64,000 nt of DNA from the IMG/VR virus record IMGVR_UViG_3300044997_001199, positions 1 to 64,000 of that record; one strand, given 5' to 3'. Shown in pieces: positions 1-64,000 of the stretch. The stretch's first letter is position 1. Every line of letters starts with the position of its first letter. Under the pieces are notes generated by a model, which saw only the letters and a list, made by a program, of their open reading frames with translations, did not search any database and had not been told where the DNA came from. A program made the translations under genes and the position numbers.

Positions 1-2
1 AT

Positions 3-359
3 ACTGCCCGAGGTAAAATCTGTGATCGTGATGCGATCGCCCGAGCTTTAGAAAGTGGTCATTTAGCAGGATACGCAGGAGATGTCTGGTTTCCACAACC
101 AGCACCCCAAAACCATCCATGGCGCACTATGCCAAATCATGGCATGACTCCACATATTTCTGGAACCAGTTTGAGTGCTCAGACTCGTTATGCGGCAGGT
201 GTGCGAGAAGTATTGGAATGTTATTTTGAACACCGCCCTATTCGCAATGAGTACTTAGTGGTCAAAGATGGTGTGTTGGCCGGTGTTGGCGCCCACAGTT
301 ACTCCAAAGGTAATGCCACAGGTGGTAGTGAAGAGGCGACAAAATATAAATATAGATAG
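3..359 (+). CDS. fdh: NAD-dependent formate dehydrogenase, C-terminal part (5' truncated by window edge)
   Basis: Frame open from base 3: TARGKICDRDAIARALESGHLAGYAGDVWFPQPAPQNHPWRTMPNHGMTPHISGTSLSAQTRYAAGVREVLECYF...AHSYSKGNATGGSEEA, recognisably the C-terminus of bacterial NAD-FDH (Pseudomonas sp. 101 type) including the catalytic PHISG motif. Confidence 0.93.
   Translation, partial: TARGKICDRDAIARALESGHLAGYAGDVWFPQPAPQNHPWRTMPNHGMTPHISGTSLSAQTRYAAGVREVLECYFEHRPIRNEYLVVKDGVLAGVGAHSYSKGNATGGSEEATKYKYR
345..352 (+). promoter_or_regulatory. T4-type late promoter TATAAATA overlapping the fdh 3' end
   Basis: Exact T4 late consensus; directly upstream of a tmRNA-acceptor-like fragment, as for the intact tmRNA at 48470. 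Confidence 0.55.
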
Positions 360-360
360 T

Positions 361-415
361 AGGTATTGCTGTATGAAGTATAAGGAAAGATGAAGTATAA
401 GGAAAGGTGGTTTGG
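361..415 (+). pseudogene. Truncated copy of the 5' part of the tmRNA acceptor piece
   Basis: Removing one 17-bp duplicate gives AGGTATTGCTGTATGAAGTATAAGGAAAGGTGGTTTGG, a 33/38 match to the minus-strand tmRNA acceptor start (48430-48467) AGTTATTGCTGTATGAAGTTGAAGGAAAGGTGTTCTGG. Confidence 0.7.
373..406 (+). repeat. Perfect 17-bp tandem duplication ATGAAGTATAAGGAAAG x2
   Basis: 373-389 and 390-406 are identical. Confidence 0.97.
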
Positions 416-434
416 TGGCACCAAACCACCCTAC
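406..434 (-). repeat. GTAG-family REP-like palindrome
   Basis: Minus strand GTAG + GGTGGTTTGGTG-C-CACCAAACCACC (perfect 12-bp inverted repeat after a GTAG tetranucleotide). Confidence 0.6.
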
Positions 435-527
435 GACAACATCACTGGTATCAGCCGCGCTGTGATGAAAGACAATGCGCGGGAAACCATTGCCAACTAC
501 AACGGTAATGCTCGACCCGGAGAATAG
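429..527 (+). pseudogene. Possible orphan 3' end of a gene (PYDNITGISRAVMKDNARETIANYNGNARPGE*)
   Basis: Open frame starting inside the REP end, phage-like codons, followed by GGTAAAT; no start or RBS. Confidence 0.3.
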
Positions 528-651
528 TGGTAAATTTGGCAGTGGCCCGCTAAACGGGTTCTGAGTGACAGCGTTGTATACAAGGGTGCCGACACAATCT
601 AAACTTCCGATGTTGTTCAGCGACCCAAATTGTCAAGAAGGAGATGTTTAG

Positions 652-1020
652 ATGAAGCGCGTTGTTCTGACTGCCCTGCTGTTGGGCTTTGCCGCTCCGG
701 TCCTGGCCGACGATGCCCCCTACACGGTCAAGGACGGGCTGGTCGATGGCAAGACCTTCAAGGGTTTCCAAACGTGGCGCTCTGCGGCCTGCGAGCGTTG
801 CCACGGTGCCAACCAGGAGGGCCTGGTCGGTCCATCCCTGATTGATTCGCTCAAAAAGATGACCAAGGACGAGGTGATGACCACGATCGCCAAAGGCCGG
901 CCGGAAAGGGGCATGCCCCCGCACGACGCGCTCGGTGCCGAAAAAATCGATGCGCTCTACTCTTACCTCAAGGGTCGATCTGACGGCGCATTTCCGACCA
1001 AGGTCAAGTCGTTCGAGTAA
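652..1020 (+). CDS. Exported monohaem class I cytochrome c
   Basis: Signal peptide (MKRVVLTALLLGFAAPVLA), CERCH haem motif, distal Met in RGMPP, strong RBS AAGGAG; GC3-rich codons unlike the phage genes. Confidence 0.9.
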   Translation: MKRVVLTALLLGFAAPVLADDAPYTVKDGLVDGKTFKGFQTWRSAACERCHGANQEGLVGPSLIDSLKKMTKDEVMTTIAKGRPERGMPPHDALGAEKIDALYSYLKGRSDGAFPTKVKSFE

Positions 1021-1278
1021 GCCGCTCCTGCCGGTTGGCGCCTCCCGATGTGAGAAAAACAAGTAAGTCCGGTGGGCGATGCTCAGTTTGCCATCGGGGC
1101 GATCCATAGAGGCACGGTAACTGCCGAGAACGGACGAGATGGGCGACGCGGCCGGTATTGGCATTGGCGCGGCTTACTACCGGCAATCGGGACAGGTGTT
1201 TGTGTGCTTGACCTGACCGATCAGCTGGGCGAGTCTGCAAAAATTCATAAATAATTTCGTAGAACACCGAGATAACGC

Positions 1279-1425
1279 ATGGTCAAACCCAAACCTACTG
1301 AAGTAACCCCTTGATATCTGCGCAACATCACCTTGACCCTGGCAGTGTCCTATACCGGTACCAACAGTGACTTGTTATATAAACTGGGCTGGGAAGAACC
1401 CACAAACCAGACGGAATCAAAATGA
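1279..1425 (+). pseudogene. Small phage ORF with one in-frame TGA (1312-1314)
   Basis: MVKPKPTEVTP*YLRNITLTLAVSYTGTNSDLLYKLGWEEPTNQTESK*; follows TAAATA at 1248 and ends in an ATGA overlap with the nuclease start. Confidence 0.5.
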
Positions 1426-1868
1426 AAACAATCTTAGCAACAGTGTTTACAGTATTCGCAATGATGGGCTCAGCCTATGCGCAGAAGCAGCCCAAAAATT
1501 CAGCCACAAATGACGCACAGGTCCTGCGTGTGATTGACGGCGATACCATCATTATCTCAGCACCATTCCTGCCAGCACCACTCAAGCCAGAACTCGCAGT
1601 TCGCATCTACGGAGTGGACACTCCGGAAAAAGGCCACCGTGCGCAGTGCCCAAGCGAAGATCAACGTGGGCAACTGGCTACCAAGTTTACCACACAGGCC
1701 GTGGCCCAGAGCACGGAGCGACGAGTGGTACTCTATGGTTGGGACAAGTTTGGTGGACGCGTGCTGGGCGACATCATGTTGGACGGTCGCAGCCTGCGTG
1801 CCATGCTAATCGAACAAGGGCTGGCGCGTGAGTACCACGGCGAAACCAAACAGAGCTGGTGCCGGTAA
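1422..1868 (+). CDS. Thermonuclease (SNase-like) family nuclease
   Basis: VIDGDT, RIYGVDTPE, DKFGGRVLG and GLAREY motifs; N-terminal signal-like segment. Confidence 0.9.
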   Translation: MKTILATVFTVFAMMGSAYAQKQPKNSATNDAQVLRVIDGDTIIISAPFLPAPLKPELAVRIYGVDTPEKGHRAQCPSEDQRGQLATKFTTQAVAQSTERRVVLYGWDKFGGRVLGDIMLDGRSLRAMLIEQGLAREYHGETKQSWCR

Positions 1869-3017
1869 CTAGATCTTGAACCACGACAGGTACTGATGCA
1901 CCCGATTGGTCACTGACGCCCAGTCATCAAATGCCGATTGCCGAAACAGTCTCGCGGCGGAATACCACGGCGAATCATCGCGATCCAACAGCCAGCGCCA
2001 GTCCACTCCAAACTTTTGCAACATCACCCAGGTGGGACGACCCAACGCACCACCGAGGTGTGCGATCGCAGTGTCCACACTGAGTATGACATCTTGATGA
2101 GCGATCAAGGCAGCGGTGTCGTGGAATCCGCGTATGGTACCGGGATACAGTTTCACACCGGCTGCAGCCAGAGCAGCACTTTCCTCTTCGGTGGCGTCGA
2201 TCTGTAGATTGGTCCACTCATACTGAGGATTTTTCTCAATTAGATCTAGCATGACTCGGAAAGGCATGCCCTTGTGCTGGTTCAGCCAGGAATCTCTACG
2301 GCCGGACCAGGAAAAACCCACACGCATGCGAGTTTTTGGTCCCAGGCGCTCCTGCCATCTCTGGGTCAACTCACGGTCCGCAGACATGTAACTGACTGGC
2401 CGCGGCAGATTGTCGTAGGTCACACCCAATATTCCGGGAATGCTCATGACAGGCACCCAAACATCAAACTCGCCCGGGTCATCGGTGTAGGTACCAGCCC
2501 AGGCAACCACAGCACTGCCTTGGAACATGGGCACCAGGCCCGCGGTGACCTGCAATTTTATTCGTGCACCCATGACATGCAGATTGTAGGCAAAACGAGA
2601 AAACTGTATGTTGTCTCCGTGGCCTTGCTCGCCTACGATTAGCACAGTCTTGCCCTGGAGGTCTTCACCACGCCATCGCGGCTGTGCAAACTTGGGTTCG
2701 GTTCCGGCTAGATGTTCGTAGTTCCATCGGGCCTCGTAGGCCGGCCATCCCTGGCGCAGATTGCCCATGAGAAGATGAGTGACAGCCAGATTGAACTGTG
2801 CAGTGACATTGTTGGGTTCCAGCGTCAGAGCCTGCTGTAAAAAAGGTACGGCTGATCCTGGCTCCCCTATTTCTCGCAGCACGTTGCCGTAGTTGTTAAA
2901 GGCCGCAGCTGATCTGCGATCCTGTGCAAAGGCCTGTGCATAACAGGTCAGTGCCTGCTCGTACTGACGCTGTTCTCTGTGTTGATTGCCGATTACAATG
3001 AGTTCTTGGGTTTGCAT
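1869..3017 (-). CDS. TPR-repeat protein fused to a GT9/heptosyltransferase-like domain
   Basis: TPR helices (AFNNYGNVLRE, AQFNLA) then EQGHGDNIQF and DVILSVDTAIAHLGGALGRPTW..DWRW motifs. Confidence 0.8.
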   Translation of the reverse strand: MQTQELIVIGNQHREQRQYEQALTCYAQAFAQDRRSAAAFNNYGNVLREIGEPGSAVPFLQQALTLEPNNVTAQFNLAVTHLLMGNLRQGWPAYEARWNYEHLAGTEPKFAQPRWRGEDLQGKTVLIVGEQGHGDNIQFSRFAYNLHVMGARIKLQVTAGLVPMFQGSAVVAWAGTYTDDPGEFDVWVPVMSIPGILGVTYDNLPRPVSYMSADRELTQRWQERLGPKTRMRVGFSWSGRRDSWLNQHKGMPFRVMLDLIEKNPQYEWTNLQIDATEEESAALAAAGVKLYPGTIRGFHDTAALIAHQDVILSVDTAIAHLGGALGRPTWVMLQKFGVDWRWLLDRDDSPWYSAARLFRQSAFDDWASVTNRVHQYLSWFKI

Positions 3018-3061
3018 GGAAGATATTTACTCACGCTAGATAATTGATTGTAGATTATTGG

Positions 3062-3067
3062 TAAATA
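3062..3067 (+). promoter_or_regulatory. Late promoter TAAATA, with a divergent copy on the minus strand at 3024-3029
   Basis: Same hexamer recurs upstream of many structural genes. Confidence 0.6.
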
Positions 3068-3151
3068 CTTGTCAACGCAAACGGCGTTTTATGCGGAAAC
3101 CACCGCGTAGTGGCTAGAACCCACATCGGACTTCTTTAAAGGAGAAAACAA

Positions 3152-3901
3152 ATGGGACGTCCTCTCAAAATTCAAAAACTTTCCACCGGCTCGGGCAACA
3201 GCGGAGAGTCAGTCGGTGTGGATCTTGGCTTTCCTAACTTTGGAAGCCTGACCAATCCGGTCTACAACACCGCTGACACCCTCAACAGCACACAGTTTCT
3301 GGGTGTGGTTGGTGGAGCCAACCCCACAGATACCCCCAGCACCACATTTCCTCGAGTGAGAGTGATTGTCAACATACAGCTGACATCAGGATCGGGTCAA
3401 GGTGTGGCCACTGGTTACATCATCCGCCAAAAAGGTGCCCACAAGTACCTGGTAGGATCAACCACTACCGTCCAGGACGAAGGCATCGTGACTGGAAATT
3501 CCTACATCATTGCCACAGTGGGCAGCACTGACTGGACACTGTTTGGCGCACCAGCTGGCTATGCAGTGGGCACAGTGTTTACAGCCACTGCAGAAGGTTC
3601 CAACAACGGCAATGGTACCTGTAACCTAGTGGGAGTCTGCGTGCTGGATGACGATACCACACCTGCTGCAGGATTGATGGCCATTACCTATACCCTGGGC
3701 GACTCCACGGCCACTACCATCAGCAAATTAACCAACAAGTGGTTGTTGAACTGGGCCGGCGGCAGTGATTATGCTGCTACCAGTGTGGTCAATAATCAAC
3801 GCTATGCGGCCAACTTCTTCACCGACGAAGGCACAGTGATCAAGTCAGGCACACCGCAAACCGCTGTGGAACTGGCCATAGTAGACAACGTCACCTCATA
3901 A
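3152..3901 (+). CDS. Hypothetical virion structural protein
   Basis: 249-aa Thr/Gly-rich ORF, RBS AAGGAG, late promoter upstream. Confidence 0.75.
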   Translation: MGRPLKIQKLSTGSGNSGESVGVDLGFPNFGSLTNPVYNTADTLNSTQFLGVVGGANPTDTPSTTFPRVRVIVNIQLTSGSGQGVATGYIIRQKGAHKYLVGSTTTVQDEGIVTGNSYIIATVGSTDWTLFGAPAGYAVGTVFTATAEGSNNGNGTCNLVGVCVLDDDTTPAAGLMAITYTLGDSTATTISKLTNKWLLNWAGGSDYAATSVVNNQRYAANFFTDEGTVIKSGTPQTAVELAIVDNVTS

Positions 3902-3950
3902 AAGTGTTGTGATATCCGGTCCTTCCAGATACATACTGGAAGGACTTTTT

Positions 3951-4538
3951 ATGCCCGCAGCATTTGTGTTAGGTAATGGACGCAGTCGTCTAGCAGTGAA
4001 TCTCCACGAATTAAAACTTCGCGGGCCTATCTATGGATGCAATGCTCTCTATAGGGAATTTGTTCCTGACACATTGATCAGCACAGATCGACCTATCAGT
4101 GAGCGCATACAGCAGGAAGGATATGCGCTTAAAAATCGCATGTATACCCGCAAGCCCATGGCTCAATGGGGGGCTTTGCCGGTACCTCAAGAATACTATG
4201 GATTCAGTTCAGGGCCAATCGCAATGGCACAGGCCGCACTGGACGGCCATTGTGTGCTGTATCTCCTGGGATTTGACCTTGGTCCAGATGCCTTGGGCAA
4301 ATTCAACAATGTCTATGTTGACACAGAATTTTATAAAAAAAGCTCGGCCAGTCCCACCTTTACTGGTAACTGGGTCCGGCAAATCTGTCAGATAATGAAA
4401 ACCTTTCAGCGAGTGAGTTTTGTCAGAGTAGCCGGAGATACCACTGCTCCTGTTGCGGAATTCCAAACACATCACAATCACTGTGTCATGCCAATAACGG
4501 AATTTTTAGACCGTATAAATAATCTAAAGGATCTATAA
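3951..4538 (+). CDS. Hypothetical protein, possibly a sugar/nucleotide transferase-like fold
   Basis: AFVLGNGRSR...GCNALYR...LLGFD pattern; ATG at 3951 after RBS. Confidence 0.6.
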   Translation: MPAAFVLGNGRSRLAVNLHELKLRGPIYGCNALYREFVPDTLISTDRPISERIQQEGYALKNRMYTRKPMAQWGALPVPQEYYGFSSGPIAMAQAALDGHCVLYLLGFDLGPDALGKFNNVYVDTEFYKKSSASPTFTGNWVRQICQIMKTFQRVSFVRVAGDTTAPVAEFQTHHNHCVMPITEFLDRINNLKDL

Positions 4539-7130
4539 ATGGCCACTTTCAAGCGCATCAATGGCAATTATACTATCAAAACTCTAAATCACACGGACAC
4601 AGTCACTGTGGACGCTGTCAACACTGTGATCACCGGCGATCTAACAGTGCAGGGCAATGCCACATTGGTTGGTAATATCAATGCTGATCGTATTTTTTAT
4701 GGTAATTCCAGCGTGGAAATACCTGTTCCGGGCGGCAATGTCGCGGTGTCAGTGGACGGAACCAGCAACGTAGCGGTGTTTTCGTCATCGACGCTGTCGG
4801 TGTCTGGCAACATTGCAGGCAACTACTTTCTAGGCAACGGCAGTCAGTTGATCGGGGTGGTAGCCACGGATCTTGGCGTGATACCCACTCTCAGCGTGAC
4901 CGGAAATATCGATGCAGGCAATGTGCGTACCGCTGATCAGATCTCGGCCACAGGCGATGTCACTGGCGGCAACCTGCTGACATCGGGCAATGTGTCCTCT
5001 CAAGGCAATGTAATTGCCACGCAGTTCCGTGGTGACCTGATTGGCAGTGTGTTTGCTGACGATTCCAGCTTGATCGTGGATGCCATTGACAGTTGTATCT
5101 TTGCTAACTCAGTAGCAGCACTGGGCAACGTCACTGGCGGCAATTTCATCACTGCAGGAACAATCACTGCCACTGGTAATATCGTTACTGCAGGAACCTT
5201 TGTTGGTAATTTTTCAGGCAACATCACTGGAAATTTAACAGTGCCCGGATCCAACACACAGATCATTTTCAACAATCAGGACAATGCAGCGGCATCAAGT
5301 GCATTTACCTTTGACTCGGCCGGTAATACTCTGACTGTGGCAGGTACGGCCACAGTCACAGGCAACGTCGTGGCTGGCAACGTCAATACCGCTGATCAGA
5401 TATCAGCAACCGGCAATGTCACCGCAGGCAATGTGTTGGTCGGGGACACGGTCAATGCCACCACGTATACCGGAACCGCAGTTTCTGTGACCGGTAACGT
5501 CACTGGTGGCAACCTGATTTCCAGCAACATTGTGTCCAGCAACCTTACCATGACAGCAGCAAATGTGACCTTTGCGCTGTCAGGCAATGTAAATCTAGGC
5601 ACCAGTTATATCAACAATGTAAACTCTCCCATACAAGGCAGTGATGCAGCTACCAAACAATATGTAGACGATTCGGTGTCCACCGGAATCATCATACACA
5701 CCCCGGTTCGTGTGGAGTCGCCCACAGCTCTGACTGCCACGTATGCACCGGGGGGAAATGTGTTCACGGTGACCGATACCATAGACGGCAACACCGTGGT
5801 GTTCAGCACCGCGGCCAACCTGCAGGTCAACGACCAGTTGTGGTTTGCCAATTCTTTCCAAGGTATCACAGCCAACAACGCTTATTTCGTGGTGTCCGCA
5901 CCCAACACCAGCGCAGCGGTGTTGACCACTACCTACAATGGTTTGCCGGTCAGCAATATCACATCGGCGTCGGGGATGACTCAATCGGTGCGTGTGAATT
6001 CAGGTGTCGGTGCCACCCTGACCAATGCCGGGGACAATGCTGCATTGATAATCGATGGTATCACACTGGCAGCCAACGATCGGGTATTAGTGTATACTCA
6101 GGCCAATGCTGCTCACAATGGTGTATACACAGTGAGCAACGTGGGCAATGCCACTGTGGCCTGGGTCATGACCAGGTCTTCCGACACAGATACATATGCA
6201 CCAGACGACATCAACGCCTTGGACGCCGGTGATTATTTTTTTGTACAACAAGGTGACACCGGCGAGGGCGAAAGCTATGTGATGACCTTACCAGTGGGTC
6301 CACTGATCATAGGCTACAACAATCTGGTGTTCACACAATTTTCAGCCAGCAAGGCCTATCAAGCCGGCGATGGGCTGACACTGACTGGCACCACATTCAG
6401 TGTTAATATTGACAACACTACCACGGCCATCGTGGCCGATGTGGTAGTAGTTAAATCTGGAGCCAACCTAGTCACACCCAACATTGGCAATGCTACAGGC
6501 AACAGTCTCACACTGGACGGCAACGGTGCGATCAATACAACCACGGCCACGGCCACCGGTAACATTGTTGGTGGTAATGTCCTAACCGCAGGCCTGATTT
6601 CGGCCACTGGCAATGTGTCAGGCGGTAACTTGTCGGCCGGGCTTGGCACAGTTACCCTTGGCAATATCGTAAATGCCAACGGCAACGGAGTAGGCAATAT
6701 CGGCAGTGCTTCGTTGTATTTCGATACAGTGTTTGCCAAGGCTACGTCTGCGCAATACGCGGACTTGGCCGAAATGTATGCAGCAGACAGTCACTACGAA
6801 ACGGGCACAGTATTGTCCATGGGCGGAACCCACGAAGTAACATTATCTAATCATGCCAACGATCAACGAGTGGCCGGAGTAGTGTCGGCCAATCCGGCCT
6901 ATATCATGAACACAACTATCCAGGCACAATATCCAGTAGCATTGGCATTGGCCGGTCGCGTTCCTACCAATGTGATTGGCCCAGTACGCAAAGGAGACAT
7001 GATGGTAGCAGCTGGTAACGGCCGCGCACAGTCCTGCACCGCACCTGCGATTGGTACCGTGATTGGCAAAAGTCTCGAGGATTTCGATGGAATCCACGGC
7101 ACTATCGAAATAATAGTGGGCCGCCTGTGA
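4539..7130 (+). CDS. Fibre/appendage protein with GN-rich repeats and C-terminal intramolecular chaperone (peptidase G2-like) domain
   Basis: TGNV-GGN repeats; C-terminal SAQYADLAEMY...AGVVSANPAYIMN...GRVP...GDMMV...IGKSLE. Confidence 0.8.
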   Translation: MATFKRINGNYTIKTLNHTDTVTVDAVNTVITGDLTVQGNATLVGNINADRIFYGNSSVEIPVPGGNVAVSVDGTSNVAVFSSSTLSVSGNIAGNYFLGNGSQLIGVVATDLGVIPTLSVTGNIDAGNVRTADQISATGDVTGGNLLTSGNVSSQGNVIATQFRGDLIGSVFADDSSLIVDAIDSCIFANSVAALGNVTGGNFITAGTITATGNIVTAGTFVGNFSGNITGNLTVPGSNTQIIFNNQDNAAASSAFTFDSAGNTLTVAGTATVTGNVVAGNVNTADQISATGNVTAGNVLVGDTVNATTYTGTAVSVTGNVTGGNLISSNIVSSNLTMTAANVTFALSGNVNLGTSYINNVNSPIQGSDAATKQYVDDSVSTGIIIHTPVRVESPTALTATYAPGGNVFTVTDTIDGNTVVFSTAANLQVNDQLWFANSFQGITANNAYFVVSAPNTSAAVLTTTYNGLPVSNITSASGMTQSVRVNSGVGATLTNAGDNAALIIDGITLAANDRVLVYTQANAAHNGVYTVSNVGNATVAWVMTRSSDTDTYAPDDINALDAGDYFFVQQGDTGEGESYVMTLPVGPLIIGYNNLVFTQFSASKAYQAGDGLTLTGTTFSVNIDNTTTAIVADVVVVKSGANLVTPNIGNATGNSLTLDGNGAINTTTATATGNIVGGNVLTAGLISATGNVSGGNLSAGLGTVTLGNIVNANGNGVGNIGSASLYFDTVFAKATSAQYADLAEMYAADSHYETGTVLSMGGTHEVTLSNHANDQRVAGVVSANPAYIMNTTIQAQYPVALALAGRVPTNVIGPVRKGDMMVAAGNGRAQSCTAPAIGTVIGKSLEDFDGIHGTIEIIVGRL

Positions 7131-7152
7131 TGTCAGACCTGGACAGTACTGC

Positions 7153-7572
7153 CTAGGTCACCGAGTCGAGTTTTTGTAATACAGACTCTATGTTCACGGT
7201 ATTCCATAGTCCAGGGTGCATGGGCCGAGGCCATTGACCTGGGTCGATCCAGGCATATCCCAGGTGCTCGGTGTTCAGTCGCGGTTGGAACTCGTCCTTG
7301 ATCACACAGATCCAGGTGTTGTATTCAAATCTACCGTCGGCTGTGGTGAACTTTTCCAATGGAACCAACCGACGATAGGTCGGAAAATGCCCCAATTCTT
7401 CGCTGCATTCTCTTTGCATGCCTTGTAGCAGGGTTTCCCCAGGCTCAATTTTTCCACCGGGCAATCCCCAAGTTCCGGGATTTTTACAATCATTTCTTAG
7501 CAAGTAGAGATACCGCTCAGTGGCAGCACTCCTGAACCATACACCCACTGCCTTTACAACACCAGTCTCCAT
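7153..7572 (-). CDS. NUDIX hydrolase
   Basis: Nudix box GGKIEPGETLLQGMQRECSEELG; start position uncertain. Confidence 0.88.
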   Translation of the reverse strand: METGVVKAVGVWFRSAATERYLYLLRNDCKNPGTWGLPGGKIEPGETLLQGMQRECSEELGHFPTYRRLVPLEKFTTADGRFEYNTWICVIKDEFQPRLNTEHLGYAWIDPGQWPRPMHPGLWNTVNIESVLQKLDSVT

Positions 7573-8960
7573 TTGCCCCCCACATATGTTCCTTGATAAC
7601 TTTTGACCCACATCTCCCCGGTCCATCGATACTGGATACCACTGGTAATGTTGGTAATATATTGTATGGCAGTTTCCTGCGCAGCATGAAACAGCACACG
7701 CCAGTAACCGTAATCGTCATCGTACTCGATGATATCATTGGCTTCGGCGATCAAAGACCGTCCGTTGTGCCCGATCCAGGCTGTGGGATTGCTTTGGTTG
7801 TCAAAATTTCCAGTGGCTTCGGTAAGCAGATATCTTTGCCCAGGTTGTGTGGGAGGCAGCCTGTCGCCGGGTCCGCTGATTAATGGATCAACCACAGCAT
7901 CAACTGGGGGCAAGGTGTTTTGCGGAATAGTATCGATGTCTACGTCGTAGATCACAAAGATATCATCGTTGGGATCAACCACAATGGTACCAATCACGTC
8001 GGTGCCATCGGGCTGTTCCAGTCGAATCTGGCTGATTCCTGGACGCAGAGTTCCATACATGTTGATCACAGCAGGCCATTGTAGGGTTGAAGTTAGCAGT
8101 GGCTCAGGATCGACCAACGCGTCGTTGTCGGGCTCTCGGCTGAGATCCTGCTGCTCAAGACATTGTATTCGATTGCCAAGCACTACCAGCGCATAGTTAA
8201 ACGGAGTCACAACCACTCTGGTACCCAACAATAGATCATTGTTGATCACGGCCTCGGCTAGATCGCCCTGGGCATCATGCATGCTTATGATTATGCGTTC
8301 TACCACGCCCAGTTTTTTTACCTTGGCCGGGGGTGACAACCAGATCGGCAGGTTGAATTTCACGGTTGCGATGTCGATGGGATTTTCAGTGCCTACGGGA
8401 ATCACACGACTGGACCAGTTAACCGATTCCAGTTCCAGCACAGTAAGACTGGTCCAGTCGATAAAGTTGTCTGTGCTCTGGATTTCGAGACTGGGATTGA
8501 ACAGTGTCAACATCTGTTCCAACAGTTGTAGTTTCTGATTGGTGTTGGAGGTCCAGATGTCAAGATTGATAGTTAATTGATACGGAACCGGCATCAGTCG
8601 TTCTATGGTAAATGCATTGCCTTGTGTGGTTTCGTAGGTTTCAGTGGAGGTATCGTAGGTCCGCTGTCTTACCGATACCTTGCTTACATGATAGGGTTCT
8701 TGCATGCGCGGCCGATCATAGTTCAGTGCTGCGATGTAAAAGGTCATCATAGGCGTAGCAGGCATGGAATTTTTGCTGTTTTCCTGCAGTATGGTCTGGG
8801 CCTGGCGGCTGGCATCCCCGTAGCGCACAGGCACACGTATCAACGCAGCAGCATTGCCATCTTCATCTCTGCCATATTCGACCTGAAAGTTGCTGACAAT
8901 GCGAGTGAACTGAAGGAGAAATCTGCGTATTTGTTCGTCGTAGAAAAATTGAGATACCAT
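7554..8960 (-). CDS. gp15: T4 gp15-like tail sheath stabiliser/terminator with C-terminal extension
   Basis: FFYDEQIRRFLLQF, VPVRYG, PVPYQLTINLDIWT...QLLEQMLTLFNPS pattern; lies in neck/tail cluster. Confidence 0.7.
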   Translation of the reverse strand: MVSQFFYDEQIRRFLLQFTRIVSNFQVEYGRDEDGNAAALIRVPVRYGDASRQAQTILQENSKNSMPATPMMTFYIAALNYDRPRMQEPYHVSKVSVRQRTYDTSTETYETTQGNAFTIERLMPVPYQLTINLDIWTSNTNQKLQLLEQMLTLFNPSLEIQSTDNFIDWTSLTVLELESVNWSSRVIPVGTENPIDIATVKFNLPIWLSPPAKVKKLGVVERIIISMHDAQGDLAEAVINNDLLLGTRVVVTPFNYALVVLGNRIQCLEQQDLSREPDNDALVDPEPLLTSTLQWPAVINMYGTLRPGISQIRLEQPDGTDVIGTIVVDPNDDIFVIYDVDIDTIPQNTLPPVDAVVDPLISGPGDRLPPTQPGQRYLLTEATGNFDNQSNPTAWIGHNGRSLIAEANDIIEYDDDYGYWRVLFHAAQETAIQYITNITSGIQYRWTGEMWVKSYQGTYVGGKWRLVL

Positions 8961-9517
8961 TATTCTTTTTCCATATAAATTCTTTTGCCATCTACAATTT
9001 TCCAAGTTTTACCACGAGTACCACTGCGTTCTAATTGGATTTGTCTAATTTTTTCTTTAGCACAATCTGGCATAGACCATCGTCCTTTTATTCCTCTTCC
9101 AGTATGAGCTTTACCCTTCATAGCACCACCATCTCGTCTTGTCCGGGTATCGGTACCTAACGCGCGCCGACGTGCATGAGCCTTTCTTTGTGATTCTCGC
9201 ATTTTTTCTATGCTTTTTGGGTTATGTAATTTGTTGCCACCGGCTTCTCTATTGTTATAAACAACAGCAATTTTTTGATAATGTTCCAACCAGGCCTGTT
9301 CTTTTTCGTTTAGCTTGTTGATATTGTTGGCGGCATCTATCACTTTCCACAAAAAATTTTCGATGCCATATTTTCTCACGCTATCATAAAGATAGCTTTT
9401 GCGTCCTTTATGCATGTAATCACAATGGGCATACCATCTTATCTTAGGATTTTTTTGAACCGTTTGTCCAATGTACACTTTGTTATTGATCTTGTTAGTA
9501 ATCTTATAAATGTGCAT
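8960..9517 (-). CDS. Free-standing GIY-YIG homing endonuclease
   Basis: HIYKITNKINNKVYIGQT motif, basic C-terminal DNA-binding tail, AT-rich relative to neighbours. Confidence 0.88.
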   Translation of the reverse strand: MHIYKITNKINNKVYIGQTVQKNPKIRWYAHCDYMHKGRKSYLYDSVRKYGIENFLWKVIDAANNINKLNEKEQAWLEHYQKIAVVYNNREAGGNKLHNPKSIEKMRESQRKAHARRRALGTDTRTRRDGGAMKGKAHTGRGIKGRWSMPDCAKEKIRQIQLERSGTRGKTWKIVDGKRIYMEKE

Positions 9518-9521
9518 AATC

Positions 9522-10916
9522 CTACTCGCTAAATGGTGGATACTTCACATTGGGCTGCCCGGGCTGGGTGCCAGGCCGCAGCCGTGTGGGCTTGTTGCCG
9601 TTGTCATTGCCATTGTCCGCACGAGGTCTCAACAGTTCACTCAGGCTCTGGCGACTGGGAATGTTTCCTTGATCAGTAGTGGGCACTGTGTAGTCATTGT
9701 TGACAAAACTGCTGCGCAGTGTGTTGTTGTCTGGGCGGTTGTTGAGGTTGGTGCGCACTTTGTCTTCGATTTTGACCCAGCGGTTACCATTGAAACGGAA
9801 CAGCCTGTTGGGGAAATAGTCTAGACGTAGGCAAAAATCTCCGCTGCTGGCATTTGGGGGGAAAGTCACACCAGTGCTCACAGGCAGTCCATTGGGAGGA
9901 ATTCCGTCTCCGGTGAGATATCCAACAGTGTATCCGTCGGCACGCGGGCTGACTCCCAGCCCGTCCTGCTGATCGTCCACTGTGATCCCGCTGTCGGCCG
10001 TGAGACCTGCGGGATCTGCAGGTTGACCATTGGCCCGGGTAGCCAACACATAATATTTGGATACATCATAGCCTGACAATGGAACTTCAACATCGGCCTG
10101 AGTCAGTATGGCATCGTTGATTTCTTGATCCTTGGGTCGGGTACTGAATTGGTCGCTCTGCATTGGAGGAACATAGATCTGCCAGAAAGTATTGTTGGTG
10201 ATGTCGGTTCCGGCCGGAACATTTTGACTGGCCTGATAGTAGGTGTTTCCGTAGTTTACGATGGACCCGCCGGGATAAAAATTACCTGGATCCCAGATCT
10301 GTTGAGAAACCACGGGTTTTTTGAGTATGTCAGCGTATTCCTGCGCGTTGGTCAAAGGCGTGGCTTTGACTCTCCATAGGTGCGGTAACCAGGTCTGGCT
10401 GAATCCTTCCGATGCATATGCAGCATCTTGTATCACGTAGTATTTGGGCAGCGGCTGGGCAATATTGGCATTGAGAGGGTAATAATCCAGCAACGATGGT
10501 ATTTCTAACACGTCACCGGTCATGAGTTTGCGGCCAAAGGTGTCGAGCATGTCGTTGAAGTGGAATGTGATAAACAGTGTGTCGTTGTTGAGAAACAGCC
10601 CAAACTGGGTAAGGTCAAAATCCACGTCCGAGGTATTGAATACTCCGCGCATGACGTAGATGTCGTTGTCGTAGCGCCGATCACGGTTTTCCAACAGCAG
10701 CAGATCCTGTATGTGCAAGGGCGACAGCGTGTCATAGATTGGCTGAGTGGCATCACCTTTGCTTGACAGGGCAGAATCTTCGCCACTGGTGTCAGGTCCA
10801 AGAAATTTGTGCACATAAACATCTGCTCCGCCCACTGTGTACATTTCTGAAATGGTGCGATCGAGAAATTGATAGTCGCGAGTGCGATTGGAGCGATAGA
10901 GACTGAGCCTTGGCAT
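9522..10916 (-). CDS. gp14: T4 gp14-like neck protein with an inserted carbohydrate-binding-like module
   Basis: Neck-protein-like N-terminus (DYQFLDRTISEMYTVGGADVYVHK...GDVLEIP); internal WDPGNFYPGGSIVNYGNTYYQA module. Confidence 0.6.
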   Translation of the reverse strand: MPRLSLYRSNRTRDYQFLDRTISEMYTVGGADVYVHKFLGPDTSGEDSALSSKGDATQPIYDTLSPLHIQDLLLLENRDRRYDNDIYVMRGVFNTSDVDFDLTQFGLFLNNDTLFITFHFNDMLDTFGRKLMTGDVLEIPSLLDYYPLNANIAQPLPKYYVIQDAAYASEGFSQTWLPHLWRVKATPLTNAQEYADILKKPVVSQQIWDPGNFYPGGSIVNYGNTYYQASQNVPAGTDITNNTFWQIYVPPMQSDQFSTRPKDQEINDAILTQADVEVPLSGYDVSKYYVLATRANGQPADPAGLTADSGITVDDQQDGLGVSPRADGYTVGYLTGDGIPPNGLPVSTGVTFPPNASSGDFCLRLDYFPNRLFRFNGNRWVKIEDKVRTNLNNRPDNNTLRSSFVNNDYTVPTTDQGNIPSRQSLSELLRPRADNGNDNGNKPTRLRPGTQPGQPNVKYPPFSE

Positions 10917-10939
10917 AACACTATTTACCGAGTCGGCAC

Positions 10940-10968
10940 TTGACCAGAAACATCACTCTGAGTATAAT
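10940..10968 (+). promoter_or_regulatory. sigma70-type promoter
   Basis: TTGACC-N17-TATAAT. Confidence 0.8.
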
Positions 10969-10997
10969 TACCATACTGTTGATAGGAAGGGACCACA

Positions 10998-12140
10998 ATG
11001 ATCACCACAGTTGCAAAATTGAAGCCAATGAATCCCGGTACCGCAGATGTCAAGTACACTGGCATCGAGCCTTGCTGGGAGCAACAATCTCAATACGGCG
11101 ATCAAGTGAGCCGTCTCACCAAAGCATTCAGTTGGTATAACTACCACTACGGACGCAAAGAGGCGCGAGACATCATCACGGCTTATCTCGAACATCAAGA
11201 ACGCAAGGACGATGTCAAGAATTTCCGCAAAGTGGGCGACAACGATGTCAACCTTACCGCGGCCTGGCTCTGCCGCATGAGCATGCTGGGTCTGGTGTTG
11301 ACCGAGCAAGAGCAACAACAGTTACAAGATCGCATCGACTGTATGTTGAAAACAACCATGAACCAAGCGGCCGTGACACAAGAACCACAGACCGTCGTGG
11401 ACAAACCCAACATCCAGGAACGTCTGCGCGAAAAAATGATCGAATGTGCTGGCGAAATCGAAGGCATGTTCGATGATTTCCTTCTGGGTGGTGCTCGGAT
11501 CACCGCGGAACACAAGCCCGTGAACCTGCTGAGAAGCAAAAATGTAGCCCCAAATCTAGTGGCAGAAATCGCCACGCTGTGGCAAGCGCGACTGCAAGAA
11601 ATCGTACAGGTCCTGGGCGGCCAGGATGATCAGCTGACCGAGGGCTGGAGCAACTATAGCAAAGCTCAGTTGCGGTCAATTGAGAAATTCTGCGAGTCTG
11701 TGATCAACAATTGCAGCGCCTATGTGCAGATCAAGAAAATCGAAACCAAACCGCGCCGCGCCAAGAAAGTTTCTCCCGAACAACGTGCTCGTAAGTTTCG
11801 TTGTGCTACAGAAATCGAGGAGTTTGGAGTCAAGGGTCTACCGGCCACTGGACTGGTCGATTGCTCGGAAGCATGGTTGTATGATGTCAAGAAACGCAAG
11901 CTGATCCATGTGGTAGCCGACAGGCACGTGGGGCGATTTACCATCAAAAACAACATGTTGATTGGTATCAGCCCGGCTGATACCCTACAAAAAACTCTAC
12001 GCAAGCCGGCAGAAATAGTCAAGGCGATTGCAGCAGCAGGCAAACCTGCTGCCCGCAAGATTTTTGCAGAACTTACCACGACCGGAACCCAATTCAACGG
12101 CCGCGGCAACGAACATGTCGTGATCCTCAAAACCTGCTAA
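10998..12140 (+). CDS. Hypothetical protein
   Basis: 380-aa ORF with RBS GGAAGG behind a sigma70 promoter. Confidence 0.8.
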   Translation: MITTVAKLKPMNPGTADVKYTGIEPCWEQQSQYGDQVSRLTKAFSWYNYHYGRKEARDIITAYLEHQERKDDVKNFRKVGDNDVNLTAAWLCRMSMLGLVLTEQEQQQLQDRIDCMLKTTMNQAAVTQEPQTVVDKPNIQERLREKMIECAGEIEGMFDDFLLGGARITAEHKPVNLLRSKNVAPNLVAEIATLWQARLQEIVQVLGGQDDQLTEGWSNYSKAQLRSIEKFCESVINNCSAYVQIKKIETKPRRAKKVSPEQRARKFRCATEIEEFGVKGLPATGLVDCSEAWLYDVKKRKLIHVVADRHVGRFTIKNNMLIGISPADTLQKTLRKPAEIVKAIAAAGKPAARKIFAELTTTGTQFNGRGNEHVVILKTC

Positions 12141-12151
12141 GTATTGGTCTA

Positions 12152-13039
12152 ATGACCAAACCATATTTCAGCAAGATAGAATTTTACATTACCAATACTT
12201 GCAATCTCACTTGCGAGCAGTGCAACCGATTTAACAACTACAATTTTCGTGGATGGCAACGGTGGAGCGACTATGAAGCAGAATATCGCCGTTGGTCAGA
12301 GCTGATAGATCTTAAGGCCTGCAGCATCATGGGCGGAGAGCCCCTTCTCAATCCCACCATCGTGGATTGGGTACACGGAATTAATGATGTTTTTGGTATC
12401 GAAGTACAGATACTGACCAACGGCACGAGATTTTGTCAGGCGCCACGCGGACTCTACGAAGCTATTGCATTTGCCAAACCCAAATCAGGGTGCCGCAATT
12501 CCATCGCAGTAAGTCTGCACAATCTCAATGATCTAGCCGAAGTAGAAAGCGACATCTGCCAGTTCCTCCAGGGCCCTATTACCCAGATGACACAAAAACC
12601 CGAACAATGGGGTTGCGATCATCAATATGTGGATCGCAACGGGGTAATGGTCAATGTCTACTATCAAAACACATTTTGGACTGCCAGTGTGCAACGATCT
12701 GCAGACGGTGTTTATACTTTGTTTGACAGCAACCCGGCAGACGCACATCAAGGGTGTTCGTTTGTAAAATACAAAAGTTATCATTTCATCGCAGGCAAAC
12801 TCTACAAGTGCGGTCCTGCTGCACTCATGCCCGAATTTGATTTGCAATATCCTTTTGACATATCCGACCAAGATCGGGAATTGCTACACAGCTATCGCCC
12901 CTTGACTCCTGACAACTTTGAGGACTATTGCGGAGAATTTCTGCAGTCACTGGAAAATCCCATTGCCCAATGCAAATTCTGTCCAGTGGTCAAACACGCA
13001 ATAAAAATTGCACCGGTACGCAAAGGTTACAGGCAATAA
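12152..13039 (+). CDS. Radical SAM protein
   Basis: CNLTCEQC motif, GGEPLLNP, TNGT, C-terminal Cys cluster. Confidence 0.88.
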   Translation: MTKPYFSKIEFYITNTCNLTCEQCNRFNNYNFRGWQRWSDYEAEYRRWSELIDLKACSIMGGEPLLNPTIVDWVHGINDVFGIEVQILTNGTRFCQAPRGLYEAIAFAKPKSGCRNSIAVSLHNLNDLAEVESDICQFLQGPITQMTQKPEQWGCDHQYVDRNGVMVNVYYQNTFWTASVQRSADGVYTLFDSNPADAHQGCSFVKYKSYHFIAGKLYKCGPAALMPEFDLQYPFDISDQDRELLHSYRPLTPDNFEDYCGEFLQSLENPIAQCKFCPVVKHAIKIAPVRKGYRQ

Positions 13040-13059
13040 ATACCACACCGGAGCCCGCC

Positions 13060-13827
13060 ATGGAACAACAGCAAGACTCGCTGTCAGAACTTAAGCAAAA
13101 TCTCATTGAATATGTGAGGCTTCAACTGGGCGATCAGATCATCGATCTTGAATTAGATCCTGCACACTATCAAGCAGCCTATCAAAAAACCATAGGTACC
13201 TATCGCCAACGTGCACAAAATGCATATGAAGAAGCCTACATATTCATGTATCTGGTCAAGGACGAAAATATCTATACCTTGCCGCAAGAAGTGATGAGTG
13301 TGCGTCAGATTTTCCGTAGAACATTTGGTGATGCCACAGGACCTTTTGCATCCAATTTTGATCCGTTTGCCCAGGCCAGCCTCAATGTGTACCTCATGAA
13401 TTTCAACGTGGCCGGTGGCTTGGCCACCTATGATTTCTACAGTCAGTATGTGGAACTCGCGTCTCGTATGTTCGGTGGATATATCAACTACACATTCAAC
13501 CCTGTGACTAAAAAATTGCAGATTGTACGTGATCCTCGCGGCACAGGGGAAGCAGTGCTGCTGTGGACCTATCAGCTCAAGCCTGAGATCCAATTGCTGT
13601 CGGACATGCAGATCTCGCAATGGATCATGGACTACATGGTTGGTGCGGCCAAAATGATCATTGGCGAAGCTCGTGAAAAATTTGCTGCCATCGCCGGTCC
13701 GCAGGGCGGTACGTCTCTGAACGGTGCGGCTATGAAAGCCGAAGCACAGGCCATCATGGATACCAAGGTCGAAGAACTCAAGCTGTATGTGGATGCTGGC
13801 CAACCGCTGACCTGGGTAATCGGATAA
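13060..13827 (+). CDS. gp13: T4 gp13-like neck protein
   Basis: LIEYVRLQLG..IDLELD..HY; WIMDY..GAAKMIIGEAREKF...GPQGGTSLNG; TAAATA at 13037. Confidence 0.8.
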   Translation: MEQQQDSLSELKQNLIEYVRLQLGDQIIDLELDPAHYQAAYQKTIGTYRQRAQNAYEEAYIFMYLVKDENIYTLPQEVMSVRQIFRRTFGDATGPFASNFDPFAQASLNVYLMNFNVAGGLATYDFYSQYVELASRMFGGYINYTFNPVTKKLQIVRDPRGTGEAVLLWTYQLKPEIQLLSDMQISQWIMDYMVGAAKMIIGEAREKFAAIAGPQGGTSLNGAAMKAEAQAIMDTKVEELKLYVDAGQPLTWVIG

Positions 13828-13932
13828 TTGGTTAATTTTCCAACCAGTCATCATGCATACATTAGAAGATTGCTATAGACATATTGACATGCTTCGAGAA
13901 ACTTTAAAACATTTAACCGTGAGGTAAATCAA

Positions 13933-14643
13933 GTGAAAGTATTGGTCAACGGATGCAGTCATATAGCCGGCACTGAATTGAATGACATCGACGAAGTTGC
14001 AAGAACAATGACTTGGCCAAACTTAATCAATGATTGGGACAGTGTGGTTAATATTTCTATGGCTGCATCTAGCAATGATTCGATATGCCGTAGAACAATT
14101 TTAGAACTTGACAAAAACAATTATGATTTTGTATATGTTCAGTGGACTCACTTTGATCGTATCGAACTTCAGATACCTTTCTACAAAGATCAAGGCGTTG
14201 AACACGAGTGGTTTTGTATCAACAGCGGAAATGCGGTTGTCGAGAGCAATCTCAATGGCATTCCAGGCTTAATATTCAACATTGCTCGCAGTGTTTATTT
14301 AAAACAATTCAATAACACCTGGTTTGACAACTTTAATATTGCACAAATGGTAGTGCTACAAACCTATCTAAAAAATCGCAATATACCTTATCAATTTGGG
14401 TTTGTGTTAGGTGAAGAGTACCGCCGAGTAAAAAAAAGCTCTCTTATCGATGTAGATCACGTGGTTGATCTTGCTTGGATTGATTTTTGCAACAAACATA
14501 GGTTTCAACGAATGATAGCTCACTATAGACGTGATGCACATGAAGCCTACGCTCAATGTATCACAAGAAACACACAGAAGAACAACGACAAAAAAGAGAA
14601 AAGAAAAACTTACACGACCAAAAAAAATATGTTATTATTGTAA
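13933..14643 (+). CDS. SGNH-hydrolase-like hypothetical protein with aberrant C-terminus
   Basis: VNGCSH block I, SND.I.RRT, VQWTHFDR; last ~30 aa read through an A-rich endonuclease remnant. Confidence 0.6.
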   Translation: MKVLVNGCSHIAGTELNDIDEVARTMTWPNLINDWDSVVNISMAASSNDSICRRTILELDKNNYDFVYVQWTHFDRIELQIPFYKDQGVEHEWFCINSGNAVVESNLNGIPGLIFNIARSVYLKQFNNTWFDNFNIAQMVVLQTYLKNRNIPYQFGFVLGEEYRRVKKSSLIDVDHVVDLAWIDFCNKHRFQRMIAHYRRDAHEAYAQCITRNTQKNNDKKEKRKTYTTKKNMLLL

Positions 14644-14707
14644 AAAAGCAGTAGACGCTATGAACTATGGGAGATGGCACGGTGACAGATGTAAACACAA
14701 CAAGTAA
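14562..14707 (+). pseudogene. Frameshifted C-terminal remnant of a homing endonuclease (NUMOD3-like plus Cys-rich tail)
   Basis: KKHTEEQRQKREKK then, after a shift in the A-run, KICYYCKKAVDAMNYGRWHGDRCKHNK*. Confidence 0.65.
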
Positions 14708-15377
14708 AAAACCTATTATTATTGGAGTGGTGGGACTGATTGGAAGTGGAAAGGATACCATCGCTGATTACTTGCAAAACATACATCAATTTAGACGTGA
14801 AAGTTTTGCCCATACTCTCAAAGATGCTGTAGCACAGATATTTGGTTGGGATCGGGAATTGATGGAAGGACGAACCAAAGAGTCCAGGCATTGGCGTGAG
14901 CAAGTAGATTCGTGGTGGGCAGAACGTCTTGACATGCCTAATTTAACACCTAGACATGTACTACAGATATGGGGGACCGAAGTTGCCCGTAAGAGCTTTC
15001 ACGATGACATTTGGATTGCATCTCTAGAAAATAAACTTAGAAAAACCAATGATGATGTGGTAATTTCGGACTGCAGATTTCCTAACGAAATTTCAAGTAT
15101 CCGGCGTGCCGGTGGCATTGTAATCCGTGTTGTTCGTGGCCCGGAACCCAAGTGGTACAATGCAGCTTTAAGTGTAAATCGTGGCCCCGATTGCAATACT
15201 GAGTGGGAGTTGAGCAAAACTTGTTTGGAAAAATATCATATTCATGCCAGCGAAACTGCTTGGATTGGCACCAGGTTTGACAGTGTAATAGACAACAACG
15301 GAGCACTAGACAACCTATATCGGCAAGTCAACGATCTGGTTCAAGGTCCCCGGGACGCCACGGTAAATCACTCCTAG
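14667..15377 (+). CDS. Deoxynucleoside monophosphate kinase (T4 gp1-like)
   Basis: IIGVVGLIGSGKDT P-loop, FAHTLKD, PRHVLQIWGTEV, ISDCRFPNE; true start uncertain. Confidence 0.88.
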   Translation: MGDGTVTDVNTTSKKPIIIGVVGLIGSGKDTIADYLQNIHQFRRESFAHTLKDAVAQIFGWDRELMEGRTKESRHWREQVDSWWAERLDMPNLTPRHVLQIWGTEVARKSFHDDIWIASLENKLRKTNDDVVISDCRFPNEISSIRRAGGIVIRVVRGPEPKWYNAALSVNRGPDCNTEWELSKTCLEKYHIHASETAWIGTRFDSVIDNNGALDNLYRQVNDLVQGPRDATVNHS

Positions 15378-15675
15378 CAATTTCTGTTTCGCAATTTCTA
15401 CATATACAACGTAGATTTTTGATATCGACATTGTCCAAGCGTCCGTCGATGTGATATACTATTATCTGTGCACTGAATTTAGCACGGAATCCGCAGCGAT
15501 CGCATCGCGATTTTTTTTTAAAACCAGCAGACTTCCATCGTGGTGTGCGAGACCTTAGGCCACGACCTCGGCGCATACAACTTTCACAGCGGCTGCGATA
15601 TCTTGCGGCTCCGTTGCGATAGTAATTTATTGCACAAGGTCGCTGATAGCAAGCCTGGCAGATAGGGCGTTCCAT
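15328..15675 (-). CDS. HNH endonuclease family protein
   Basis: CDRCGF...VYHIDGRLDN...LRCICRNC; TAAATA on minus strand at 15681-15686. Confidence 0.75.
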   Translation of the reverse strand: MERPICQACYQRPCAINYYRNGAARYRSRCESCMRRGRGLRSRTPRWKSAGFKKKSRCDRCGFRAKFSAQIIVYHIDGRLDNVDIKNLRCICRNCETEIARSDLPWRPGDLEPDR

Positions 15676-15770
15676 ATCTATATTTACAAGGACCTTTTGG
15701 AAAGGGATATATAGAACTCTTTTTTTATAGTTGCCGGTAAATATTTGCAACTTAACAAAAGGAACCAACC

Positions 15771-18700
15771 ATGGCTCAAATTTCCCCGGGTGTAGAAGTA
15801 GTAGTGATTGACGAAAGTCAATACATTCCATCGGCTGTCAACACAGTTCCGTACTTCTTGGTCGCCACTGCACAAAACAAAGTTTCCGGCGACGGTGTTA
15901 CCGTCGCCGCCGGCACCACTGCTGCCAACGCAAATCGCACTTTTTTGATTAGTAGTCAGCGTGACTTGGTGGCCACATTTGGTGTGCCGTTCTTCTACCG
16001 TACTACTACTGGTACACCCATCAATGGTTACGAACTCAATGAATATGGTCTTCTGGCAGCGTATTCGGCCTTGGGAGTCACTAATCGTGCTTATGTACAA
16101 CGAGTTGATGTTGATCTACCAGAGTTGACAGCTAGTTTAAGCCGCCCACGCGGGGAGCCAGCCAATGGTACCTATTGGTTAGATACTTCTACTACCACAT
16201 GGGGCATACAGGAATGGAATCTAGCCACCGGAAAATTTTCGGTAAAAACACCCATCCAGATCACAGACACAGCCCTGGTAGTAGATGCCGAGGACGATGA
16301 TTATACACCGTTGTCTACCGTGGGTAGCATCGGAGACTATGCGGTAGTCACATTGGATCTACTCAATAGTGGTTGGTACAAAAATACTGACAATGCTTGG
16401 GTTGAGCTGGGCTCAGATGCATGGAAAAGATCTTGGCCTACCATAGTCGGCGCGGCCAGTCCTTCGTCGTTGTCCAGTGGCTCCAACATGTTTATCAATG
16501 ACACTTTGATCACGGTTGGCGCCGGATCGACGGCATTGACTGTGGCAGGATTTGCCCAGGCCATCAATAATGCTGCAATTACCGGGATCACTGCTGAGGC
16601 GGTCAACGGACGTCTCAATATCTATGGTGACTCTACAGCAAGCAATGATGGTAGTACTTCCCTCGGTGGCATTATCGCTGTTGATCCCGGTCCAAACGGA
16701 GGGACAGCCTTGTTGGCAGCTCTCGGTATTGTGTCAAGCGAATATCAAGTTACTGCGTTCTTGCAGGCCTATAGCTATCAAATTCCTCGCTGGAGGACCA
16801 CCGACGGAATCAATGCCAGCCCCACCGGTTCGGTATGGAACAACGTCAGCGCAGTTAACAACGGTACATCTCTGAAAATCAAAGTTTGGTCGTCGACCTT
16901 GGGCGAATGGGTAGCTCAGAATGCTCCCACACATCTGACAGACCAGAGCGCCAATCTAGCATTGGACCCTGCCGGCGGTGGCAGAAATATTCCGGTAGGC
17001 ACTTTCTACACTGAGTTTCAAAATGGTGACAATACCTTTATCTTTCAGATATTGGAACGAGCACGATTTGGAGCGACCGAAGTCACAGGCACCACGGTTC
17101 CTACCAGTTTCAGAGTCGGTGACACCTTTTCTATCAGTGGATCCGCGGCTGGATCTGCCGATTTAAATAACGGCACTGTTACTATCGGCGGTACCGGAAC
17201 TGTGGCCGACTTTATTGCAGCAGTGAGTGCGTCCGACATTCCTTTTGTTAGCGCGACGGTCAATTCAGCGGGAAATATAGTTTTTACTCACAGCCAAGGT
17301 GGCGTAATACGGTTACTTGATACTGTCGGGACAGCAGTTGTAACCGCAGGATTCACAGTAAACACTCCTTTCTGCAGACTGGGAATTGGAGCGTCTCAAC
17401 GACTAGTTTTGAGTAATTGGGTAACTGCTCCTATCTTCACCTACATTCCCAGTGCAGAGGCACCACAACAGAATCCTGACAACGGACGCCTGTGGTATTA
17501 CAGTTCTGTGAGCGATGTGGACATCATGATACAGGACAACGGTGTTTGGCAAGGTTATCAAAATGTGTCCAACGATGTGCGAGGATTCGACCTTACCCTG
17601 ACCAATGCGTCGGGGCCGATTGTGTCGGCCACTGAACCTCTCACTCAAAACGATCTAGCCGAAAGCCCACTGCAATACGGTGATCTTTGGATTGATACCA
17701 GCGATCTTGAAAATTATCCGCAATTGTATCGTTGGCAACAGGTCAATGGCCTGGACCAGTGGGTGTTGATTGATACCACGGACCAGACCACGGAAAACGG
17801 TATCCTGTTTGCAGATGCTCGTTGGGCCCCGAATGGAACCACAGATCCCATCACAGATCCGGAACCGACCATCGAAAGTCTGCTGATCAGCAACTACCTG
17901 GATCTGGATGCACCGGACCCTGCCTTGTATCCACAGGGCATGCTGCTGTTCAACACCCGTCGATCAGGATACAACATCAAGAGCTTCCAGGTCAACTATT
18001 TTAATGCTCAGCGATTCCCAGATGACACAGTGCCTACGGTGACCAATACCTGGCTCACAGCCAGTGGTAACAAGACCAACGGATCCATGTTCGCCGGACG
18101 ATTGGCACAACGACAGATCATTATCAAAGCTCTGCGTGCAGGTATTACCACAAGCGAAGCCGCAAGAGAAGAGCAAAATCAGTTCAACATCATTGCCACT
18201 CCGGGATATCCCGAACTGATCGCGGACATGATTGCACTCAGCAACGAACGCAACAACACCTTGTTTGTTGTGGGGGACACTCCTGTGCGCCTGAGTCCTT
18301 CGGGCAACGATTTGGTCGCCTGGGCCACCAATAACAATGGACTGGGACTGCCCAACGAAGACGGACAGGTGGCAACCAGCAACTACGCTGCCACGTTCTA
18401 TCCAAGTTGCCAGACCACGGATCTTTCGGGCAACACCGTGGTAGCACCGCCCAGCCACATGATGATACGCACCATACTGCGTAGCGATGCTGTGAGTTAT
18501 CCGTGGTTGGCTCCTGCAGGCACACGTCGCGGTGTGGTGGACAATGCTCGTGCGATCGGCTACATCAATGCCGAGACCGGCGAGTTTGAAACTCTGGCCG
18601 TGAGAGAATCGCTGAGAGACAAACTGTACGAACGCAACGTTAACCCTATAACCTTTATTCCAGGAGTGGGTATCACCAACTTTGGTAACAAGACTTCGGC

Positions 18701-19040
18701 CGCAGTGACCACTGCACTGGACCGTATCAACGTTGCACGATTGGTTTCGTTCCTGCGCGAACGCTTGGCAGAAATCGGTAAATTGTTCTTGTTCGAACCC
18801 AACGACCAGATCACGCGTGATGAAATCGCCAGTGTGTGCAACAGCCTCATGATCGACCTGATAGCCAAGCGAGCTATCTACGACTATCTGATTGTGTGCG
18901 ATCTGTCAAACAACACTCCGGCCAGAATTGATCGCAACGAACTGTGGGTAGACATCGCCATCGAGCCGGTCAAAGCCGTGGAATTTATCTACATACCGCT
19001 GCGTATCAAGAACACCGGTGAGATTTCAGGACAGCAGTAA
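15771..19040 (+). CDS. gp18: Tail sheath protein (expanded, 1089 aa)
   Basis: ISPGVEVVVIDES N-terminus; WLAPAGTRRG, LYERNVNPI, DRINVARL, FEPNDQITR, IEPVKAVEFIYIP C-terminus. Confidence 0.95.
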   Translation: MAQISPGVEVVVIDESQYIPSAVNTVPYFLVATAQNKVSGDGVTVAAGTTAANANRTFLISSQRDLVATFGVPFFYRTTTGTPINGYELNEYGLLAAYSALGVTNRAYVQRVDVDLPELTASLSRPRGEPANGTYWLDTSTTTWGIQEWNLATGKFSVKTPIQITDTALVVDAEDDDYTPLSTVGSIGDYAVVTLDLLNSGWYKNTDNAWVELGSDAWKRSWPTIVGAASPSSLSSGSNMFINDTLITVGAGSTALTVAGFAQAINNAAITGITAEAVNGRLNIYGDSTASNDGSTSLGGIIAVDPGPNGGTALLAALGIVSSEYQVTAFLQAYSYQIPRWRTTDGINASPTGSVWNNVSAVNNGTSLKIKVWSSTLGEWVAQNAPTHLTDQSANLALDPAGGGRNIPVGTFYTEFQNGDNTFIFQILERARFGATEVTGTTVPTSFRVGDTFSISGSAAGSADLNNGTVTIGGTGTVADFIAAVSASDIPFVSATVNSAGNIVFTHSQGGVIRLLDTVGTAVVTAGFTVNTPFCRLGIGASQRLVLSNWVTAPIFTYIPSAEAPQQNPDNGRLWYYSSVSDVDIMIQDNGVWQGYQNVSNDVRGFDLTLTNASGPIVSATEPLTQNDLAESPLQYGDLWIDTSDLENYPQLYRWQQVNGLDQWVLIDTTDQTTENGILFADARWAPNGTTDPITDPEPTIESLLISNYLDLDAPDPALYPQGMLLFNTRRSGYNIKSFQVNYFNAQRFPDDTVPTVTNTWLTASGNKTNGSMFAGRLAQRQIIIKALRAGITTSEAAREEQNQFNIIATPGYPELIADMIALSNERNNTLFVVGDTPVRLSPSGNDLVAWATNNNGLGLPNEDGQVATSNYAATFYPSCQTTDLSGNTVVAPPSHMMIRTILRSDAVSYPWLAPAGTRRGVVDNARAIGYINAETGEFETLAVRESLRDKLYERNVNPITFIPGVGITNFGNKTSAAVTTALDRINVARLVSFLRERLAEIGKLFLFEPNDQITRDEIASVCNSLMIDLIAKRAIYDYLIVCDLSNNTPARIDRNELWVDIAIEPVKAVEFIYIPLRIKNTGEISGQQ

Positions 19041-19106
19041 CGGGCATCTTGGGTAGAGATTTCGCAGTCTCTGCCCAAGGTAAATAAAGTATATAGGAGA
19101 TAGAAA

Positions 19107-19733
19107 ATGGCAGTCTCATCACTACAAAAAATGACAGTGCCCTTGGCCAGCGATCAGTCATCGTCCACTCAAGGTCTGTTGATGCCCAAGCTGCGTTATC
19201 GCTTCAGGGTAATGTTTGAAAACTTTGGCATATCAAAACCCACTACAGAATTGACCAAACAAGTGGTGTCGTTTAACCGCCCCAATCTTACGTTTGAAAA
19301 TATCGATCTGCCTGTGTACAACAGCGTATTGAAGTTGGCCGGCAAGCACTCGTGGGCCGATGTTTCCTGCGAAATACGCGACGATGCGTCGGGCGCGGTC
19401 AGCAGACTGGTCGGCGAGCAAATGCAGAAGCAGATGGATTTCCTGGAAATGGCATCGGCTGCATCAGGCATTGACTACAAATTCCTGACCAAGTTTGAAG
19501 TGCTGGACGGTGGCAACGGCGCTGCCGAACCTGTGGTATTGGAAACCTGGGAGCTCTATGGTTGCTATCTGCAGGCCGCAGACTATGGTGCCATGGCCTA
19601 TGGTACCAATGAACCAGCAACCATCTCACTGACCATACGCTACGACAACGCCAACCAAGTTCCCGAAGGCACTGGTATCGGCACCGAAATTGGTAGAACT
19701 GTCGGCGACATTGTCACCGGCGTTGGCATTTAA
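19107..19733 (+). CDS. gp19: Tail tube protein
   Basis: Directly after sheath; LMPKLRYRFRV, WELYGCY, ISLTIRYDNA; TAAATA at 19081. Confidence 0.85.
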   Translation: MAVSSLQKMTVPLASDQSSSTQGLLMPKLRYRFRVMFENFGISKPTTELTKQVVSFNRPNLTFENIDLPVYNSVLKLAGKHSWADVSCEIRDDASGAVSRLVGEQMQKQMDFLEMASAASGIDYKFLTKFEVLDGGNGAAEPVVLETWELYGCYLQAADYGAMAYGTNEPATISLTIRYDNANQVPEGTGIGTEIGRTVGDIVTGVGI

Positions 19734-19743
19734 AGGTTAGCCT

Positions 19744-20886
19744 GTGTCCAACGGCGGCGGCCCGTTTGGGATCGGCAATTCCATCCTAGGTCGGGCGCTA
19801 GGAGGGTTTTTAGGCAACAGCACCTTGCGTGATTACACTCACGCAAGTCGTGTTTTCGCAACCAACAGCTACGAACTCAAACCTCGCTTCAAGTTTCTAT
19901 TCCATGTGAGTTTTACCATCAACACCGCGGAAATACCCTATCTGCGCGGTGCATTTTCAAACAGCGACATACAAGAACTCAGCCTCATTGTAAAGAACGT
20001 AGATCTGCCAAAGTATACCATCGACACCGAGGTAATGAATCAATACAATCGCAAACGATTGATACAGAAACGCATCAACTATAGTCCGGTGAATCTTGCC
20101 TTCCATGACGACGGTGGAGACAATGCTCGCAGGCTGTGGTATTACTACTATACCTACTACTACAAAGATGCCACACAGCCCTATCTCACACCCAACGTGA
20201 CCAATGGATCTGCTGGTTCCAGCGCCAACCGCCAGTCTGGATTTGGGTACAACGCTGCAGATATCTATGACAACGAAATGCAGGTCAAGGACTGGGGATA
20301 CATCGGGGAAACCTGGACCGACGGCACCAGTGCCACATCGGGCAAACCACCGTTTTTCCGAGACATACGTATCTATGGCATGGACCAGAGAAAATTTGCT
20401 GAATATGTGTTGATCAACCCAATTATATCTGCCTGGAACCACGACACCTACAACTACAGCGAAGGTACTGGAATCATGCAGCATTCCATGACCATAGTCT
20501 ATGAAACCGTGAAATACTACGAAGGTGCCATTGGCTCCAGCAGACCCGACACCAATGTACAGGGATTTGCAGACCCCAGCCATTATGATACCAGGCCCAG
20601 TCCCATTGCGAGACCCGGCGCCAATCAAACCATATTTGGCCAAGGTGGTTTGTTGGATGCCGGCATTGGAATCATCAATGATCTACAGTCCGGTGGCAGA
20701 GCCGGTCTCATTGGTGCAGTGCAAACTGCCGGACGAGCAGCACAGACTCTGTCCAACAACCCCAATCTCAAGGCTACCATAGCCAATGAAGCACAGATCA
20801 TTGCACGCAATCAGATCCGGCAGTCGTTGCCCGGCGCAACACGATCTCTCGTCAATTCGTCAAGCGGCGTTTTTGTACCAAAATAG
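19744..20886 (+). CDS. Baseplate/tail-tube initiator-like protein
   Basis: Tube-fold-like motifs (VDLPKYTI, NQYNRKR, FHDD, MTIVYE) after the tube gene. Confidence 0.55.
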   Translation: MSNGGGPFGIGNSILGRALGGFLGNSTLRDYTHASRVFATNSYELKPRFKFLFHVSFTINTAEIPYLRGAFSNSDIQELSLIVKNVDLPKYTIDTEVMNQYNRKRLIQKRINYSPVNLAFHDDGGDNARRLWYYYYTYYYKDATQPYLTPNVTNGSAGSSANRQSGFGYNAADIYDNEMQVKDWGYIGETWTDGTSATSGKPPFFRDIRIYGMDQRKFAEYVLINPIISAWNHDTYNYSEGTGIMQHSMTIVYETVKYYEGAIGSSRPDTNVQGFADPSHYDTRPSPIARPGANQTIFGQGGLLDAGIGIINDLQSGGRAGLIGAVQTAGRAAQTLSNNPNLKATIANEAQIIARNQIRQSLPGATRSLVNSSSGVFVPK

Positions 20887-20903
20887 ATCTAGTAGATAAC
20901 CCC

Positions 20904-21269
20904 ATGACAACTGGATCCATCAACAACGTCAATTTCAACATCGATCAGACCGTGAGGATTTTTGATCAATTCTACGGGTTTGAGCGATTCGTGCCTGCTG
21001 CAGAATATGATGTGATCAACTCATATTTCCGCAGTGTCATGACCAGTCCCATTACAGCTGACTATTTTACCGTGGCACTGTTCCAGGTAGCCGAACAGTC
21101 TGGAATAGAACCACTGACCTTGTTGAACGAGTTTCAAGGCCTCAACGGTATCGAGTTGTCGGCCAGTTTGACCTACTACCTCAATCAACTGCGTAGCCGT
21201 GCTGCCTTGTTGGGTCTAGGGGTACCAGTGGTTCCTAACTTTTATGCTGCTCGCAATGTGCTGCAATGA
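20904..21269 (+). CDS. Hypothetical protein
   Basis: 121-aa ORF in operon, ATGA overlap with next gene. Confidence 0.7.
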   Translation: MTTGSINNVNFNIDQTVRIFDQFYGFERFVPAAEYDVINSYFRSVMTSPITADYFTVALFQVAEQSGIEPLTLLNEFQGLNGIELSASLTYYLNQLRSRAALLGLGVPVVPNFYAARNVLQ

Positions 21270-21697
21270 AACGGTGGGCGCAAGGCATCTATGAAGTACT
21301 GAATCCTCAAAAATACGTAGGCAAGCATAGACCTCGTTATCGGTCGGGTTGGGAGCACAGTTTCATGCAATTCTGTGATACCAACGATCATGTGCTGCAA
21401 TGGGCCAGCGAAAGCGTGACCATACCCTATCGCCATCCGCTGACCGGCAAGATCACTAACTATGTGCCCGACTTCATCATAGTGTATCGCAATCGCGACA
21501 ACACAGTGCGTGCCGAATTGATCGAAATCAAACCCAAAAAACAAAGTGTGGTTGAATCAAAGATGAGTAACAGAGATCGTGCGATAGTGGCAGTAAACTA
21601 TGCCAAATGGGATTGTGCTACCAAGTGGGCCAAACGACATGGCATGACCTTTCGGGTAATCACTGAATCTGACATGTTTCACACAGGATCCCGTTAG
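21266..21697 (+). CDS. gp4: Head completion nuclease (T4 gp4/TnsA-like)
   Basis: NPQKYVG...YRSGWE..F..FCD.N..VLQWASE...IPY...YVPDF...LIEIKPKKQ. Confidence 0.88.
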   Translation: MKRWAQGIYEVLNPQKYVGKHRPRYRSGWEHSFMQFCDTNDHVLQWASESVTIPYRHPLTGKITNYVPDFIIVYRNRDNTVRAELIEIKPKKQSVVESKMSNRDRAIVAVNYAKWDCATKWAKRHGMTFRVITESDMFHTGSR

Positions 21698-21711
21698 CCG
21701 GTAAATACGGC

Positions 21712-22191
21712 ATGACAAAAAAATTGGAAGAACTTTTTGACCTGCCACGCAGCACAAATTTTGATTCCGGACCCATGGAAAATCTGCATGATCAGATCAT
21801 ATCCATAGATGCGACCATAGACAAGATTGACACGGCCTTGCCACAGGTACGTGGTCTGGATGCATCGGACAAAGAAATGGACGATCTGGCAGAGATGGCC
21901 GCAGCTAGTTATCGAGACCTCATGGATCTTGGTATGCAGGTAGATTCAAGATTTGCCAGTGATATCTTTTCTGTAGCTTCAAACATGTTGGGTCATGCGA
22001 TCACCGCAAAAACAGCCAAATTAGATAAAAAGCTCAAAATGGTCGATCTACAACTCAAGAAGATGCGTCTGGATCAAAATCAGCCCGAGTTGGCGTCGCA
22101 CCCCACGGCGCAGGGAACTGGTGTAGTACTGAGCCGTAATGATTTGTTGGGGCGCATTTTAGGTACCAAACAAAATGACAACAAAGAATAA
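21712..22191 (+). CDS. Probable terminase small subunit
   Basis: Helical protein after gp4 (YRDLMDLG...FSVASNML...KLKMVDLQ); TAAATA at 21702. Confidence 0.5.
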   Translation: MTKKLEELFDLPRSTNFDSGPMENLHDQIISIDATIDKIDTALPQVRGLDASDKEMDDLAEMAAASYRDLMDLGMQVDSRFASDIFSVASNMLGHAITAKTAKLDKKLKMVDLQLKKMRLDQNQPELASHPTAQGTGVVLSRNDLLGRILGTKQNDNKE

Positions 22192-22212
22192 ATATACAAC
22201 AGGATATCTCAA

Positions 22213-22821
22213 ATGAAATCATTCGCCAAATACCTAGCCGAAAGTGAACGCACCTATGATTATCGCATCAAAATTTGTGGTCGCGTGCCCAGTGAGTTCG
22301 TAAAAAAACTCAAATCAAAGTTTGACCAATTTGACCCAGTGCGCATGGGCGATGTCAAGACCACTCCCATCCAGTCAGTGCTCACAGACTTTCCCAACTT
22401 CCGCAACGACGCCGTGACCATGTTTGATGTGAGCTTTCGTTACCCGGCTATCGAACCGCAGATCAAGCAGTTGGCACAGTTGTTGCACCTTGATCCCAAC
22501 CGTATTGTCATGCACACAGTGACCTGGGACAACAGCATGACTCAGGAAATGCAAGACATCGAGTCGGAAAACAAGGGTCTGCTCACAGATACCGACTATC
22601 CTGCACCAGATGCAGAGCAGCGCGAGCTCAAAAAAGACTACAGTGCCGAACCACATGATCACGTGGTGCTCAAAAACGCATACCGCACCGACTTCACCGT
22701 GGCCGGCGGACGCACTGCCCTGGCCAAGACCACAAATGAATTGCCCATGGGAACTAACAGTCCCATGAGCCGTATCAAACGTCCGCCCAAGCCGCCCACC
22801 GGCGCACAGCCCCGGGGATAG
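22213..22821 (+). CDS. Hypothetical virion protein
   Basis: MKSFAKYLAES start typical of T4-like head-associated proteins; TAAATA at 22189. Confidence 0.7.
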   Translation: MKSFAKYLAESERTYDYRIKICGRVPSEFVKKLKSKFDQFDPVRMGDVKTTPIQSVLTDFPNFRNDAVTMFDVSFRYPAIEPQIKQLAQLLHLDPNRIVMHTVTWDNSMTQEMQDIESENKGLLTDTDYPAPDAEQRELKKDYSAEPHDHVVLKNAYRTDFTVAGGRTALAKTTNELPMGTNSPMSRIKRPPKPPTGAQPRG

Positions 22822-22889
22822 GGTAAACAAAAATGTAGTTCACGGGATTGCCGCCCCTAACTGCTCTAACGCTATAGAGGAGCGTCCGC

Positions 22890-23084
22890 ATGAGTACTTA
22901 TTCACGTGTTAATTATCGTAAAATCTATGAGAAACATTTTGGATCAATTCCAAAAGAACCCAGTGGTAGAAGTTACGAAATACATCATAAAGATAGAGAC
23001 CATGTCAACAATGATCCATCCAACTTGATAGCAGTGACACTACAGGAACACTATGATTTACATTATGCTCAAGGCGACTTTTGA
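22890..23084 (+). pseudogene. Truncated HNH homing endonuclease
   Basis: YRKIYEKHFG.IPK...YEIHHKDRDHVNNDPSNLIAVTLQEHYDLH stops just after the HNH core; no DNA-binding tail. Confidence 0.75.
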
Positions 23085-23152
23085 GCATCAGTATTCATCA
23101 GATAAACAATCGCATACGTTCATAAATAATTTATAATGTCAAGGAGTCCAAT

Positions 23153-25138
23153 GTGAGCACATTTTTTTACGATCTAAATCGCAGACTCAACGAACTGGCT
23201 GCACCAAAAGAAACCCTAAACGAAGGTGTCAGTGCCACTGACTACAATCCCAAAAGTCAGGGGGGTTCACGCAAAGAGTCGACGGCCAAGTACCACAAGA
23301 CTCGAGATCTCCAAGATGCTGCGGCTGCTCGACGTGCCGGCGCCACCCAAAAAGAACTCAAAGCTGTGGAGGAAGGTTCCTGCGGTCGCATGGAAGAGGT
23401 CTCTTATTCTGCCAGGGCAGCACGTGCCGGCAAAGACATTGGCAAACCCAGCAAGAACTTTGCCAAGATTGCCAAGTCTGCGTCGGAACGCCACGGCAGC
23501 GAAGAACGCGGAGGAAAAGTCGCAGGTGCTGTGCTGGCCAAACTGCGTGCTAAAGAATCGGTAGAAGAAGCCGACATGGACGAAGGCAACGAATTCTCGG
23601 GTGCACTGGCCAAGGCTCGTGAGACCGGATCGTCCACGTTCAAAGTCGACGGCAAAATCTACAAGGTCACAGAAGCCGAACTAGACGAACGCGAATTTGA
23701 TACCAAAGAAAAGTTTGATCTCCGGGCGCAGCCCGGGGATACCTATCGTGGTGCCAAGGGTACCATTACCAAAACACTCTCGGGGATGACACATCGCCGC
23801 CGAGCAGAACAAGAACGCGAAGTTGCGGACGATGACGATGACAAGCTCAAGACCATGGGTCGTCCCACAGGCACCAAGCGCGCCATTGGCGCCACGGGAC
23901 CCACAGGTCGCAGCAAACTGCTCAAGAAAGATGCCATTGGCGAATCCGACATGGACGAAGATTACGACCGCGACGAATACGACAAAGAAGGTGAAATGGC
24001 CAAGAGTCAGAGTTATACCATTGCCGACGCAGCCATGGATCTTCGAGACATGCTGGCAGACAATGAAAACCTGCCCGAATGGGTACAGAAGAAAATTACC
24101 TTGGCTCAGGAATACATAGATTCGGCCCGCGACTATCTCAAGGCCAATCGTCCCGAAGACGAAATGGTAGCCGAAAAGGCAGTGAGTCAAGCTCAACGCA
24201 GGGCCGCAGGCATCGCTCGTGCAGCACAAAAAGGCTACATTCCACGTAGCGAACTGCGTGGCGCATCAAAGGCCATGGCCGAGATGCCTACCGGTGAACT
24301 GAAGAAATTTGCCAAGACCAAGGAAAAAGGTCTACCCGAGAAAGTCCGAGAAGGTGACACGGGTCAAGCAGATGCTCGTCGATCTGTGCCTTCCGGCAAA
24401 GAACACAACGAAAAAGTTTTTGCCAAACATCGCGAATGCACCAAACGAGAAAGCGAAGGAAACAAAAAGGAAAAGCCAGTAAAAGAAACTACGGTAGCAG
24501 GATCAGTGGCACCTACCGCTGACGCACCGACTAAAGGCAAAGGTAGCATGCAGCTTGGCAAAGGAATCTATGATTCGTTCAACCGCGAAGTAGAAAACCT
24601 TATCGCCGAAAGCATGGCAGTCAGCATGGAATACAGCACAGAAAATCAACCCAGTGTCACAGTCGAAGCTACCGATCAAGATGCTGTGAAGCTGATCAAA
24701 CTCCTAAAGATGGCCGGCGTGGGCACCATGGGTGCAGATTCGCATGCTTGCCCTACCTGCAGTCAGGAGCCCTGTGTTTGTGCTGAGCAGGTAGATGAAA
24801 ATCAACCTGATTGGCCTACCAACACTGAAACATCCAATGATGCTCTGCAATACGCAGGTGGCCTCAACAAGCCCAAGTCAACTGGCCAAACCACAGCACC
24901 TATCGTGGCCAGCCAGATGGATCGCATAGAGTCGGACGACGATGATGATGACCTGGATCGACTGCGCGAAATGGCAGGCATCGTAGAAGCAGCAAAGCCA
25001 GACTACATCGATTTGGACAACGACGGTGATCGCAAGGAATCCATGAAAAAGGCAGCGGCAGAAAAGCACAAAGGCAACAAAGAAGTCCAAGAAAGCATTC
25101 TTGCCATGAGTCAACTGTGGAAAGCATACAAGGCCTGA
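23153..25138 (+). CDS. Modular internal head protein with a DUF3008-like module
   Basis: Many (V/L/I/M)xE junctions; AVSQAQRRAAGIA..KG...GASKAMAEM...LKKFAKTKEKGLPEKV; DLDNDGD loop. Confidence 0.7.
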   Translation: MSTFFYDLNRRLNELAAPKETLNEGVSATDYNPKSQGGSRKESTAKYHKTRDLQDAAAARRAGATQKELKAVEEGSCGRMEEVSYSARAARAGKDIGKPSKNFAKIAKSASERHGSEERGGKVAGAVLAKLRAKESVEEADMDEGNEFSGALAKARETGSSTFKVDGKIYKVTEAELDEREFDTKEKFDLRAQPGDTYRGAKGTITKTLSGMTHRRRAEQEREVADDDDDKLKTMGRPTGTKRAIGATGPTGRSKLLKKDAIGESDMDEDYDRDEYDKEGEMAKSQSYTIADAAMDLRDMLADNENLPEWVQKKITLAQEYIDSARDYLKANRPEDEMVAEKAVSQAQRRAAGIARAAQKGYIPRSELRGASKAMAEMPTGELKKFAKTKEKGLPEKVREGDTGQADARRSVPSGKEHNEKVFAKHRECTKRESEGNKKEKPVKETTVAGSVAPTADAPTKGKGSMQLGKGIYDSFNREVENLIAESMAVSMEYSTENQPSVTVEATDQDAVKLIKLLKMAGVGTMGADSHACPTCSQEPCVCAEQVDENQPDWPTNTETSNDALQYAGGLNKPKSTGQTTAPIVASQMDRIESDDDDDDLDRLREMAGIVEAAKPDYIDLDNDGDRKESMKKAAAEKHKGNKEVQESILAMSQLWKAYKA

Positions 25139-25142
25139 CAAC

Positions 25143-26687
25143 ATGACAAAAAATCTGCGCGATTACATAACAGAAACCGAATCCACACAGGATCATCCGG
25201 CGTCGGGCGATCACTTTTCGATCAACATACGAGAAGAATGCCTGCTGGAAACTGCCATCGTAGATGTTGTCGAAGACAGTGTGATATTAGAAGCCGATGA
25301 TCGGTTCATGGAAATCCTGGAAAGTTATGGCATGCTGTCCAAAGACAGTCGCGATGCAATACGCAGTGCTATCTCGCGCAGAATTATGAGCCATCACATG
25401 GATCTACTGAGCCGCCACGGAATCGACCGTGTGCTGGCTGCCATCGATGATGCAGCGGATTATTATGGCAACGGCGATCTTGACGAAATTGGTACGTCGG
25501 ATGTGTCAGCATTTGTCAACTTAGTACGCCAGGGCCTCGAAGGGTCAGACCGTGTGGACGAACTCAGCTCAGGCCGCGTAGAACGCTACATGCAAGCAGC
25601 ACAGCGCGACATGGCCCGTCATGCAGCAGCAGCCAAGACTCGGCGTCATGTGCACGGCCCGGAGGACTGGCAGGCACAGGAGCACGAACGCGAGGCCGAT
25701 CGCAGAGAATGCGGCCTTGAGAGAGCACAACGTCGTATGCAAGAACAAAACGATATTCCGGGCTTCATGGGTGTCGAAGAAGATTGGGTAGAAGAAGGTG
25801 CCATGAAAGCCATCGCGATCCAATACCAAGATTGGAAACGGATGTCGCCGAGGGAGTTTTTTACGGCATACCGTGTGACCAAGGATGCCTGGATGGCCAA
25901 GTACCGAGACATAGTCAAGGCCACGGAAGCATATGAGTTGGACGAAATGCGCCGTAGAGCAGGTCTAGCTGAGGGCGACATTTCGCAACGGGAAAAAGAC
26001 ATCGCTGATGCTCCGGTCCGGCCTATCGCCAGCATGGAAGGATCATGCGTATACATGAGAGAAGTACTAGATCGTCTGGGGAACGTCAGCGACGATAAAC
26101 CAACCGGCAATGCTTACGAAATGGGCCATCGTGCTGCTGCATTGTACCACAAGAGCCGTAGTTCAAACCCATTCCAAGACACTGATCCCAGTAAAGCCAT
26201 GGAGTGGGAAGATGGCTGGTGCAAGGGAGCTGCAGAAGAAGGACTCGACGAGGCTGCAGAATACGACGTGGCAGCAGCGCGTGCCAGTCGCGACAAGATC
26301 GACCGTCCGGCAGTTTTTAGAAAACAAGAGCGTTTTTTGCCCAGCAAGAGCCGTGACTGGCAGGCTTCGTTACAAGATCTCGAACAGGCTGCTGATCTAC
26401 ACCGTCGTGAATTTGCTACACGCCAAAAAGAAATGGGCATCGACGAAGCCGAATATCAGGGACGCGAAGTGGCCTTGGGCAAGCCCATGCAAGGCGATGT
26501 CAAAAAGTTCAAGGTTTATGTCAAAGATCCTAAAACAGGCAATGTCAAGAAAGTGAACTTTGGCGACCCTAACATGCGTATCAAAAAATCAAATCCCGCG
26601 CGCCGAAGAAGTTTTCGCGCTCGTCACAATTGCGACACTGCAAAAGATAGAACTTCGGCTAGGTATTGGTCGTGTCGTAAATGGTAG
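25143..26687 (+). CDS. Modular internal head protein with a conserved basic C-terminal domain
   Basis: xxE junctions; C-terminal KKFKVYVKDPKTGNVKKVNFGDPNMRIKKSNPARRRSFRARHNC...ARYWSCRKW. Confidence 0.7.
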   Translation: MTKNLRDYITETESTQDHPASGDHFSINIREECLLETAIVDVVEDSVILEADDRFMEILESYGMLSKDSRDAIRSAISRRIMSHHMDLLSRHGIDRVLAAIDDAADYYGNGDLDEIGTSDVSAFVNLVRQGLEGSDRVDELSSGRVERYMQAAQRDMARHAAAAKTRRHVHGPEDWQAQEHEREADRRECGLERAQRRMQEQNDIPGFMGVEEDWVEEGAMKAIAIQYQDWKRMSPREFFTAYRVTKDAWMAKYRDIVKATEAYELDEMRRRAGLAEGDISQREKDIADAPVRPIASMEGSCVYMREVLDRLGNVSDDKPTGNAYEMGHRAAALYHKSRSSNPFQDTDPSKAMEWEDGWCKGAAEEGLDEAAEYDVAAARASRDKIDRPAVFRKQERFLPSKSRDWQASLQDLEQAADLHRREFATRQKEMGIDEAEYQGREVALGKPMQGDVKKFKVYVKDPKTGNVKKVNFGDPNMRIKKSNPARRRSFRARHNCDTAKDRTSARYWSCRKW

Positions 26688-26696
26688 AAAAATAAA

Positions 26697-26870
26697 ATGC
26701 TAAAAGTATACACCACCGTTGCTCAATCTCAAACCCCGGAGGATCTCATGCGTACTATGCCGCAACCTGTTGCAGTTCCACAACCTTATGTAGAAATTCC
26801 CGGAGTGCTCAATCAAACTCGTAATCTTTATCGGCCCTACACCGGTCGTGACGCCAAGGACAACAAATAA
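26697..26870 (+). CDS. Small hypothetical protein (57 aa, not in ORF track)
   Basis: MLKVYTTVAQSQTPEDLMRTMPQPVAVPQPYVEIPGVLNQTRNLYRPYTGRDAKDNK*; fills the gap, TAATG overlap with next gene. Confidence 0.6.
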   Translation: MLKVYTTVAQSQTPEDLMRTMPQPVAVPQPYVEIPGVLNQTRNLYRPYTGRDAKDNK

Positions 26871-27169
26871 TGGTTGCAAACGTCTATACTGCTCTGGCCA
26901 ACGCAGTGGTCTATACAGATAAACTTGAAATTGCCACTTCGACCACCGCAGTGACTTATCAGGTCTATGCCACTGCATTGGGCAGCCAACCAGCGGTTGG
27001 AAATCTTTATTCAGCTCCGGTGCAGCTACCGGCTAGTTCGATTAACCAGGTCTATGTGGGCGTGGGAAATCGGGTCACAGTGACCGGTGCCAACTGGACT
27101 GCGACTGAACTTGGCACCAGAACATCTGCACAGGCCGGAGTGATCGCAAACACAGGTACTGGGCACTGA
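26870..27169 (+). CDS. Hypothetical virion protein
   Basis: 99-aa beta-rich ORF in late operon. Confidence 0.7.
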   Translation: MVANVYTALANAVVYTDKLEIATSTTAVTYQVYATALGSQPAVGNLYSAPVQLPASSINQVYVGVGNRVTVTGANWTATELGTRTSAQAGVIANTGTGH

Positions 27170-27174
27170 TTCTC

Positions 27175-27549
27175 GTGCGTGCAAGAGAATTCATCGCGGA
27201 AGTAGCCGGAAACGCACCCATCGGCAAGCGCAAACGATATGCCACGCGCGGTCTCAATCTCTTTCGCGATCGCGAACGGTGGAACACAGACTACACGCTG
27301 AATCGTGTGATGATGGCCGCTGCGGCCACTGATGGCACTTTTGTACCGGACATGGACAAAAAATCCTGGATAGGCAAACACAAATCTGCACATCCGTATA
27401 CCCGCGAGGAACAAGACATACTCAAGATGGCTTTCCGGGCCGCTGGTGCTGATTGGTATGACCTCAATCACGGTGACATGGAGTCCGAGGAGGTACCGGA
27501 TACCAACACACGTAGTCCTGTGGTGGGGTTCAAGGGTTATACGCGATGA
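27175..27549 (+). CDS. Hypothetical protein, MRAREFI paralogue 1
   Basis: Shares start and C-terminal SP..F.GY.R with the next gene. Confidence 0.75.
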   Translation: MRAREFIAEVAGNAPIGKRKRYATRGLNLFRDRERWNTDYTLNRVMMAAAATDGTFVPDMDKKSWIGKHKSAHPYTREEQDILKMAFRAAGADWYDLNHGDMESEEVPDTNTRSPVVGFKGYTR

Positions 27550-27932
27550 GAGCACGCGAATTTATCCGAGAACATCGAGAGTTACCGCCCGAGATAGACG
27601 GACCGCTGAGCTATACCTATGTACTGCCGGGATTGAGTACCGATAATACTTACCAACACTATAGATTTGGAGTGGCCATTGCCCGTGCTAGGTCAGATTA
27701 CATCGACGATGATGTTAACCCTTATCGTCCTGTGTGGTCACCCGAACCTGCGTTCGGTAAGCATAGCGTAGTAGTGGGCATGGATGCAGGCATCGAGCAA
27801 GTGATCGACCAGGCACTCAGCATGACCAAGACCCCGGGCGGCCGACGCCCGGGGAGTTCTTCTACCAGCAATGAACCCGCCTTGGTCAATGCGCAAAGTC
27901 CTCTCAAACCGTTCTGCGGATACCCTAGATAG
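27546..27932 (+). CDS. Hypothetical protein, MRAREFI paralogue 2
   Basis: ATGA overlap; paralogous termini. Confidence 0.75.
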   Translation: MRAREFIREHRELPPEIDGPLSYTYVLPGLSTDNTYQHYRFGVAIARARSDYIDDDVNPYRPVWSPEPAFGKHSVVVGMDAGIEQVIDQALSMTKTPGGRRPGSSSTSNEPALVNAQSPLKPFCGYPR

Positions 27933-28059
27933 TCCTTGTTGTGATTGACGATGCCGACACAGTTGGCTACCGTGGCCTATTATCGATTTTATCAGCCAGG
28001 AAAAGAAATATGGATATATATTGTGTGTCTCTTTAAAATATTACAAAAGAATTAAACCA

Positions 28060-28578
28060 ATGTCACAGCAGATTATCAATACCGGAAATGTAATCAACGA
28101 TGGCAGTGGGGAATCGCTGAAAGAGGCATTTGTCGCGATCAACGCCAATTTTGCCGAAATCTATGCCACAGGACTGGCAGACTCGCAGGTAGTGATCACC
28201 GGTAATACCATTGGTGTCACAGGAACCAACAACAACTTGGTACTGGCCGGCAATGGCATAGGCAATGTGCAGAGCAACAGTTCCATCCAACCCAACATCG
28301 ATCGAGTGCATGACATTGGGTCTCCTACCCGGAGATTCGACACAGTGTATGCTGCTTTTTTTGTGGGCAACGTACAGACATCCACACTTTCGGTCACAGG
28401 CAACATTTCTGCAGGAAATGTCGTAACAGCAGGTGCCGTAACAGGAGCCACGGTATCAGCATCAGGCACAGTCTCCGCCGCAAATGTCATGGCATCCGGG
28501 TCGATCTCGGTAGTTGGGGAGATAACCGCTGCCGGATTCAACGGTTTCATTGACGGCGGCAACGCCAATTCTTTTTGA
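28060..28578 (+). CDS. Short fibre/baseplate-associated protein
   Basis: QQIINTGNVINDGSGESLKEAFVAINANFAEIY, a T4 gp9/gp10-like N-terminal motif. Confidence 0.7.
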   Translation: MSQQIINTGNVINDGSGESLKEAFVAINANFAEIYATGLADSQVVITGNTIGVTGTNNNLVLAGNGIGNVQSNSSIQPNIDRVHDIGSPTRRFDTVYAAFFVGNVQTSTLSVTGNISAGNVVTAGAVTGATVSASGTVSAANVMASGSISVVGEITAAGFNGFIDGGNANSF

Positions 28579-28652
28579 CCTTCGAAACAAATACACAACA
28601 GACAAAAATTTGCCTGTCTGATAAATATCAGGGTTAACATAAAGGAACAACC

Positions 28653-29309
28653 ATGCCGTCAAGAATACAGCTTAGACGCGACACCGCAGCGAACTGGACC
28701 ACGGCTAATCCAGTTCTGGCCTTGGCCGAACCCGGACTAGAAACCGATACCAATCTGATTAAATACGGTGACGGTGTCACGGCATGGAACAGTCTTCCCT
28801 ATGCCGGTGTTTATCCTGTTATTTCTGGTAACCTAATACCGTCGACCAACAATGTTTACAGTCTAGGATCATCTGAATATGGCTGGAAAGAACTCTATGT
28901 TTCCGGCAACAACATACACCTTGGCTCCCTGACATTGTCCGACATAGATGGACAATTGATTGCTGTAGGAGATGGCTATCAGGTGAATCTCAGCGAGGGT
29001 GTATTAGCTGATCGAGGTGCAGATTCAAACAATTGGGACGATCTCACCCTGATGGGAGTTTATACCGTGGACCGCACATCGTGGGCAGGTGTTACCGGTG
29101 CACCGACGGACAGCTTGATATTTGTTGGAATTTTGGAAGTTTTGCACAGCACCAACGGTACAGAGACTGGAATAACCCAGATGTTTTTTCCGGGTGAACA
29201 GCAGGCCGATGTCACAGTCCAGTTCAATCGCAGTTACTGGAGCGATCTCTGGACGCCTTGGTACAAGGTCATCAATGATTCACAAATTGTCAATGGTGGC
29301 CAGTTTTAA
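28653..29309 (+). CDS. Fibre protein with Mtd_N-like N-terminal domain and knob-like C-terminus
   Basis: RIQLRRDTAANWTTANPVLALAEPGLETDTNLIKYGDGVTAWNSLPY. Confidence 0.8.
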   Translation: MPSRIQLRRDTAANWTTANPVLALAEPGLETDTNLIKYGDGVTAWNSLPYAGVYPVISGNLIPSTNNVYSLGSSEYGWKELYVSGNNIHLGSLTLSDIDGQLIAVGDGYQVNLSEGVLADRGADSNNWDDLTLMGVYTVDRTSWAGVTGAPTDSLIFVGILEVLHSTNGTETGITQMFFPGEQQADVTVQFNRSYWSDLWTPWYKVINDSQIVNGGQF

Positions 29310-29348
29310 TCACAAGCAGTAACTACTATAACCAAAAGGGATTTTGAG

Positions 29349-31649
29349 ATGGCTAATACTATTCTTATTAAACGCAGTGAAACACCCAATGTTGCACCGA
29401 CGGCCAATGTGCTGTCGTCAGGGGAACTCGCGATTAACACTGCCGATGGCAAACTGTTCTTCAAGGACGCCTCTGGTAACGTGCAGGTTCTGGCCAGTAT
29501 CGGCTCACAGACATTTACTGGCAACGTCACAGCCGGTAACCTGTTAAGCAATGGCATAGTTTCAGCAGTCAGTACCGTAACCGGTGGCAACTTGGCCACA
29601 GCTGGTACAGTATCAGCAGCTGGTAACATCACTGGTGCTAACGTAAGCACAGCTGGTACAGTGTCAGCAGCCAGTACCGTGACCGGTGGCAACCTGGCCA
29701 CAGGTGGTACACTGAGCGCAGCTGGAACTGCCACAGTGGGCAACCTGGACACAGCTGGTACAGTATCAGCAGCTGGTAACATCACTGGTGCTAACGTAAG
29801 CACAGCTGGTACAGTGTCAGCAGCCAGTACCGTGACCGGTGGCAACCTGGCCACAGGTGGTACACTGAGCGCAGCTGGAACTGCCACAGTGGGCAATCTG
29901 GACACAGCTGGTGCGGTATCAGCAGTCAGTACCGTAACCGGTGGCAACTTGGCCACAGCTGGTACAGTATCAGCAGCTGGTAACATCACTGGTGCCAATC
30001 TGTTCACTGCTGGCAACGTCAGTGCTACTGGTAACGTGCATGGCAACTTTATACTGGGCAACGGCGCGTTTTTGACTGGTATTGACGCTACCAGCATCCA
30101 GAGCGGCACATCGAATGTTAGAATCGACGGCGTCAACGGCAACGTTGACATGAACATTGCTGGCAACTTGGTTGCCACGGTCCTTGCCAGCGGACTCGAA
30201 GTAACTGGCACTATCAGCGCCACTGGCGACATCACCGGTGCCAATGTGGCCACAGGTGGTACACTGAGCGCAGCTGGAACCGCCACAGTGGGCAACCTGG
30301 ACACAGCTGGTGCGGTATCAGCAGCCAGTACCGTGACCGGTGGCAACCTGGCCACAGGTGGTACACTGAGCGCAGCTGGAACTGCCACAGTGGGCAACCT
30401 GGACACAGCTGGTACAGTATCAGCAGCCAGTACCGTGACCGGTGGCAACCTGGCCACGGGTGGTACACTGAGCGCAGCTGGAACTGCCGCTCTCGGTGGC
30501 GATCTAGCGGTCAACGGCAACACTATAGCGGGCAACCTGGCCACGGGTGGTACACTGAGCGCAGCTGGAACTGCCACAGTGGGCAACCTAGCCACGGGTG
30601 GTACCGTGTCGGCCACTGGCAACATCGCCGGTGGCAATGTGGCCACAGCTGGTACAGTGTCGGCTGCAGGCAACATTGACGGTGCCAACCTACGCACAGC
30701 TGGTTTGGTTTCGGCCACTGGCAACATCGCCGGTGGCAATGTGGCCACAGCTGGTACAGTGTCGGCTGCAGGCAACATTGACGGTGCCAACCTACGCACA
30801 GCTGGTTTGGTTTCGGCCACTGGCGACATCACCGGTGGCAATGTGGCCACAGCTGGTACAGTGTCGGCCACTGGCAACATCGCCGGTGGCAATGTGGCCA
30901 CAGCTGGTACAGTGTCGGCTGCAGGCAACATTGACGGTGCCAACCTACGCACAGCTGGTTTGGTTTCGGCCACCGGCAACGTAGACGGTGCCAATTTCGT
31001 TACCACAGGTGCAGTGAACGCCGGAACCCTGTTCACAACTGGCAACGCCGTTATCGGCGGCGACCTAGCGGTCAACGGCAACACTATCAACATCAACATC
31101 ACTGACCTGAACATTGAAGATCCCATCATTGGTCTGGGTCGCGGTGCCAACAACTCACCGCTGAGTACCAATGATGGCAAGGATCGCGGCGAGCAACTGT
31201 GGTATTTTGATAGCTCGGAAGAATCGGCCTTCATTGGTTTCCAAAACTCAACCGGCAAGCTGATTGCTGCTGGCAATGTCACTATTGCCAACGAAATAGT
31301 CAGCGTACAATCTTACGGCGCGTTTGTTGTTGGTGACCTAGAAGGCACTACTGTCAGTGTATCGGGCAATGTCGCGGGCGGCAATGTGCTCACAGGCGGT
31401 GTAGTTTCGGCTGCTGGCAACATCACTGGTGCCAACGTAATCACGACCGGCATAGGTAACATCGCCACGCTGGAAGTAGGCACACTGGCCAACATCAAGG
31501 CTACCACAGCCAGTACCAATACCACTTCGGGTGCATTGGTCGTGGCAGGTGGTGTTGGTGTGGCAGGAAACGTGCATGCAACCAATATGTTCAAGAACGG
31601 CGTCACTGTGCTCAATGCAGATGACGCGGTGGATGGCGGTGTATTCTAA
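29349..31649 (+). CDS. Repeat-rich tail fibre protein
   Basis: MANTILIKRS...GELAINTADGKLFFK; many 12-aa GNL.TAGTVSAA repeats, near-identical at DNA level. Confidence 0.85.
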   Translation: MANTILIKRSETPNVAPTANVLSSGELAINTADGKLFFKDASGNVQVLASIGSQTFTGNVTAGNLLSNGIVSAVSTVTGGNLATAGTVSAAGNITGANVSTAGTVSAASTVTGGNLATGGTLSAAGTATVGNLDTAGTVSAAGNITGANVSTAGTVSAASTVTGGNLATGGTLSAAGTATVGNLDTAGAVSAVSTVTGGNLATAGTVSAAGNITGANLFTAGNVSATGNVHGNFILGNGAFLTGIDATSIQSGTSNVRIDGVNGNVDMNIAGNLVATVLASGLEVTGTISATGDITGANVATGGTLSAAGTATVGNLDTAGAVSAASTVTGGNLATGGTLSAAGTATVGNLDTAGTVSAASTVTGGNLATGGTLSAAGTAALGGDLAVNGNTIAGNLATGGTLSAAGTATVGNLATGGTVSATGNIAGGNVATAGTVSAAGNIDGANLRTAGLVSATGNIAGGNVATAGTVSAAGNIDGANLRTAGLVSATGDITGGNVATAGTVSATGNIAGGNVATAGTVSAAGNIDGANLRTAGLVSATGNVDGANFVTTGAVNAGTLFTTGNAVIGGDLAVNGNTININITDLNIEDPIIGLGRGANNSPLSTNDGKDRGEQLWYFDSSEESAFIGFQNSTGKLIAAGNVTIANEIVSVQSYGAFVVGDLEGTTVSVSGNVAGGNVLTGGVVSAAGNITGANVITTGIGNIATLEVGTLANIKATTASTNTTSGALVVAGGVGVAGNVHATNMFKNGVTVLNADDAVDGGVF

Positions 31650-31656
31650 GTAGTAT

Positions 31657-31678
31657 GGGTGGGGTTTTTACCCCACCC
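31657..31678 (+). terminator. Intrinsic terminator-like hairpin
   Basis: GGGTGGGGT-TTTT-ACCCCACCC followed by TATTCCTTTTT. Confidence 0.7.
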
Positions 31679-31698
31679 TATTCCTTTTTAGGACTATC

Positions 31699-32289
31699 AT
31701 GGCTAACACGATCAAGTTAAAAAAGTCATCCGTACCAGCAAAGTCTCCGCAGGTTGGGGATCTTGATTTCGGAGAGTTGGCAATCAACTATGCTGACGGC
31801 AACCTGTTTTTCAAAACAGCTAACAACGTAATCGCTACTCTGTCCAGCACACAGTTTGTTTCGGTCTCGGGCAATGTCACCGGTGGCAACATATTCACTG
31901 CCGGCAACGTCAGTGCCACAGGCAACGTGCATGGAAACTACATTGTAGGCAACGGCAGGGCACTCACAGGCATTAACAGTATTTCCGATGGCACTAGCAA
32001 CGTTGTAGTAGTAGCAGCGAGTGGGAACGTGGTAGTGGCGGTGGGTGGCGTAGCCGACACTGCGATATTCGGTCAGGGATCTTTTTATGTTCAAGGACCC
32101 ATGACTACACCTCGCGTGCTCAACACTAGTGCAGCAATGGCCGACGGAGTTAACGGCATAATGATCGGACCACTAACACTGGGTAACGCAGCCAACATAT
32201 CGATACCCGATGGGTCGGCTCTCACGATATTTGAACCCAGCAACACCGATGTCGACGGCGGCGACGCTGAGTTGACATTCATTACTTGA
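31699..32289 (+). CDS. Short fibre-family protein, paralogous N-terminus to 29349
   Basis: MANTIKLKKS...GELAINYADGNLFFK. Confidence 0.8.
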   Translation: MANTIKLKKSSVPAKSPQVGDLDFGELAINYADGNLFFKTANNVIATLSSTQFVSVSGNVTGGNIFTAGNVSATGNVHGNYIVGNGRALTGINSISDGTSNVVVVAASGNVVVAVGGVADTAIFGQGSFYVQGPMTTPRVLNTSAAMADGVNGIMIGPLTLGNAANISIPDGSALTIFEPSNTDVDGGDAELTFIT

Positions 32290-32320
32290 CATCTATTTTT
32301 ATAGAAAGGTAACGGAGAAA

Positions 32321-34939
32321 ATGGCAATATTATTGGATGGAACCACAGGAATTTCGGCCTCGGGAAATATCTCCGTTGGCGGCACACTGGCAGTCGGCGG
32401 CAATTTTGCCCCAAATTCACTTTCAACGTCTGGAAACGTACAGGGCGGTAACCTGCGCACAGCAGGACAGGTATCGGCCACTGGCAACATTTCCGGCAAT
32501 CATTTTATTGGTAACGGTGCTTTGCTTACAAACATCGTTGCTGAATCAGCAAACACTGCAACCACAGTGACCGGTGCAGCACAGGCCAATATCACGTCAG
32601 TGGGCACACTGACTTCTCTGAGCGTATCGGGCAACGTCAACGGCGGCAACCTACGCACCGCAGGCCTGATTTCGGCTACGGGTGAAGTGACAGCCAGCCA
32701 GTTTACTGGCTCGGGTGCAGGACTCAGCGCCATACCTGGTGCCAATGTCACTGGTACAGTGGCATCGGCCACCACAGCTACCACAGCTACCACAGCTACC
32801 ACGGTGACTGGTGCAGCACAGGCCAATATCACGTCAGTGGGCACACTGACTTCTCTGAGCGTATCGGGCAACGTCGACGGCGGCAATCTACGCACCGCAG
32901 GCCTGATTTCGGCTACAGGTGAAGTGACAGCCAGCCAGTTTACTGGTTCGGGTGCAGGACTCAGCGCCATACCTGGTGCCAATGTCACTGGCACAGTGGC
33001 ATCGGCCACCACAGCCACCACGGTGACTGGTGCAGCACAGGCCAATATCACGTCAGTGGGCACACTGACTTCTCTGAGCGTATCGGGCAACGTCGACGGC
33101 GGCAATCTACGCACCGCAGGCCTGATTTCGGCTACGGGTGAAGTGACAGCCAGCCAGTTTACTGGTTCGGGTGCAGGACTCAGCGCCATACCTGGTGCCA
33201 ATGTCACTGGCACAGTGGCATCGGCCACCACAGCCACCACGGTGACTGGTGCAGCACAGGCCAATATCACGTCAGTGGGCACACTGACTTCTCTGAGCGT
33301 ATCGGGTAACGTCAACGGCGGCAACCTAATTACTGCCGGTGTGTTGGATGCTGCTTCGTTGACTACCTCGGGCAACATCGATGGCGGCAATCTACGCACC
33401 GCAGGCCTGATTTCGGCCACTGGTGCAGTGACAGCCAGCCAGTTTAATGGCTCGGGTGCAGGACTCAGCGCCATACCTGGTGCCAATGTCACTGGCACAG
33501 TGTCATCGGCCACCACAGTGACTGGTGCAGCACAGGCCAATATCACGTCAGTGGGCACACTGACTGCATTGAGCGTATCGGGCAACGTCAACAGCGGCAA
33601 CCTAATTACTGCCGGTGTGTTGGATGCTGCTTCGTTGACTACCTCGGGCAACGCTGTTATCGGCGGCGACCTAGTGGTCAATGGCAACACTATCAACATC
33701 AACATCACCGACCTGAACATTGAAGATCCCATCATTGGTCTGGGTCGCGGCGCCAACAACTCACCGCTGAGTACCAATGATGGCAAGGATCGCGGTGAAC
33801 AACTATGGTACTATAGTGGTGCTGAACGTTCGGCATTTATGGGTTGGGATCAATCGGCTGGCAAGCTGATTGCTGCTGGCAATGTCACTATTGCCAACGA
33901 AATAGTCAGCGTACAATCTTACGGCGCGTTTGTTGTTGGTGACCTAGAAGGCGCTACTGTCAGTGTATCGGGCAATATCACTGCAGGTAACCTTGCTGGT
34001 ACATTACTTACAGCAGCACAGACCAATATCACGTCAGTGGGCACACTGACTGCATTGAGCGTATCGGGCAACGTCGATGGCGGCAATCTACGCACCGCAG
34101 GCCTGATTTCGGCCACTGGTGCAGTGACAGCCAGCCAGTTTAATGGCTCGGGTGCAGGACTCAGCGCCATACCTGGTGCCAATGTCACTGGCACAGTGGC
34201 ATCGGCCACCACAGCCACCACAGCCACCACAGCCACCACAGCCACCACAGCCACCACAGCCACCACAGCCACCACGGTGACTGGTGCAGCACAGGCCAAT
34301 ATCACGTCAGTGGGCACACTGACTTCTCTGAGCGTATCGGGCAACGTCGATGGCGGCAATCTACGCACCGCAGGCCTGATTTCGGCCACTGGCTCAATCA
34401 CCGGTGCTGCAATCACAGGCTCGTCGCTGTCGGTGATAGCCGGCAATGTTACACTTGGTAACATCGTCAACGGCGGAGCCAATGGCGCTGGCAATATCGG
34501 TTCGTCTGCTAATACATTCAACACTATATTTGCCAGAGCCACATCGGCACAGTACGCTGACTTGGCCGAATACTATCGCGCCGATCATGCATATGCACCA
34601 GGCACTGTGGTAGTGTTTGGAGGTAATGTTGAAATCACTCAGAGCACACAGTCACATTGCAGTGCAGTGGCCGGTGTGGTCAGTACCGAACCAGCCTATA
34701 TCATGAATGCTAGCCTGGCCGGTAACGATGCAGTAGCAGTGGCATTGGTAGGACGTGTTCCTTGCCGAGTAGTAGGCGATATCAGCAAGGGTGATCTTGT
34801 GGTTACCAGCTCGATTCCGGGAACAGCACAGCGCCTTGACCCAGCTCAGCATCGACCGGGCGTGGTCATTGGCAAGGCTCTGGAAAACCACAGCGGTGCT
34901 GAGCCAGGGGTGATCGAAATCGTTGTTGGTAGACACTGA
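32321..34939 (+). CDS. Repeat-rich tail fibre with C-terminal intramolecular chaperone domain
   Basis: Long near-identical ~72-aa repeats; C-terminal SAQYADLAEYY...GRVPC...GDLVV...IGKALE. Confidence 0.85.
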   Translation: MAILLDGTTGISASGNISVGGTLAVGGNFAPNSLSTSGNVQGGNLRTAGQVSATGNISGNHFIGNGALLTNIVAESANTATTVTGAAQANITSVGTLTSLSVSGNVNGGNLRTAGLISATGEVTASQFTGSGAGLSAIPGANVTGTVASATTATTATTATTVTGAAQANITSVGTLTSLSVSGNVDGGNLRTAGLISATGEVTASQFTGSGAGLSAIPGANVTGTVASATTATTVTGAAQANITSVGTLTSLSVSGNVDGGNLRTAGLISATGEVTASQFTGSGAGLSAIPGANVTGTVASATTATTVTGAAQANITSVGTLTSLSVSGNVNGGNLITAGVLDAASLTTSGNIDGGNLRTAGLISATGAVTASQFNGSGAGLSAIPGANVTGTVSSATTVTGAAQANITSVGTLTALSVSGNVNSGNLITAGVLDAASLTTSGNAVIGGDLVVNGNTININITDLNIEDPIIGLGRGANNSPLSTNDGKDRGEQLWYYSGAERSAFMGWDQSAGKLIAAGNVTIANEIVSVQSYGAFVVGDLEGATVSVSGNITAGNLAGTLLTAAQTNITSVGTLTALSVSGNVDGGNLRTAGLISATGAVTASQFNGSGAGLSAIPGANVTGTVASATTATTATTATTATTATTATTATTVTGAAQANITSVGTLTSLSVSGNVDGGNLRTAGLISATGSITGAAITGSSLSVIAGNVTLGNIVNGGANGAGNIGSSANTFNTIFARATSAQYADLAEYYRADHAYAPGTVVVFGGNVEITQSTQSHCSAVAGVVSTEPAYIMNASLAGNDAVAVALVGRVPCRVVGDISKGDLVVTSSIPGTAQRLDPAQHRPGVVIGKALENHSGAEPGVIEIVVGRH
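34205..34276 (+). repeat. In-frame 9-bp tandem repeat (GCCACCACA) x8 encoding (Ala-Thr-Thr)n
   Basis: Counted directly; last unit ends in G. Confidence 0.92.
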
Positions 34940-34957
34940 TCCACCATAAATTACTGT

Positions 34958-36088
34958 ATGAATAATCGGTATTGTGCAGCCCCCTGGAGGGGGCTGCACA
35001 TTAATCCTCGTGGTGATGTCAAGACCTGCTGTGCAGGTGATCCCAACATGCTGGGCAATCTAAACCAGCATAGCATCGAACAAATACTCACAGGTCCTGC
35101 TCTGGCCGAAGTTCGACAGAGCATGCGCATGGGTCAGCTTCATCCTCAATACTGCTATAACTGTATCCAGGCCGAACGCTATGGACGCAGCGAGCGCGAT
35201 TGGCACAATTCCGTCAGCACAGACTTTGATCCGACCACAGCAACAGACATTGATCATGTACCCGCCATAGTGGATGTGCGGTGGAACACCACATGCAATC
35301 TCAGTTGTAACTATTGCAGCGACAAGTGTTCTAGTCGCTGGGCTGTTTTAAAAAATATTTCGGTGCGGTCAGGAGCAAGGCCTTACTATGAGTCTGTCTG
35401 TGATTATCTGGACCAACATCGCACGCACATCCGGGAAGTGGCACTTGTGGGCGGCGAGCCCTTGTTGTTGCCAGAAAACGAGCGGCTATTGGATGTGATA
35501 CCCGACCGCGCCATCGTGACTTTGATTACCAATGCAGCCGTGGATCTTGAGCGCAATCGTATTTTTCAGAAACTTCAACAACGATCTCGTGTGGGCTGGA
35601 GCCTAAGTTTTGACAACGTTGGGGAGAGGTTTGAATACGTGCGTCACGGTGCACAGTGGAATACATTGCTACAAAATCTCGATCGTATACAACATCTCAT
35701 GCAGACACAGGGTCATTGGGGTGGCATACATGCAGTATACAATCTATACAATGTCACGCGAATCCGGGAACTCACAGAGTTCGCTAGATCACGCGGTCTG
35801 ACCATACAGTGGCAGAGCCTGTATCAACCCGATTGTCTTGACCCAGCCCGCCTGGGAGAAAAAATTACGGCATTGGCTCGCACACATGTCCAAGAGTTAT
35901 TGGAACTGGGGATCTGTCTGCCACAGGAGCGATCCTTTTTTGAACAGGTACTCCAGAATCTAACAAGTCGAGAAGATCTAACAACCGATCTCAAACAATA
36001 TGTCACGGACATCGAGGCTCAGTATCACACCGATCAGCAAGGACAGTTTGTTCGGTTGTGGCCCGAAATCAACAACGTGCTGACATGA
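34958..36088 (+). CDS. Radical SAM protein with N-terminal SPASM/twitch-like Cys cluster
   Basis: YCAAPW...KTCC...CYNC; CNLSCNYC; GGEPLL; ITN. Confidence 0.88.
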   Translation: MNNRYCAAPWRGLHINPRGDVKTCCAGDPNMLGNLNQHSIEQILTGPALAEVRQSMRMGQLHPQYCYNCIQAERYGRSERDWHNSVSTDFDPTTATDIDHVPAIVDVRWNTTCNLSCNYCSDKCSSRWAVLKNISVRSGARPYYESVCDYLDQHRTHIREVALVGGEPLLLPENERLLDVIPDRAIVTLITNAAVDLERNRIFQKLQQRSRVGWSLSFDNVGERFEYVRHGAQWNTLLQNLDRIQHLMQTQGHWGGIHAVYNLYNVTRIRELTEFARSRGLTIQWQSLYQPDCLDPARLGEKITALARTHVQELLELGICLPQERSFFEQVLQNLTSREDLTTDLKQYVTDIEAQYHTDQQGQFVRLWPEINNVLT

Positions 36089-37662
36089 TGGCATCAAGGT
36101 CCACTCTAGACACAGTGTTGGTCAAAGCGCCACATCGGCGCGAAACCTACACTCACGAAGAACTCACAGAATTCTCTCAATGCGCCGATCCAGTGCAAGG
36201 GCCGCAGTATTTTTTGAGTTGTTTTTTCTATATACAACACCCAACCAAAGGGCGTATGTTGTACAAACCGTTTGATTATCAAAAACGGTTAATACACACC
36301 TATCACAATTATCGATATAGTATTGCACTAATGCCCAGACAGTCTGGTAAATCCACCAGTGCTGCTGGGTATCTGTTGTGGTATGCCATGTTTGTTCCAG
36401 ACTCAACCATATTAATTGCCGCACACAAATATACCGGATCACAAGAAATCATGTCACGTATACGATATGCGTATGAATCAGTGCCGGATTTCATACGTGC
36501 CGGCGCCACCAGCTACAACAAAGGCAGTATAGATTTTGATAATGGAAGCCGCATACTTTCCTCCACTACCACCGAGAATACCGGACGTGGTTTGTCAATA
36601 TCTCTGTTGTACGTAGATGAGTTTGCATTCGTCCGACCCACCATTGCCAGGGAATTCTGGACGTCGATCGGCCCTACGCTGGCCACCGGCGGTAAATGTA
36701 TCATAACATCTACGCCCAACAGTGACGAAGATCAATTTGCGTTCTTGTGGAAAGGGGCCAACAAAACACAGGATGAGTTCGGCAATGATACCGAGCTGGG
36801 TATCAATGGGTTCCGTGCGTTTCGCAGTTACTGGAACGAGCATCCTGATCGCGATGACCGCTGGGCCGCAGAACAGCGCCAACAGCTAGGCGAGGATCGT
36901 TTCCGACGAGAAATGGACTGTGACTTCATCATCGACGATGAAACCTTGATTGCTCCGGCCAAGCTCTTGGATCTAGAAGGTCGGGACCCCATTCGACGCA
37001 CTGGTCAGGTCAGATGGTACAAGACCGTTGATCCTGGTGCTATCTATGTAGTGGGTCTGGATCCCAGTCTGGGCACCGGCGGAGATCCAGCAGCCATCCA
37101 GGTGTTTGAAGCAGGAACCACCGAACAGGTGGCTGAATGGCGCCACAATCGGTCCACTATACCCGAACAGATACGCATACTGGCTGACATTGTGCGAGAA
37201 TTAAATTCAGTCACACGCGACGAGAAGCGGATCTACTACTCTGTGGAAAACAATACCATCGGTGAAGCCGCGCTGATCTCAATCGCAGAACTTGGTGAAG
37301 AAAATATTCCGGGCTACTTTCTCAGCAACGATTCCGTGACCGGTAGCCGTAGGTTCCGTAAGGGGTTCAATACCACTCCCAAAAGCAAACTCACTGCCTG
37401 CAGCAAACTCAAAATCCTGATAGAAACCAACCGGATGAAAATTGCCAGCAAACCGTTGATCAGTGAGCTAAAAACCTTTGTGGCCAGCGGTGTGAGTTAC
37501 GCTGCCAAGTCCGGCGAAACCGATGACCTAGTAATGAGCACTCTGTTGGTGGTTCGTATGTTGCTGGCACTGCAGCGTTACCATGCCGAACTGGACACAC
37601 ACCTCAAGGATCACGGTGATCAGATCATCGAACCCATGCCGTTCATTGCTGTCATGCGATAA
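36085..37662 (+). CDS. gp17: Terminase large subunit (T4 gp17-like)
   Basis: PRQSGKS Walker A, LYVDEFAF Walker B, STPN, nuclease GLDPSLG and DDLVMS; no intein seen. Confidence 0.95.
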   Translation: MMASRSTLDTVLVKAPHRRETYTHEELTEFSQCADPVQGPQYFLSCFFYIQHPTKGRMLYKPFDYQKRLIHTYHNYRYSIALMPRQSGKSTSAAGYLLWYAMFVPDSTILIAAHKYTGSQEIMSRIRYAYESVPDFIRAGATSYNKGSIDFDNGSRILSSTTTENTGRGLSISLLYVDEFAFVRPTIAREFWTSIGPTLATGGKCIITSTPNSDEDQFAFLWKGANKTQDEFGNDTELGINGFRAFRSYWNEHPDRDDRWAAEQRQQLGEDRFRREMDCDFIIDDETLIAPAKLLDLEGRDPIRRTGQVRWYKTVDPGAIYVVGLDPSLGTGGDPAAIQVFEAGTTEQVAEWRHNRSTIPEQIRILADIVRELNSVTRDEKRIYYSVENNTIGEAALISIAELGEENIPGYFLSNDSVTGSRRFRKGFNTTPKSKLTACSKLKILIETNRMKIASKPLISELKTFVASGVSYAAKSGETDDLVMSTLLVVRMLLALQRYHAELDTHLKDHGDQIIEPMPFIAVMR

Positions 37663-37672
37663 ATAAAAGATC

Positions 37673-39394
37673 ATGGCAAATCAACAAAATATTTCAACAG
37701 ATCTTTACGATCTTCTGACCACACGTAACCTTGACCCCGAAGTCACAGGTACGCAAGGCCAGGCATCACAGCCTGTCAACGGAGCAGTATTCAGCTTTGA
37801 TTATGTGAGCACCTCGGGAAAAAACTATGGCACTGCAGTGGCAGTGATTAACCCTGACGATCAGGAACTTGCTTTGTATTTCGGGAACAATCTGGGTCGG
37901 AGCATGGAAGAACCAGACAAAAGTGAGTGGTTTGAGTTTCTGCAACAGTTGAGGCAGTTTGCCACCCGCCATAATTTCCATACATTTAGTCCCAAAAATC
38001 TCACACAACTCAAACACACCATGGCTGGCATGGCCGCAATCAAGGAAGGCCTGTTCGAAGGCTACTATGGAACACGCCGCGTGAGTTACATGGGGTCGGT
38101 CACCGAGGCCCGATTGGTTATAGAACACAACAAGGTGCTGGAACAGGATGATTCACGTCATCGCAATATCAAAAACTTGTTTATAGAAACAGCAGAAGGT
38201 GAGAGATTCAAGTTGCCCTTTGTAAATCTTGCAGGTGGACGGGCCATGCTAAAACACGTGCGCAGCGGCGGCCGCCCCTATGATATTCGCGGCGTACACA
38301 TCACAGAAATGATCTCAGAATTAAAACTGCTCAATAGATTCAATCGAGCCAGTGCTTCACATGTGGTAGAGGGAGTAACTGCTCAACTGCGTGAACAGGC
38401 ACAGGCATACTACAGTGCCATGAGAGAAAACCTGCGGAGTCTGGCCACACACCGTGGTTATCAACGTTATTTCGAATCATGGTCCCCGGCCGAAATCACA
38501 GAAACCGACACCCTGGTAGAAGATCTCAAAACACTGTTTGTGGAACAAACCATTGATGCTAGGATCGAAGCTGCACTGCCGGTGCTGGTCAAGATACAAC
38601 AAGGATCTGTCATGAAAGAAGCCAAGATGTTCGAAACATGGGCCAATCACATGGTCGAGGGTACCTGGGCCATGCCCGATACCCCAGAAAAAATCAAAAA
38701 ACTGCAGGCATTTATGAGCCAAGAACAGCCGCTGGGTCCTGACGCAGCCAATGCCACTGGTTTGCTCCATGACATCATCGGCGACGGCGAACTCCATGAT
38801 CGACTGGCCGACATGGCCAACGAGAATCCCGACGCCGATGCTCGTATCGTGGTCAAGCACTGGATCCGGGATCATCAATTTGATCCTAAGTGGCAGGACA
38901 TGCTGCGCCCCGTTGCCGTGGAGTTTGATGCAGACGATCAAGAACAAAAACTAGACATAGATATTGACAATGACAAGGTCACCGAAGTAACACGTGGTAT
39001 TTCTGGTCTCCACGGTGATCTAGAAAGGACCGACATACCAGCGGGAACGACCGTGCAGCGAGTCAAATACCAAGACGTTGATCGGTACAAGCCCGACACC
39101 GAACCCGACAGTCATCCCCGGGCTGCCACTCTAGATCCTCGCCAGGGTCGACTCATGAAAACCGTTCTATCAATGAAGGAAGGTGACAACCTGGCTACGT
39201 TTGAAGAACCTGTGCAAGAAGCAGAATGCAACCATACCATGGAAGGTGAATCCTGCCCGATTCACGGCATGGTGAAATGTGATATGTATGAGGACGGCAA
39301 AGACCCCATAGACCATCGCGGCGCTGTCACAGACAGTTTCCACGAAGAGCTGGAACGTATAAAAACACTGGCTTCACCAAAACAGCATAAATAA
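37673..39394 (+). CDS. Hypothetical virion/morphogenesis protein
   Basis: 573-aa ORF after terminase; TAAATA at 37660; acidic C-terminal modules ending ELERIKTLA. Confidence 0.75.
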   Translation: MANQQNISTDLYDLLTTRNLDPEVTGTQGQASQPVNGAVFSFDYVSTSGKNYGTAVAVINPDDQELALYFGNNLGRSMEEPDKSEWFEFLQQLRQFATRHNFHTFSPKNLTQLKHTMAGMAAIKEGLFEGYYGTRRVSYMGSVTEARLVIEHNKVLEQDDSRHRNIKNLFIETAEGERFKLPFVNLAGGRAMLKHVRSGGRPYDIRGVHITEMISELKLLNRFNRASASHVVEGVTAQLREQAQAYYSAMRENLRSLATHRGYQRYFESWSPAEITETDTLVEDLKTLFVEQTIDARIEAALPVLVKIQQGSVMKEAKMFETWANHMVEGTWAMPDTPEKIKKLQAFMSQEQPLGPDAANATGLLHDIIGDGELHDRLADMANENPDADARIVVKHWIRDHQFDPKWQDMLRPVAVEFDADDQEQKLDIDIDNDKVTEVTRGISGLHGDLERTDIPAGTTVQRVKYQDVDRYKPDTEPDSHPRAATLDPRQGRLMKTVLSMKEGDNLATFEEPVQEAECNHTMEGESCPIHGMVKCDMYEDGKDPIDHRGAVTDSFHEELERIKTLASPKQHK

Positions 39395-39396
39395 CA

Positions 39397-39425
39397 TTGA
39401 CACCCAGCAACAAAGCGCATATACT
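39397..39425 (+). promoter_or_regulatory. sigma70-type promoter for ssb-uvsX-uvsY
   Basis: TTGACA-N17-TATACT; TAAATA just upstream at 39388. Confidence 0.8.
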
Positions 39426-39522
39426 TTGGGTATGTGCGCTTTTTTGTTGATGTCACAGGCAATATTATCTAAAACAGTTAGATAGGCAACACACATAGGC
39501 AACTTATCAAGGAGATACTACT

Positions 39523-40488
39523 ATGGCTTCATTGGCAGAAATTCGAGCAAGACTACAGGCAGCAGAAATTAAAGGTTCACAATCTCAAGGCACAGGCGAC
39601 AGCGCGATCTATCCGCACTGGAACATGGAAGAAAACCAAAGTGCCACCCTCCGATTCCTTCCGGATGGCAACAGCAAAAATACTTTTTTCTGGGCCGAGC
39701 GTGCCATGATTCGCTTGCCTTTCAACGGCGTCAAGGGCGATATAGATTCAAAGCAGGTCATGGTACAGGTACCCTGCGTTGAAATGTGGGGCGATGCTTG
39801 TCCGATCCTGGCCGAAGTGCGCACGTGGTTCAAGGACAAGAACCTTGAAGAAATGGGTCGTAAATATTGGAAGAAGCGCAGTTATATCTTCCAGGGTTTC
39901 GTGCGTGAGAATCCCCTGACCGAGGACCGTACCCCGGAAAACCCCATTCGTCGTTTCATTATCGGGCCGCAGATCTTTACCATCATCAAGGGCGCACTTA
40001 TGGATCCTGAACTGGAAGAACTGCCCACTGACTATCAACATGGACTGGATTTTCGCATCACCAAGACTGCCAAGGGCGGATATGCCGACTACAACACTTC
40101 CAAGTGGTCACGCAAAGAGTCGCCCTTGACCGAGGTGGAACAAGCAGCCATTGCTGCTCATGGTCTGTTTGACCTGGTTGCATCGTTGCCCAAGCGTCCC
40201 ACTGATGTGGAACTGCGTGTGATGAAGGAAATGTTTGAATCATCAGTGAATGGCCAGAGTTATGATCCGGACCGCTGGGGTCAATATTTCCGTCCGGCTG
40301 GTGTGACAGCTCCCACGGGCGTATCGGTCGAGTCGGTCGAGCCCGCAGCAACCACTGTGGCACCAATGGTCAATGATGGGTTTGATGACGAACCTGCGGC
40401 ACCGTCTGCTCCGGTCGAAGCCAAGCTTTCCAGTCAAAAGGCCGAGGACATCCTGGCCATGATACGGGCTCGACAAAACAAAGGTTAG
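39523..40488 (+). CDS. gp32: Single-stranded DNA-binding protein (T4 gp32-like)
   Basis: IRFLP-type LRFLPDG, CPIL, YWKKRSY, DFRITKT..GGYADY, acidic tail ending EDILAMIRARQ. Confidence 0.88.
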   Translation: MASLAEIRARLQAAEIKGSQSQGTGDSAIYPHWNMEENQSATLRFLPDGNSKNTFFWAERAMIRLPFNGVKGDIDSKQVMVQVPCVEMWGDACPILAEVRTWFKDKNLEEMGRKYWKKRSYIFQGFVRENPLTEDRTPENPIRRFIIGPQIFTIIKGALMDPELEELPTDYQHGLDFRITKTAKGGYADYNTSKWSRKESPLTEVEQAAIAAHGLFDLVASLPKRPTDVELRVMKEMFESSVNGQSYDPDRWGQYFRPAGVTAPTGVSVESVEPAATTVAPMVNDGFDDEPAAPSAPVEAKLSSQKAEDILAMIRARQNKG

Positions 40489-40489
40489 T

Positions 40490-40621
40490 ATGACAACTTT
40501 TCAATCTTTGATCAAAGACTGTGAAATGTCTGAGAATCATCCAGTTGAATCGGGGCATCGTAAGATCGCCGATGTAGTGATAAATTTTTTAGAAAGCAGA
40601 AATTATGGCCAAACCATTTGA
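40490..40621 (+). pseudogene. Short ORF resembling fused ends of a deleted SGNH-like gene
   Basis: MTTFQSLIKDCEMSENHPVESGHRKIADVVINFLESRNYGQTI*; HP...GH..IAD is an SGNH block-V-like terminus. Confidence 0.45.
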
Positions 40622-41672
40622 CGTAAGTAAGTTCCGTAAGGAAATTACAAAGTCCATCGATGGGCTGTCCATCGGTTTCAACGATCCCACAGATTGGGTC
40701 AGCACCGGCAATTATGCACTCAACTATTTGATCTCAGGTGACTTCAACAAAGGTATTCCGCTGGGTAAGGTCACGGTATTTGCTGGCGAATCCGGCGCAG
40801 GCAAAAGCTATATCTGTTCAGGAAATATTGTAAGACATGCACAACAGCAGGGAATCTTCGTGGTGTTGATTGATACTGAAAATGCTCTAGACGAAACATG
40901 GCTGCATGCGTTGGGAGTAGATACCAGCGAGGGGAAACTGCTAAAACTTTCAATGGCCATGATCGACGATGTAGCCAAGACCATCTCCACATTCATGAGC
41001 GAGTACAAAATACTGTCGGCCGAAGAACGGCCCAAGGTATTGTTTGTGATCGATTCGGTGGGCATGTTGCTTACTCCTACCGATGTCAATCAGTTTGAAG
41101 CCGGCGATATGAAAGGCGACCTAGGCCGCAAGGCCAAAAGTCTCACTGCCTTGGTGCGTAACTGTGTCAACATGTTTGGTAGTTACAACGTAGGCATGGT
41201 TTGTACCAACCATACCTATGCCAGTCAGGACATGTTTGACCCCGACGACAAGATTTCGGGCGGACAGGGTTTTATCTACGCCAGTTCCATTGTGGTAGCC
41301 ATGCGCAAGCTCAAGCTCAAGGAAGACGAAGATGGTAACAAGATTTCGGACGTTATGGGCATTCGTAGTGCATGCAAGGTCATGAAAACTCGATATACCA
41401 AACCGTTTGAAGGTGTACAGGTTAAGATTCCGTATGAGACCGGAATGAATCCGTATTCGGGATTGGTTGATCTAGCTGAGAAAAAGGGTCTTCTGGTCAA
41501 GGACGGAAATCGACTTCGTTTTGTCACAGATACCGGTCAAGAAATCAAATTGTTTCGCAAGGCCTGGGAATCAAACGAGGATGGTTGTCTTGACACTCTC
41601 ATGATCGAGTTCTCAAAAAAATCTTCCAGCCTTGGCGCGATTGCTGAAATCTCAACAGAGGAGCAGGCATGA
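40605..41672 (+). CDS. uvsX: RecA-like recombinase UvsX
   Basis: GESGAGKS, LIDTENA, VIDSVG, TNHTY, SGGQGFIYASSIV. Confidence 0.95.
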   Translation: MAKPFDVSKFRKEITKSIDGLSIGFNDPTDWVSTGNYALNYLISGDFNKGIPLGKVTVFAGESGAGKSYICSGNIVRHAQQQGIFVVLIDTENALDETWLHALGVDTSEGKLLKLSMAMIDDVAKTISTFMSEYKILSAEERPKVLFVIDSVGMLLTPTDVNQFEAGDMKGDLGRKAKSLTALVRNCVNMFGSYNVGMVCTNHTYASQDMFDPDDKISGGQGFIYASSIVVAMRKLKLKEDEDGNKISDVMGIRSACKVMKTRYTKPFEGVQVKIPYETGMNPYSGLVDLAEKKGLLVKDGNRLRFVTDTGQEIKLFRKAWESNEDGCLDTLMIEFSKKSSSLGAIAEISTEEQA

Positions 41673-41908
41673 GTACAGAACTTGCTGTGGATGTCTGGGA
41701 AGAATTAAAGAGATACATAAACACTATTGATCACGCAGATGCAGCAGATACCTTGGTATCCGTTATGATCGATCATGACTATACAGCCGACGATATTTTA
41801 CAGGTGTTTTTTCATGATTCTGACATCAAACATGCTCTAAACAGTTATCTAACCACAACAGACGAGTTTGACAAGTACGATGATGATGACTTTGGATATG
41901 AGGACTGA
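41669..41908 (+). CDS. Small acidic hypothetical protein
   Basis: 79-aa ORF, ATGA overlap with uvsX. Confidence 0.75.
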   Translation: MSTELAVDVWEELKRYINTIDHADAADTLVSVMIDHDYTADDILQVFFHDSDIKHALNSYLTTTDEFDKYDDDDFGYED

Positions 41909-41910
41909 TC

Positions 41911-42363
41911 GTGTGGTACAGTCGTGTGGTCTCCGATCTCGGTCTGATTCCAGATTTTATCTCGTATTACGAACAGGAACTTGAACAGGCTAGGGCCGAA
42001 TGCCGCATTGGCGGTTTGGTAGAGCGCAATATCAAAGATCTGCCCGGAATCACTGAGCATCGTTTCAATCAACTGCAGGAGATTGAGGCAGTGCTCAACT
42101 ATCTCAATATCCAGTTGCGCAAGATCCGCCGCCGGCATTTCCAGAAATACCTTGAGGCCTATCAGCGAGCGCTGACATCACGCGACGCAGAAAAATATGT
42201 AGACGGCGAGGACGAAGTCATAGACTTTGAAACCATTATCAATGAAGTTGCCCTGCTGAGAAATCGCTGGTTGGGTATCATGAAAGGACTGGATTCCAAG
42301 AGTTGGATGTCTGGTCATATCGTGCGCTTGCGGACCGCAGGCATGGAAGACATACAAGTCTAA
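41911..42363 (+). CDS. uvsY: Recombination mediator UvsY-like
   Basis: Helical protein with YLE...RALTSRDAEKYVDGEDEV...LDSKSW; next to uvsX. Confidence 0.75.
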   Translation: MWYSRVVSDLGLIPDFISYYEQELEQARAECRIGGLVERNIKDLPGITEHRFNQLQEIEAVLNYLNIQLRKIRRRHFQKYLEAYQRALTSRDAEKYVDGEDEVIDFETIINEVALLRNRWLGIMKGLDSKSWMSGHIVRLRTAGMEDIQV

Positions 42364-42374
42364 AAGGAAACTCA

Positions 42375-43349
42375 ATGAAACGCGTGGCATTTGTGACAGG
42401 CATGACCGGACAAGACGGTCCATATCTTGCCAAGACGCTGTTAGAACAGGATTATCAGGTCTATGGACTGGTAAAACGCTACAGCAATCTTAATCTTGAC
42501 AATCTGCGTTGGCTGGGAATAGAAAATGACATCGAGCTGGTGACCGGTGATATCACCGACGAAAATTCAATGAATCATCTCCTGCGCAGTCTACAACCTG
42601 CCGAAGTATACAATCTCGCAGCGCAGAGCTTTGTTGGAGTGAGCTGGGATCTCAACAAGTTGACCACCGAAGTCAATGCCATAGGCCCACTTAACATACT
42701 CAATGCCATACGTACTCACAGTCCAAATTCTCGATTCTATCAGGCATCCACGTCGGAAATGTATGGTAATAGCACAGGCGGCCAGCAGAACGAAACCACG
42801 CCTTTCCGCCCTTGCAGTCCCTACGGCGTGTCAAAACTCTATGCGCATTGGATCACTGTGAATTTCCGCGAAAGCTACAGTCTCTATGCCTGTTCGGGCA
42901 TATTGTTCAATCACGAAAGTCCCCTGCGTGGTCGAGAATTTGTGACACGCAAGGTCACTGACGGAGTGGCTCGCATCGCACTGGGCCTAGCAGACACCAT
43001 TGCCCTGGGCAATCTTGATGCCCGCCGCGACTGGGGATTCGCCGGTGATTATGCCGAGGCCATGTGGCTGATGTTACAACAGCCCGAAGCTTTGGATTAT
43101 GTAATCTCAACTGGTGAGCAACATACCATACGCGAACTACTGGAGATAGCGTTTGATCGGGCAGGCATCACGTCGTGGACCGATCGGGTGGTCAGCGATC
43201 CTAGGTTCAAGCGTCCAGCCGAACTGCATAATCTTTGCGGTGATTCTGGTCGTGCCCGTAGGCTGTTGGGATGGCAGCCTCGTACTACATTTGAACAGAT
43301 GATCCGCGACATGGTCGATGCCGATCTAGCAAGACTCAAGCCGCGATAA
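42375..43349 (+). CDS. gmd: GDP-mannose 4,6-dehydratase
   Basis: TGMTGQDGPYL, YNLAAQSFV, QASTSEMYG, PYGVSK, LFNHESPLRG.EFVTRK, RDWGFA. Confidence 0.95.
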   Translation: MKRVAFVTGMTGQDGPYLAKTLLEQDYQVYGLVKRYSNLNLDNLRWLGIENDIELVTGDITDENSMNHLLRSLQPAEVYNLAAQSFVGVSWDLNKLTTEVNAIGPLNILNAIRTHSPNSRFYQASTSEMYGNSTGGQQNETTPFRPCSPYGVSKLYAHWITVNFRESYSLYACSGILFNHESPLRGREFVTRKVTDGVARIALGLADTIALGNLDARRDWGFAGDYAEAMWLMLQQPEALDYVISTGEQHTIRELLEIAFDRAGITSWTDRVVSDPRFKRPAELHNLCGDSGRARRLLGWQPRTTFEQMIRDMVDADLARLKPR

Positions 43350-44171
43350 CAAACTGGCCACTGGCTCGCCACTGGCGATTTCTCCAACGGTCCATTCGGT
43401 GTGTGCGACCTGATTCAGCCAACTCTCGCGATTGGGTCTTTGGGGAGATTCGATCTGTGACCAATCCAGTGATGCTACAGGAGCAGCCAGGCTAGTGGGC
43501 CCAACAAATGCTGGCACCCCTTGTATCACGGCCTGGGTGCCCGGACCACTGTTCCAGTTCAGCACACACCAGGCCTGCTGTAAGCTGCGATCAAAATCAA
43601 AATCATCGTAGGTTCCGGGCAATTTGTTGGGAACCTCGATGTCAAATCCCAAACTGTGCAACATGCGTTTTCGCGGATGTGAGCGTATGCGTATGGGTCG
43701 ATCGGTGTGGCTCTTCAGCCCGGCAACAACATCAGCAAGCCATTGATCCATTGGTGGCTGGTCCTTCCATTGCTCGCTGTCTGTGCGCTGCAACGCGATG
43801 ACAACGTCGGTGCCAAATGAACGCCAGGGCTCGAGTGCTATGCCCAATTTGGTCGGCCGATCACAGTCACTCACGGATGGCCACTCGGCGCCACGGTCAG
43901 TGCCGTTGCCAGACATTTTCCAGGTATGGCCACGACGTAGCATGCCCACTTCTAACACCACCACTGGCCGACCGGTGTTGCGAAATGCGTTCCAGACCTC
44001 CTGGTTGGCCCGCATACGCCCGGCCCATACCACTGACCAAATCACTGCAATGTCGGCCGTGGCATCGTGCAGCCGCCACGCGTGCCCGAGACGGGTCACA
44101 GCCTGTGTAAATGCCTCAAACACTGGTTGACTGTTTGCTGCACCAAATTTATTGAAGACGCCAAAACGCAT
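43326..44171 (-). CDS. Glycosyltransferase-like protein (capsule biosynthesis KpsC/KpsS-like C-terminus)
   Basis: VLEVG, IRSHPR, NWNSGPGTQAVIQGVPAF; start chosen at MRFGVF. Confidence 0.55.
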   Translation of the reverse strand: MRFGVFNKFGAANSQPVFEAFTQAVTRLGHAWRLHDATADIAVIWSVVWAGRMRANQEVWNAFRNTGRPVVVLEVGMLRRGHTWKMSGNGTDRGAEWPSVSDCDRPTKLGIALEPWRSFGTDVVIALQRTDSEQWKDQPPMDQWLADVVAGLKSHTDRPIRIRSHPRKRMLHSLGFDIEVPNKLPGTYDDFDFDRSLQQAWCVLNWNSGPGTQAVIQGVPAFVGPTSLAAPVASLDWSQIESPQRPNRESWLNQVAHTEWTVGEIASGEPVASLLSRLESC

Positions 44172-44208
44172 GATGTAAATAAAGTTACAAGTAGTTATAA
44201 GGAAAACT

Positions 44209-45039
44209 GTGTCAAGAAAATTCTCAGTGGTAACCACCTTTCATCGTGCAGGGTATGAAAAATACGGTAGTCGTATGATCGAAACCTTCTTGAAAAACTG
44301 GCCTCAGGCAGTCGAACTACATGTGTATGCCGAGGACTGTGACATACAACAACATGCATCGAACCTGGTGGTACATGATCTGCATCAAAGGGTCCCGGCG
44401 CTGGTCAAATTCAAACAACAATATCAAGCGGATCTGCGTGCGACCGGGCGATTGGCCCAAGGACCGCCCGACCGCAAAGGCAAACAACCTGGCATTGGAT
44501 TTCGTTGGGATGCAGTAAGGTTTAGCCACAAAGTATATGCACAGTGCGATCTGGCTCGACGTCGGAGCACGGGCACTATGATATGGATGGATGCCGACAT
44601 GGTCTGCCACAGCGCCATTGGTCTTGATATTCTAGATCAGGAAATACCCCAGGACGTGGGTGTGGCCTTCCTGGGGCGTGCACGAAAGTACACCGAAACC
44701 GGGCTATGGGCTATCAATCTGGATCGCCCGGGTAGTCACGAATTCATGGAACGCATGCAGTGGGCCTACGACCATGCCGAACAAGGTGTGTTGGCCATGA
44801 AAGAATATCATGACTGCTGGGTGTTTGACCGTACCCGAGAATGGATGACGCAACATTTTCCTGCTTGGCAACAACTGGATTGGAACCGGGGATCTTTGCA
44901 AGGCGAGGGGCACCCCTTGATCAACACAGCATGGGGCGCTTATCTCGACCACCTCAAGGGACGTAGAAAAGATCAAGGGTGTAGCACGGTTAAAGATCTT
45001 GTGTCACCTCGCACAGAGCGTTATTGGCAGTCCAGTTGA
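44209..45039 (+). CDS. GT-A glycosyltransferase-like protein
   Basis: WDAVRFSHKV, WMDADM (DxD), ETG, EYHD, DHLKG motifs. Confidence 0.7.
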   Translation: MSRKFSVVTTFHRAGYEKYGSRMIETFLKNWPQAVELHVYAEDCDIQQHASNLVVHDLHQRVPALVKFKQQYQADLRATGRLAQGPPDRKGKQPGIGFRWDAVRFSHKVYAQCDLARRRSTGTMIWMDADMVCHSAIGLDILDQEIPQDVGVAFLGRARKYTETGLWAINLDRPGSHEFMERMQWAYDHAEQGVLAMKEYHDCWVFDRTREWMTQHFPAWQQLDWNRGSLQGEGHPLINTAWGAYLDHLKGRRKDQGCSTVKDLVSPRTERYWQSS

Positions 45040-45065
45040 AACAGTCTGATTGTTCAAGCGTTATC

Positions 45066-45140
45066 TGGTACCTGGTGACGGGATCGAACCGCCGACCTTC
45101 TCCTTGTAAGGGAGACACTCTACCGCTGAGTTAACCAGGC
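45066..45140 (-). tRNA. tRNA-Val (TAC)
   Basis: Complete cloverleaf, loop CT-TAC-AA, TTCGATC T-loop, encoded CCA. Confidence 0.95.
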
Positions 45141-45145
45141 AATTC

Positions 45146-45180
45146 TAGTCGGAGTGCAAGGATTCCAACCCTACACTCCA
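45146..45180 (-). pseudogene. tRNA remnant folded as an acceptor+T-arm minihelix
   Basis: TGGAGTG-TAGGG-TTGGAAT-CCTTG-CACTCCG-ACTA; D and anticodon arms absent. Confidence 0.7.
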
Positions 45181-45183
45181 AAT

Positions 45184-45262
45184 TGGTCTCGATGGCAAGA
45201 TTCGAACTTGCGACATCCTGCTCCCAAAGCAGGCGGAATGAACCAGACTATCCTACACCGAT
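45184..45262 (-). tRNA. tRNA-Pro (TGG), first base pair mismatched
   Basis: Cloverleaf with CCTGC-TTTGGGA-GCAGG, CCA; A1:G72 mismatch. Confidence 0.88.
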
Positions 45263-45263
45263 T

Positions 45264-45337
45264 TGGTGGAGGATAACAGAATCGAACTGTTAATCTCGGC
45301 TTGCAAAGCCGATGTTATCCCATTTAACTAATCCCCC
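45264..45337 (-). tRNA. tRNA-Ala (TGC)
   Basis: G3:U70 identity pair, loop TT-TGC-AA, CCA. Confidence 0.93.
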
Positions 45338-45342
45338 AAACT

Positions 45343-45419
45343 TGGCTCCCCAGCGTGGGCTCGAACCACGGACATTCTGATTAACAGTCAGACGCATCTA
45401 CCAACTGTGCTACTGGGGA
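45343..45419 (-). tRNA. tRNA-Asn (GTT)
   Basis: TCTGA-CTGTTAA-TCAGA, full cloverleaf, CCA. Confidence 0.95.
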
Positions 45420-45425
45420 ATATTC

Positions 45426-45455
45426 TTAACTGCACTACCGCTGTACTACCTTGGA
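45426..45455 (-). pseudogene. 5' fragment of a tRNA (acceptor strand plus D arm)
   Basis: TCCAAGGTAGTACAGCGGTAGTGCAGTTAA; rest missing. Confidence 0.55.
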
Positions 45456-45462
45456 ATAAAAA

Positions 45463-45538
45463 TGGTGCCGGTTGTCGGATTCGAACTGACGACCTATCGC
45501 TTACAAGGCGATTGCAACTACCACTGTGCTAAACCGGC
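45463..45538 (-). tRNA. tRNA-Thr (TGT)
   Basis: ATCGC-CTTGTAA-GCGAT, full cloverleaf, CCA. Confidence 0.95.
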
Positions 45539-45564
45539 TTAAAACTATATATCTCTTTTATTGC

Positions 45565-45654
45565 TGGCGGAGAGTATGAGATTCGAATCTAAGTGTCCAT
45601 TTCTGAACGACGGGTTAGCAAACCGCTGCGTTAACCACTCTCGGTCAACTGTCA
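45565..45654 (-). pseudogene. Degenerate tRNA-Ser (GCT)
   Basis: Long variable arm, loop TT-GCT-AA, 3' ACTCTCC-GCCA but 5' strand TGACAGT mismatched. Confidence 0.75.
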
Positions 45655-45661
45655 AATTTTT

Positions 45662-45739
45662 AAGTAGGGCCCCGGAGGATCGAACTCCGAACCTATCCAT
45701 TATGAGTGGATTGCTCTAGACCAATTGAGCTAGGGCCCT
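45662..45739 (-). tRNA. tRNA with CAT anticodon, probably Ile2 (lysidine) rather than Met
   Basis: AGGGCCC acceptor, ATCCA-CTCATAA-TGGAT; CCA not encoded (ACTT); adjacent to tilS. Confidence 0.85.
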
Positions 45740-45781
45740 GTGACTTTACAACTAAAATTTTTCCGCGTTCGCAATGTTGCA

Positions 45782-45811
45782 ATTATAACCAGTGTCTTTG
45801 ATTCTTGTCAA
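45782..45811 (-). promoter_or_regulatory. sigma70-type promoter for the tRNA cluster
   Basis: TTGACA-N18-TATAAT. Confidence 0.7.
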
Positions 45812-46397
45812 GGATTTTTCTTTGCACCATGGTAGCGATTCCAGGATTTACTTTAAGAATTTCGGGCATGACGGCATGTCGGATCTGATTACGACTGTAT
45901 CGCAGATCACGATTGCTGTGGTCTTCGTACCAGGTCACAGCGTGCCGCTGAGTCCAGGCAACCAGCTGTTGTTTGGGTGTTCTTAGGAACGGTCTCACAC
46001 AGCGTCCTCGCTGATAGTTCATGATTCTGGGCTGACCATGACACGATCCCCAGATCCAAGTTTCCACGGCATCGTCGAGATGATGGGCCAAAACCACCGG
46101 TTCGGATCCTGGCAAACGGTCAAGGAATCCATAGCGTTCGTTGCGCCAGTGTTCTTCGGGACTGATGCCCGGGGGCCTCGGTTGAGAGATTTTTCCGATG
46201 GCGAGAGGTATGTCATGCTGCGAGCAGTACGTCCTGACCGTGGCCAGGCCATGCTCACTGGCCACGGTACCGTGATCAAAAAAGGCCACCTGGGTATGGT
46301 GTCGCCGACGGAGAAAGTCCAGGGCTGCCATGGAATCCAACCCGCCTGAGCAGGCGACGACAACAGTTCTAGGCAGGGCGTTCAACAACCTGATCAT
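45783..46397 (-). CDS. tilS: tRNA(Ile)-lysidine synthetase, short form
   Basis: ACSGGLDSMA PP-loop, RNERY, LAHHLDDAVET, RPFL, W.EDHSN, RNQIRH. Confidence 0.9.
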   Translation of the reverse strand: MIRLLNALPRTVVVACSGGLDSMAALDFLRRRHHTQVAFFDHGTVASEHGLATVRTYCSQHDIPLAIGKISQPRPPGISPEEHWRNERYGFLDRLPGSEPVVLAHHLDDAVETWIWGSCHGQPRIMNYQRGRCVRPFLRTPKQQLVAWTQRHAVTWYEDHSNRDLRYSRNQIRHAVMPEILKVNPGIATMVQRKILDKNQRHWL

Positions 46398-46401
46398 GTA
46401 A

Positions 46402-46650
46402 CTACTTGCGTTCGCGCAGTTGTTGACAGTACACACAGCACCGTACTCCGGGCATGAGTCGTTGTCGAGCCTCGGGGATGTCGTCACCACATTCTTCGCA
46501 ATGAGCCAAACTGGGGAATCGTGCCTGTTCGGCTAACTGTCGCTGTACATCGGCCACGGCATTCATGCCTAGGTGTATGGCATGCAGCTGACCCATCTCA
46601 GCTTCTTCTTCGTTGTTGTAAACAAAATCATCTTTATCCATAGTTGACAT
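46402..46650 (-). CDS. DksA/TraR family C4 zinc-finger protein
   Basis: CEECGDDIPEARQRLMPGVRCCVYCQ. Confidence 0.9.
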   Translation of the reverse strand: MSTMDKDDFVYNNEEEAEMGQLHAIHLGMNAVADVQRQLAEQARFPSLAHCEECGDDIPEARQRLMPGVRCCVYCQQLRERK

Positions 46651-46789
46651 TGTAACAAACTTTAAGTTAGAGATCAACTGTTGACGTAAATACTGTATGA
46701 GAATTTTTTCAATACAAAGTCGCACTGCCTGTGTAACCAGAACAGATCGTTGTTCATAGTGTCAAATATTTATCGACGATAAATACCGG

Positions 46790-47461
46790 GTGAAACTGAA
46801 CTTTCATCCCACGGACTGTGCCGGTGTTTATAGGATCACTGTGATAGATCCGCCTATGTCGGTGTCAGAGATCGTGGCACATCTTGCTGCAGATCCAGAC
46901 TGGGAACAGCCGGTCACGCATCCTGATACTGCCCATTGGGCAGTGAAATCTCTCACAGATTGGCAGACTCACGACTCTGTGTTGCAGGATATCTGTTGGC
47001 AATTGGACAGTGCCTGTGTCAAACAGCAGATACTGGATTTAGCCAGCCGCGATCAGATATTCCAAGAATTTTGGAGTTTTCCTAACCGGTCATGCCTGGA
47101 TTCCATTACCAATACCTACGCATACTTTATACAGACTCCGGCTCATTATGAAAATCATCCATGGCATGTTGATTGCAAAAATCTGTTGCTACAGGGCATG
47201 ATTTATCTTGTGGAACAGCCCAGCAACGATCAAGGCACTTGGTTTTGTAGAGATACATCGGTTCTGTACAACAGACATGACCCGGAAACCGAGCTGCGCT
47301 TGCCAGCAGCGCCCTGGCAAGGGTGGTTGTTGATCAACTCAGATCTCAGCTATCACCGTGCCTTGAATCTCACCGAGCAACCACGTTTCAGTATAAAGTT
47401 CGGACTGCAATTCAATCTCAAACGGCCACATCCGCGGATACCTGCAACACACAGTATCTAG
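46790..47461 (+). CDS. Hypothetical protein, possibly 2OG-Fe(II) oxygenase-like
   Basis: PWHVD (HxD), distal YHRA, RFSI; TAAATA at 46780. Confidence 0.55.
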   Translation: MKLNFHPTDCAGVYRITVIDPPMSVSEIVAHLAADPDWEQPVTHPDTAHWAVKSLTDWQTHDSVLQDICWQLDSACVKQQILDLASRDQIFQEFWSFPNRSCLDSITNTYAYFIQTPAHYENHPWHVDCKNLLLQGMIYLVEQPSNDQGTWFCRDTSVLYNRHDPETELRLPAAPWQGWLLINSDLSYHRALNLTEQPRFSIKFGLQFNLKRPHPRIPATHSI

Positions 47462-47484
47462 CAAATTTCTCAAGGAAACTGTCA

Positions 47485-47850
47485 ATGTCTAGCGTTTGGG
47501 GGTACCACTTAACTCTAGATTGTCGTGATGCAAATCGAGCACTCATGATGGAACGATACAATGTTGAATGCTTCGTCAAAGAACTGGTCAGTCGAATCAA
47601 CATGGATCCAATTGGAGAGCCGTGGATCGAATATACCGCGGCCGACTGTCCAGACAAAGCCGGATTCACTGCAGTGCAGATCATCGTAGCATCCAGCATT
47701 GTTGCACATTTTGTTAACGACACTGGTGACATCTATCTTGATGTGTTCGGTTTCCGAGAATTTGACATCGACGTGGTCAAATCGGTAGTACAAGATTATT
47801 TCAAACCCAAAAACATGAGAATGAACTTTCTCACTCGTCATGCTGGTTGA
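47485..47850 (+). CDS. S-adenosylmethionine decarboxylase-like proenzyme with altered active site
   Basis: WGYHLTLDC, GFTAVQII...SIVAHF, IYLDVF..REFD; canonical ES/TS and SC motifs changed. Confidence 0.7.
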   Translation: MSSVWGYHLTLDCRDANRALMMERYNVECFVKELVSRINMDPIGEPWIEYTAADCPDKAGFTAVQIIVASSIVAHFVNDTGDIYLDVFGFREFDIDVVKSVVQDYFKPKNMRMNFLTRHAG

Positions 47851-47851
47851 T

Positions 47852-47927
47852 TGGCCCGCCTCGAAGGATTCAAACGTACGACCACTGGGTTCGAAGACCA
47901 GAGCTCTTCCACTGAGCTAAGAGCGGT
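47852..47927 (-). pseudogene. Degenerate tRNA-Arg (TCG)
   Basis: Loop CT-TCG-AA and GCCA end, but broken T stem and TTTGAAT T-loop. Confidence 0.7.
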
Positions 47928-47930
47928 GTG

Positions 47931-47960
47931 TGGCACGCCTGGGTAGATTCAAGCCCGCGG
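47931..47960 (-). pseudogene. 3' tRNA fragment
   Basis: GCGGGCTTGAATCTACCCAGGCGTGCCA, T-arm and acceptor-like only. Confidence 0.5.
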
Positions 47961-47980
47961 CCTTTCCAACGGTACGAATT

Positions 47981-48058
47981 ACGAGTAGAGGGCAGGATTC
48001 AAACCTACGGTTTTAAGGATTTGCAGTCCCTTGCATTGGGCCACTCTGCCACCTCTAC
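47981..48058 (-). tRNA. tRNA-Cys (GCA), T-loop variant
   Basis: GTAGAGG/CCTCTAC acceptor, U73, AGGGA-CTGCAAA-TCCTT; TTTGAAT loop, CCA not encoded. Confidence 0.82.
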
Positions 48059-48062
48059 GTTT

Positions 48063-48097
48063 TGTCTCCGGGGGAGGAAATCGAACCCAACACCCGC
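48063..48097 (-). pseudogene. 3' tRNA fragment
   Basis: GGGTTCGATTTCCTCCCCCGGAGACA, T-loop plus acceptor-like strand. Confidence 0.45.
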
Positions 48098-48128
48098 ATG
48101 TTTGTGCTGAGCTGGATACAAAGCTTCT

Positions 48129-48157
48129 AAAGAAAATGGCCCATCGCTGGGCCATTT
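48129..48157 (-). terminator. Intrinsic terminator after the tmRNA coding piece
   Basis: AAATGGCCCA-GCGA-TGGGCCATTT then TCTTT. Confidence 0.8.
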
Positions 48158-48467
48158 GGTCGTTCTGTTGCCAGGTGACCAACCCCGACAGATCAAGCCG
48201 CTAGGCGGAGATCCTCAGCATAAACGTCGTCATTGGCGTTTATAAGTTTTGCTAGGTTTACGACCTTCGCCTCTCGTGCTGTCTGTATCTGTACTCATTT
48301 GTCCTGTCGAAACCAAAACCGGCCCATCATAAGCATACTAGATTTTATCGATACTACCGAATAATGGGAGGGCGACTCCATCTTACACCAGTATGCTTAT
48401 GGTGGACCGGGCGAGAGTCGAACTCGCGTCCAGAACACCTTTCCTTCAACTTCATACAGCAATAACT
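48130..48467 (-). ncRNA. ssrA: Circularly permuted two-piece tmRNA
   Basis: Acceptor piece ending GTTCGACTCTCGCCCGGTCCACCA (CCA at 48400) lies upstream of the coding piece starting GGGCCGGTTTTGGTTTCGAC (48325); G3:U70; tag ANDDVYAEDLRLAA* at 48237-48193. Confidence 0.92.
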
Positions 48468-48608
48468 GTTATTTATGTATTTTTTTGAACAGTCGGCAGT
48501 CTTCTGTGCTTCTTCGTTGTACCACAGACGTCGAGTGTAGTCCTGATCGATGTCCCGAAGATACTGGTCGGTGAAATACTTCACATGACCCTTGACCAAA
48601 TAAAACAA
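48354..48608 (-). CDS. Small hypothetical protein; 3' part reads into the tmRNA, so its true end is uncertain
   Basis: MFYLVKGHVKYFTDQYLRDIDQDYTRRLWYNEEAQ looks coding; the remainder overlaps promoter and RNA. Confidence 0.4.
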   Translation of the reverse strand: MFYLVKGHVKYFTDQYLRDIDQDYTRRLWYNEEAQKTADCSKKYINNSYCCMKLKERCSGREFDSRPVHHKHTGVRWSRPPIIR

Positions 48609-48668
48609 ATTGTATGTGTCCTATACAATATTTAAAATCAAAGCCCAAAAACTAATGCGATATGTTAA

Positions 48669-48887
48669 TCAGTCGCGGCAGCAATGTTGATCACGGTGAT
48701 CGAGACTCACATAGTCATCTTGATACACAGTTTGTTGACCACACTGTGACGGTGTTTGGATAGGTGAATGGATGAATGCACAGAGACATTTGCCGCATTG
48801 ATAGTCAGGCCGCATGATACGCTCACGCAAGGCTTCGGGATCTGAGTACTCGGAGGTTCGGATGTTTCGGCAGACACAAACTACCAT
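48669..48887 (-). CDS. Bfd-like [2Fe-2S] small protein
   Basis: MVVCVCRNI...CGKC Cys spacing. Confidence 0.6.
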   Translation of the reverse strand: MVVCVCRNIRTSEYSDPEALRERIMRPDYQCGKCLCAFIHSPIQTPSQCGQQTVYQDDYVSLDHRDQHCCRD

Positions 48888-48989
48888 GTCACGACCAGGT
48901 ACACGATGAAAGAAACAACCGCGATTGCCCAACAAGCAAATATGAATATCTGTAGCATTCCATATTTATGGCCTCACACAGTTATTGCG

Positions 48990-49168
48990 CGGCGGCAGCC
49001 AGTCGGCATAGACGCGCTGGAAGTCGCGCTCGACGGTGCGGGCCCGGTAGTCGATGCCGAACTGCTTTGCATAGTCGTCGATCGTGCGCGCGCTGCCAAG
49101 CCCGAACACGCCCAGCTCGCGCCGCTCGTAGAGCAGGTCGGCGAGCCGCTCGTAGAGCAGGTCAGCGA
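48990..49168 (-). pseudogene. GC-rich internal fragment of a foreign gene, GlcNAc-transferase-like C-terminus
   Basis: ADLLYERRELGVFGLGSARTIDDYAKQFGIDYRARTVERDFQRVYADWL; GLG..R....Y....GID pattern; no start codon of its own. Confidence 0.5.
49121..49168. repeat. 24-bp tandem duplication at the res truncation point
   Basis: GCCGCTCGTAGAGCAGGTC(G/A)GCGA x2, one mismatch. Confidence 0.95.
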
Positions 49169-49276
49169 GAACGCACACTTGCGCGATTTACGGCGCCAGT
49201 CATCCTGCGCATCTTTCAGGTTGTTCAATGCATCGCGCACGGCGTCGCGTTGATAGTCCTTGAGGGTGAACTTCAT
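49160..49276 (-). pseudogene. res: Type III restriction subunit (Res), first ~39 codons only
   Basis: MKFTLKDYQRDAV...AFSLT follows mod and breaks just before the expected Walker A motif. Confidence 0.8.
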
Positions 49277-49278
49277 CT

Positions 49279-51381
49279 TTATTCCCCATTCGCAAAGCTG
49301 AAATTGGACAGGTACGACTCATACAGCCGCACTGGCTCGATGCCATCAGGTAGGCGCTTGGCAATGGCCTGAAAGCGCCGGTCGTCGTCGGTGACGATGT
49401 AGGCAATGCGCAAAGCACTGGCTTGACTCACTGCAAGGATGAACGGCGTGGCTTGATCCACCTCGGTCAACAAACCATAGGTATCCGCCACTGCCCATCC
49501 CTCGGGCGGCAATTTGTCGATGCGGCGGCCTTGTGCCCCCGCCCGCAACCACAGCATGGGCGCGATGCGTGCATACGCAAGGTTGTGATTGACGGCGCTC
49601 TTGGCCTCGTAGGTCAGGGTGAAGAACTCGGCGTTTTCCTCGAAACCCTCGGCCATCGGAAATTCGTCGGTGAACTTGTAATCGCCCTTGATCGGCTCAC
49701 CAGCAGGCGTCGTGCCGGTAATCGCAGCAGCCACGCGCGGCTTGGTGATGTAGTCGCAGATGCCGTGCTTTTCCCATTCGGGATCTCCGGGTCGCAAACC
49801 CTGCTCTCGCAGCACCTTTTGCTCATCAGCGGCCACCTCGTTGTTGGTCACCGAAATGCACTGGCGTCGCCCACCGTCTTGACGGTTCAGGCGCATCACG
49901 GCATGGGCCGTGGTGCCGGATCCGGAGAAGAAATCAAGAACTATTGCGTCAATCTTCTTGGAAACAAAAAAACGTAGTGCATCTTCTACTGCATAAAGAG
50001 ATTTGGGGAAATCAAAAGCGTGACCAGGAATAAGAGCCTTGATTATTGACTTCCCATGCTCTTGTGCACTATGCGACTCATAATCCCACTGAGTTGTTGG
50101 CATAGTTGCTTTACCCGTCTCAAATTCAACTATTGCAGCGCCACTGGCTTCGTAGCCCTTAACCTTAAGGTCACCCGCCGAAATCTCCTTTATTTGACCA
50201 CTTGTTAGGTAATAAAGCGCAGGCTCTTTATTTCCTCGCCCTGCTACGGCCTTAACATATCCGCCTTTAAGACGCGACCTAAGTGAATCAGGTGTTAGCC
50301 CCCAGTTCATCTCCGTTCCATCAGGTCGAACGGGCCAGATCGTAAAACACCCATCTCGACCACTTACAGTATGACGTTCAATGTGCGGTGGAATGGGCTC
50401 ACCAATCGCCTCAATAGCAGATGTCTTCTTGTTTACATAAATGGGGAAAAATTGGGACTGTCCACCTTTGGCAGTTCCTCTGCGGGATTCAATGTCTGTA
50501 CGCCGCAGGCTCGCCCACCTTACGGCGGCACCTGTATCGGCCCTGCTAGGGTTAAGTCTGGCCGAGCCAAACAATGCAAAATATATAAACTCATTTGTTC
50601 GAGTAAATTCATTTGCTCGAACTATTCCCTTTCGGTTAATTACGGATGTCACCATTTGAATCTTGGCTTCCGGAAAAACCTGCTCCAATAAAAGGCCCAA
50701 CCGAAGGTATTCTTTTTCGTCAATTGAAGCGATAAGCACTGAGTCGGCAGGATTCAGTAATTCCTTTGCCACTAGCAGGCGCCTCTCCATCATCGCCAGC
50801 CACTTGCTGTGTCGATATAGGTCGTCACCTTCGACGTAGTCATTGTTGTACTTCCAGTCCTTTGCGCCTGAGTTGTAGGGCGGGTCGATGTAGATGGCGT
50901 CGACTTTGCCGCGGTGTGTGTAGGTCAGCACCTTCAACACGTGGTAGTTCTCGCCGTTCATGACCGTGTGGAAGGGTTTGTCGCCGCCGCGCGTGACCTT
51001 GCCGGTGCTAACCATGCCTGGATAAATCGTGTCGCGGAACTCGGCCACCACAATCAAAGCGGCCAGCGGCACCGATTGTATTTCTGGAACTGCTGTATCC
51101 AGCAGTTCCAAGTCAGCAACTTTAATGGCCTTGTGAATGGCTTTGACCTGCCACAAGCGCTGATCTCCCTTTTTGACCGAGCCACGGTCAGGCAGCACGC
51201 GCACCTTGTCACCCTTGCGGACGGGGCGCAGCGGCAACTCCACCGCCTCCGGACTATGGCGTTCAAAGTTCAGACCAAACGGCAGCCGAGAGGAGAGCAA
51301 TTTGAACTCGCGTTCGAGATCGGCTCCTAGATGTGAGTCCTTGGCTTTGGCCTTAGCGAGTAGATCAGTGAGTCGAGACAC
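49279..51381 (-). CDS. mod: Type III R-M methyltransferase (Mod), intact
   Basis: GENYHVL, IYIDPPYN (motif IV), WL.MMERRL, FDFPKS, LDFFSGSGTT (motif I); res start directly downstream. Confidence 0.93.
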   Translation of the reverse strand: MSRLTDLLAKAKAKDSHLGADLEREFKLLSSRLPFGLNFERHSPEAVELPLRPVRKGDKVRVLPDRGSVKKGDQRLWQVKAIHKAIKVADLELLDTAVPEIQSVPLAALIVVAEFRDTIYPGMVSTGKVTRGGDKPFHTVMNGENYHVLKVLTYTHRGKVDAIYIDPPYNSGAKDWKYNNDYVEGDDLYRHSKWLAMMERRLLVAKELLNPADSVLIASIDEKEYLRLGLLLEQVFPEAKIQMVTSVINRKGIVRANEFTRTNEFIYFALFGSARLNPSRADTGAAVRWASLRRTDIESRRGTAKGGQSQFFPIYVNKKTSAIEAIGEPIPPHIERHTVSGRDGCFTIWPVRPDGTEMNWGLTPDSLRSRLKGGYVKAVAGRGNKEPALYYLTSGQIKEISAGDLKVKGYEASGAAIVEFETGKATMPTTQWDYESHSAQEHGKSIIKALIPGHAFDFPKSLYAVEDALRFFVSKKIDAIVLDFFSGSGTTAHAVMRLNRQDGGRRQCISVTNNEVAADEQKVLREQGLRPGDPEWEKHGICDYITKPRVAAAITGTTPAGEPIKGDYKFTDEFPMAEGFEENAEFFTLTYEAKSAVNHNLAYARIAPMLWLRAGAQGRRIDKLPPEGWAVADTYGLLTEVDQATPFILAVSQASALRIAYIVTDDDRRFQAIAKRLPDGIEPVRLYESYLSNFSFANGE

Positions 51382-51411
51382 GGCGCCCCCCTGTATTTGG
51401 TGATGCTCTCG

Positions 51412-51567
51412 TCAGCTTGGTTTCCCCAGACGGCCCACCCAGGCCGCCCGCCTCTGAAAATACTGCGGTCGGTCGGTACCTTGTGCAATGTAGGCTAAGA
51501 CCTTGTTGCCATCCACGAGATAGGTGTGGTTGTAGCTCCAGTCTGTGACTTCTCTTACTGCTTCCAT
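51412..51567 (-). pseudogene. Small phage gene interrupted by the mod-bearing segment
   Basis: MEAVREVTDWSYNHTYLVDGNKVLAYIAQGTDRPQYF in phage-like codons switches near 51455 to GC-rich RRAAWVGRLGKPS*. Confidence 0.6.
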
Positions 51568-51594
51568 GATGGACCCGATGCGTGGCAATGATTC

Positions 51595-51623
51595 ATTGTA
51601 ACCTAGATTGCTTCGATGGTCAA
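51595..51623 (-). promoter_or_regulatory. sigma70-type early promoter
   Basis: TTGACC-N17-TACAAT. Confidence 0.75.
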
Positions 51624-51629
51624 TCGTGC

Positions 51630-51854
51630 TCAGTTGGGGACGTCGTATTGCCAGGCAAGATTAACTACCAAAACATCGTCGCGCTGGAGAGCAGCATGCA
51701 GGCTCTGGGCAATGGCAGCATCGGCCAGGAGATAGTGAGCCGTGACCAGCTCATCCACTGTGACGTGCTCAGATCCGATTTGACCATCCAGTACAGCCTG
51801 CACGACCATGCTACGATCAATGCTGATGAAGATCATGTCGTCGCGATCATTCAT
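51630..51854 (-). CDS. Small early hypothetical protein
   Basis: 74-aa ORF with ATGA overlap to upstream gene. Confidence 0.65.
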   Translation of the reverse strand: MNDRDDMIFISIDRSMVVQAVLDGQIGSEHVTVDELVTAHYLLADAAIAQSLHAALQRDDVLVVNLAWQYDVPN

Positions 51855-52075
51855 GCTGCGTGATCCTGGGTCAGGATTTCCACGGTGAGCCTTTGCACAG
51901 TTTGTCTCATGCTCTGTGACATCTTGCGCAAACTGGTATCATCGGCCTGCAAGGGCACAATGGCGCTGACCGCGCCTATCATCTTGGCATTGGCAATGTC
52001 TTCGCTGGAACTCGCGGCCCTGAAAGCCGCGCGCATATCGTTCCAATCCTTGATGAATTCTGCATATGCGGTCAT
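51851..52075 (-). CDS. Small early hypothetical protein
   Basis: 74-aa ORF, RBS AAGGAG. Confidence 0.75.
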   Translation of the reverse strand: MTAYAEFIKDWNDMRAAFRAASSSEDIANAKMIGAVSAIVPLQADDTSLRKMSQSMRQTVQRLTVEILTQDHAA

Positions 52076-52084
52076 GCTAGCTCC

Positions 52085-52498
52085 TTAGGCAGTGACAGTG
52101 TAGGGACGGTTCCAACGGCCCAGTTGCACATCCACATACCAACCGCGATCATGGTAGTCATACTCGATCTCGCTGCGATCCCAGTTGCCGTCGTTGAGAG
52201 CACTAATCAGTTCGCTCAGTGCCTCACGGGCCACACCGTCAAAATGATTGCGATAGTGGTAGACGTTGACGTCAATGTCGCCCCAGTCAGCACTCCGGGC
52301 AAAGTAGTCTGCGTGGTTGCGGCCCATGACGTCTTTGTGGTTGCCAACAAAGTCAATCTTACCACCGGTGAGAGTAAGCACCACGGTCCTGTGGTTGCGG
52401 ACACTCAGGCTTCCCTTGATGCCGTACTTGTTGAGGATGTTCTTGACAGCGGGGGCAATTTGCGTCTTGCGTTCTTGACTGAAATATGCCATGGTCAC
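52085..52498 (-). CDS. Small early hypothetical protein
   Basis: 137-aa ORF, RBS AGGAG, promoter upstream. Confidence 0.8.
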   Translation of the reverse strand: MTMAYFSQERKTQIAPAVKNILNKYGIKGSLSVRNHRTVVLTLTGGKIDFVGNHKDVMGRNHADYFARSADWGDIDVNVYHYRNHFDGVAREALSELISALNDGNWDRSEIEYDYHDRGWYVDVQLGRWNRPYTVTA

Positions 52499-52526
52499 TG
52501 CTCCTGTGTTGTTACGCTATGTGTGT

Positions 52527-52555
52527 ATATTACAGTGAGCCCCGTTATCGGTCAA
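52527..52555 (-). promoter_or_regulatory. sigma70-type early promoter
   Basis: TTGACC-N17-TAATAT. Confidence 0.75.
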
Positions 52556-52594
52556 CCATATTGTATTTCGTCGGGTGTGCTACTGCTGTCAGAG

Positions 52595-54893
<2,299 letters not shown>

Positions 54894-54903
54894 GGCGATT
54901 TCC

Positions 54904-55008
54904 TTAGAATGGATTGGTCAGTGCAGCCAACACGCCCAGGCTGGTAACAATCAGCACGAAAGTGCCCACAGCAGCAATAATCAGACGCAGTTCTGTTTGA
55001 GTAGTCAT
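54904..55008 (-). CDS. 34-aa single-pass membrane peptide (not in ORF track)
   Basis: MTTQTELRLIIAAVGTFVLIVTSLGVLAALTNPF*, RBS AAGGA, fills the operon gap. Confidence 0.6.
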   Translation of the reverse strand: MTTQTELRLIIAAVGTFVLIVTSLGVLAALTNPF

Positions 55009-55018
55009 TGATATGTCC

Positions 55019-55279
55019 TTACAGTGTGTCAAGAAAAGCCCGACAATCTGTGTAGTCGCGGAACACTTGATTGCCATGGCAGTTGGTAGTCATCGTGATA
55101 AAGTGACGATTGAAAATCTGCACAGTGTAGTCTAGGCTTCGAGCACGACCGAAGATCACTGTCTCGAATTGTGTGCCTCGGTGATTGGACTGCTTGCCAG
55201 TGAGTACACCATAGGGAGCAGTGAATTCACGACTGGTGGCACGGGCATAGATAGCAGGTTGGATGCTTTGGCTGTTCAC
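55019..55279 (-). CDS. Small early hypothetical protein
   Basis: 86-aa ORF in same-strand run. Confidence 0.7.
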   Translation of the reverse strand: MNSQSIQPAIYARATSREFTAPYGVLTGKQSNHRGTQFETVIFGRARSLDYTVQIFNRHFITMTTNCHGNQVFRDYTDCRAFLDTL

Positions 55280-55305
55280 GATTGTTGCTGCGTATCACGT
55301 GTTGA

Positions 55306-55746
55306 TTAACATGCACAATGGTTTTCATTCAGTGCCTCTAGATAACGATGCAGTTCTTTGTCTCGGGGTTGCACGGTATAATTGTGTTTGAAAAAGATTT
55401 CGTAGCTGTCAGACCCATACTGGCCAATGCCATAGAGTTTGCGAGCATCGTCGTGCTGCCATGTCACGAAATCACGAGTCATGCCGCGCAGCCGCTTGAG
55501 CCTGACCGTGACCAAGCCCAAGGGCCAGATTACCTCGCACACTTCTTCATCAGTGGCACGACAGAATTGCTGCGGTGTGGGCCAGCGGTCAATGAATATG
55601 GGCAGCACGGTTTTCACGGGTTTCCTGCCAGTCTGATTCAGCATGATCACAGCCACCATGTGTTGCCAGGCACCGTTTACGCTGTGTCCATCTGGCAACT
55701 GTTCCTGCACCATGAGATCATCTCTCAGCGGTTGTATCATCGCCAC
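55306..55746 (-). CDS. HhH-GPD DNA glycosylase (MBD4-like)
   Basis: IMLNQT, WPTP, IWPLGL, LYGIGQYGSDSY helix-hairpin-helix with catalytic Asp. Confidence 0.85.
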   Translation of the reverse strand: MAMIQPLRDDLMVQEQLPDGHSVNGAWQHMVAVIMLNQTGRKPVKTVLPIFIDRWPTPQQFCRATDEEVCEVIWPLGLVTVRLKRLRGMTRDFVTWQHDDARKLYGIGQYGSDSYEIFFKHNYTVQPRDKELHRYLEALNENHCAC

Positions 55747-56291
55747 CAGACCTCCCAGGGAAAATCAATCCAGACATCTTCTTCCAATTTGTTGATGGTT
55801 CGACCAATGAAATCAGGTTCGCGCCAGCACTCGCTGCTTTCGTTGTTTACCAACACTGCAAATTTTACATTGTGTCCCCAGACGTCGTCCCATTCGGGAT
55901 TGTTGGGCAAACAACTGTTTTGCCAGTCCTGGCGGATCCAGTTCAAGGTGGCGCCGGAATCATTGATGTCGTCCACGATGAGAATATTTTTACGCAGTGT
56001 GGAGGATGACGCCGCGGTACCCGGCAAAGACCTCTCATCTCGATAACTCACATAACCAAAAGCGTCCTGGCCCATCCAGCAGTTAGATTCTGTGTCTGAG
56101 TCATCACGCAGACTGACTTTGAGAGTTTGCATGGGCACATTGAGATATTGGCTCAGCAAAACCGCAGGAGTGAGACCTCCTCGTGTGATCCCCACAATGT
56201 AGTCGGGCAACCATTGATGTTGTTGTATCTGGCGGATGAGTTCATGGGTGAGACCTTGTACATCAGTCCATGTCAGTGGCATTGTTTTCAT
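55737..56291 (-). CDS. Type I phosphoribosyltransferase (xanthine/guanine PRT-like)
   Basis: VGITRGGL, ILIVDDINDSGAT PRPP motif, WIDFPWE. Confidence 0.9.
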   Translation of the reverse strand: MKTMPLTWTDVQGLTHELIRQIQQHQWLPDYIVGITRGGLTPAVLLSQYLNVPMQTLKVSLRDDSDTESNCWMGQDAFGYVSYRDERSLPGTAASSSTLRKNILIVDDINDSGATLNWIRQDWQNSCLPNNPEWDDVWGHNVKFAVLVNNESSECWREPDFIGRTINKLEEDVWIDFPWEVWWR

Positions 56292-56473
56292 TCTTCAACT
56301 CCGAAATGTTGTTTGAATCTATCTCTATAAAGTTGTTTTGCGTGTTCTAAGAAAGTCCTATACAAATTATTTTCATAATCTTCATTACTCATAAAACTCA
56401 AAGGATCTATAGCGGCTATGAGATGAACATCGGAAGAATACTTGATGCCTTGTATTTGTCTAACACAATGCAT
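56288..56473 (-). CDS. Small hypothetical protein; start uncertain
   Basis: Ends KQHFGVEE with ATGA overlap; annotated start overlaps the -10 box. Confidence 0.45.
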   Translation of the reverse strand: MHCVRQIQGIKYSSDVHLIAAIDPLSFMSNEDYENNLYRTFLEHAKQLYRDRFKQHFGVEE

Positions 56474-56500
56474 TGTAGGCTAGTCTCAGTTATCGGTCAA
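56472..56500 (-). promoter_or_regulatory. sigma70-type early promoter
   Basis: TTGACC-N17-TACAAT. Confidence 0.75.
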
Positions 56501-56708
56501 CCGGAACACAACTGGCAGTGATTTCTTTGACCTCAGGTCGTTGCTGATGTTTTTTCGCCCGTTGCCTTGAGACCCCCACGCAGCTAGCAAGGTCGTGGAA
56601 TCCCTTGCGTTCCACGATTTCGTTGCCGTCGGAGGCAAACAGTGTGACAGTAAGTATCCAGATTGTGTTCATAGCATTATATATTTCTCTGCAGTCGAGA
56701 CTGTTCAT
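56490..56708 (-). CDS. Small hypothetical protein
   Basis: WILTVTLF...C......C..V pattern of short exported phage proteins. Confidence 0.5.
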   Translation of the reverse strand: MNSLDCREIYNAMNTIWILTVTLFASDGNEIVERKGFHDLASCVGVSRQRAKKHQQRPEVKEITASCVPVDR

Positions 56709-56718
56709 AAGTATTTCT

Positions 56719-57792
56719 GTGACCGATCTTTATCATCAAATTTACAACAATGAAATCTTTCAGTTGAGTCGATGCATCTGGCAAGAAAACTCTATTTTGG
56801 ATTTTTTGCGCACTGTGTTGATCAGTCAGGGCTATGTCTCCATAGACTCCGGCAACAAAGTCTGGAAACGCAAACATCGCACTGTAGCTATTTGTCTGGT
56901 CGATGATTATACCACCTGTGCTCAGTACCCCGGGGAAACAGTGTCCCGCATGTTTGATCGTGACACTGTAGTAGTCACGGACAATTATGTGCTGTGCCCC
57001 ACTAGATATTCGGTACTGACCTTGCCCAAGAGCTTTGTTGGAATCTATGCTCACAGTGCTCCGTTGAGATCATGGAATCCACAGAGAAGATTTACCTTTG
57101 CAGTCAATCGAATTGACATCAAGCGTATGTTATTGCTGTTGGAAATTGTCCGCAGTTCTTATACGCTTTATGCAGATCCGACCAATCTTGATTTTATCAA
57201 TTTCAATTGCTGGGCCTGGGAAGGAGACAATTCCACCCAGTCGGGATTGCAACAGAATTTCCAAAACATATGGAATCAACTAGAACCGCACCATGTGAAA
57301 CTCTATGAAGAATACCATGGCAAATTGATCGATTGCATGCCGTTGCGCAATCATGACATGACCTTAGAGGAAAGCTATCATGCCAGTGGTATGAATGTGG
57401 TCATTGAAACTTACAGCGGAGAGTCAGTGATCGCACTGAGCGAAAAAACGTTTGCGGCACTGTGCAGTGCTGCACCATGGGCTCTGTATGCAGGCCGATA
57501 CGCAGTGAGTTATCTTGCCAGTCTGGGATTTGATACTCTGGTCGATCTGTTCGCCCATCAGTATGACGGATTGGTTGAAAATGGAACCTTTTCGGAAGGC
57601 GACAGGATAATCGAATTTGTTTGTGAGTCTCGTCTGCAGGCACACAATATACAATCAGCAAATCGCGATCGAACCAGTTGGCGATTACAACAGGCTGCGG
57701 AGCACAATCGTCGACGATTGTACGAGTTCAGAACCCAATGGGCACAAGATTTTGCCCAATGGTTGCCTCAGTTTGTCGCTGCGATCGGCTAG
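56719..57792 (+). CDS. Glycosyltransferase-like protein (GT10-like C-terminal motif)
   Basis: NVVIETY...LSEKTF...PW....G...LGFD; TAAGTA at 56708. Confidence 0.5.
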   Translation: MTDLYHQIYNNEIFQLSRCIWQENSILDFLRTVLISQGYVSIDSGNKVWKRKHRTVAICLVDDYTTCAQYPGETVSRMFDRDTVVVTDNYVLCPTRYSVLTLPKSFVGIYAHSAPLRSWNPQRRFTFAVNRIDIKRMLLLLEIVRSSYTLYADPTNLDFINFNCWAWEGDNSTQSGLQQNFQNIWNQLEPHHVKLYEEYHGKLIDCMPLRNHDMTLEESYHASGMNVVIETYSGESVIALSEKTFAALCSAAPWALYAGRYAVSYLASLGFDTLVDLFAHQYDGLVENGTFSEGDRIIEFVCESRLQAHNIQSANRDRTSWRLQQAAEHNRRRLYEFRTQWAQDFAQWLPQFVAAIG

Positions 57793-57795
57793 TGC

Positions 57796-58446
57796 ATGGA
57801 CACGATTCAACAGTTGTTGGGCAGCAACTATTGCATGTTTTATCACCCTGGCTATCCTGTAGCACAACTGTCACCGGTACAAACTCTAGACCGGGTGATA
57901 GTCACGGTAAATTATTGTTTGCAGACACAGGGACGCGATCTTTCCGTGTGGCATCATGGTGCACAGGACGAGATAGCTCGCTTGCTCTGGGTGAACTGGT
58001 TTTATCAACAGTTGGCCCAGGAGCCCATACGAAAACCCATTCTAGTGCACGAAGATCACAGCAAATTGATCGTGGACTGCGGCGATACTAGACTCATGGC
58101 AGTGAGTCTGCGCGATGCCAATGCTGCAGTGCCGGTTATGATCACTACGCGGTTGGATCAGACTGACCGGTACACTGACTGGATACAAATCTACTGCGCA
58201 GCAGATCTCATTTCTCTGCTGGACTTTGATCAGGAAAACTGTCAGATTTTTTATACACCAACTCAGTACGGGTCATCTCATGCAGTGTCGTGGCTGGAAA
58301 TCAGCGATCCCAGCACTGTGCATCATCTACACGACGTCGGTATGAGACTGAACATGATGCAAAATTATCTTGGCCAGCAATCAGTGGATTTTGTGTTTGG
58401 TTGGAAGTGGTGCGTGAGTCGCATTGAGTGGAGTCGGTATCAATGA
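57796..58446 (+). CDS. Hypothetical protein
   Basis: 216-aa ORF in operon; IRKPILV...CGDTRL resembles ParB-like motifs. Confidence 0.65.
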   Translation: MDTIQQLLGSNYCMFYHPGYPVAQLSPVQTLDRVIVTVNYCLQTQGRDLSVWHHGAQDEIARLLWVNWFYQQLAQEPIRKPILVHEDHSKLIVDCGDTRLMAVSLRDANAAVPVMITTRLDQTDRYTDWIQIYCAADLISLLDFDQENCQIFYTPTQYGSSHAVSWLEISDPSTVHHLHDVGMRLNMMQNYLGQQSVDFVFGWKWCVSRIEWSRYQ

Positions 58447-59414
58447 TTGACTATTCTGTGTTTTTTAATCGTGTGTTGACCAAGGCTGGGTTTGATCTCG
58501 TGGCCGAATACAATTGTTATAATGTTGGATACGACACAGATCAGGGCTGGCCAATGAAATTGCCCGATGTGGATTTTGGCTCAAATACCTTGTTGCTGTT
58601 GCATTTTCAGGATTTTGTTACACGAACTGATCGCGGTGTATTGGAACTGCTGCGTGTGGAACAGCACTATGGTGACCGGGCCGCACAAGTTCTGGTAACC
58701 TATTGGCCACACAGACTTCAACATTACTACACAGGGCCTGTGAATCTCATTGAGTTCAACAGTCACGAATATGCCATCATACAGAATTTAAAACAGTGCC
58801 AAACAGCATGGTATCCAAGGTTACAAGCGTCGCGGCCAGTGGCCTGGCAGTCGTTGAACGGTCGAAAATGTCCGCATCGTCAACGCGTCTGCAGGGTGTT
58901 GTCAACCTGGCCCAACGGAGTGCTGAGTCTCGGAGATTGTGTGTCCCTAGACCAATGGCCATATTCCACCTATCGAGGTGGCACTACCAACGAAGACAAC
59001 TACCTGCGCCTGATAGAAACATATGGCAGTTGTGCCGTGAATATCGTGACCGAAACACAGTATGATCGGGCACCGGGCATCATAACTGAAAAGACTATAT
59101 TTGCCATGCTGTCAGAACAGATTCCTGTGATAGTTGGTTATCCAGGCGTCGTGGCAGATTGCCAGGATCTAGGATTCGACATGTTCACTGATGTGGTCGA
59201 CACTGCCTATGATTATGCACCCAATGACACACGTGTGGAGCTTGCCTTGGAACTCAATCGCAATCTCATATTAGGCCTAAAGGACCTCGATGCTTACCGA
59301 CTACGGCTCAGGTGCCAGCGTGAATTTTTGCTTGACTACTATCCAAACCTGCTTGAATACAGATTCACCATCGCCGTGGAGTCATTGGCCAGATCGTGGC
59401 CCGGTATTAGATAG
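58443..59414 (+). CDS. Glycosyltransferase-like protein (GT10-like C-terminal motif), paralogue of 56719
   Basis: SLNGR...HR, NIVTETQY...ITEKT...PVIVG...LGFDMF. Confidence 0.5.
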   Translation: MIDYSVFFNRVLTKAGFDLVAEYNCYNVGYDTDQGWPMKLPDVDFGSNTLLLLHFQDFVTRTDRGVLELLRVEQHYGDRAAQVLVTYWPHRLQHYYTGPVNLIEFNSHEYAIIQNLKQCQTAWYPRLQASRPVAWQSLNGRKCPHRQRVCRVLSTWPNGVLSLGDCVSLDQWPYSTYRGGTTNEDNYLRLIETYGSCAVNIVTETQYDRAPGIITEKTIFAMLSEQIPVIVGYPGVVADCQDLGFDMFTDVVDTAYDYAPNDTRVELALELNRNLILGLKDLDAYRLRLRCQREFLLDYYPNLLEYRFTIAVESLARSWPGIR

Positions 59415-59753
59415 GAATTTTTCTAGATCCCCGTACAGTGTAAGCATCATGGCCTCTCGACTGCCAAACAGAGATAACTGGACCGGCCTTTTTGTTTGCA
59501 AATAGTATGCACAGGTCATGCGTCGATCCAGATCAAGCAAAACCTTGGGTTTTCGTGCCAGGCCAGCATCTAGATCAAAACTGTAAAACTCAACATTGAT
59601 TTCCAACAGGTACCTATGGGCAAATGCGGTCAGTCTGAGGCCATCGCTGCTGCGCTGATCATACCACCAGGCCTCCTCGACTTCGGCACAGGTCAGATCT
59701 TGTTGTTGGGCAACATCTTGTATGATTTTTTTGAATGCGGACCGGTTGGTCAC
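59382..59753 (-). CDS. Hypothetical protein
   Basis: 123-aa ORF, overlap with upstream stop. Confidence 0.7.
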   Translation of the reverse strand: MTNRSAFKKIIQDVAQQQDLTCAEVEEAWWYDQRSSDGLRLTAFAHRYLLEINVEFYSFDLDAGLARKPKVLLDLDRRMTCAYYLQTKRPVQLSLFGSREAMMLTLYGDLEKFLSNTGPRSGQ

Positions 59754-60040
59754 GGGGCGGTCACAGTGGTACCTTGATTGAGTAGTACCACGGTAAACTG
59801 ATCGGTTTTGAACCGTGCATTGAGCTTGCGAGCAAGATTGTGTGCATGCCCAGGATTGCTGAACGAAACTTTTTTGTATTTGGGACCAGGATACTGTGTG
59901 AGCATGTTTCCGATCTTGAGATTGATGGGCTGACCTTGATAAAAAACCGCCCAGATTCCTTCACTGGCCAGCACCTGCTCGGTGCGATAGGTCTGACGAT
60001 CGGTCTGTTCGATTAAAACTCGTGGCTTGGGTCTGCTCAT
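59750..60040 (-). CDS. Hypothetical protein
   Basis: 96-aa basic ORF; TAAATA on minus strand at 60058-60063. Confidence 0.75.
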   Translation of the reverse strand: MSRPKPRVLIEQTDRQTYRTEQVLASEGIWAVFYQGQPINLKIGNMLTQYPGPKYKKVSFSNPGHAHNLARKLNARFKTDQFTVVLLNQGTTVTAP

Positions 60041-60070
60041 TCGGAATCTCCGAACATTATTTATGGCAAC

Positions 60071-60283
60071 CTACGAGTCTTGGAACGAGCCCCCTTGTAT
60101 TTCTATGATCATGGGTTCCGCGGCCGCAGTGTTTTGGTCGCGCAGTTGTTCCAGGGTCAACAGCAGTTTTGTAATATCACTGTGCAGATCCTTGGCATCT
60201 CGCAGTGAAATCTGTAGATCACGCTGTCCGCGAGCTTCGGCGGATTTGATACTGTCAATGAATCGATTGATGTGTAAACTCAT
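60071..60283 (-). CDS. Hypothetical coiled-coil protein
   Basis: MSLHINRFIDSIK...IEIQGGSF. Confidence 0.65.
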   Translation of the reverse strand: MSLHINRFIDSIKSAEARGQRDLQISLRDAKDLHSDITKLLLTLEQLRDQNTAAAEPMIIEIQGGSFQDS

Positions 60284-60291
60284 TGATTGGC

Positions 60292-60416
60292 CTATAGAAA
60301 AGGATCTAACATCGGGGGTTGCCAGCGCGGGGGCAATTGAATTGTTCCTCATTGAATCCTACAGTATACTGCCCGGATGCAGTCATAAATTGTGCTTGAT
60401 CACTGAATGGATTCAC
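60292..60416 (-). pseudogene. Internally deleted MazG-like/PRA-PH pyrophosphohydrolase
   Basis: N-terminus NPFSDQAQFMTASGQYTVGFNEEQF joined out of frame to C-terminus WQPPMLDPFL*; acidic catalytic core missing. Confidence 0.6.
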
Positions 60417-60846
60417 GTGCTTGCTCTCGGTCATGGTATGGTCCCCGGAACGGATATCGTTCCAACACAATGAGTTTGGGATTGCGCTCAATGCGCCAGG
60501 TACGATTTTGTTGTATGGCATACCACCCAGCGGCAACCCAACTTTTGCTTTTCGTGGTCTTGGTAAACAGTGGCAGTCGATGGCGCACACTCCACATGGC
60601 ATTGTGAGCACGGCAACCCGCATCGTATCCATGTACCAGGGTGGGTTTTTGTGGTGTAAATCGTTGCGGAGGAATGAATTCAATTTCAGTATCGCAACGT
60701 ATCATGGGCATGGTCTTGAAACGACTGACTCGATCTCGTAGTTTGACCACATAACCTTCACCGTCGGCCTCCACTTGACCGATCTTGCGGCCGTCTTCCT
60801 TGAGAATCCAAAAACGATTGGCTATCACTGGTTTGGCTTCAATCAT
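60400..60846 (-). CDS. Hypothetical protein
   Basis: 148-aa ORF, ATGA overlap with exonuclease stop. Confidence 0.75.
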   Translation of the reverse strand: MIEAKPVIANRFWILKEDGRKIGQVEADGEGYVVKLRDRVSRFKTMPMIRCDTEIEFIPPQRFTPQKPTLVHGYDAGCRAHNAMWSVRHRLPLFTKTTKSKSWVAAGWYAIQQNRTWRIERNPKLIVLERYPFRGPYHDREQARESIQ

Positions 60847-61856
60847 GCAACAATCTCCTCTATCAGTGTACCGCTATAGGATTGGTTGAGCCAGCGACCA
60901 AACTGTTCGGCGCTGTCACTGCAACGTGTGAGTTCGTAACGACCGCAGAATTTCAGGAAGTGGCTGCCGACCTGGCCGCAGTCTTGTCTGCTGATCTGCT
61001 CGCGTATGGCACTGTCCACTGCTTGTTTGATGTCCTGAGGCTGTGCAGTGAGATCAATCAGCACACGGTTGCGTTCATAGTCATCCAGCACACGATGTTC
61101 GTTGCCATCGTGGTCAGTCCATCGCTGCAGCATGAGATTGTTCCAGGCATAGCCTCGCTTGTTTTTGTCAGCAAAGGCTTCGCGCAGACCAATTCGATTG
61201 CGGGTACTGTGTTCACGCACACCGGGATATGCGCTGAACACATTGTCACTGACATCACCGCGCATGCATTTTTCGAACAACAACCAGGCAGGATCGGGCG
61301 TGGTCTTGGGCATATTGGTTTTTTTGTCTAGCACTGGCTCCAAGCGTTCATTGAATATACCCTCTATGGTCAGCAGTTCGTCGGTGATACCATTGAACTG
61401 AGTGACATTGGGTGCCAACAGTTGCACAAAGTCGGTGTCGCTGCTGACAATCACATGACTGTCAGCAGGATGCAGCGCGATCCAACGAGCAATGATATCA
61501 TCTGCTTCGGCAGTAGGATGACGTATTACCGAACAGTTGGTTCGTGTGCGCAGATATTCTGTAAATACAACGTACATTTCCCAAAACAAACGATCTTCCT
61601 CGGCTTCGATTTCGGTCAGTGCAGCACGAGCTGCTGCTCGATCCTTTTTGTACGGAGCATAGAAATCCTTGCGCCACGAGCGACCTTCCAGAGCAAAGAT
61701 CACATGGTCGGGCTGAAAACGCCGAGCCACCTTGTTGATAGCCATGAGTGTGACATGCAGTGCAAATCCGAGTTTGGTCCAGGGATCCGATGCTCGGTGA
61801 GCACTGTGTCGTGCCCGGAAAAACATGTTTGCAGTGTCAATTGATAGATATTGCAT
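60843..61856 (-). CDS. rnh: 5'-3' exonuclease / T4 RNase H-like flap nuclease
   Basis: IDTANMF, WRKDFY..YK..R, EADDIIA, VSSDTDFVQL, GDVSDNV. Confidence 0.9.
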   Translation of the reverse strand: MQYLSIDTANMFFRARHSAHRASDPWTKLGFALHVTLMAINKVARRFQPDHVIFALEGRSWRKDFYAPYKKDRAAARAALTEIEAEEDRLFWEMYVVFTEYLRTRTNCSVIRHPTAEADDIIARWIALHPADSHVIVSSDTDFVQLLAPNVTQFNGITDELLTIEGIFNERLEPVLDKKTNMPKTTPDPAWLLFEKCMRGDVSDNVFSAYPGVREHSTRNRIGLREAFADKNKRGYAWNNLMLQRWTDHDGNEHRVLDDYERNRVLIDLTAQPQDIKQAVDSAIREQISRQDCGQVGSHFLKFCGRYELTRCSDSAEQFGRWLNQSYSGTLIEEIVA

Positions 61857-62568
61857 CGGCGGTATCCAGTAGTTTGTTATCTTTGATATATTGTAATAGA
61901 AACTCTGCCCAAAAGCAATGGGCCGCGGGTCCAAAATGCCAACTGTTTGGATTCACCGTTGAGAATCCGGCATGACGTAAAATATAATCATAGGTGCCCC
62001 GGTCATTGTAAGGGCTGATATAAAATAGCCCCCAATCATGACGATCTGCGATCGAAGCAAAATGACTGTTGCCATTGAAAAACACATGTGGAATCGATTG
62101 CTGTGTTAGTTCCTGATGAAACTGCCAGATCTCTTGGTGCGCTCGTTGAGTGCATTGTTCCCAATCCACCTCGGCCACAAATTTTTTGTACCTTTGTTGA
62201 TGGTCAGACGGAACATGGTCGATACCTGATGCATTGACTTGCCACCATTGGTCGTTGATCCACCATTCCTGGCGTTCCCACGTGCTCCATTGTATGACCA
62301 TGAACGTGCGATCCAGCAGGTCAGGGTTGTTGACGATCCAGTCACGAGTGGTACGCATGGTTCTGTAATTGCTGCCGGCGCTTTCGGCATCACAGTGCAG
62401 AACGGCGCCCAACCAATTGGCCAGTTTGCATCCGTAACTGGCCCTGAGATTGTCAGGATGAGGCTGACGGCCCAGCTCCCAGTGTATACCGTCATCCTCT
62501 GCAAACACATGCGGAGTCACTGATTCGGCCGCGGCCGAATGGCTGTCACCGTTGACATAGAGATGCAT
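61837..62568 (-). CDS. SGNH-hydrolase-like hypothetical protein
   Basis: VNGDSH, GSNYRTMRTT, QWSTWER, WHFGPAAH. Confidence 0.6.
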   Translation of the reverse strand: MHLYVNGDSHSAAAESVTPHVFAEDDGIHWELGRQPHPDNLRASYGCKLANWLGAVLHCDAESAGSNYRTMRTTRDWIVNNPDLLDRTFMVIQWSTWERQEWWINDQWWQVNASGIDHVPSDHQQRYKKFVAEVDWEQCTQRAHQEIWQFHQELTQQSIPHVFFNGNSHFASIADRHDWGLFYISPYNDRGTYDYILRHAGFSTVNPNSWHFGPAAHCFWAEFLLQYIKDNKLLDTADAISIN

Positions 62569-62574
62569 GGTCTC

Positions 62575-63033
62575 TTACTTTTTTTCGGCCGCAGCCACAC
62601 GCTTTCTCAGGCTGCTGGAACTAAAGCTATGATCTCTAGTATTAAATATCAATTCAATACCACGTTGTATGCATATGTTACGCCCGGTAAATTCACGATC
62701 CTGGTATTCTACTCCCAGGATACGCACATCAATGGGCAGAGTCAACAAGATGTCTTCGAGATCTTTTTCGGTCTGGTAGACCACGATTTCGTCCACATAG
62801 CGAGTGGCACTGAGCTGTATCTGGCGTTCCACTATGCTCTGCACCGGCGGATTCTTGGAATCGGGACGATCAATGGTGGGATCGGTCTGCAGGCCTGCTA
62901 TGAGGTAGTCGCAGTGATTGCGAGCTTCGGCCAGCATGGCAATGTGTCCAGCATGCAGCAAATCAAAGGTGCTGAAAGTAATACCTATGGTATTGCCACG
63001 ATCTTTGAGATCCCGTACTCGATTGAAGATCAT
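62575..63033 (-). CDS. Cytidylyltransferase (TagD-like)
   Basis: FSTFDLLHAGH (HxGH), GLQTD, ERQIQL...YVDE, R.H.FSSS.LR. Confidence 0.9.
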   Translation of the reverse strand: MIFNRVRDLKDRGNTIGITFSTFDLLHAGHIAMLAEARNHCDYLIAGLQTDPTIDRPDSKNPPVQSIVERQIQLSATRYVDEIVVYQTEKDLEDILLTLPIDVRILGVEYQDREFTGRNICIQRGIELIFNTRDHSFSSSSLRKRVAAAEKK

Positions 63034-63422
63034 GATACCTCACTCCTGCCGTTGCCGATGTCCCGACTTTTGACATAGATACCTGAATTTTGCATGGCCT
63101 GATCCTGTTCCCAAGTCTCCATGACCACATGTCGACAGACATTTTGAAACCACTGATCTACCACATCCGAATCGGTTTTCCCTGCGTATCCAGCTCTCAA
63201 AAGATTGGCCACAAACTTTTCGTTCCAGTCCAGTTCAAACGCGCCCTGATGAGGATTGGCTGGATCAATGTCCAGTCTCAGTACCGCCACATAGGGCTCG
63301 CCTTGTTCCGTGGCCAATTCTCGGGCAGATTTTGCGGGTTTTTTTGTTTCGTCCCGAGGTTTTTCTTTGGTTTGCTGCGGTTCGCTGATTTTGTTGTTTC
63401 TCCAGAAATCAAATATTCCCAT
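63030..63422 (-). CDS. Hypothetical protein
   Basis: MGIFDFW...FELDWNEKF...VDQWF; TAATG overlap with queE stop. Confidence 0.7.
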   Translation of the reverse strand: MGIFDFWRNNKISEPQQTKEKPRDETKKPAKSARELATEQGEPYVAVLRLDIDPANPHQGAFELDWNEKFVANLLRAGYAGKTDSDVVDQWFQNVCRHVVMETWEQDQAMQNSGIYVKSRDIGNGRSEVS

Positions 63423-64000
63423 TATCGTCCCCACCCGTTGCCCCAGATATCTACATGCAGCCGAGGCGAATACCAATGACCTCTGCGCAGAGCCTCGTCG
63501 GCCACATTGATACGATTGTCATCGTACACAGACACCACACCTCCTACCGGCATCACACACACCGGACCTCTAAATCCTGCTGTCCGATATTCTTCCACGG
63601 CTCGATCCACTTCGTCAAAGTCTGCTGTGTGTGCTACCACAAACTTGAGATAGGTCATACCCACAGTTTCGTATTCCACTATGATCTGTGGCTTGATGGC
63701 ATCTTCCCAACGTTCGCCGCTCACTGTGAGTTTTGGGCTCACCGAAAAAGTGATTTCTCTGCGACCCCGACAGGTGGTATTTAGATATCGTCGGAAATCA
63801 TCATGCAACGATTGTGTGCCATTGGTTTCAAATGTGATCTGCTGTAGGTCCTGCATGCGATCATGTTCAAACAATTCCACATAGGCCCGCTGCCATCCCA
63901 GCAACGGTTCCCCGCCAGTGATCACTAGATGCACGGGATTGCCATTGGGTTGCAGCCAGCGATTATTTGGCACGAGCGCCAACATGCGGTCCACGATTTC
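63422..64000 (-). CDS. queE: 7-carboxy-7-deazaguanine synthase QueE-like radical SAM protein, 5' part outside window
   Basis: VITGGEPLL, FETNGT, FSVSPKL, LKFVV, MPVGG, YSPRLHVDIWGN. Confidence 0.85.
   Translation of the reverse strand, partial: EIVDRMLALVPNNRWLQPNGNPVHLVITGGEPLLGWQRAYVELFEHDRMQDLQQITFETNGTQSLHDDFRRYLNTTCRGRREITFSVSPKLTVSGERWEDAIKPQIIVEYETVGMTYLKFVVAHTADFDEVDRAVEEYRTAGFRGPVCVMPVGGVVSVYDDNRINVADEALRRGHWYSPRLHVDIWGNGWGR

What the first reader, a model, noticed from the sequence alone, without database searches (positions are those of the whole stretch)
48988..51455. Captured type III mod with the restriction subunit amputated
Seen: a ~2.45-kb block with its own RBS, complete Mod, only 39 codons of Res and a few codons of an upstream gene, interrupting a small phage gene right behind a sigma70 early promoter (51595-51623). 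No integrase or terminal repeats. Established: Mod alone methylates one strand and protects against the cognate Res. Inference: the phage took the protective half of a host R-M system, placed it under early expression, and lost the toxic half.
Basis: partly seen in the sequence, partly recalled or inferred. Interest (0 to 1): 0.7.

Follow-up and report, generated by a model that had tools for sequence, protein, structure and literature searches.

The report
Phage-borne orphan type III methylase
A large lake phage carries an intact DNA-methylase gene from a bacterial type III restriction system whose cutting partner is reduced to 39 codons, a well-preserved example of the known trick of phages marking their own DNA to escape restriction.

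Summary
A complete 700-aa type III-family mod gene (49279-51381, minus strand) has its own RBS and GTG start. Exactly 39 codons of res follow it, cut just before the helicase Walker A motif. The host is a myovirus record of at least 215 kb. Four JGI assemblies and Logan unitigs carry the same junctions, and depth arithmetic puts both phage flanks on one molecule, so this is not a chimera.

They are an internal piece of a glycosyltransferase gene, 100% identical to a co-occurring Burkholderiales-like lake bacterium. It is joined to res by 4 nt of microhomology and a 24-bp slippage duplication.

Mod shows no decay: 2 conservative changes in 255 family-invariant columns, and dN/dS of 0.03-0.06. 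An unrelated viral contig (L014) carries the same Mod family with res collapsed in frame to 47 codons. Two more Mod-bearing viral contigs show no res.

Three points are not established: the mod donor, early expression, and interruption of a phage gene (that ORF has no homologue and no empty site was found). Methylation itself is untested.

Verdict: a new member of a known kind (phage orphan methyltransferase of R-M origin), with an unusually legible scar and a host clue.

The parts
51595..51623 (-). Sigma-70-like promoter match, TTGACC-17-TACAAT
   Evidence: 10 of 12 matches, the best in 48000-52600. The identical hexamer pair recurs at 56500-56472, and TTGACC-17-TAATAT at 52555-52527. This is a consensus match only; neither use nor timing is shown.
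51412..51568 (-). Small phage ORFan (51 aa) that reads across the left junction into the foreign block
   Evidence: JGI called it as a 51-aa gene. Its only database match is itself. Its original length is unknown.
51394..51455 (-). GC-rich left end of the foreign block, origin unknown (boundaries approximate)
   Evidence: GC rises at about 51450. No similarity to regions upstream of mod in six bacterial loci. No branching unitig here in the lake runs.
51386..51392 (-). Shine-Dalgarno-like AGGGGGG of mod
   Evidence: Homology with L074 reaches 51393, so the RBS came in with the gene.
49279..51381 (-). Intact type III-family mod (700 aa; DPPY at 166-169, FxGxG at 484-489)
49160..49276 (-). Res remnant: first 39 codons, ending just before Walker A
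49118..49165 (-). 24-bp tandem duplication at the res/glycosyltransferase joint. The first copy starts on the GACC that ends the res remnant.
48989..49152 (-). 164-bp internal fragment (codons 271-324) of a PF11397 GlcNAc-type glycosyltransferase gene of a lake Burkholderiales-like bacterium
   Evidence: 100% identical to L077:8755-8918. 54 of 54 aa identical to P0154. 96.3% identical to Burkholderiales MAG contig L070. Family assignment. Forms a shared unitig with summed depth.
48974..49276 (-). 100-aa fusion ORF: 39 Res codons followed by an out-of-frame read through the glycosyltransferase piece. Probably a meaningless remnant.
   Evidence: The glycosyltransferase coding frame is the other frame (70-aa ORF, 48966-49178).
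48669..48887 (-). Next phage gene downstream, a small Cys-rich ORF. Phage DNA resumes at 48988 or below.
   Evidence: No Pfam or PHROG hit.
48131..48519 (-). Phage-encoded permuted tmRNA of the betaproteobacterial type (context and host clue)
   Evidence: ARAGORN. RF01850, 121.9 bits against a gathering score of 84.

Best explanation
The block is a scar of horizontal capture.

Anatomy (shown): a type III-family mod gene came into the phage with its own RBS and GTG start. Its partner res was destroyed by a deletion. The breakpoint in codon 39 is joined to 164 bp copied from a chromosomal glycosyltransferase gene of a co-occurring Burkholderiales-like bacterium. That joint has 4 nt of microhomology (GACC) and a 24-bp slippage duplication. 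The copied piece is joined in turn to phage DNA at 48988/48989. The bacterium is the probable host.

Mechanism (inferred from type III biology): Mod acts without Res, as in r- m+ deletion mutants (PMC3874151), and methylates one strand of a short asymmetric site on replicating phage DNA. Progeny therefore leave every cell already modified and resist the cognate type III enzyme in the next cell. This is the 'protect DNA to be exported' role of orphan methyltransferases on mobile elements (PMC12707154). Loss of Res removes a nuclease that would endanger unmodified phage and host DNA.

Inferred only: enzymatic activity, target motif, protection, expression timing, and whether res was deleted in the phage or before capture.
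For: 1. The setting is a phage. Tail sheath, large terminase and virion proteins lie in the window, and the record is a 215-kb virus record.
2. Mod is type III. The PADLOC MTase_III match is full length. It matches the solved Mods of Mbo45V and EcoP15I. Motif order is DPPY then FxGxG. The six fetched loci of the four closest bacterial homologues all carry mod plus an 861-862-aa PF04851 res.
3. Res is cut at codon 39, before Walker A. There is no other res in the record.
4. Mod is not decaying. It differs at 2 of 255 columns invariant in 26 homologues (the homologues themselves differ at 0-11), is the same 700 aa length, and has dN/dS 0.03-0.06.
5. The structure is real. Sequence across 48501-51900 is identical in three other JGI assemblies. 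Logan unitig 49123-52633 is unbranched in X2-X4. In X4 the 164-bp node has depth 8.9 against flanks of 7.8 and 8.4, so both flanks lie on one molecule.
6. The direction and source of the 164 bp are clear. In the bacterium it is part of an intact 531-aa gene in an LPS-heptose cluster.
7. The host clade is also indicated by a beta-type tmRNA.
8. The outcome recurs. Of 42 viral loci with this Mod family, 33 keep a full res. L014 has res collapsed in frame to MKFTL plus the last ~41 aa, and L008 and L020 show no res.
9. There is precedent for phage-acquired protective methyltransferases (PMC4190342).
Against: - There are no methylation data and no expression data.
- The donor of mod is unidentified. 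The best match is 89% aa and 79-81% nt, from unnamed metagenome contigs.
- No cognate mod-res was seen in the probable host population. It was absent from the lake runs at 31-mer level, from the incomplete MAG G001, from 7 genomes of its family and from 301 sampled genomes of its order (no positive control). So the restriction system the phage would be evading has not been shown to exist in its hosts.
- The promoter is only a consensus match.
- The record is 61% complete, so a res elsewhere cannot be strictly excluded.
Confidence: 0.7

Rival explanations
1. Neutral passenger. The mod is a recent, selectively irrelevant hitch-hiker left over from illegitimate recombination with bacterial DNA. 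It is intact only because too little time has passed.
For: The adjacent 164-bp piece is 100% identical to a living bacterium, so at least one event at this site is very recent. The region is a patchwork of ORFans with no conserved synteny. The cognate system was not seen in the probable host.
Against: The neighbouring res lost over 820 codons while mod lost none. Mod keeps every catalytic and family-invariant position. It is fixed and identical in four samples. The same mod-kept, res-lost outcome arose independently in L014, and L008 and L020 show no res.
Confidence: 0.15
2. The Mod works, but for another purpose. It could act as an epigenetic regulator of phage or host genes, like phase-variable Mods. 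It could also mark DNA against a different methylation-sensing defence rather than the cognate type III enzyme.
For: Orphan type III Mods act as regulators in bacteria (the phasevarion literature, e.g. PMC4417156, title and abstract seen). No cognate res was detected in the host pool.
Against: There is no simple-repeat tract or other phase-variation feature in the gene (no such repeat). The res remnant shows that it comes from a complete R-M operon. Nothing here supports regulation specifically.
Confidence: 0.1
3. Part of a complete phage-borne R-M system, as in phage P1, with a functional res elsewhere in the unsequenced 39% of the genome.
For: The record is estimated to be only 61% complete.
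Against: The res that belongs to this mod lies right beside it and is destroyed. The only res-like sequence in the 215 kb is that remnant. In every intact relative, res directly follows mod.
Confidence: 0.03
4. Assembly chimera. Bacterial mod DNA was mis-joined into a phage contig through the 164-bp repeat shared with a bacterium.
For: The 164-bp node is longer than a short read and is shared with an abundant bacterium. Unitigs therefore break at 48989 and 49152.
Against: Mod and the left phage flank lie on one unbranched unitig, 49123-52633. In X4 the node depth (8.9) equals one phage path rather than two. Four JGI assemblies give the identical path. The bacterial contig L077 runs straight through its own gene, with no mod nearby. 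Flank depth ratios vary around 1 (0.80-1.08), with no consistent step.
Confidence: 0.02

Closest known systems
Phage-encoded orphan DNA methyltransferases acquired from host R-M systems (e.g. lactococcal 936-type phage MTases, PMC4190342; general role in PMC12707154)
   Same: A methyltransferase of R-M ancestry sits in a lytic-type phage genome without a working restriction partner. The expected role is self-protection of progeny DNA.
   Different: Here the gene is a type III Mod rather than a type II or Dam-like enzyme. The former partner and the recombination joints are still readable: 39 res codons, microhomology, a 24-bp duplication, and 164 bp of host filler. Activity is untested here, whereas it was shown for the lactococcal enzymes.
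Type III R-M systems EcoP1I/EcoP15I (the phage P1 and p15B mod-res operons; PMC3874151)
   Same: Gene order is mod then res. Mod carries specificity in a variable central region. Mod is active alone in r- m+ deletion mutants and methylates one strand. The window's Mod matches EcoP15I Mod in sequence.
   Different: P1 keeps both genes and uses them as a working R-M system. This phage keeps only mod. Similarity to EcoP15I Mod is distant: two short stretches, E 2.8e-18. The partner family in relatives (861-862 aa) matches only the N-terminal ResIII helicase domain, and matches PADLOC REase_III models only weakly.
Viral contig L014 (IMGVR_UViG_3300033070_000721), found here
   Same: It has the same Mod family (71% aa), intact, in a viral contig among baseplate and tail genes, with res destroyed.
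   Different: It is an independent event. Res is collapsed in frame to 5 N-terminal plus about 41 C-terminal codons, with no filler DNA. The TRD region and the viral backbone are different (60% GC).

Membership tests
Type III R-M modification subunit (beta-class N6-adenine methyltransferase) | N6_N4 methyltransferase domain with catalytic DPPY (motif IV) before the SAM-binding FxGxG (motif I), with a variable TRD between them | tested here: met
   PF01555 at E 3.6e-18, spanning residues 160-501. D166-P-P-Y169 and F484-x-G-x-G489 are invariant in a 27-sequence alignment. Residues ~250-450 are the least conserved, at 69-73%.
Type III R-M modification subunit (beta-class N6-adenine methyltransferase) | Sequence membership in curated type III Mod models and similarity to solved type III Mods | tested here: met
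   PADLOC MTase_III PDLC03645, residues 1-700 against model positions 1-709, E 9.4e-285. PDB hits are Mbo45V 7dsu, H. pylori Mod 6k0w and EcoP15I Mod 4zcf.
Type III R-M modification subunit (beta-class N6-adenine methyltransferase) | Encoded directly upstream of a res gene with an SF2 helicase (ResIII) domain | tested here: met
   The six fetched loci of the four closest bacterial homologues have an 861-862-aa PF04851 res 4 nt after mod. So do 33 of 42 viral loci. In the window only codons 1-39 remain.
Type III R-M modification subunit (beta-class N6-adenine methyltransferase) | Methylates one strand of a short asymmetric site, and is active without Res | not testable with these tools
   Known for EcoP1I/EcoP15I (PMC3874151). 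This needs methylome or enzyme data for this protein.
Type III R-M modification subunit (beta-class N6-adenine methyltransferase) | The partner Res carries a C-terminal endonuclease domain (a true restriction system rather than another helicase-linked system) | not tested
   The partner matches PADLOC REase_III models only weakly (E 7e-10 over ~80 aa). Precomputed Pfam lists ResIII plus YagJ. The nuclease motif was not examined.
Phage orphan methyltransferase used for anti-restriction | Encoded in a phage genome that lacks a cognate restriction gene | tested here: met
   Phage hallmark genes are present. The only res-like sequence in the 215 kb is the 39-codon remnant. Caveat: the record is about 61% complete.
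Phage orphan methyltransferase used for anti-restriction | Phage DNA is methylated at the enzyme's motif and thereby resists the cognate enzyme | not testable with these tools
   Only short-read contigs were available.
Phage orphan methyltransferase used for anti-restriction | The cognate R-M system is present in the host range | tested here: inconclusive
   Not found in MAG G001, in 7 genomes of its family or in 301 sampled genomes of its order (incomplete genomes, no positive control). Homologues at 72-76% do exist in Limnohabitans and Cupriavidus.
Self-mobile element (IS, transposon, integrative cassette, homing-endonuclease cassette) | Own recombinase or nuclease gene, terminal inverted repeats or a target-site duplication | tested here: not met
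   The block holds only mod and gene fragments. There are no flanking repeats beyond chance-level 13-15-mers. The neighbours are ORFans with no nuclease hit.

The most novel reading that the evidence does not exclude
The res deletion may have been made inside the phage during infection of the Burkholderiales-like bacterium, by microhomology-mediated template switching. The path would be res codon 39 to the host glycosyltransferase gene via GACC, a 24-bp back-slip at GAGCGG, and 164 bp copied before return to phage DNA. The scar would then be both a record of how phages shed the toxic half of a captured R-M operon and an exact-sequence tag of the host. Together with L014, and with L008 and L020 where no res was found, it would indicate a recurrent, selected route from a mod-res operon to a phage orphan Mod for this one family.
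Probability: 0.35. Interest if true: 0.6.

Novelty: new member of a known kind. Interest (0 to 1): 0.45.

Why it matters
Phage-borne orphan methyltransferases are usually inferred to descend from R-M systems. Here the descent can be read directly, because the operon partner, its breakpoint and the repair joints are all still present. An independent second case exists in the same Mod family.

The 164-bp exact host fragment and the beta-type tmRNA also give an uncultured phage of at least 215 kb a concrete host hypothesis, a small-genome lake Burkholderiales lineage.

The locus also offers a simple test bed. Express this Mod, read its motif, and challenge the modified DNA with the intact mod-res operons of its relatives.

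Tried and rejected
- Megablast of 47000-53500 against 50,697 GenBank phages: no match.
- Search for relatives with an empty site through four neighbouring genes in IMG/VR. Only distant relatives without synteny were found, so the pre-insertion sequence could not be reconstructed.
- Homologues of the small ORF at the left junction: none except itself.
- Exact 30-mer from the 164-bp piece in JGI metagenome contigs: 0 hits. The donor was found later through the protein route.
- I first guessed that the 164-bp piece was the C-terminus of Res or an HTH regulator. BLASTP against Res rejected the first. The PF11397 glycosyltransferase hits rejected the second.
- P0123, the apparent top hit of the representative search, is an artefact of a Listeria-Bacteroides repeat protein.
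- The RTX protein next to the host glycosyltransferase gene is not a homologue of the phage's RTX/FG-GAP gene.
- The host MAG has no match to the phage tmRNA, RTX gene or Mod, but it is incomplete.
- tblastx hits of the left-end segment to L007 and L012 (E about 1e-3 in a small database) were judged to be chance.
- I recalled a BFD-like 2Fe-2S reading for the small Cys-rich ORF 48669-48887. No Pfam or PHROG hit supports it, so it is not claimed.
Full report
**What the window is**

The window is the first 64 kb of a 215,330-bp IMG/VR virus record, estimated 61% complete. It encodes tail sheath proteins, a large terminase and virion proteins. It also encodes eight tRNAs and a permuted tmRNA. It is therefore a large myovirus. 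Runs holding it are lake-water metagenomes. GC is about 50% over the window and rises to 58-60% at both ends of the block in question.

**The observation**

On the minus strand, a 700-aa ORF (49279-51381) carries PF01555. It matches the PADLOC type III methyltransferase model PDLC03645 end to end, E 9e-285. It also matches the solved type III Mods Mbo45V, H. pylori Mod and EcoP15I Mod.

- It starts with GTG, 4-5 nt after AGGGGGG. Bacterial homologues use the same GTG, and DNA homology with the closest one (L074) reaches 51393, so the RBS came in with the gene.
- Four nucleotides after the mod stop codon, an ATG opens the res reading frame. Its first 39 residues align with the 861-862-aa Res of relatives (E 6e-24). 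The match ends at ...CAFSLT, exactly where relatives continue with AVTGAGKT, the Walker A motif.
- DNA homology to six bacterial mod-res loci runs from 51381-51393 to 49160/49161 and no further.

The remaining 164 bp of the block (48989-49152) are not res. In another frame they encode 54 residues found at positions 271-324 of PF11397 (GlcNAc-type) glycosyltransferases.

- The 164-mer is 100% identical to a 531-aa glycosyltransferase gene on a 9.6-kb, 65%-GC bacterial contig from a JGI metagenome (L077). There the gene follows heptose-LPS genes and an RTX protein.
- It is 96.3% identical to the orthologous gene of a Burkholderiales MAG (L070). L077 and L070 are 90% identical over 3.8 kb.
- In the bacterium the piece is part of an intact gene. 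In the phage it is a fragment. The transfer therefore went from bacterium to phage.
- In the lake runs this 164 bp forms its own unitig whose depth is the sum of the phage and another organism, for example 79.5 in X2 against about 45 for the phage. The other organism's flanks are those of L077.

**The joints**

- The res remnant ends in GACC. In the bacterial gene, GACC begins an 18-nt stretch that occurs twice, 24 bp apart, in the phage (duplication 49118-49165) but only once in the bacterium. The duplicated unit is bounded by GAGCGG.
- This is the signature of microhomology-mediated joining with a slippage step, not of site-specific recombination.
- At the right end, the bacterial sequence and phage DNA part at 48988/48989. 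If a CCG triplet slip is allowed, the break is 3-4 nt further on.
- The left end of the block (about 51394-51455) is GC-rich, matches nothing fetched, and shares no 31-mers with other organisms in the runs. Calling it 'a few codons of an upstream gene' is a guess.

**Is it an assembly artefact?**

No.

- Three further JGI assemblies, from samples 3300044953, 3300044956 and 3300044957, are 100% identical over 48501-51900.
- Logan unitig 49123-52633 contains mod, the left junction and 1.2 kb of phage DNA, without a branch, in X2-X4.
- The 164-bp node is longer than a short read, so the right junction rests on two things. Thirty-nucleotide unitig overlaps exist on both sides. In X4, where the bacterium is nearly absent, the node has depth 8.9 while the two phage flanks have 7.8 and 8.4. 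If the flanks lay on different molecules, the node would have about 16.
- Flank depth ratios are 0.80-1.08 across four runs, with no consistent step.
- No joint indicating an empty-site variant was seen. These are contigs, however, and contigs drop rare variants.

**State of the gene**

- The phage Mod has the same length as its relatives.
- It keeps DPPY (166-169) and FxGxG (484-489).
- It differs at only 2 of 255 columns that are invariant in 26 homologues (I141M, A151V). The homologues themselves differ at 0-11 such columns.
- dN/dS against bacterial genes is 0.03-0.06, with dS above 1.
- The TRD region is 82-90% identical to the best hits, so the specificity may be shared with them.
- It is the only PF01555, PF02086 or PF00145 methyltransferase in the 215 kb.
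- The only res-like sequence in the record is the remnant.

**Donor and host**

The donor of mod is unknown.

- The best matches are 89% aa and 79-81% nt, from unnamed metagenome contigs and a Pseudomonadota MAG. More distant ones are in Pseudomonas, Rahnella, Aeromonas, Limnohabitans and Cupriavidus.
- No second, non-phage copy is visible in the eight lake runs.
- The family was not found in the MAG related to the glycosyltransferase donor, in 7 genomes of its family, or in 301 sampled genomes of its order (incomplete genomes, no positive control).

The probable host rests on other evidence. The 164-bp fragment is an exact copy of a co-occurring bacterium's DNA. The phage tmRNA matches the Betaproteobacteria model RF01850 at 121.9 bits, against a gathering score of 84.

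'Host R-M system' is therefore plausible for the clade but not shown for the actual host.

**Order of events**

Two histories fit.

- (a) The phage once carried mod-res. It then lost res by a deletion repaired with filler copied from the chromosome of the cell it was infecting.
- (b) A bacterial strain already had res fused to the glycosyltransferase gene, and the phage captured that arrangement.

In L077 and L070 the gene upstream of the glycosyltransferase is an RTX protein, not res. The 164 bp are identical to an abundant bacterium, while mod has no bacterial twin in the samples. Both points lean towards (a) but do not prove it.

**Recurrence**

Among 42 IMG/VR loci with a Mod of this family:

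- 33 have a full-length res directly downstream.
- 5 are cut by contig ends.
- 4 lack res.

One of the four, L014, is a 46-kb viral contig. Its intact 701-aa Mod (71% identical, different TRD) lies among baseplate and tail genes. Its res is collapsed in frame to 47 codons, MKFTL plus the last ~41 residues. L008 (integrase upstream, a second methyltransferase downstream) and L020 have Mod without a detectable res. L038, the fourth, has a truncated Mod. At least one independent event, in L014, has therefore produced the same mod-kept, res-destroyed outcome. That argues for selection rather than accident.

**Mechanism**

In type III systems Mod carries sequence recognition in its variable central region. 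It methylates one strand of an asymmetric site. It works without Res, as shown by r- m+ deletion mutants. Res depends on Mod (PMC3874151).

A phage that expresses Mod during replication releases fully modified progeny whatever the genotype of the cell it grew in. This is the 'protect DNA to be exported' role described for orphan methyltransferases of mobile elements (PMC12707154). [quoted passage not shown]

Early expression is not required for this role and would not protect the incoming genome.

The promoter-like TTGACC-17-TACAAT at 51623-51595 is the best match in its neighbourhood and recurs at 56500. However, the count of such matches is not above shuffled expectation. No terminator-like site separates it from mod on the minus strand. 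Transcription from it is inferred only.

**The 'interrupted small gene'**

The 51-aa ORF (51412-51568) starts in phage DNA and ends 13 codons into the GC-rich segment. On the far side of the block, all three frames hit a stop within seven codons of 48988. If the block were simply removed, the ORF would be 40-46 aa. The insertion may have clipped only its last few codons or replaced an unknown stretch. With no homologue and no empty site, this cannot be decided.

**Verdict**

This is a real, intact, phage-borne orphan type III mod with a legible res scar and a host-derived filler. It is a new member of a known kind. The details about host origin of mod, early expression and gene interruption are not established. 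Function awaits methylome or expression tests.

Noticed in passing
window 48131-48519 (-), with tRNAs at 45066-48058 (-): The phage encodes a permuted (two-piece) tmRNA of the betaproteobacterial type (RF01850, 121.9 bits; tag peptide ANDDVYAEDLRLAA) next to eight tRNA genes. I used it only as a host clue. No match was found in the incomplete MAG G001.
   Followed up: partly
window 52594 to at least 53000 (3' end of the 674-aa FG-GAP/RTX gene 52595-54619, minus strand): Starting at 52594, one base beyond the gene's stop codon (52595-52597), this stretch is matched at about 98-99% by contigs of another entity. That entity is far more abundant than the phage in runs X5 and X6 (35-60x against 2-5x) and adds about 48x in X2. 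Beyond 52594 its sequence differs from the phage. It could be a second host-derived or shared segment bounding this variable region. No relative was found in IMG/VR or in G001.
   Followed up: partly
L014:6001-8250 (IMGVR_UViG_3300033070_000721): A second viral contig has an intact Mod of the same family among baseplate and tail genes. Its res is reduced by an in-frame deletion to 47 codons (MKFTL plus the last ~41 residues).
   Followed up: yes
L008:4779-9294 and L020: L008 has an integrase, then a Mod of this family, then a second unrelated DNA methyltransferase (phrog_363), with no res. L020 has a Mod (39% identical) with no res hit in 6 kb downstream.
   Followed up: partly
window 49800-50800: The central third of mod, roughly the TRD, has 47-50% GC against 56-60% in the flanking parts of the gene. 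In L014, DNA homology to relatives breaks off in the corresponding region of its mod (L014:6750-7370). This pattern would be expected if specificity domains are exchanged within the family.
   Followed up: no
window 56472-56500, 52527-52555, 51595-51623 (all minus strand): Promoter-like sites share TTGACC at -35. Two share TACAAT at -10 and CTAG just upstream of it. Two share GGTTGACCGATAAC. This may be a phage promoter family in the minus-strand small-gene cluster.
   Followed up: partly
window 45783-47850: Auxiliary-type genes lie beside the tRNA array: a PP-loop ATPase (PF01171), a DksA/TraR-like zinc finger (phrog_54) and an S-adenosylmethionine decarboxylase (phrog_3125).
   Followed up: no
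L070:3839-4984 and L077:5681-9541: In the bacterial relatives the glycosyltransferase gene follows an RTX protein and heptose-LPS genes. In the MAG contig it abuts a tyrosine integrase gene on the other strand, so it may sit at the edge of a genomic island. Its role in surface polysaccharide synthesis makes it a candidate phage-receptor modifier.
   Followed up: no
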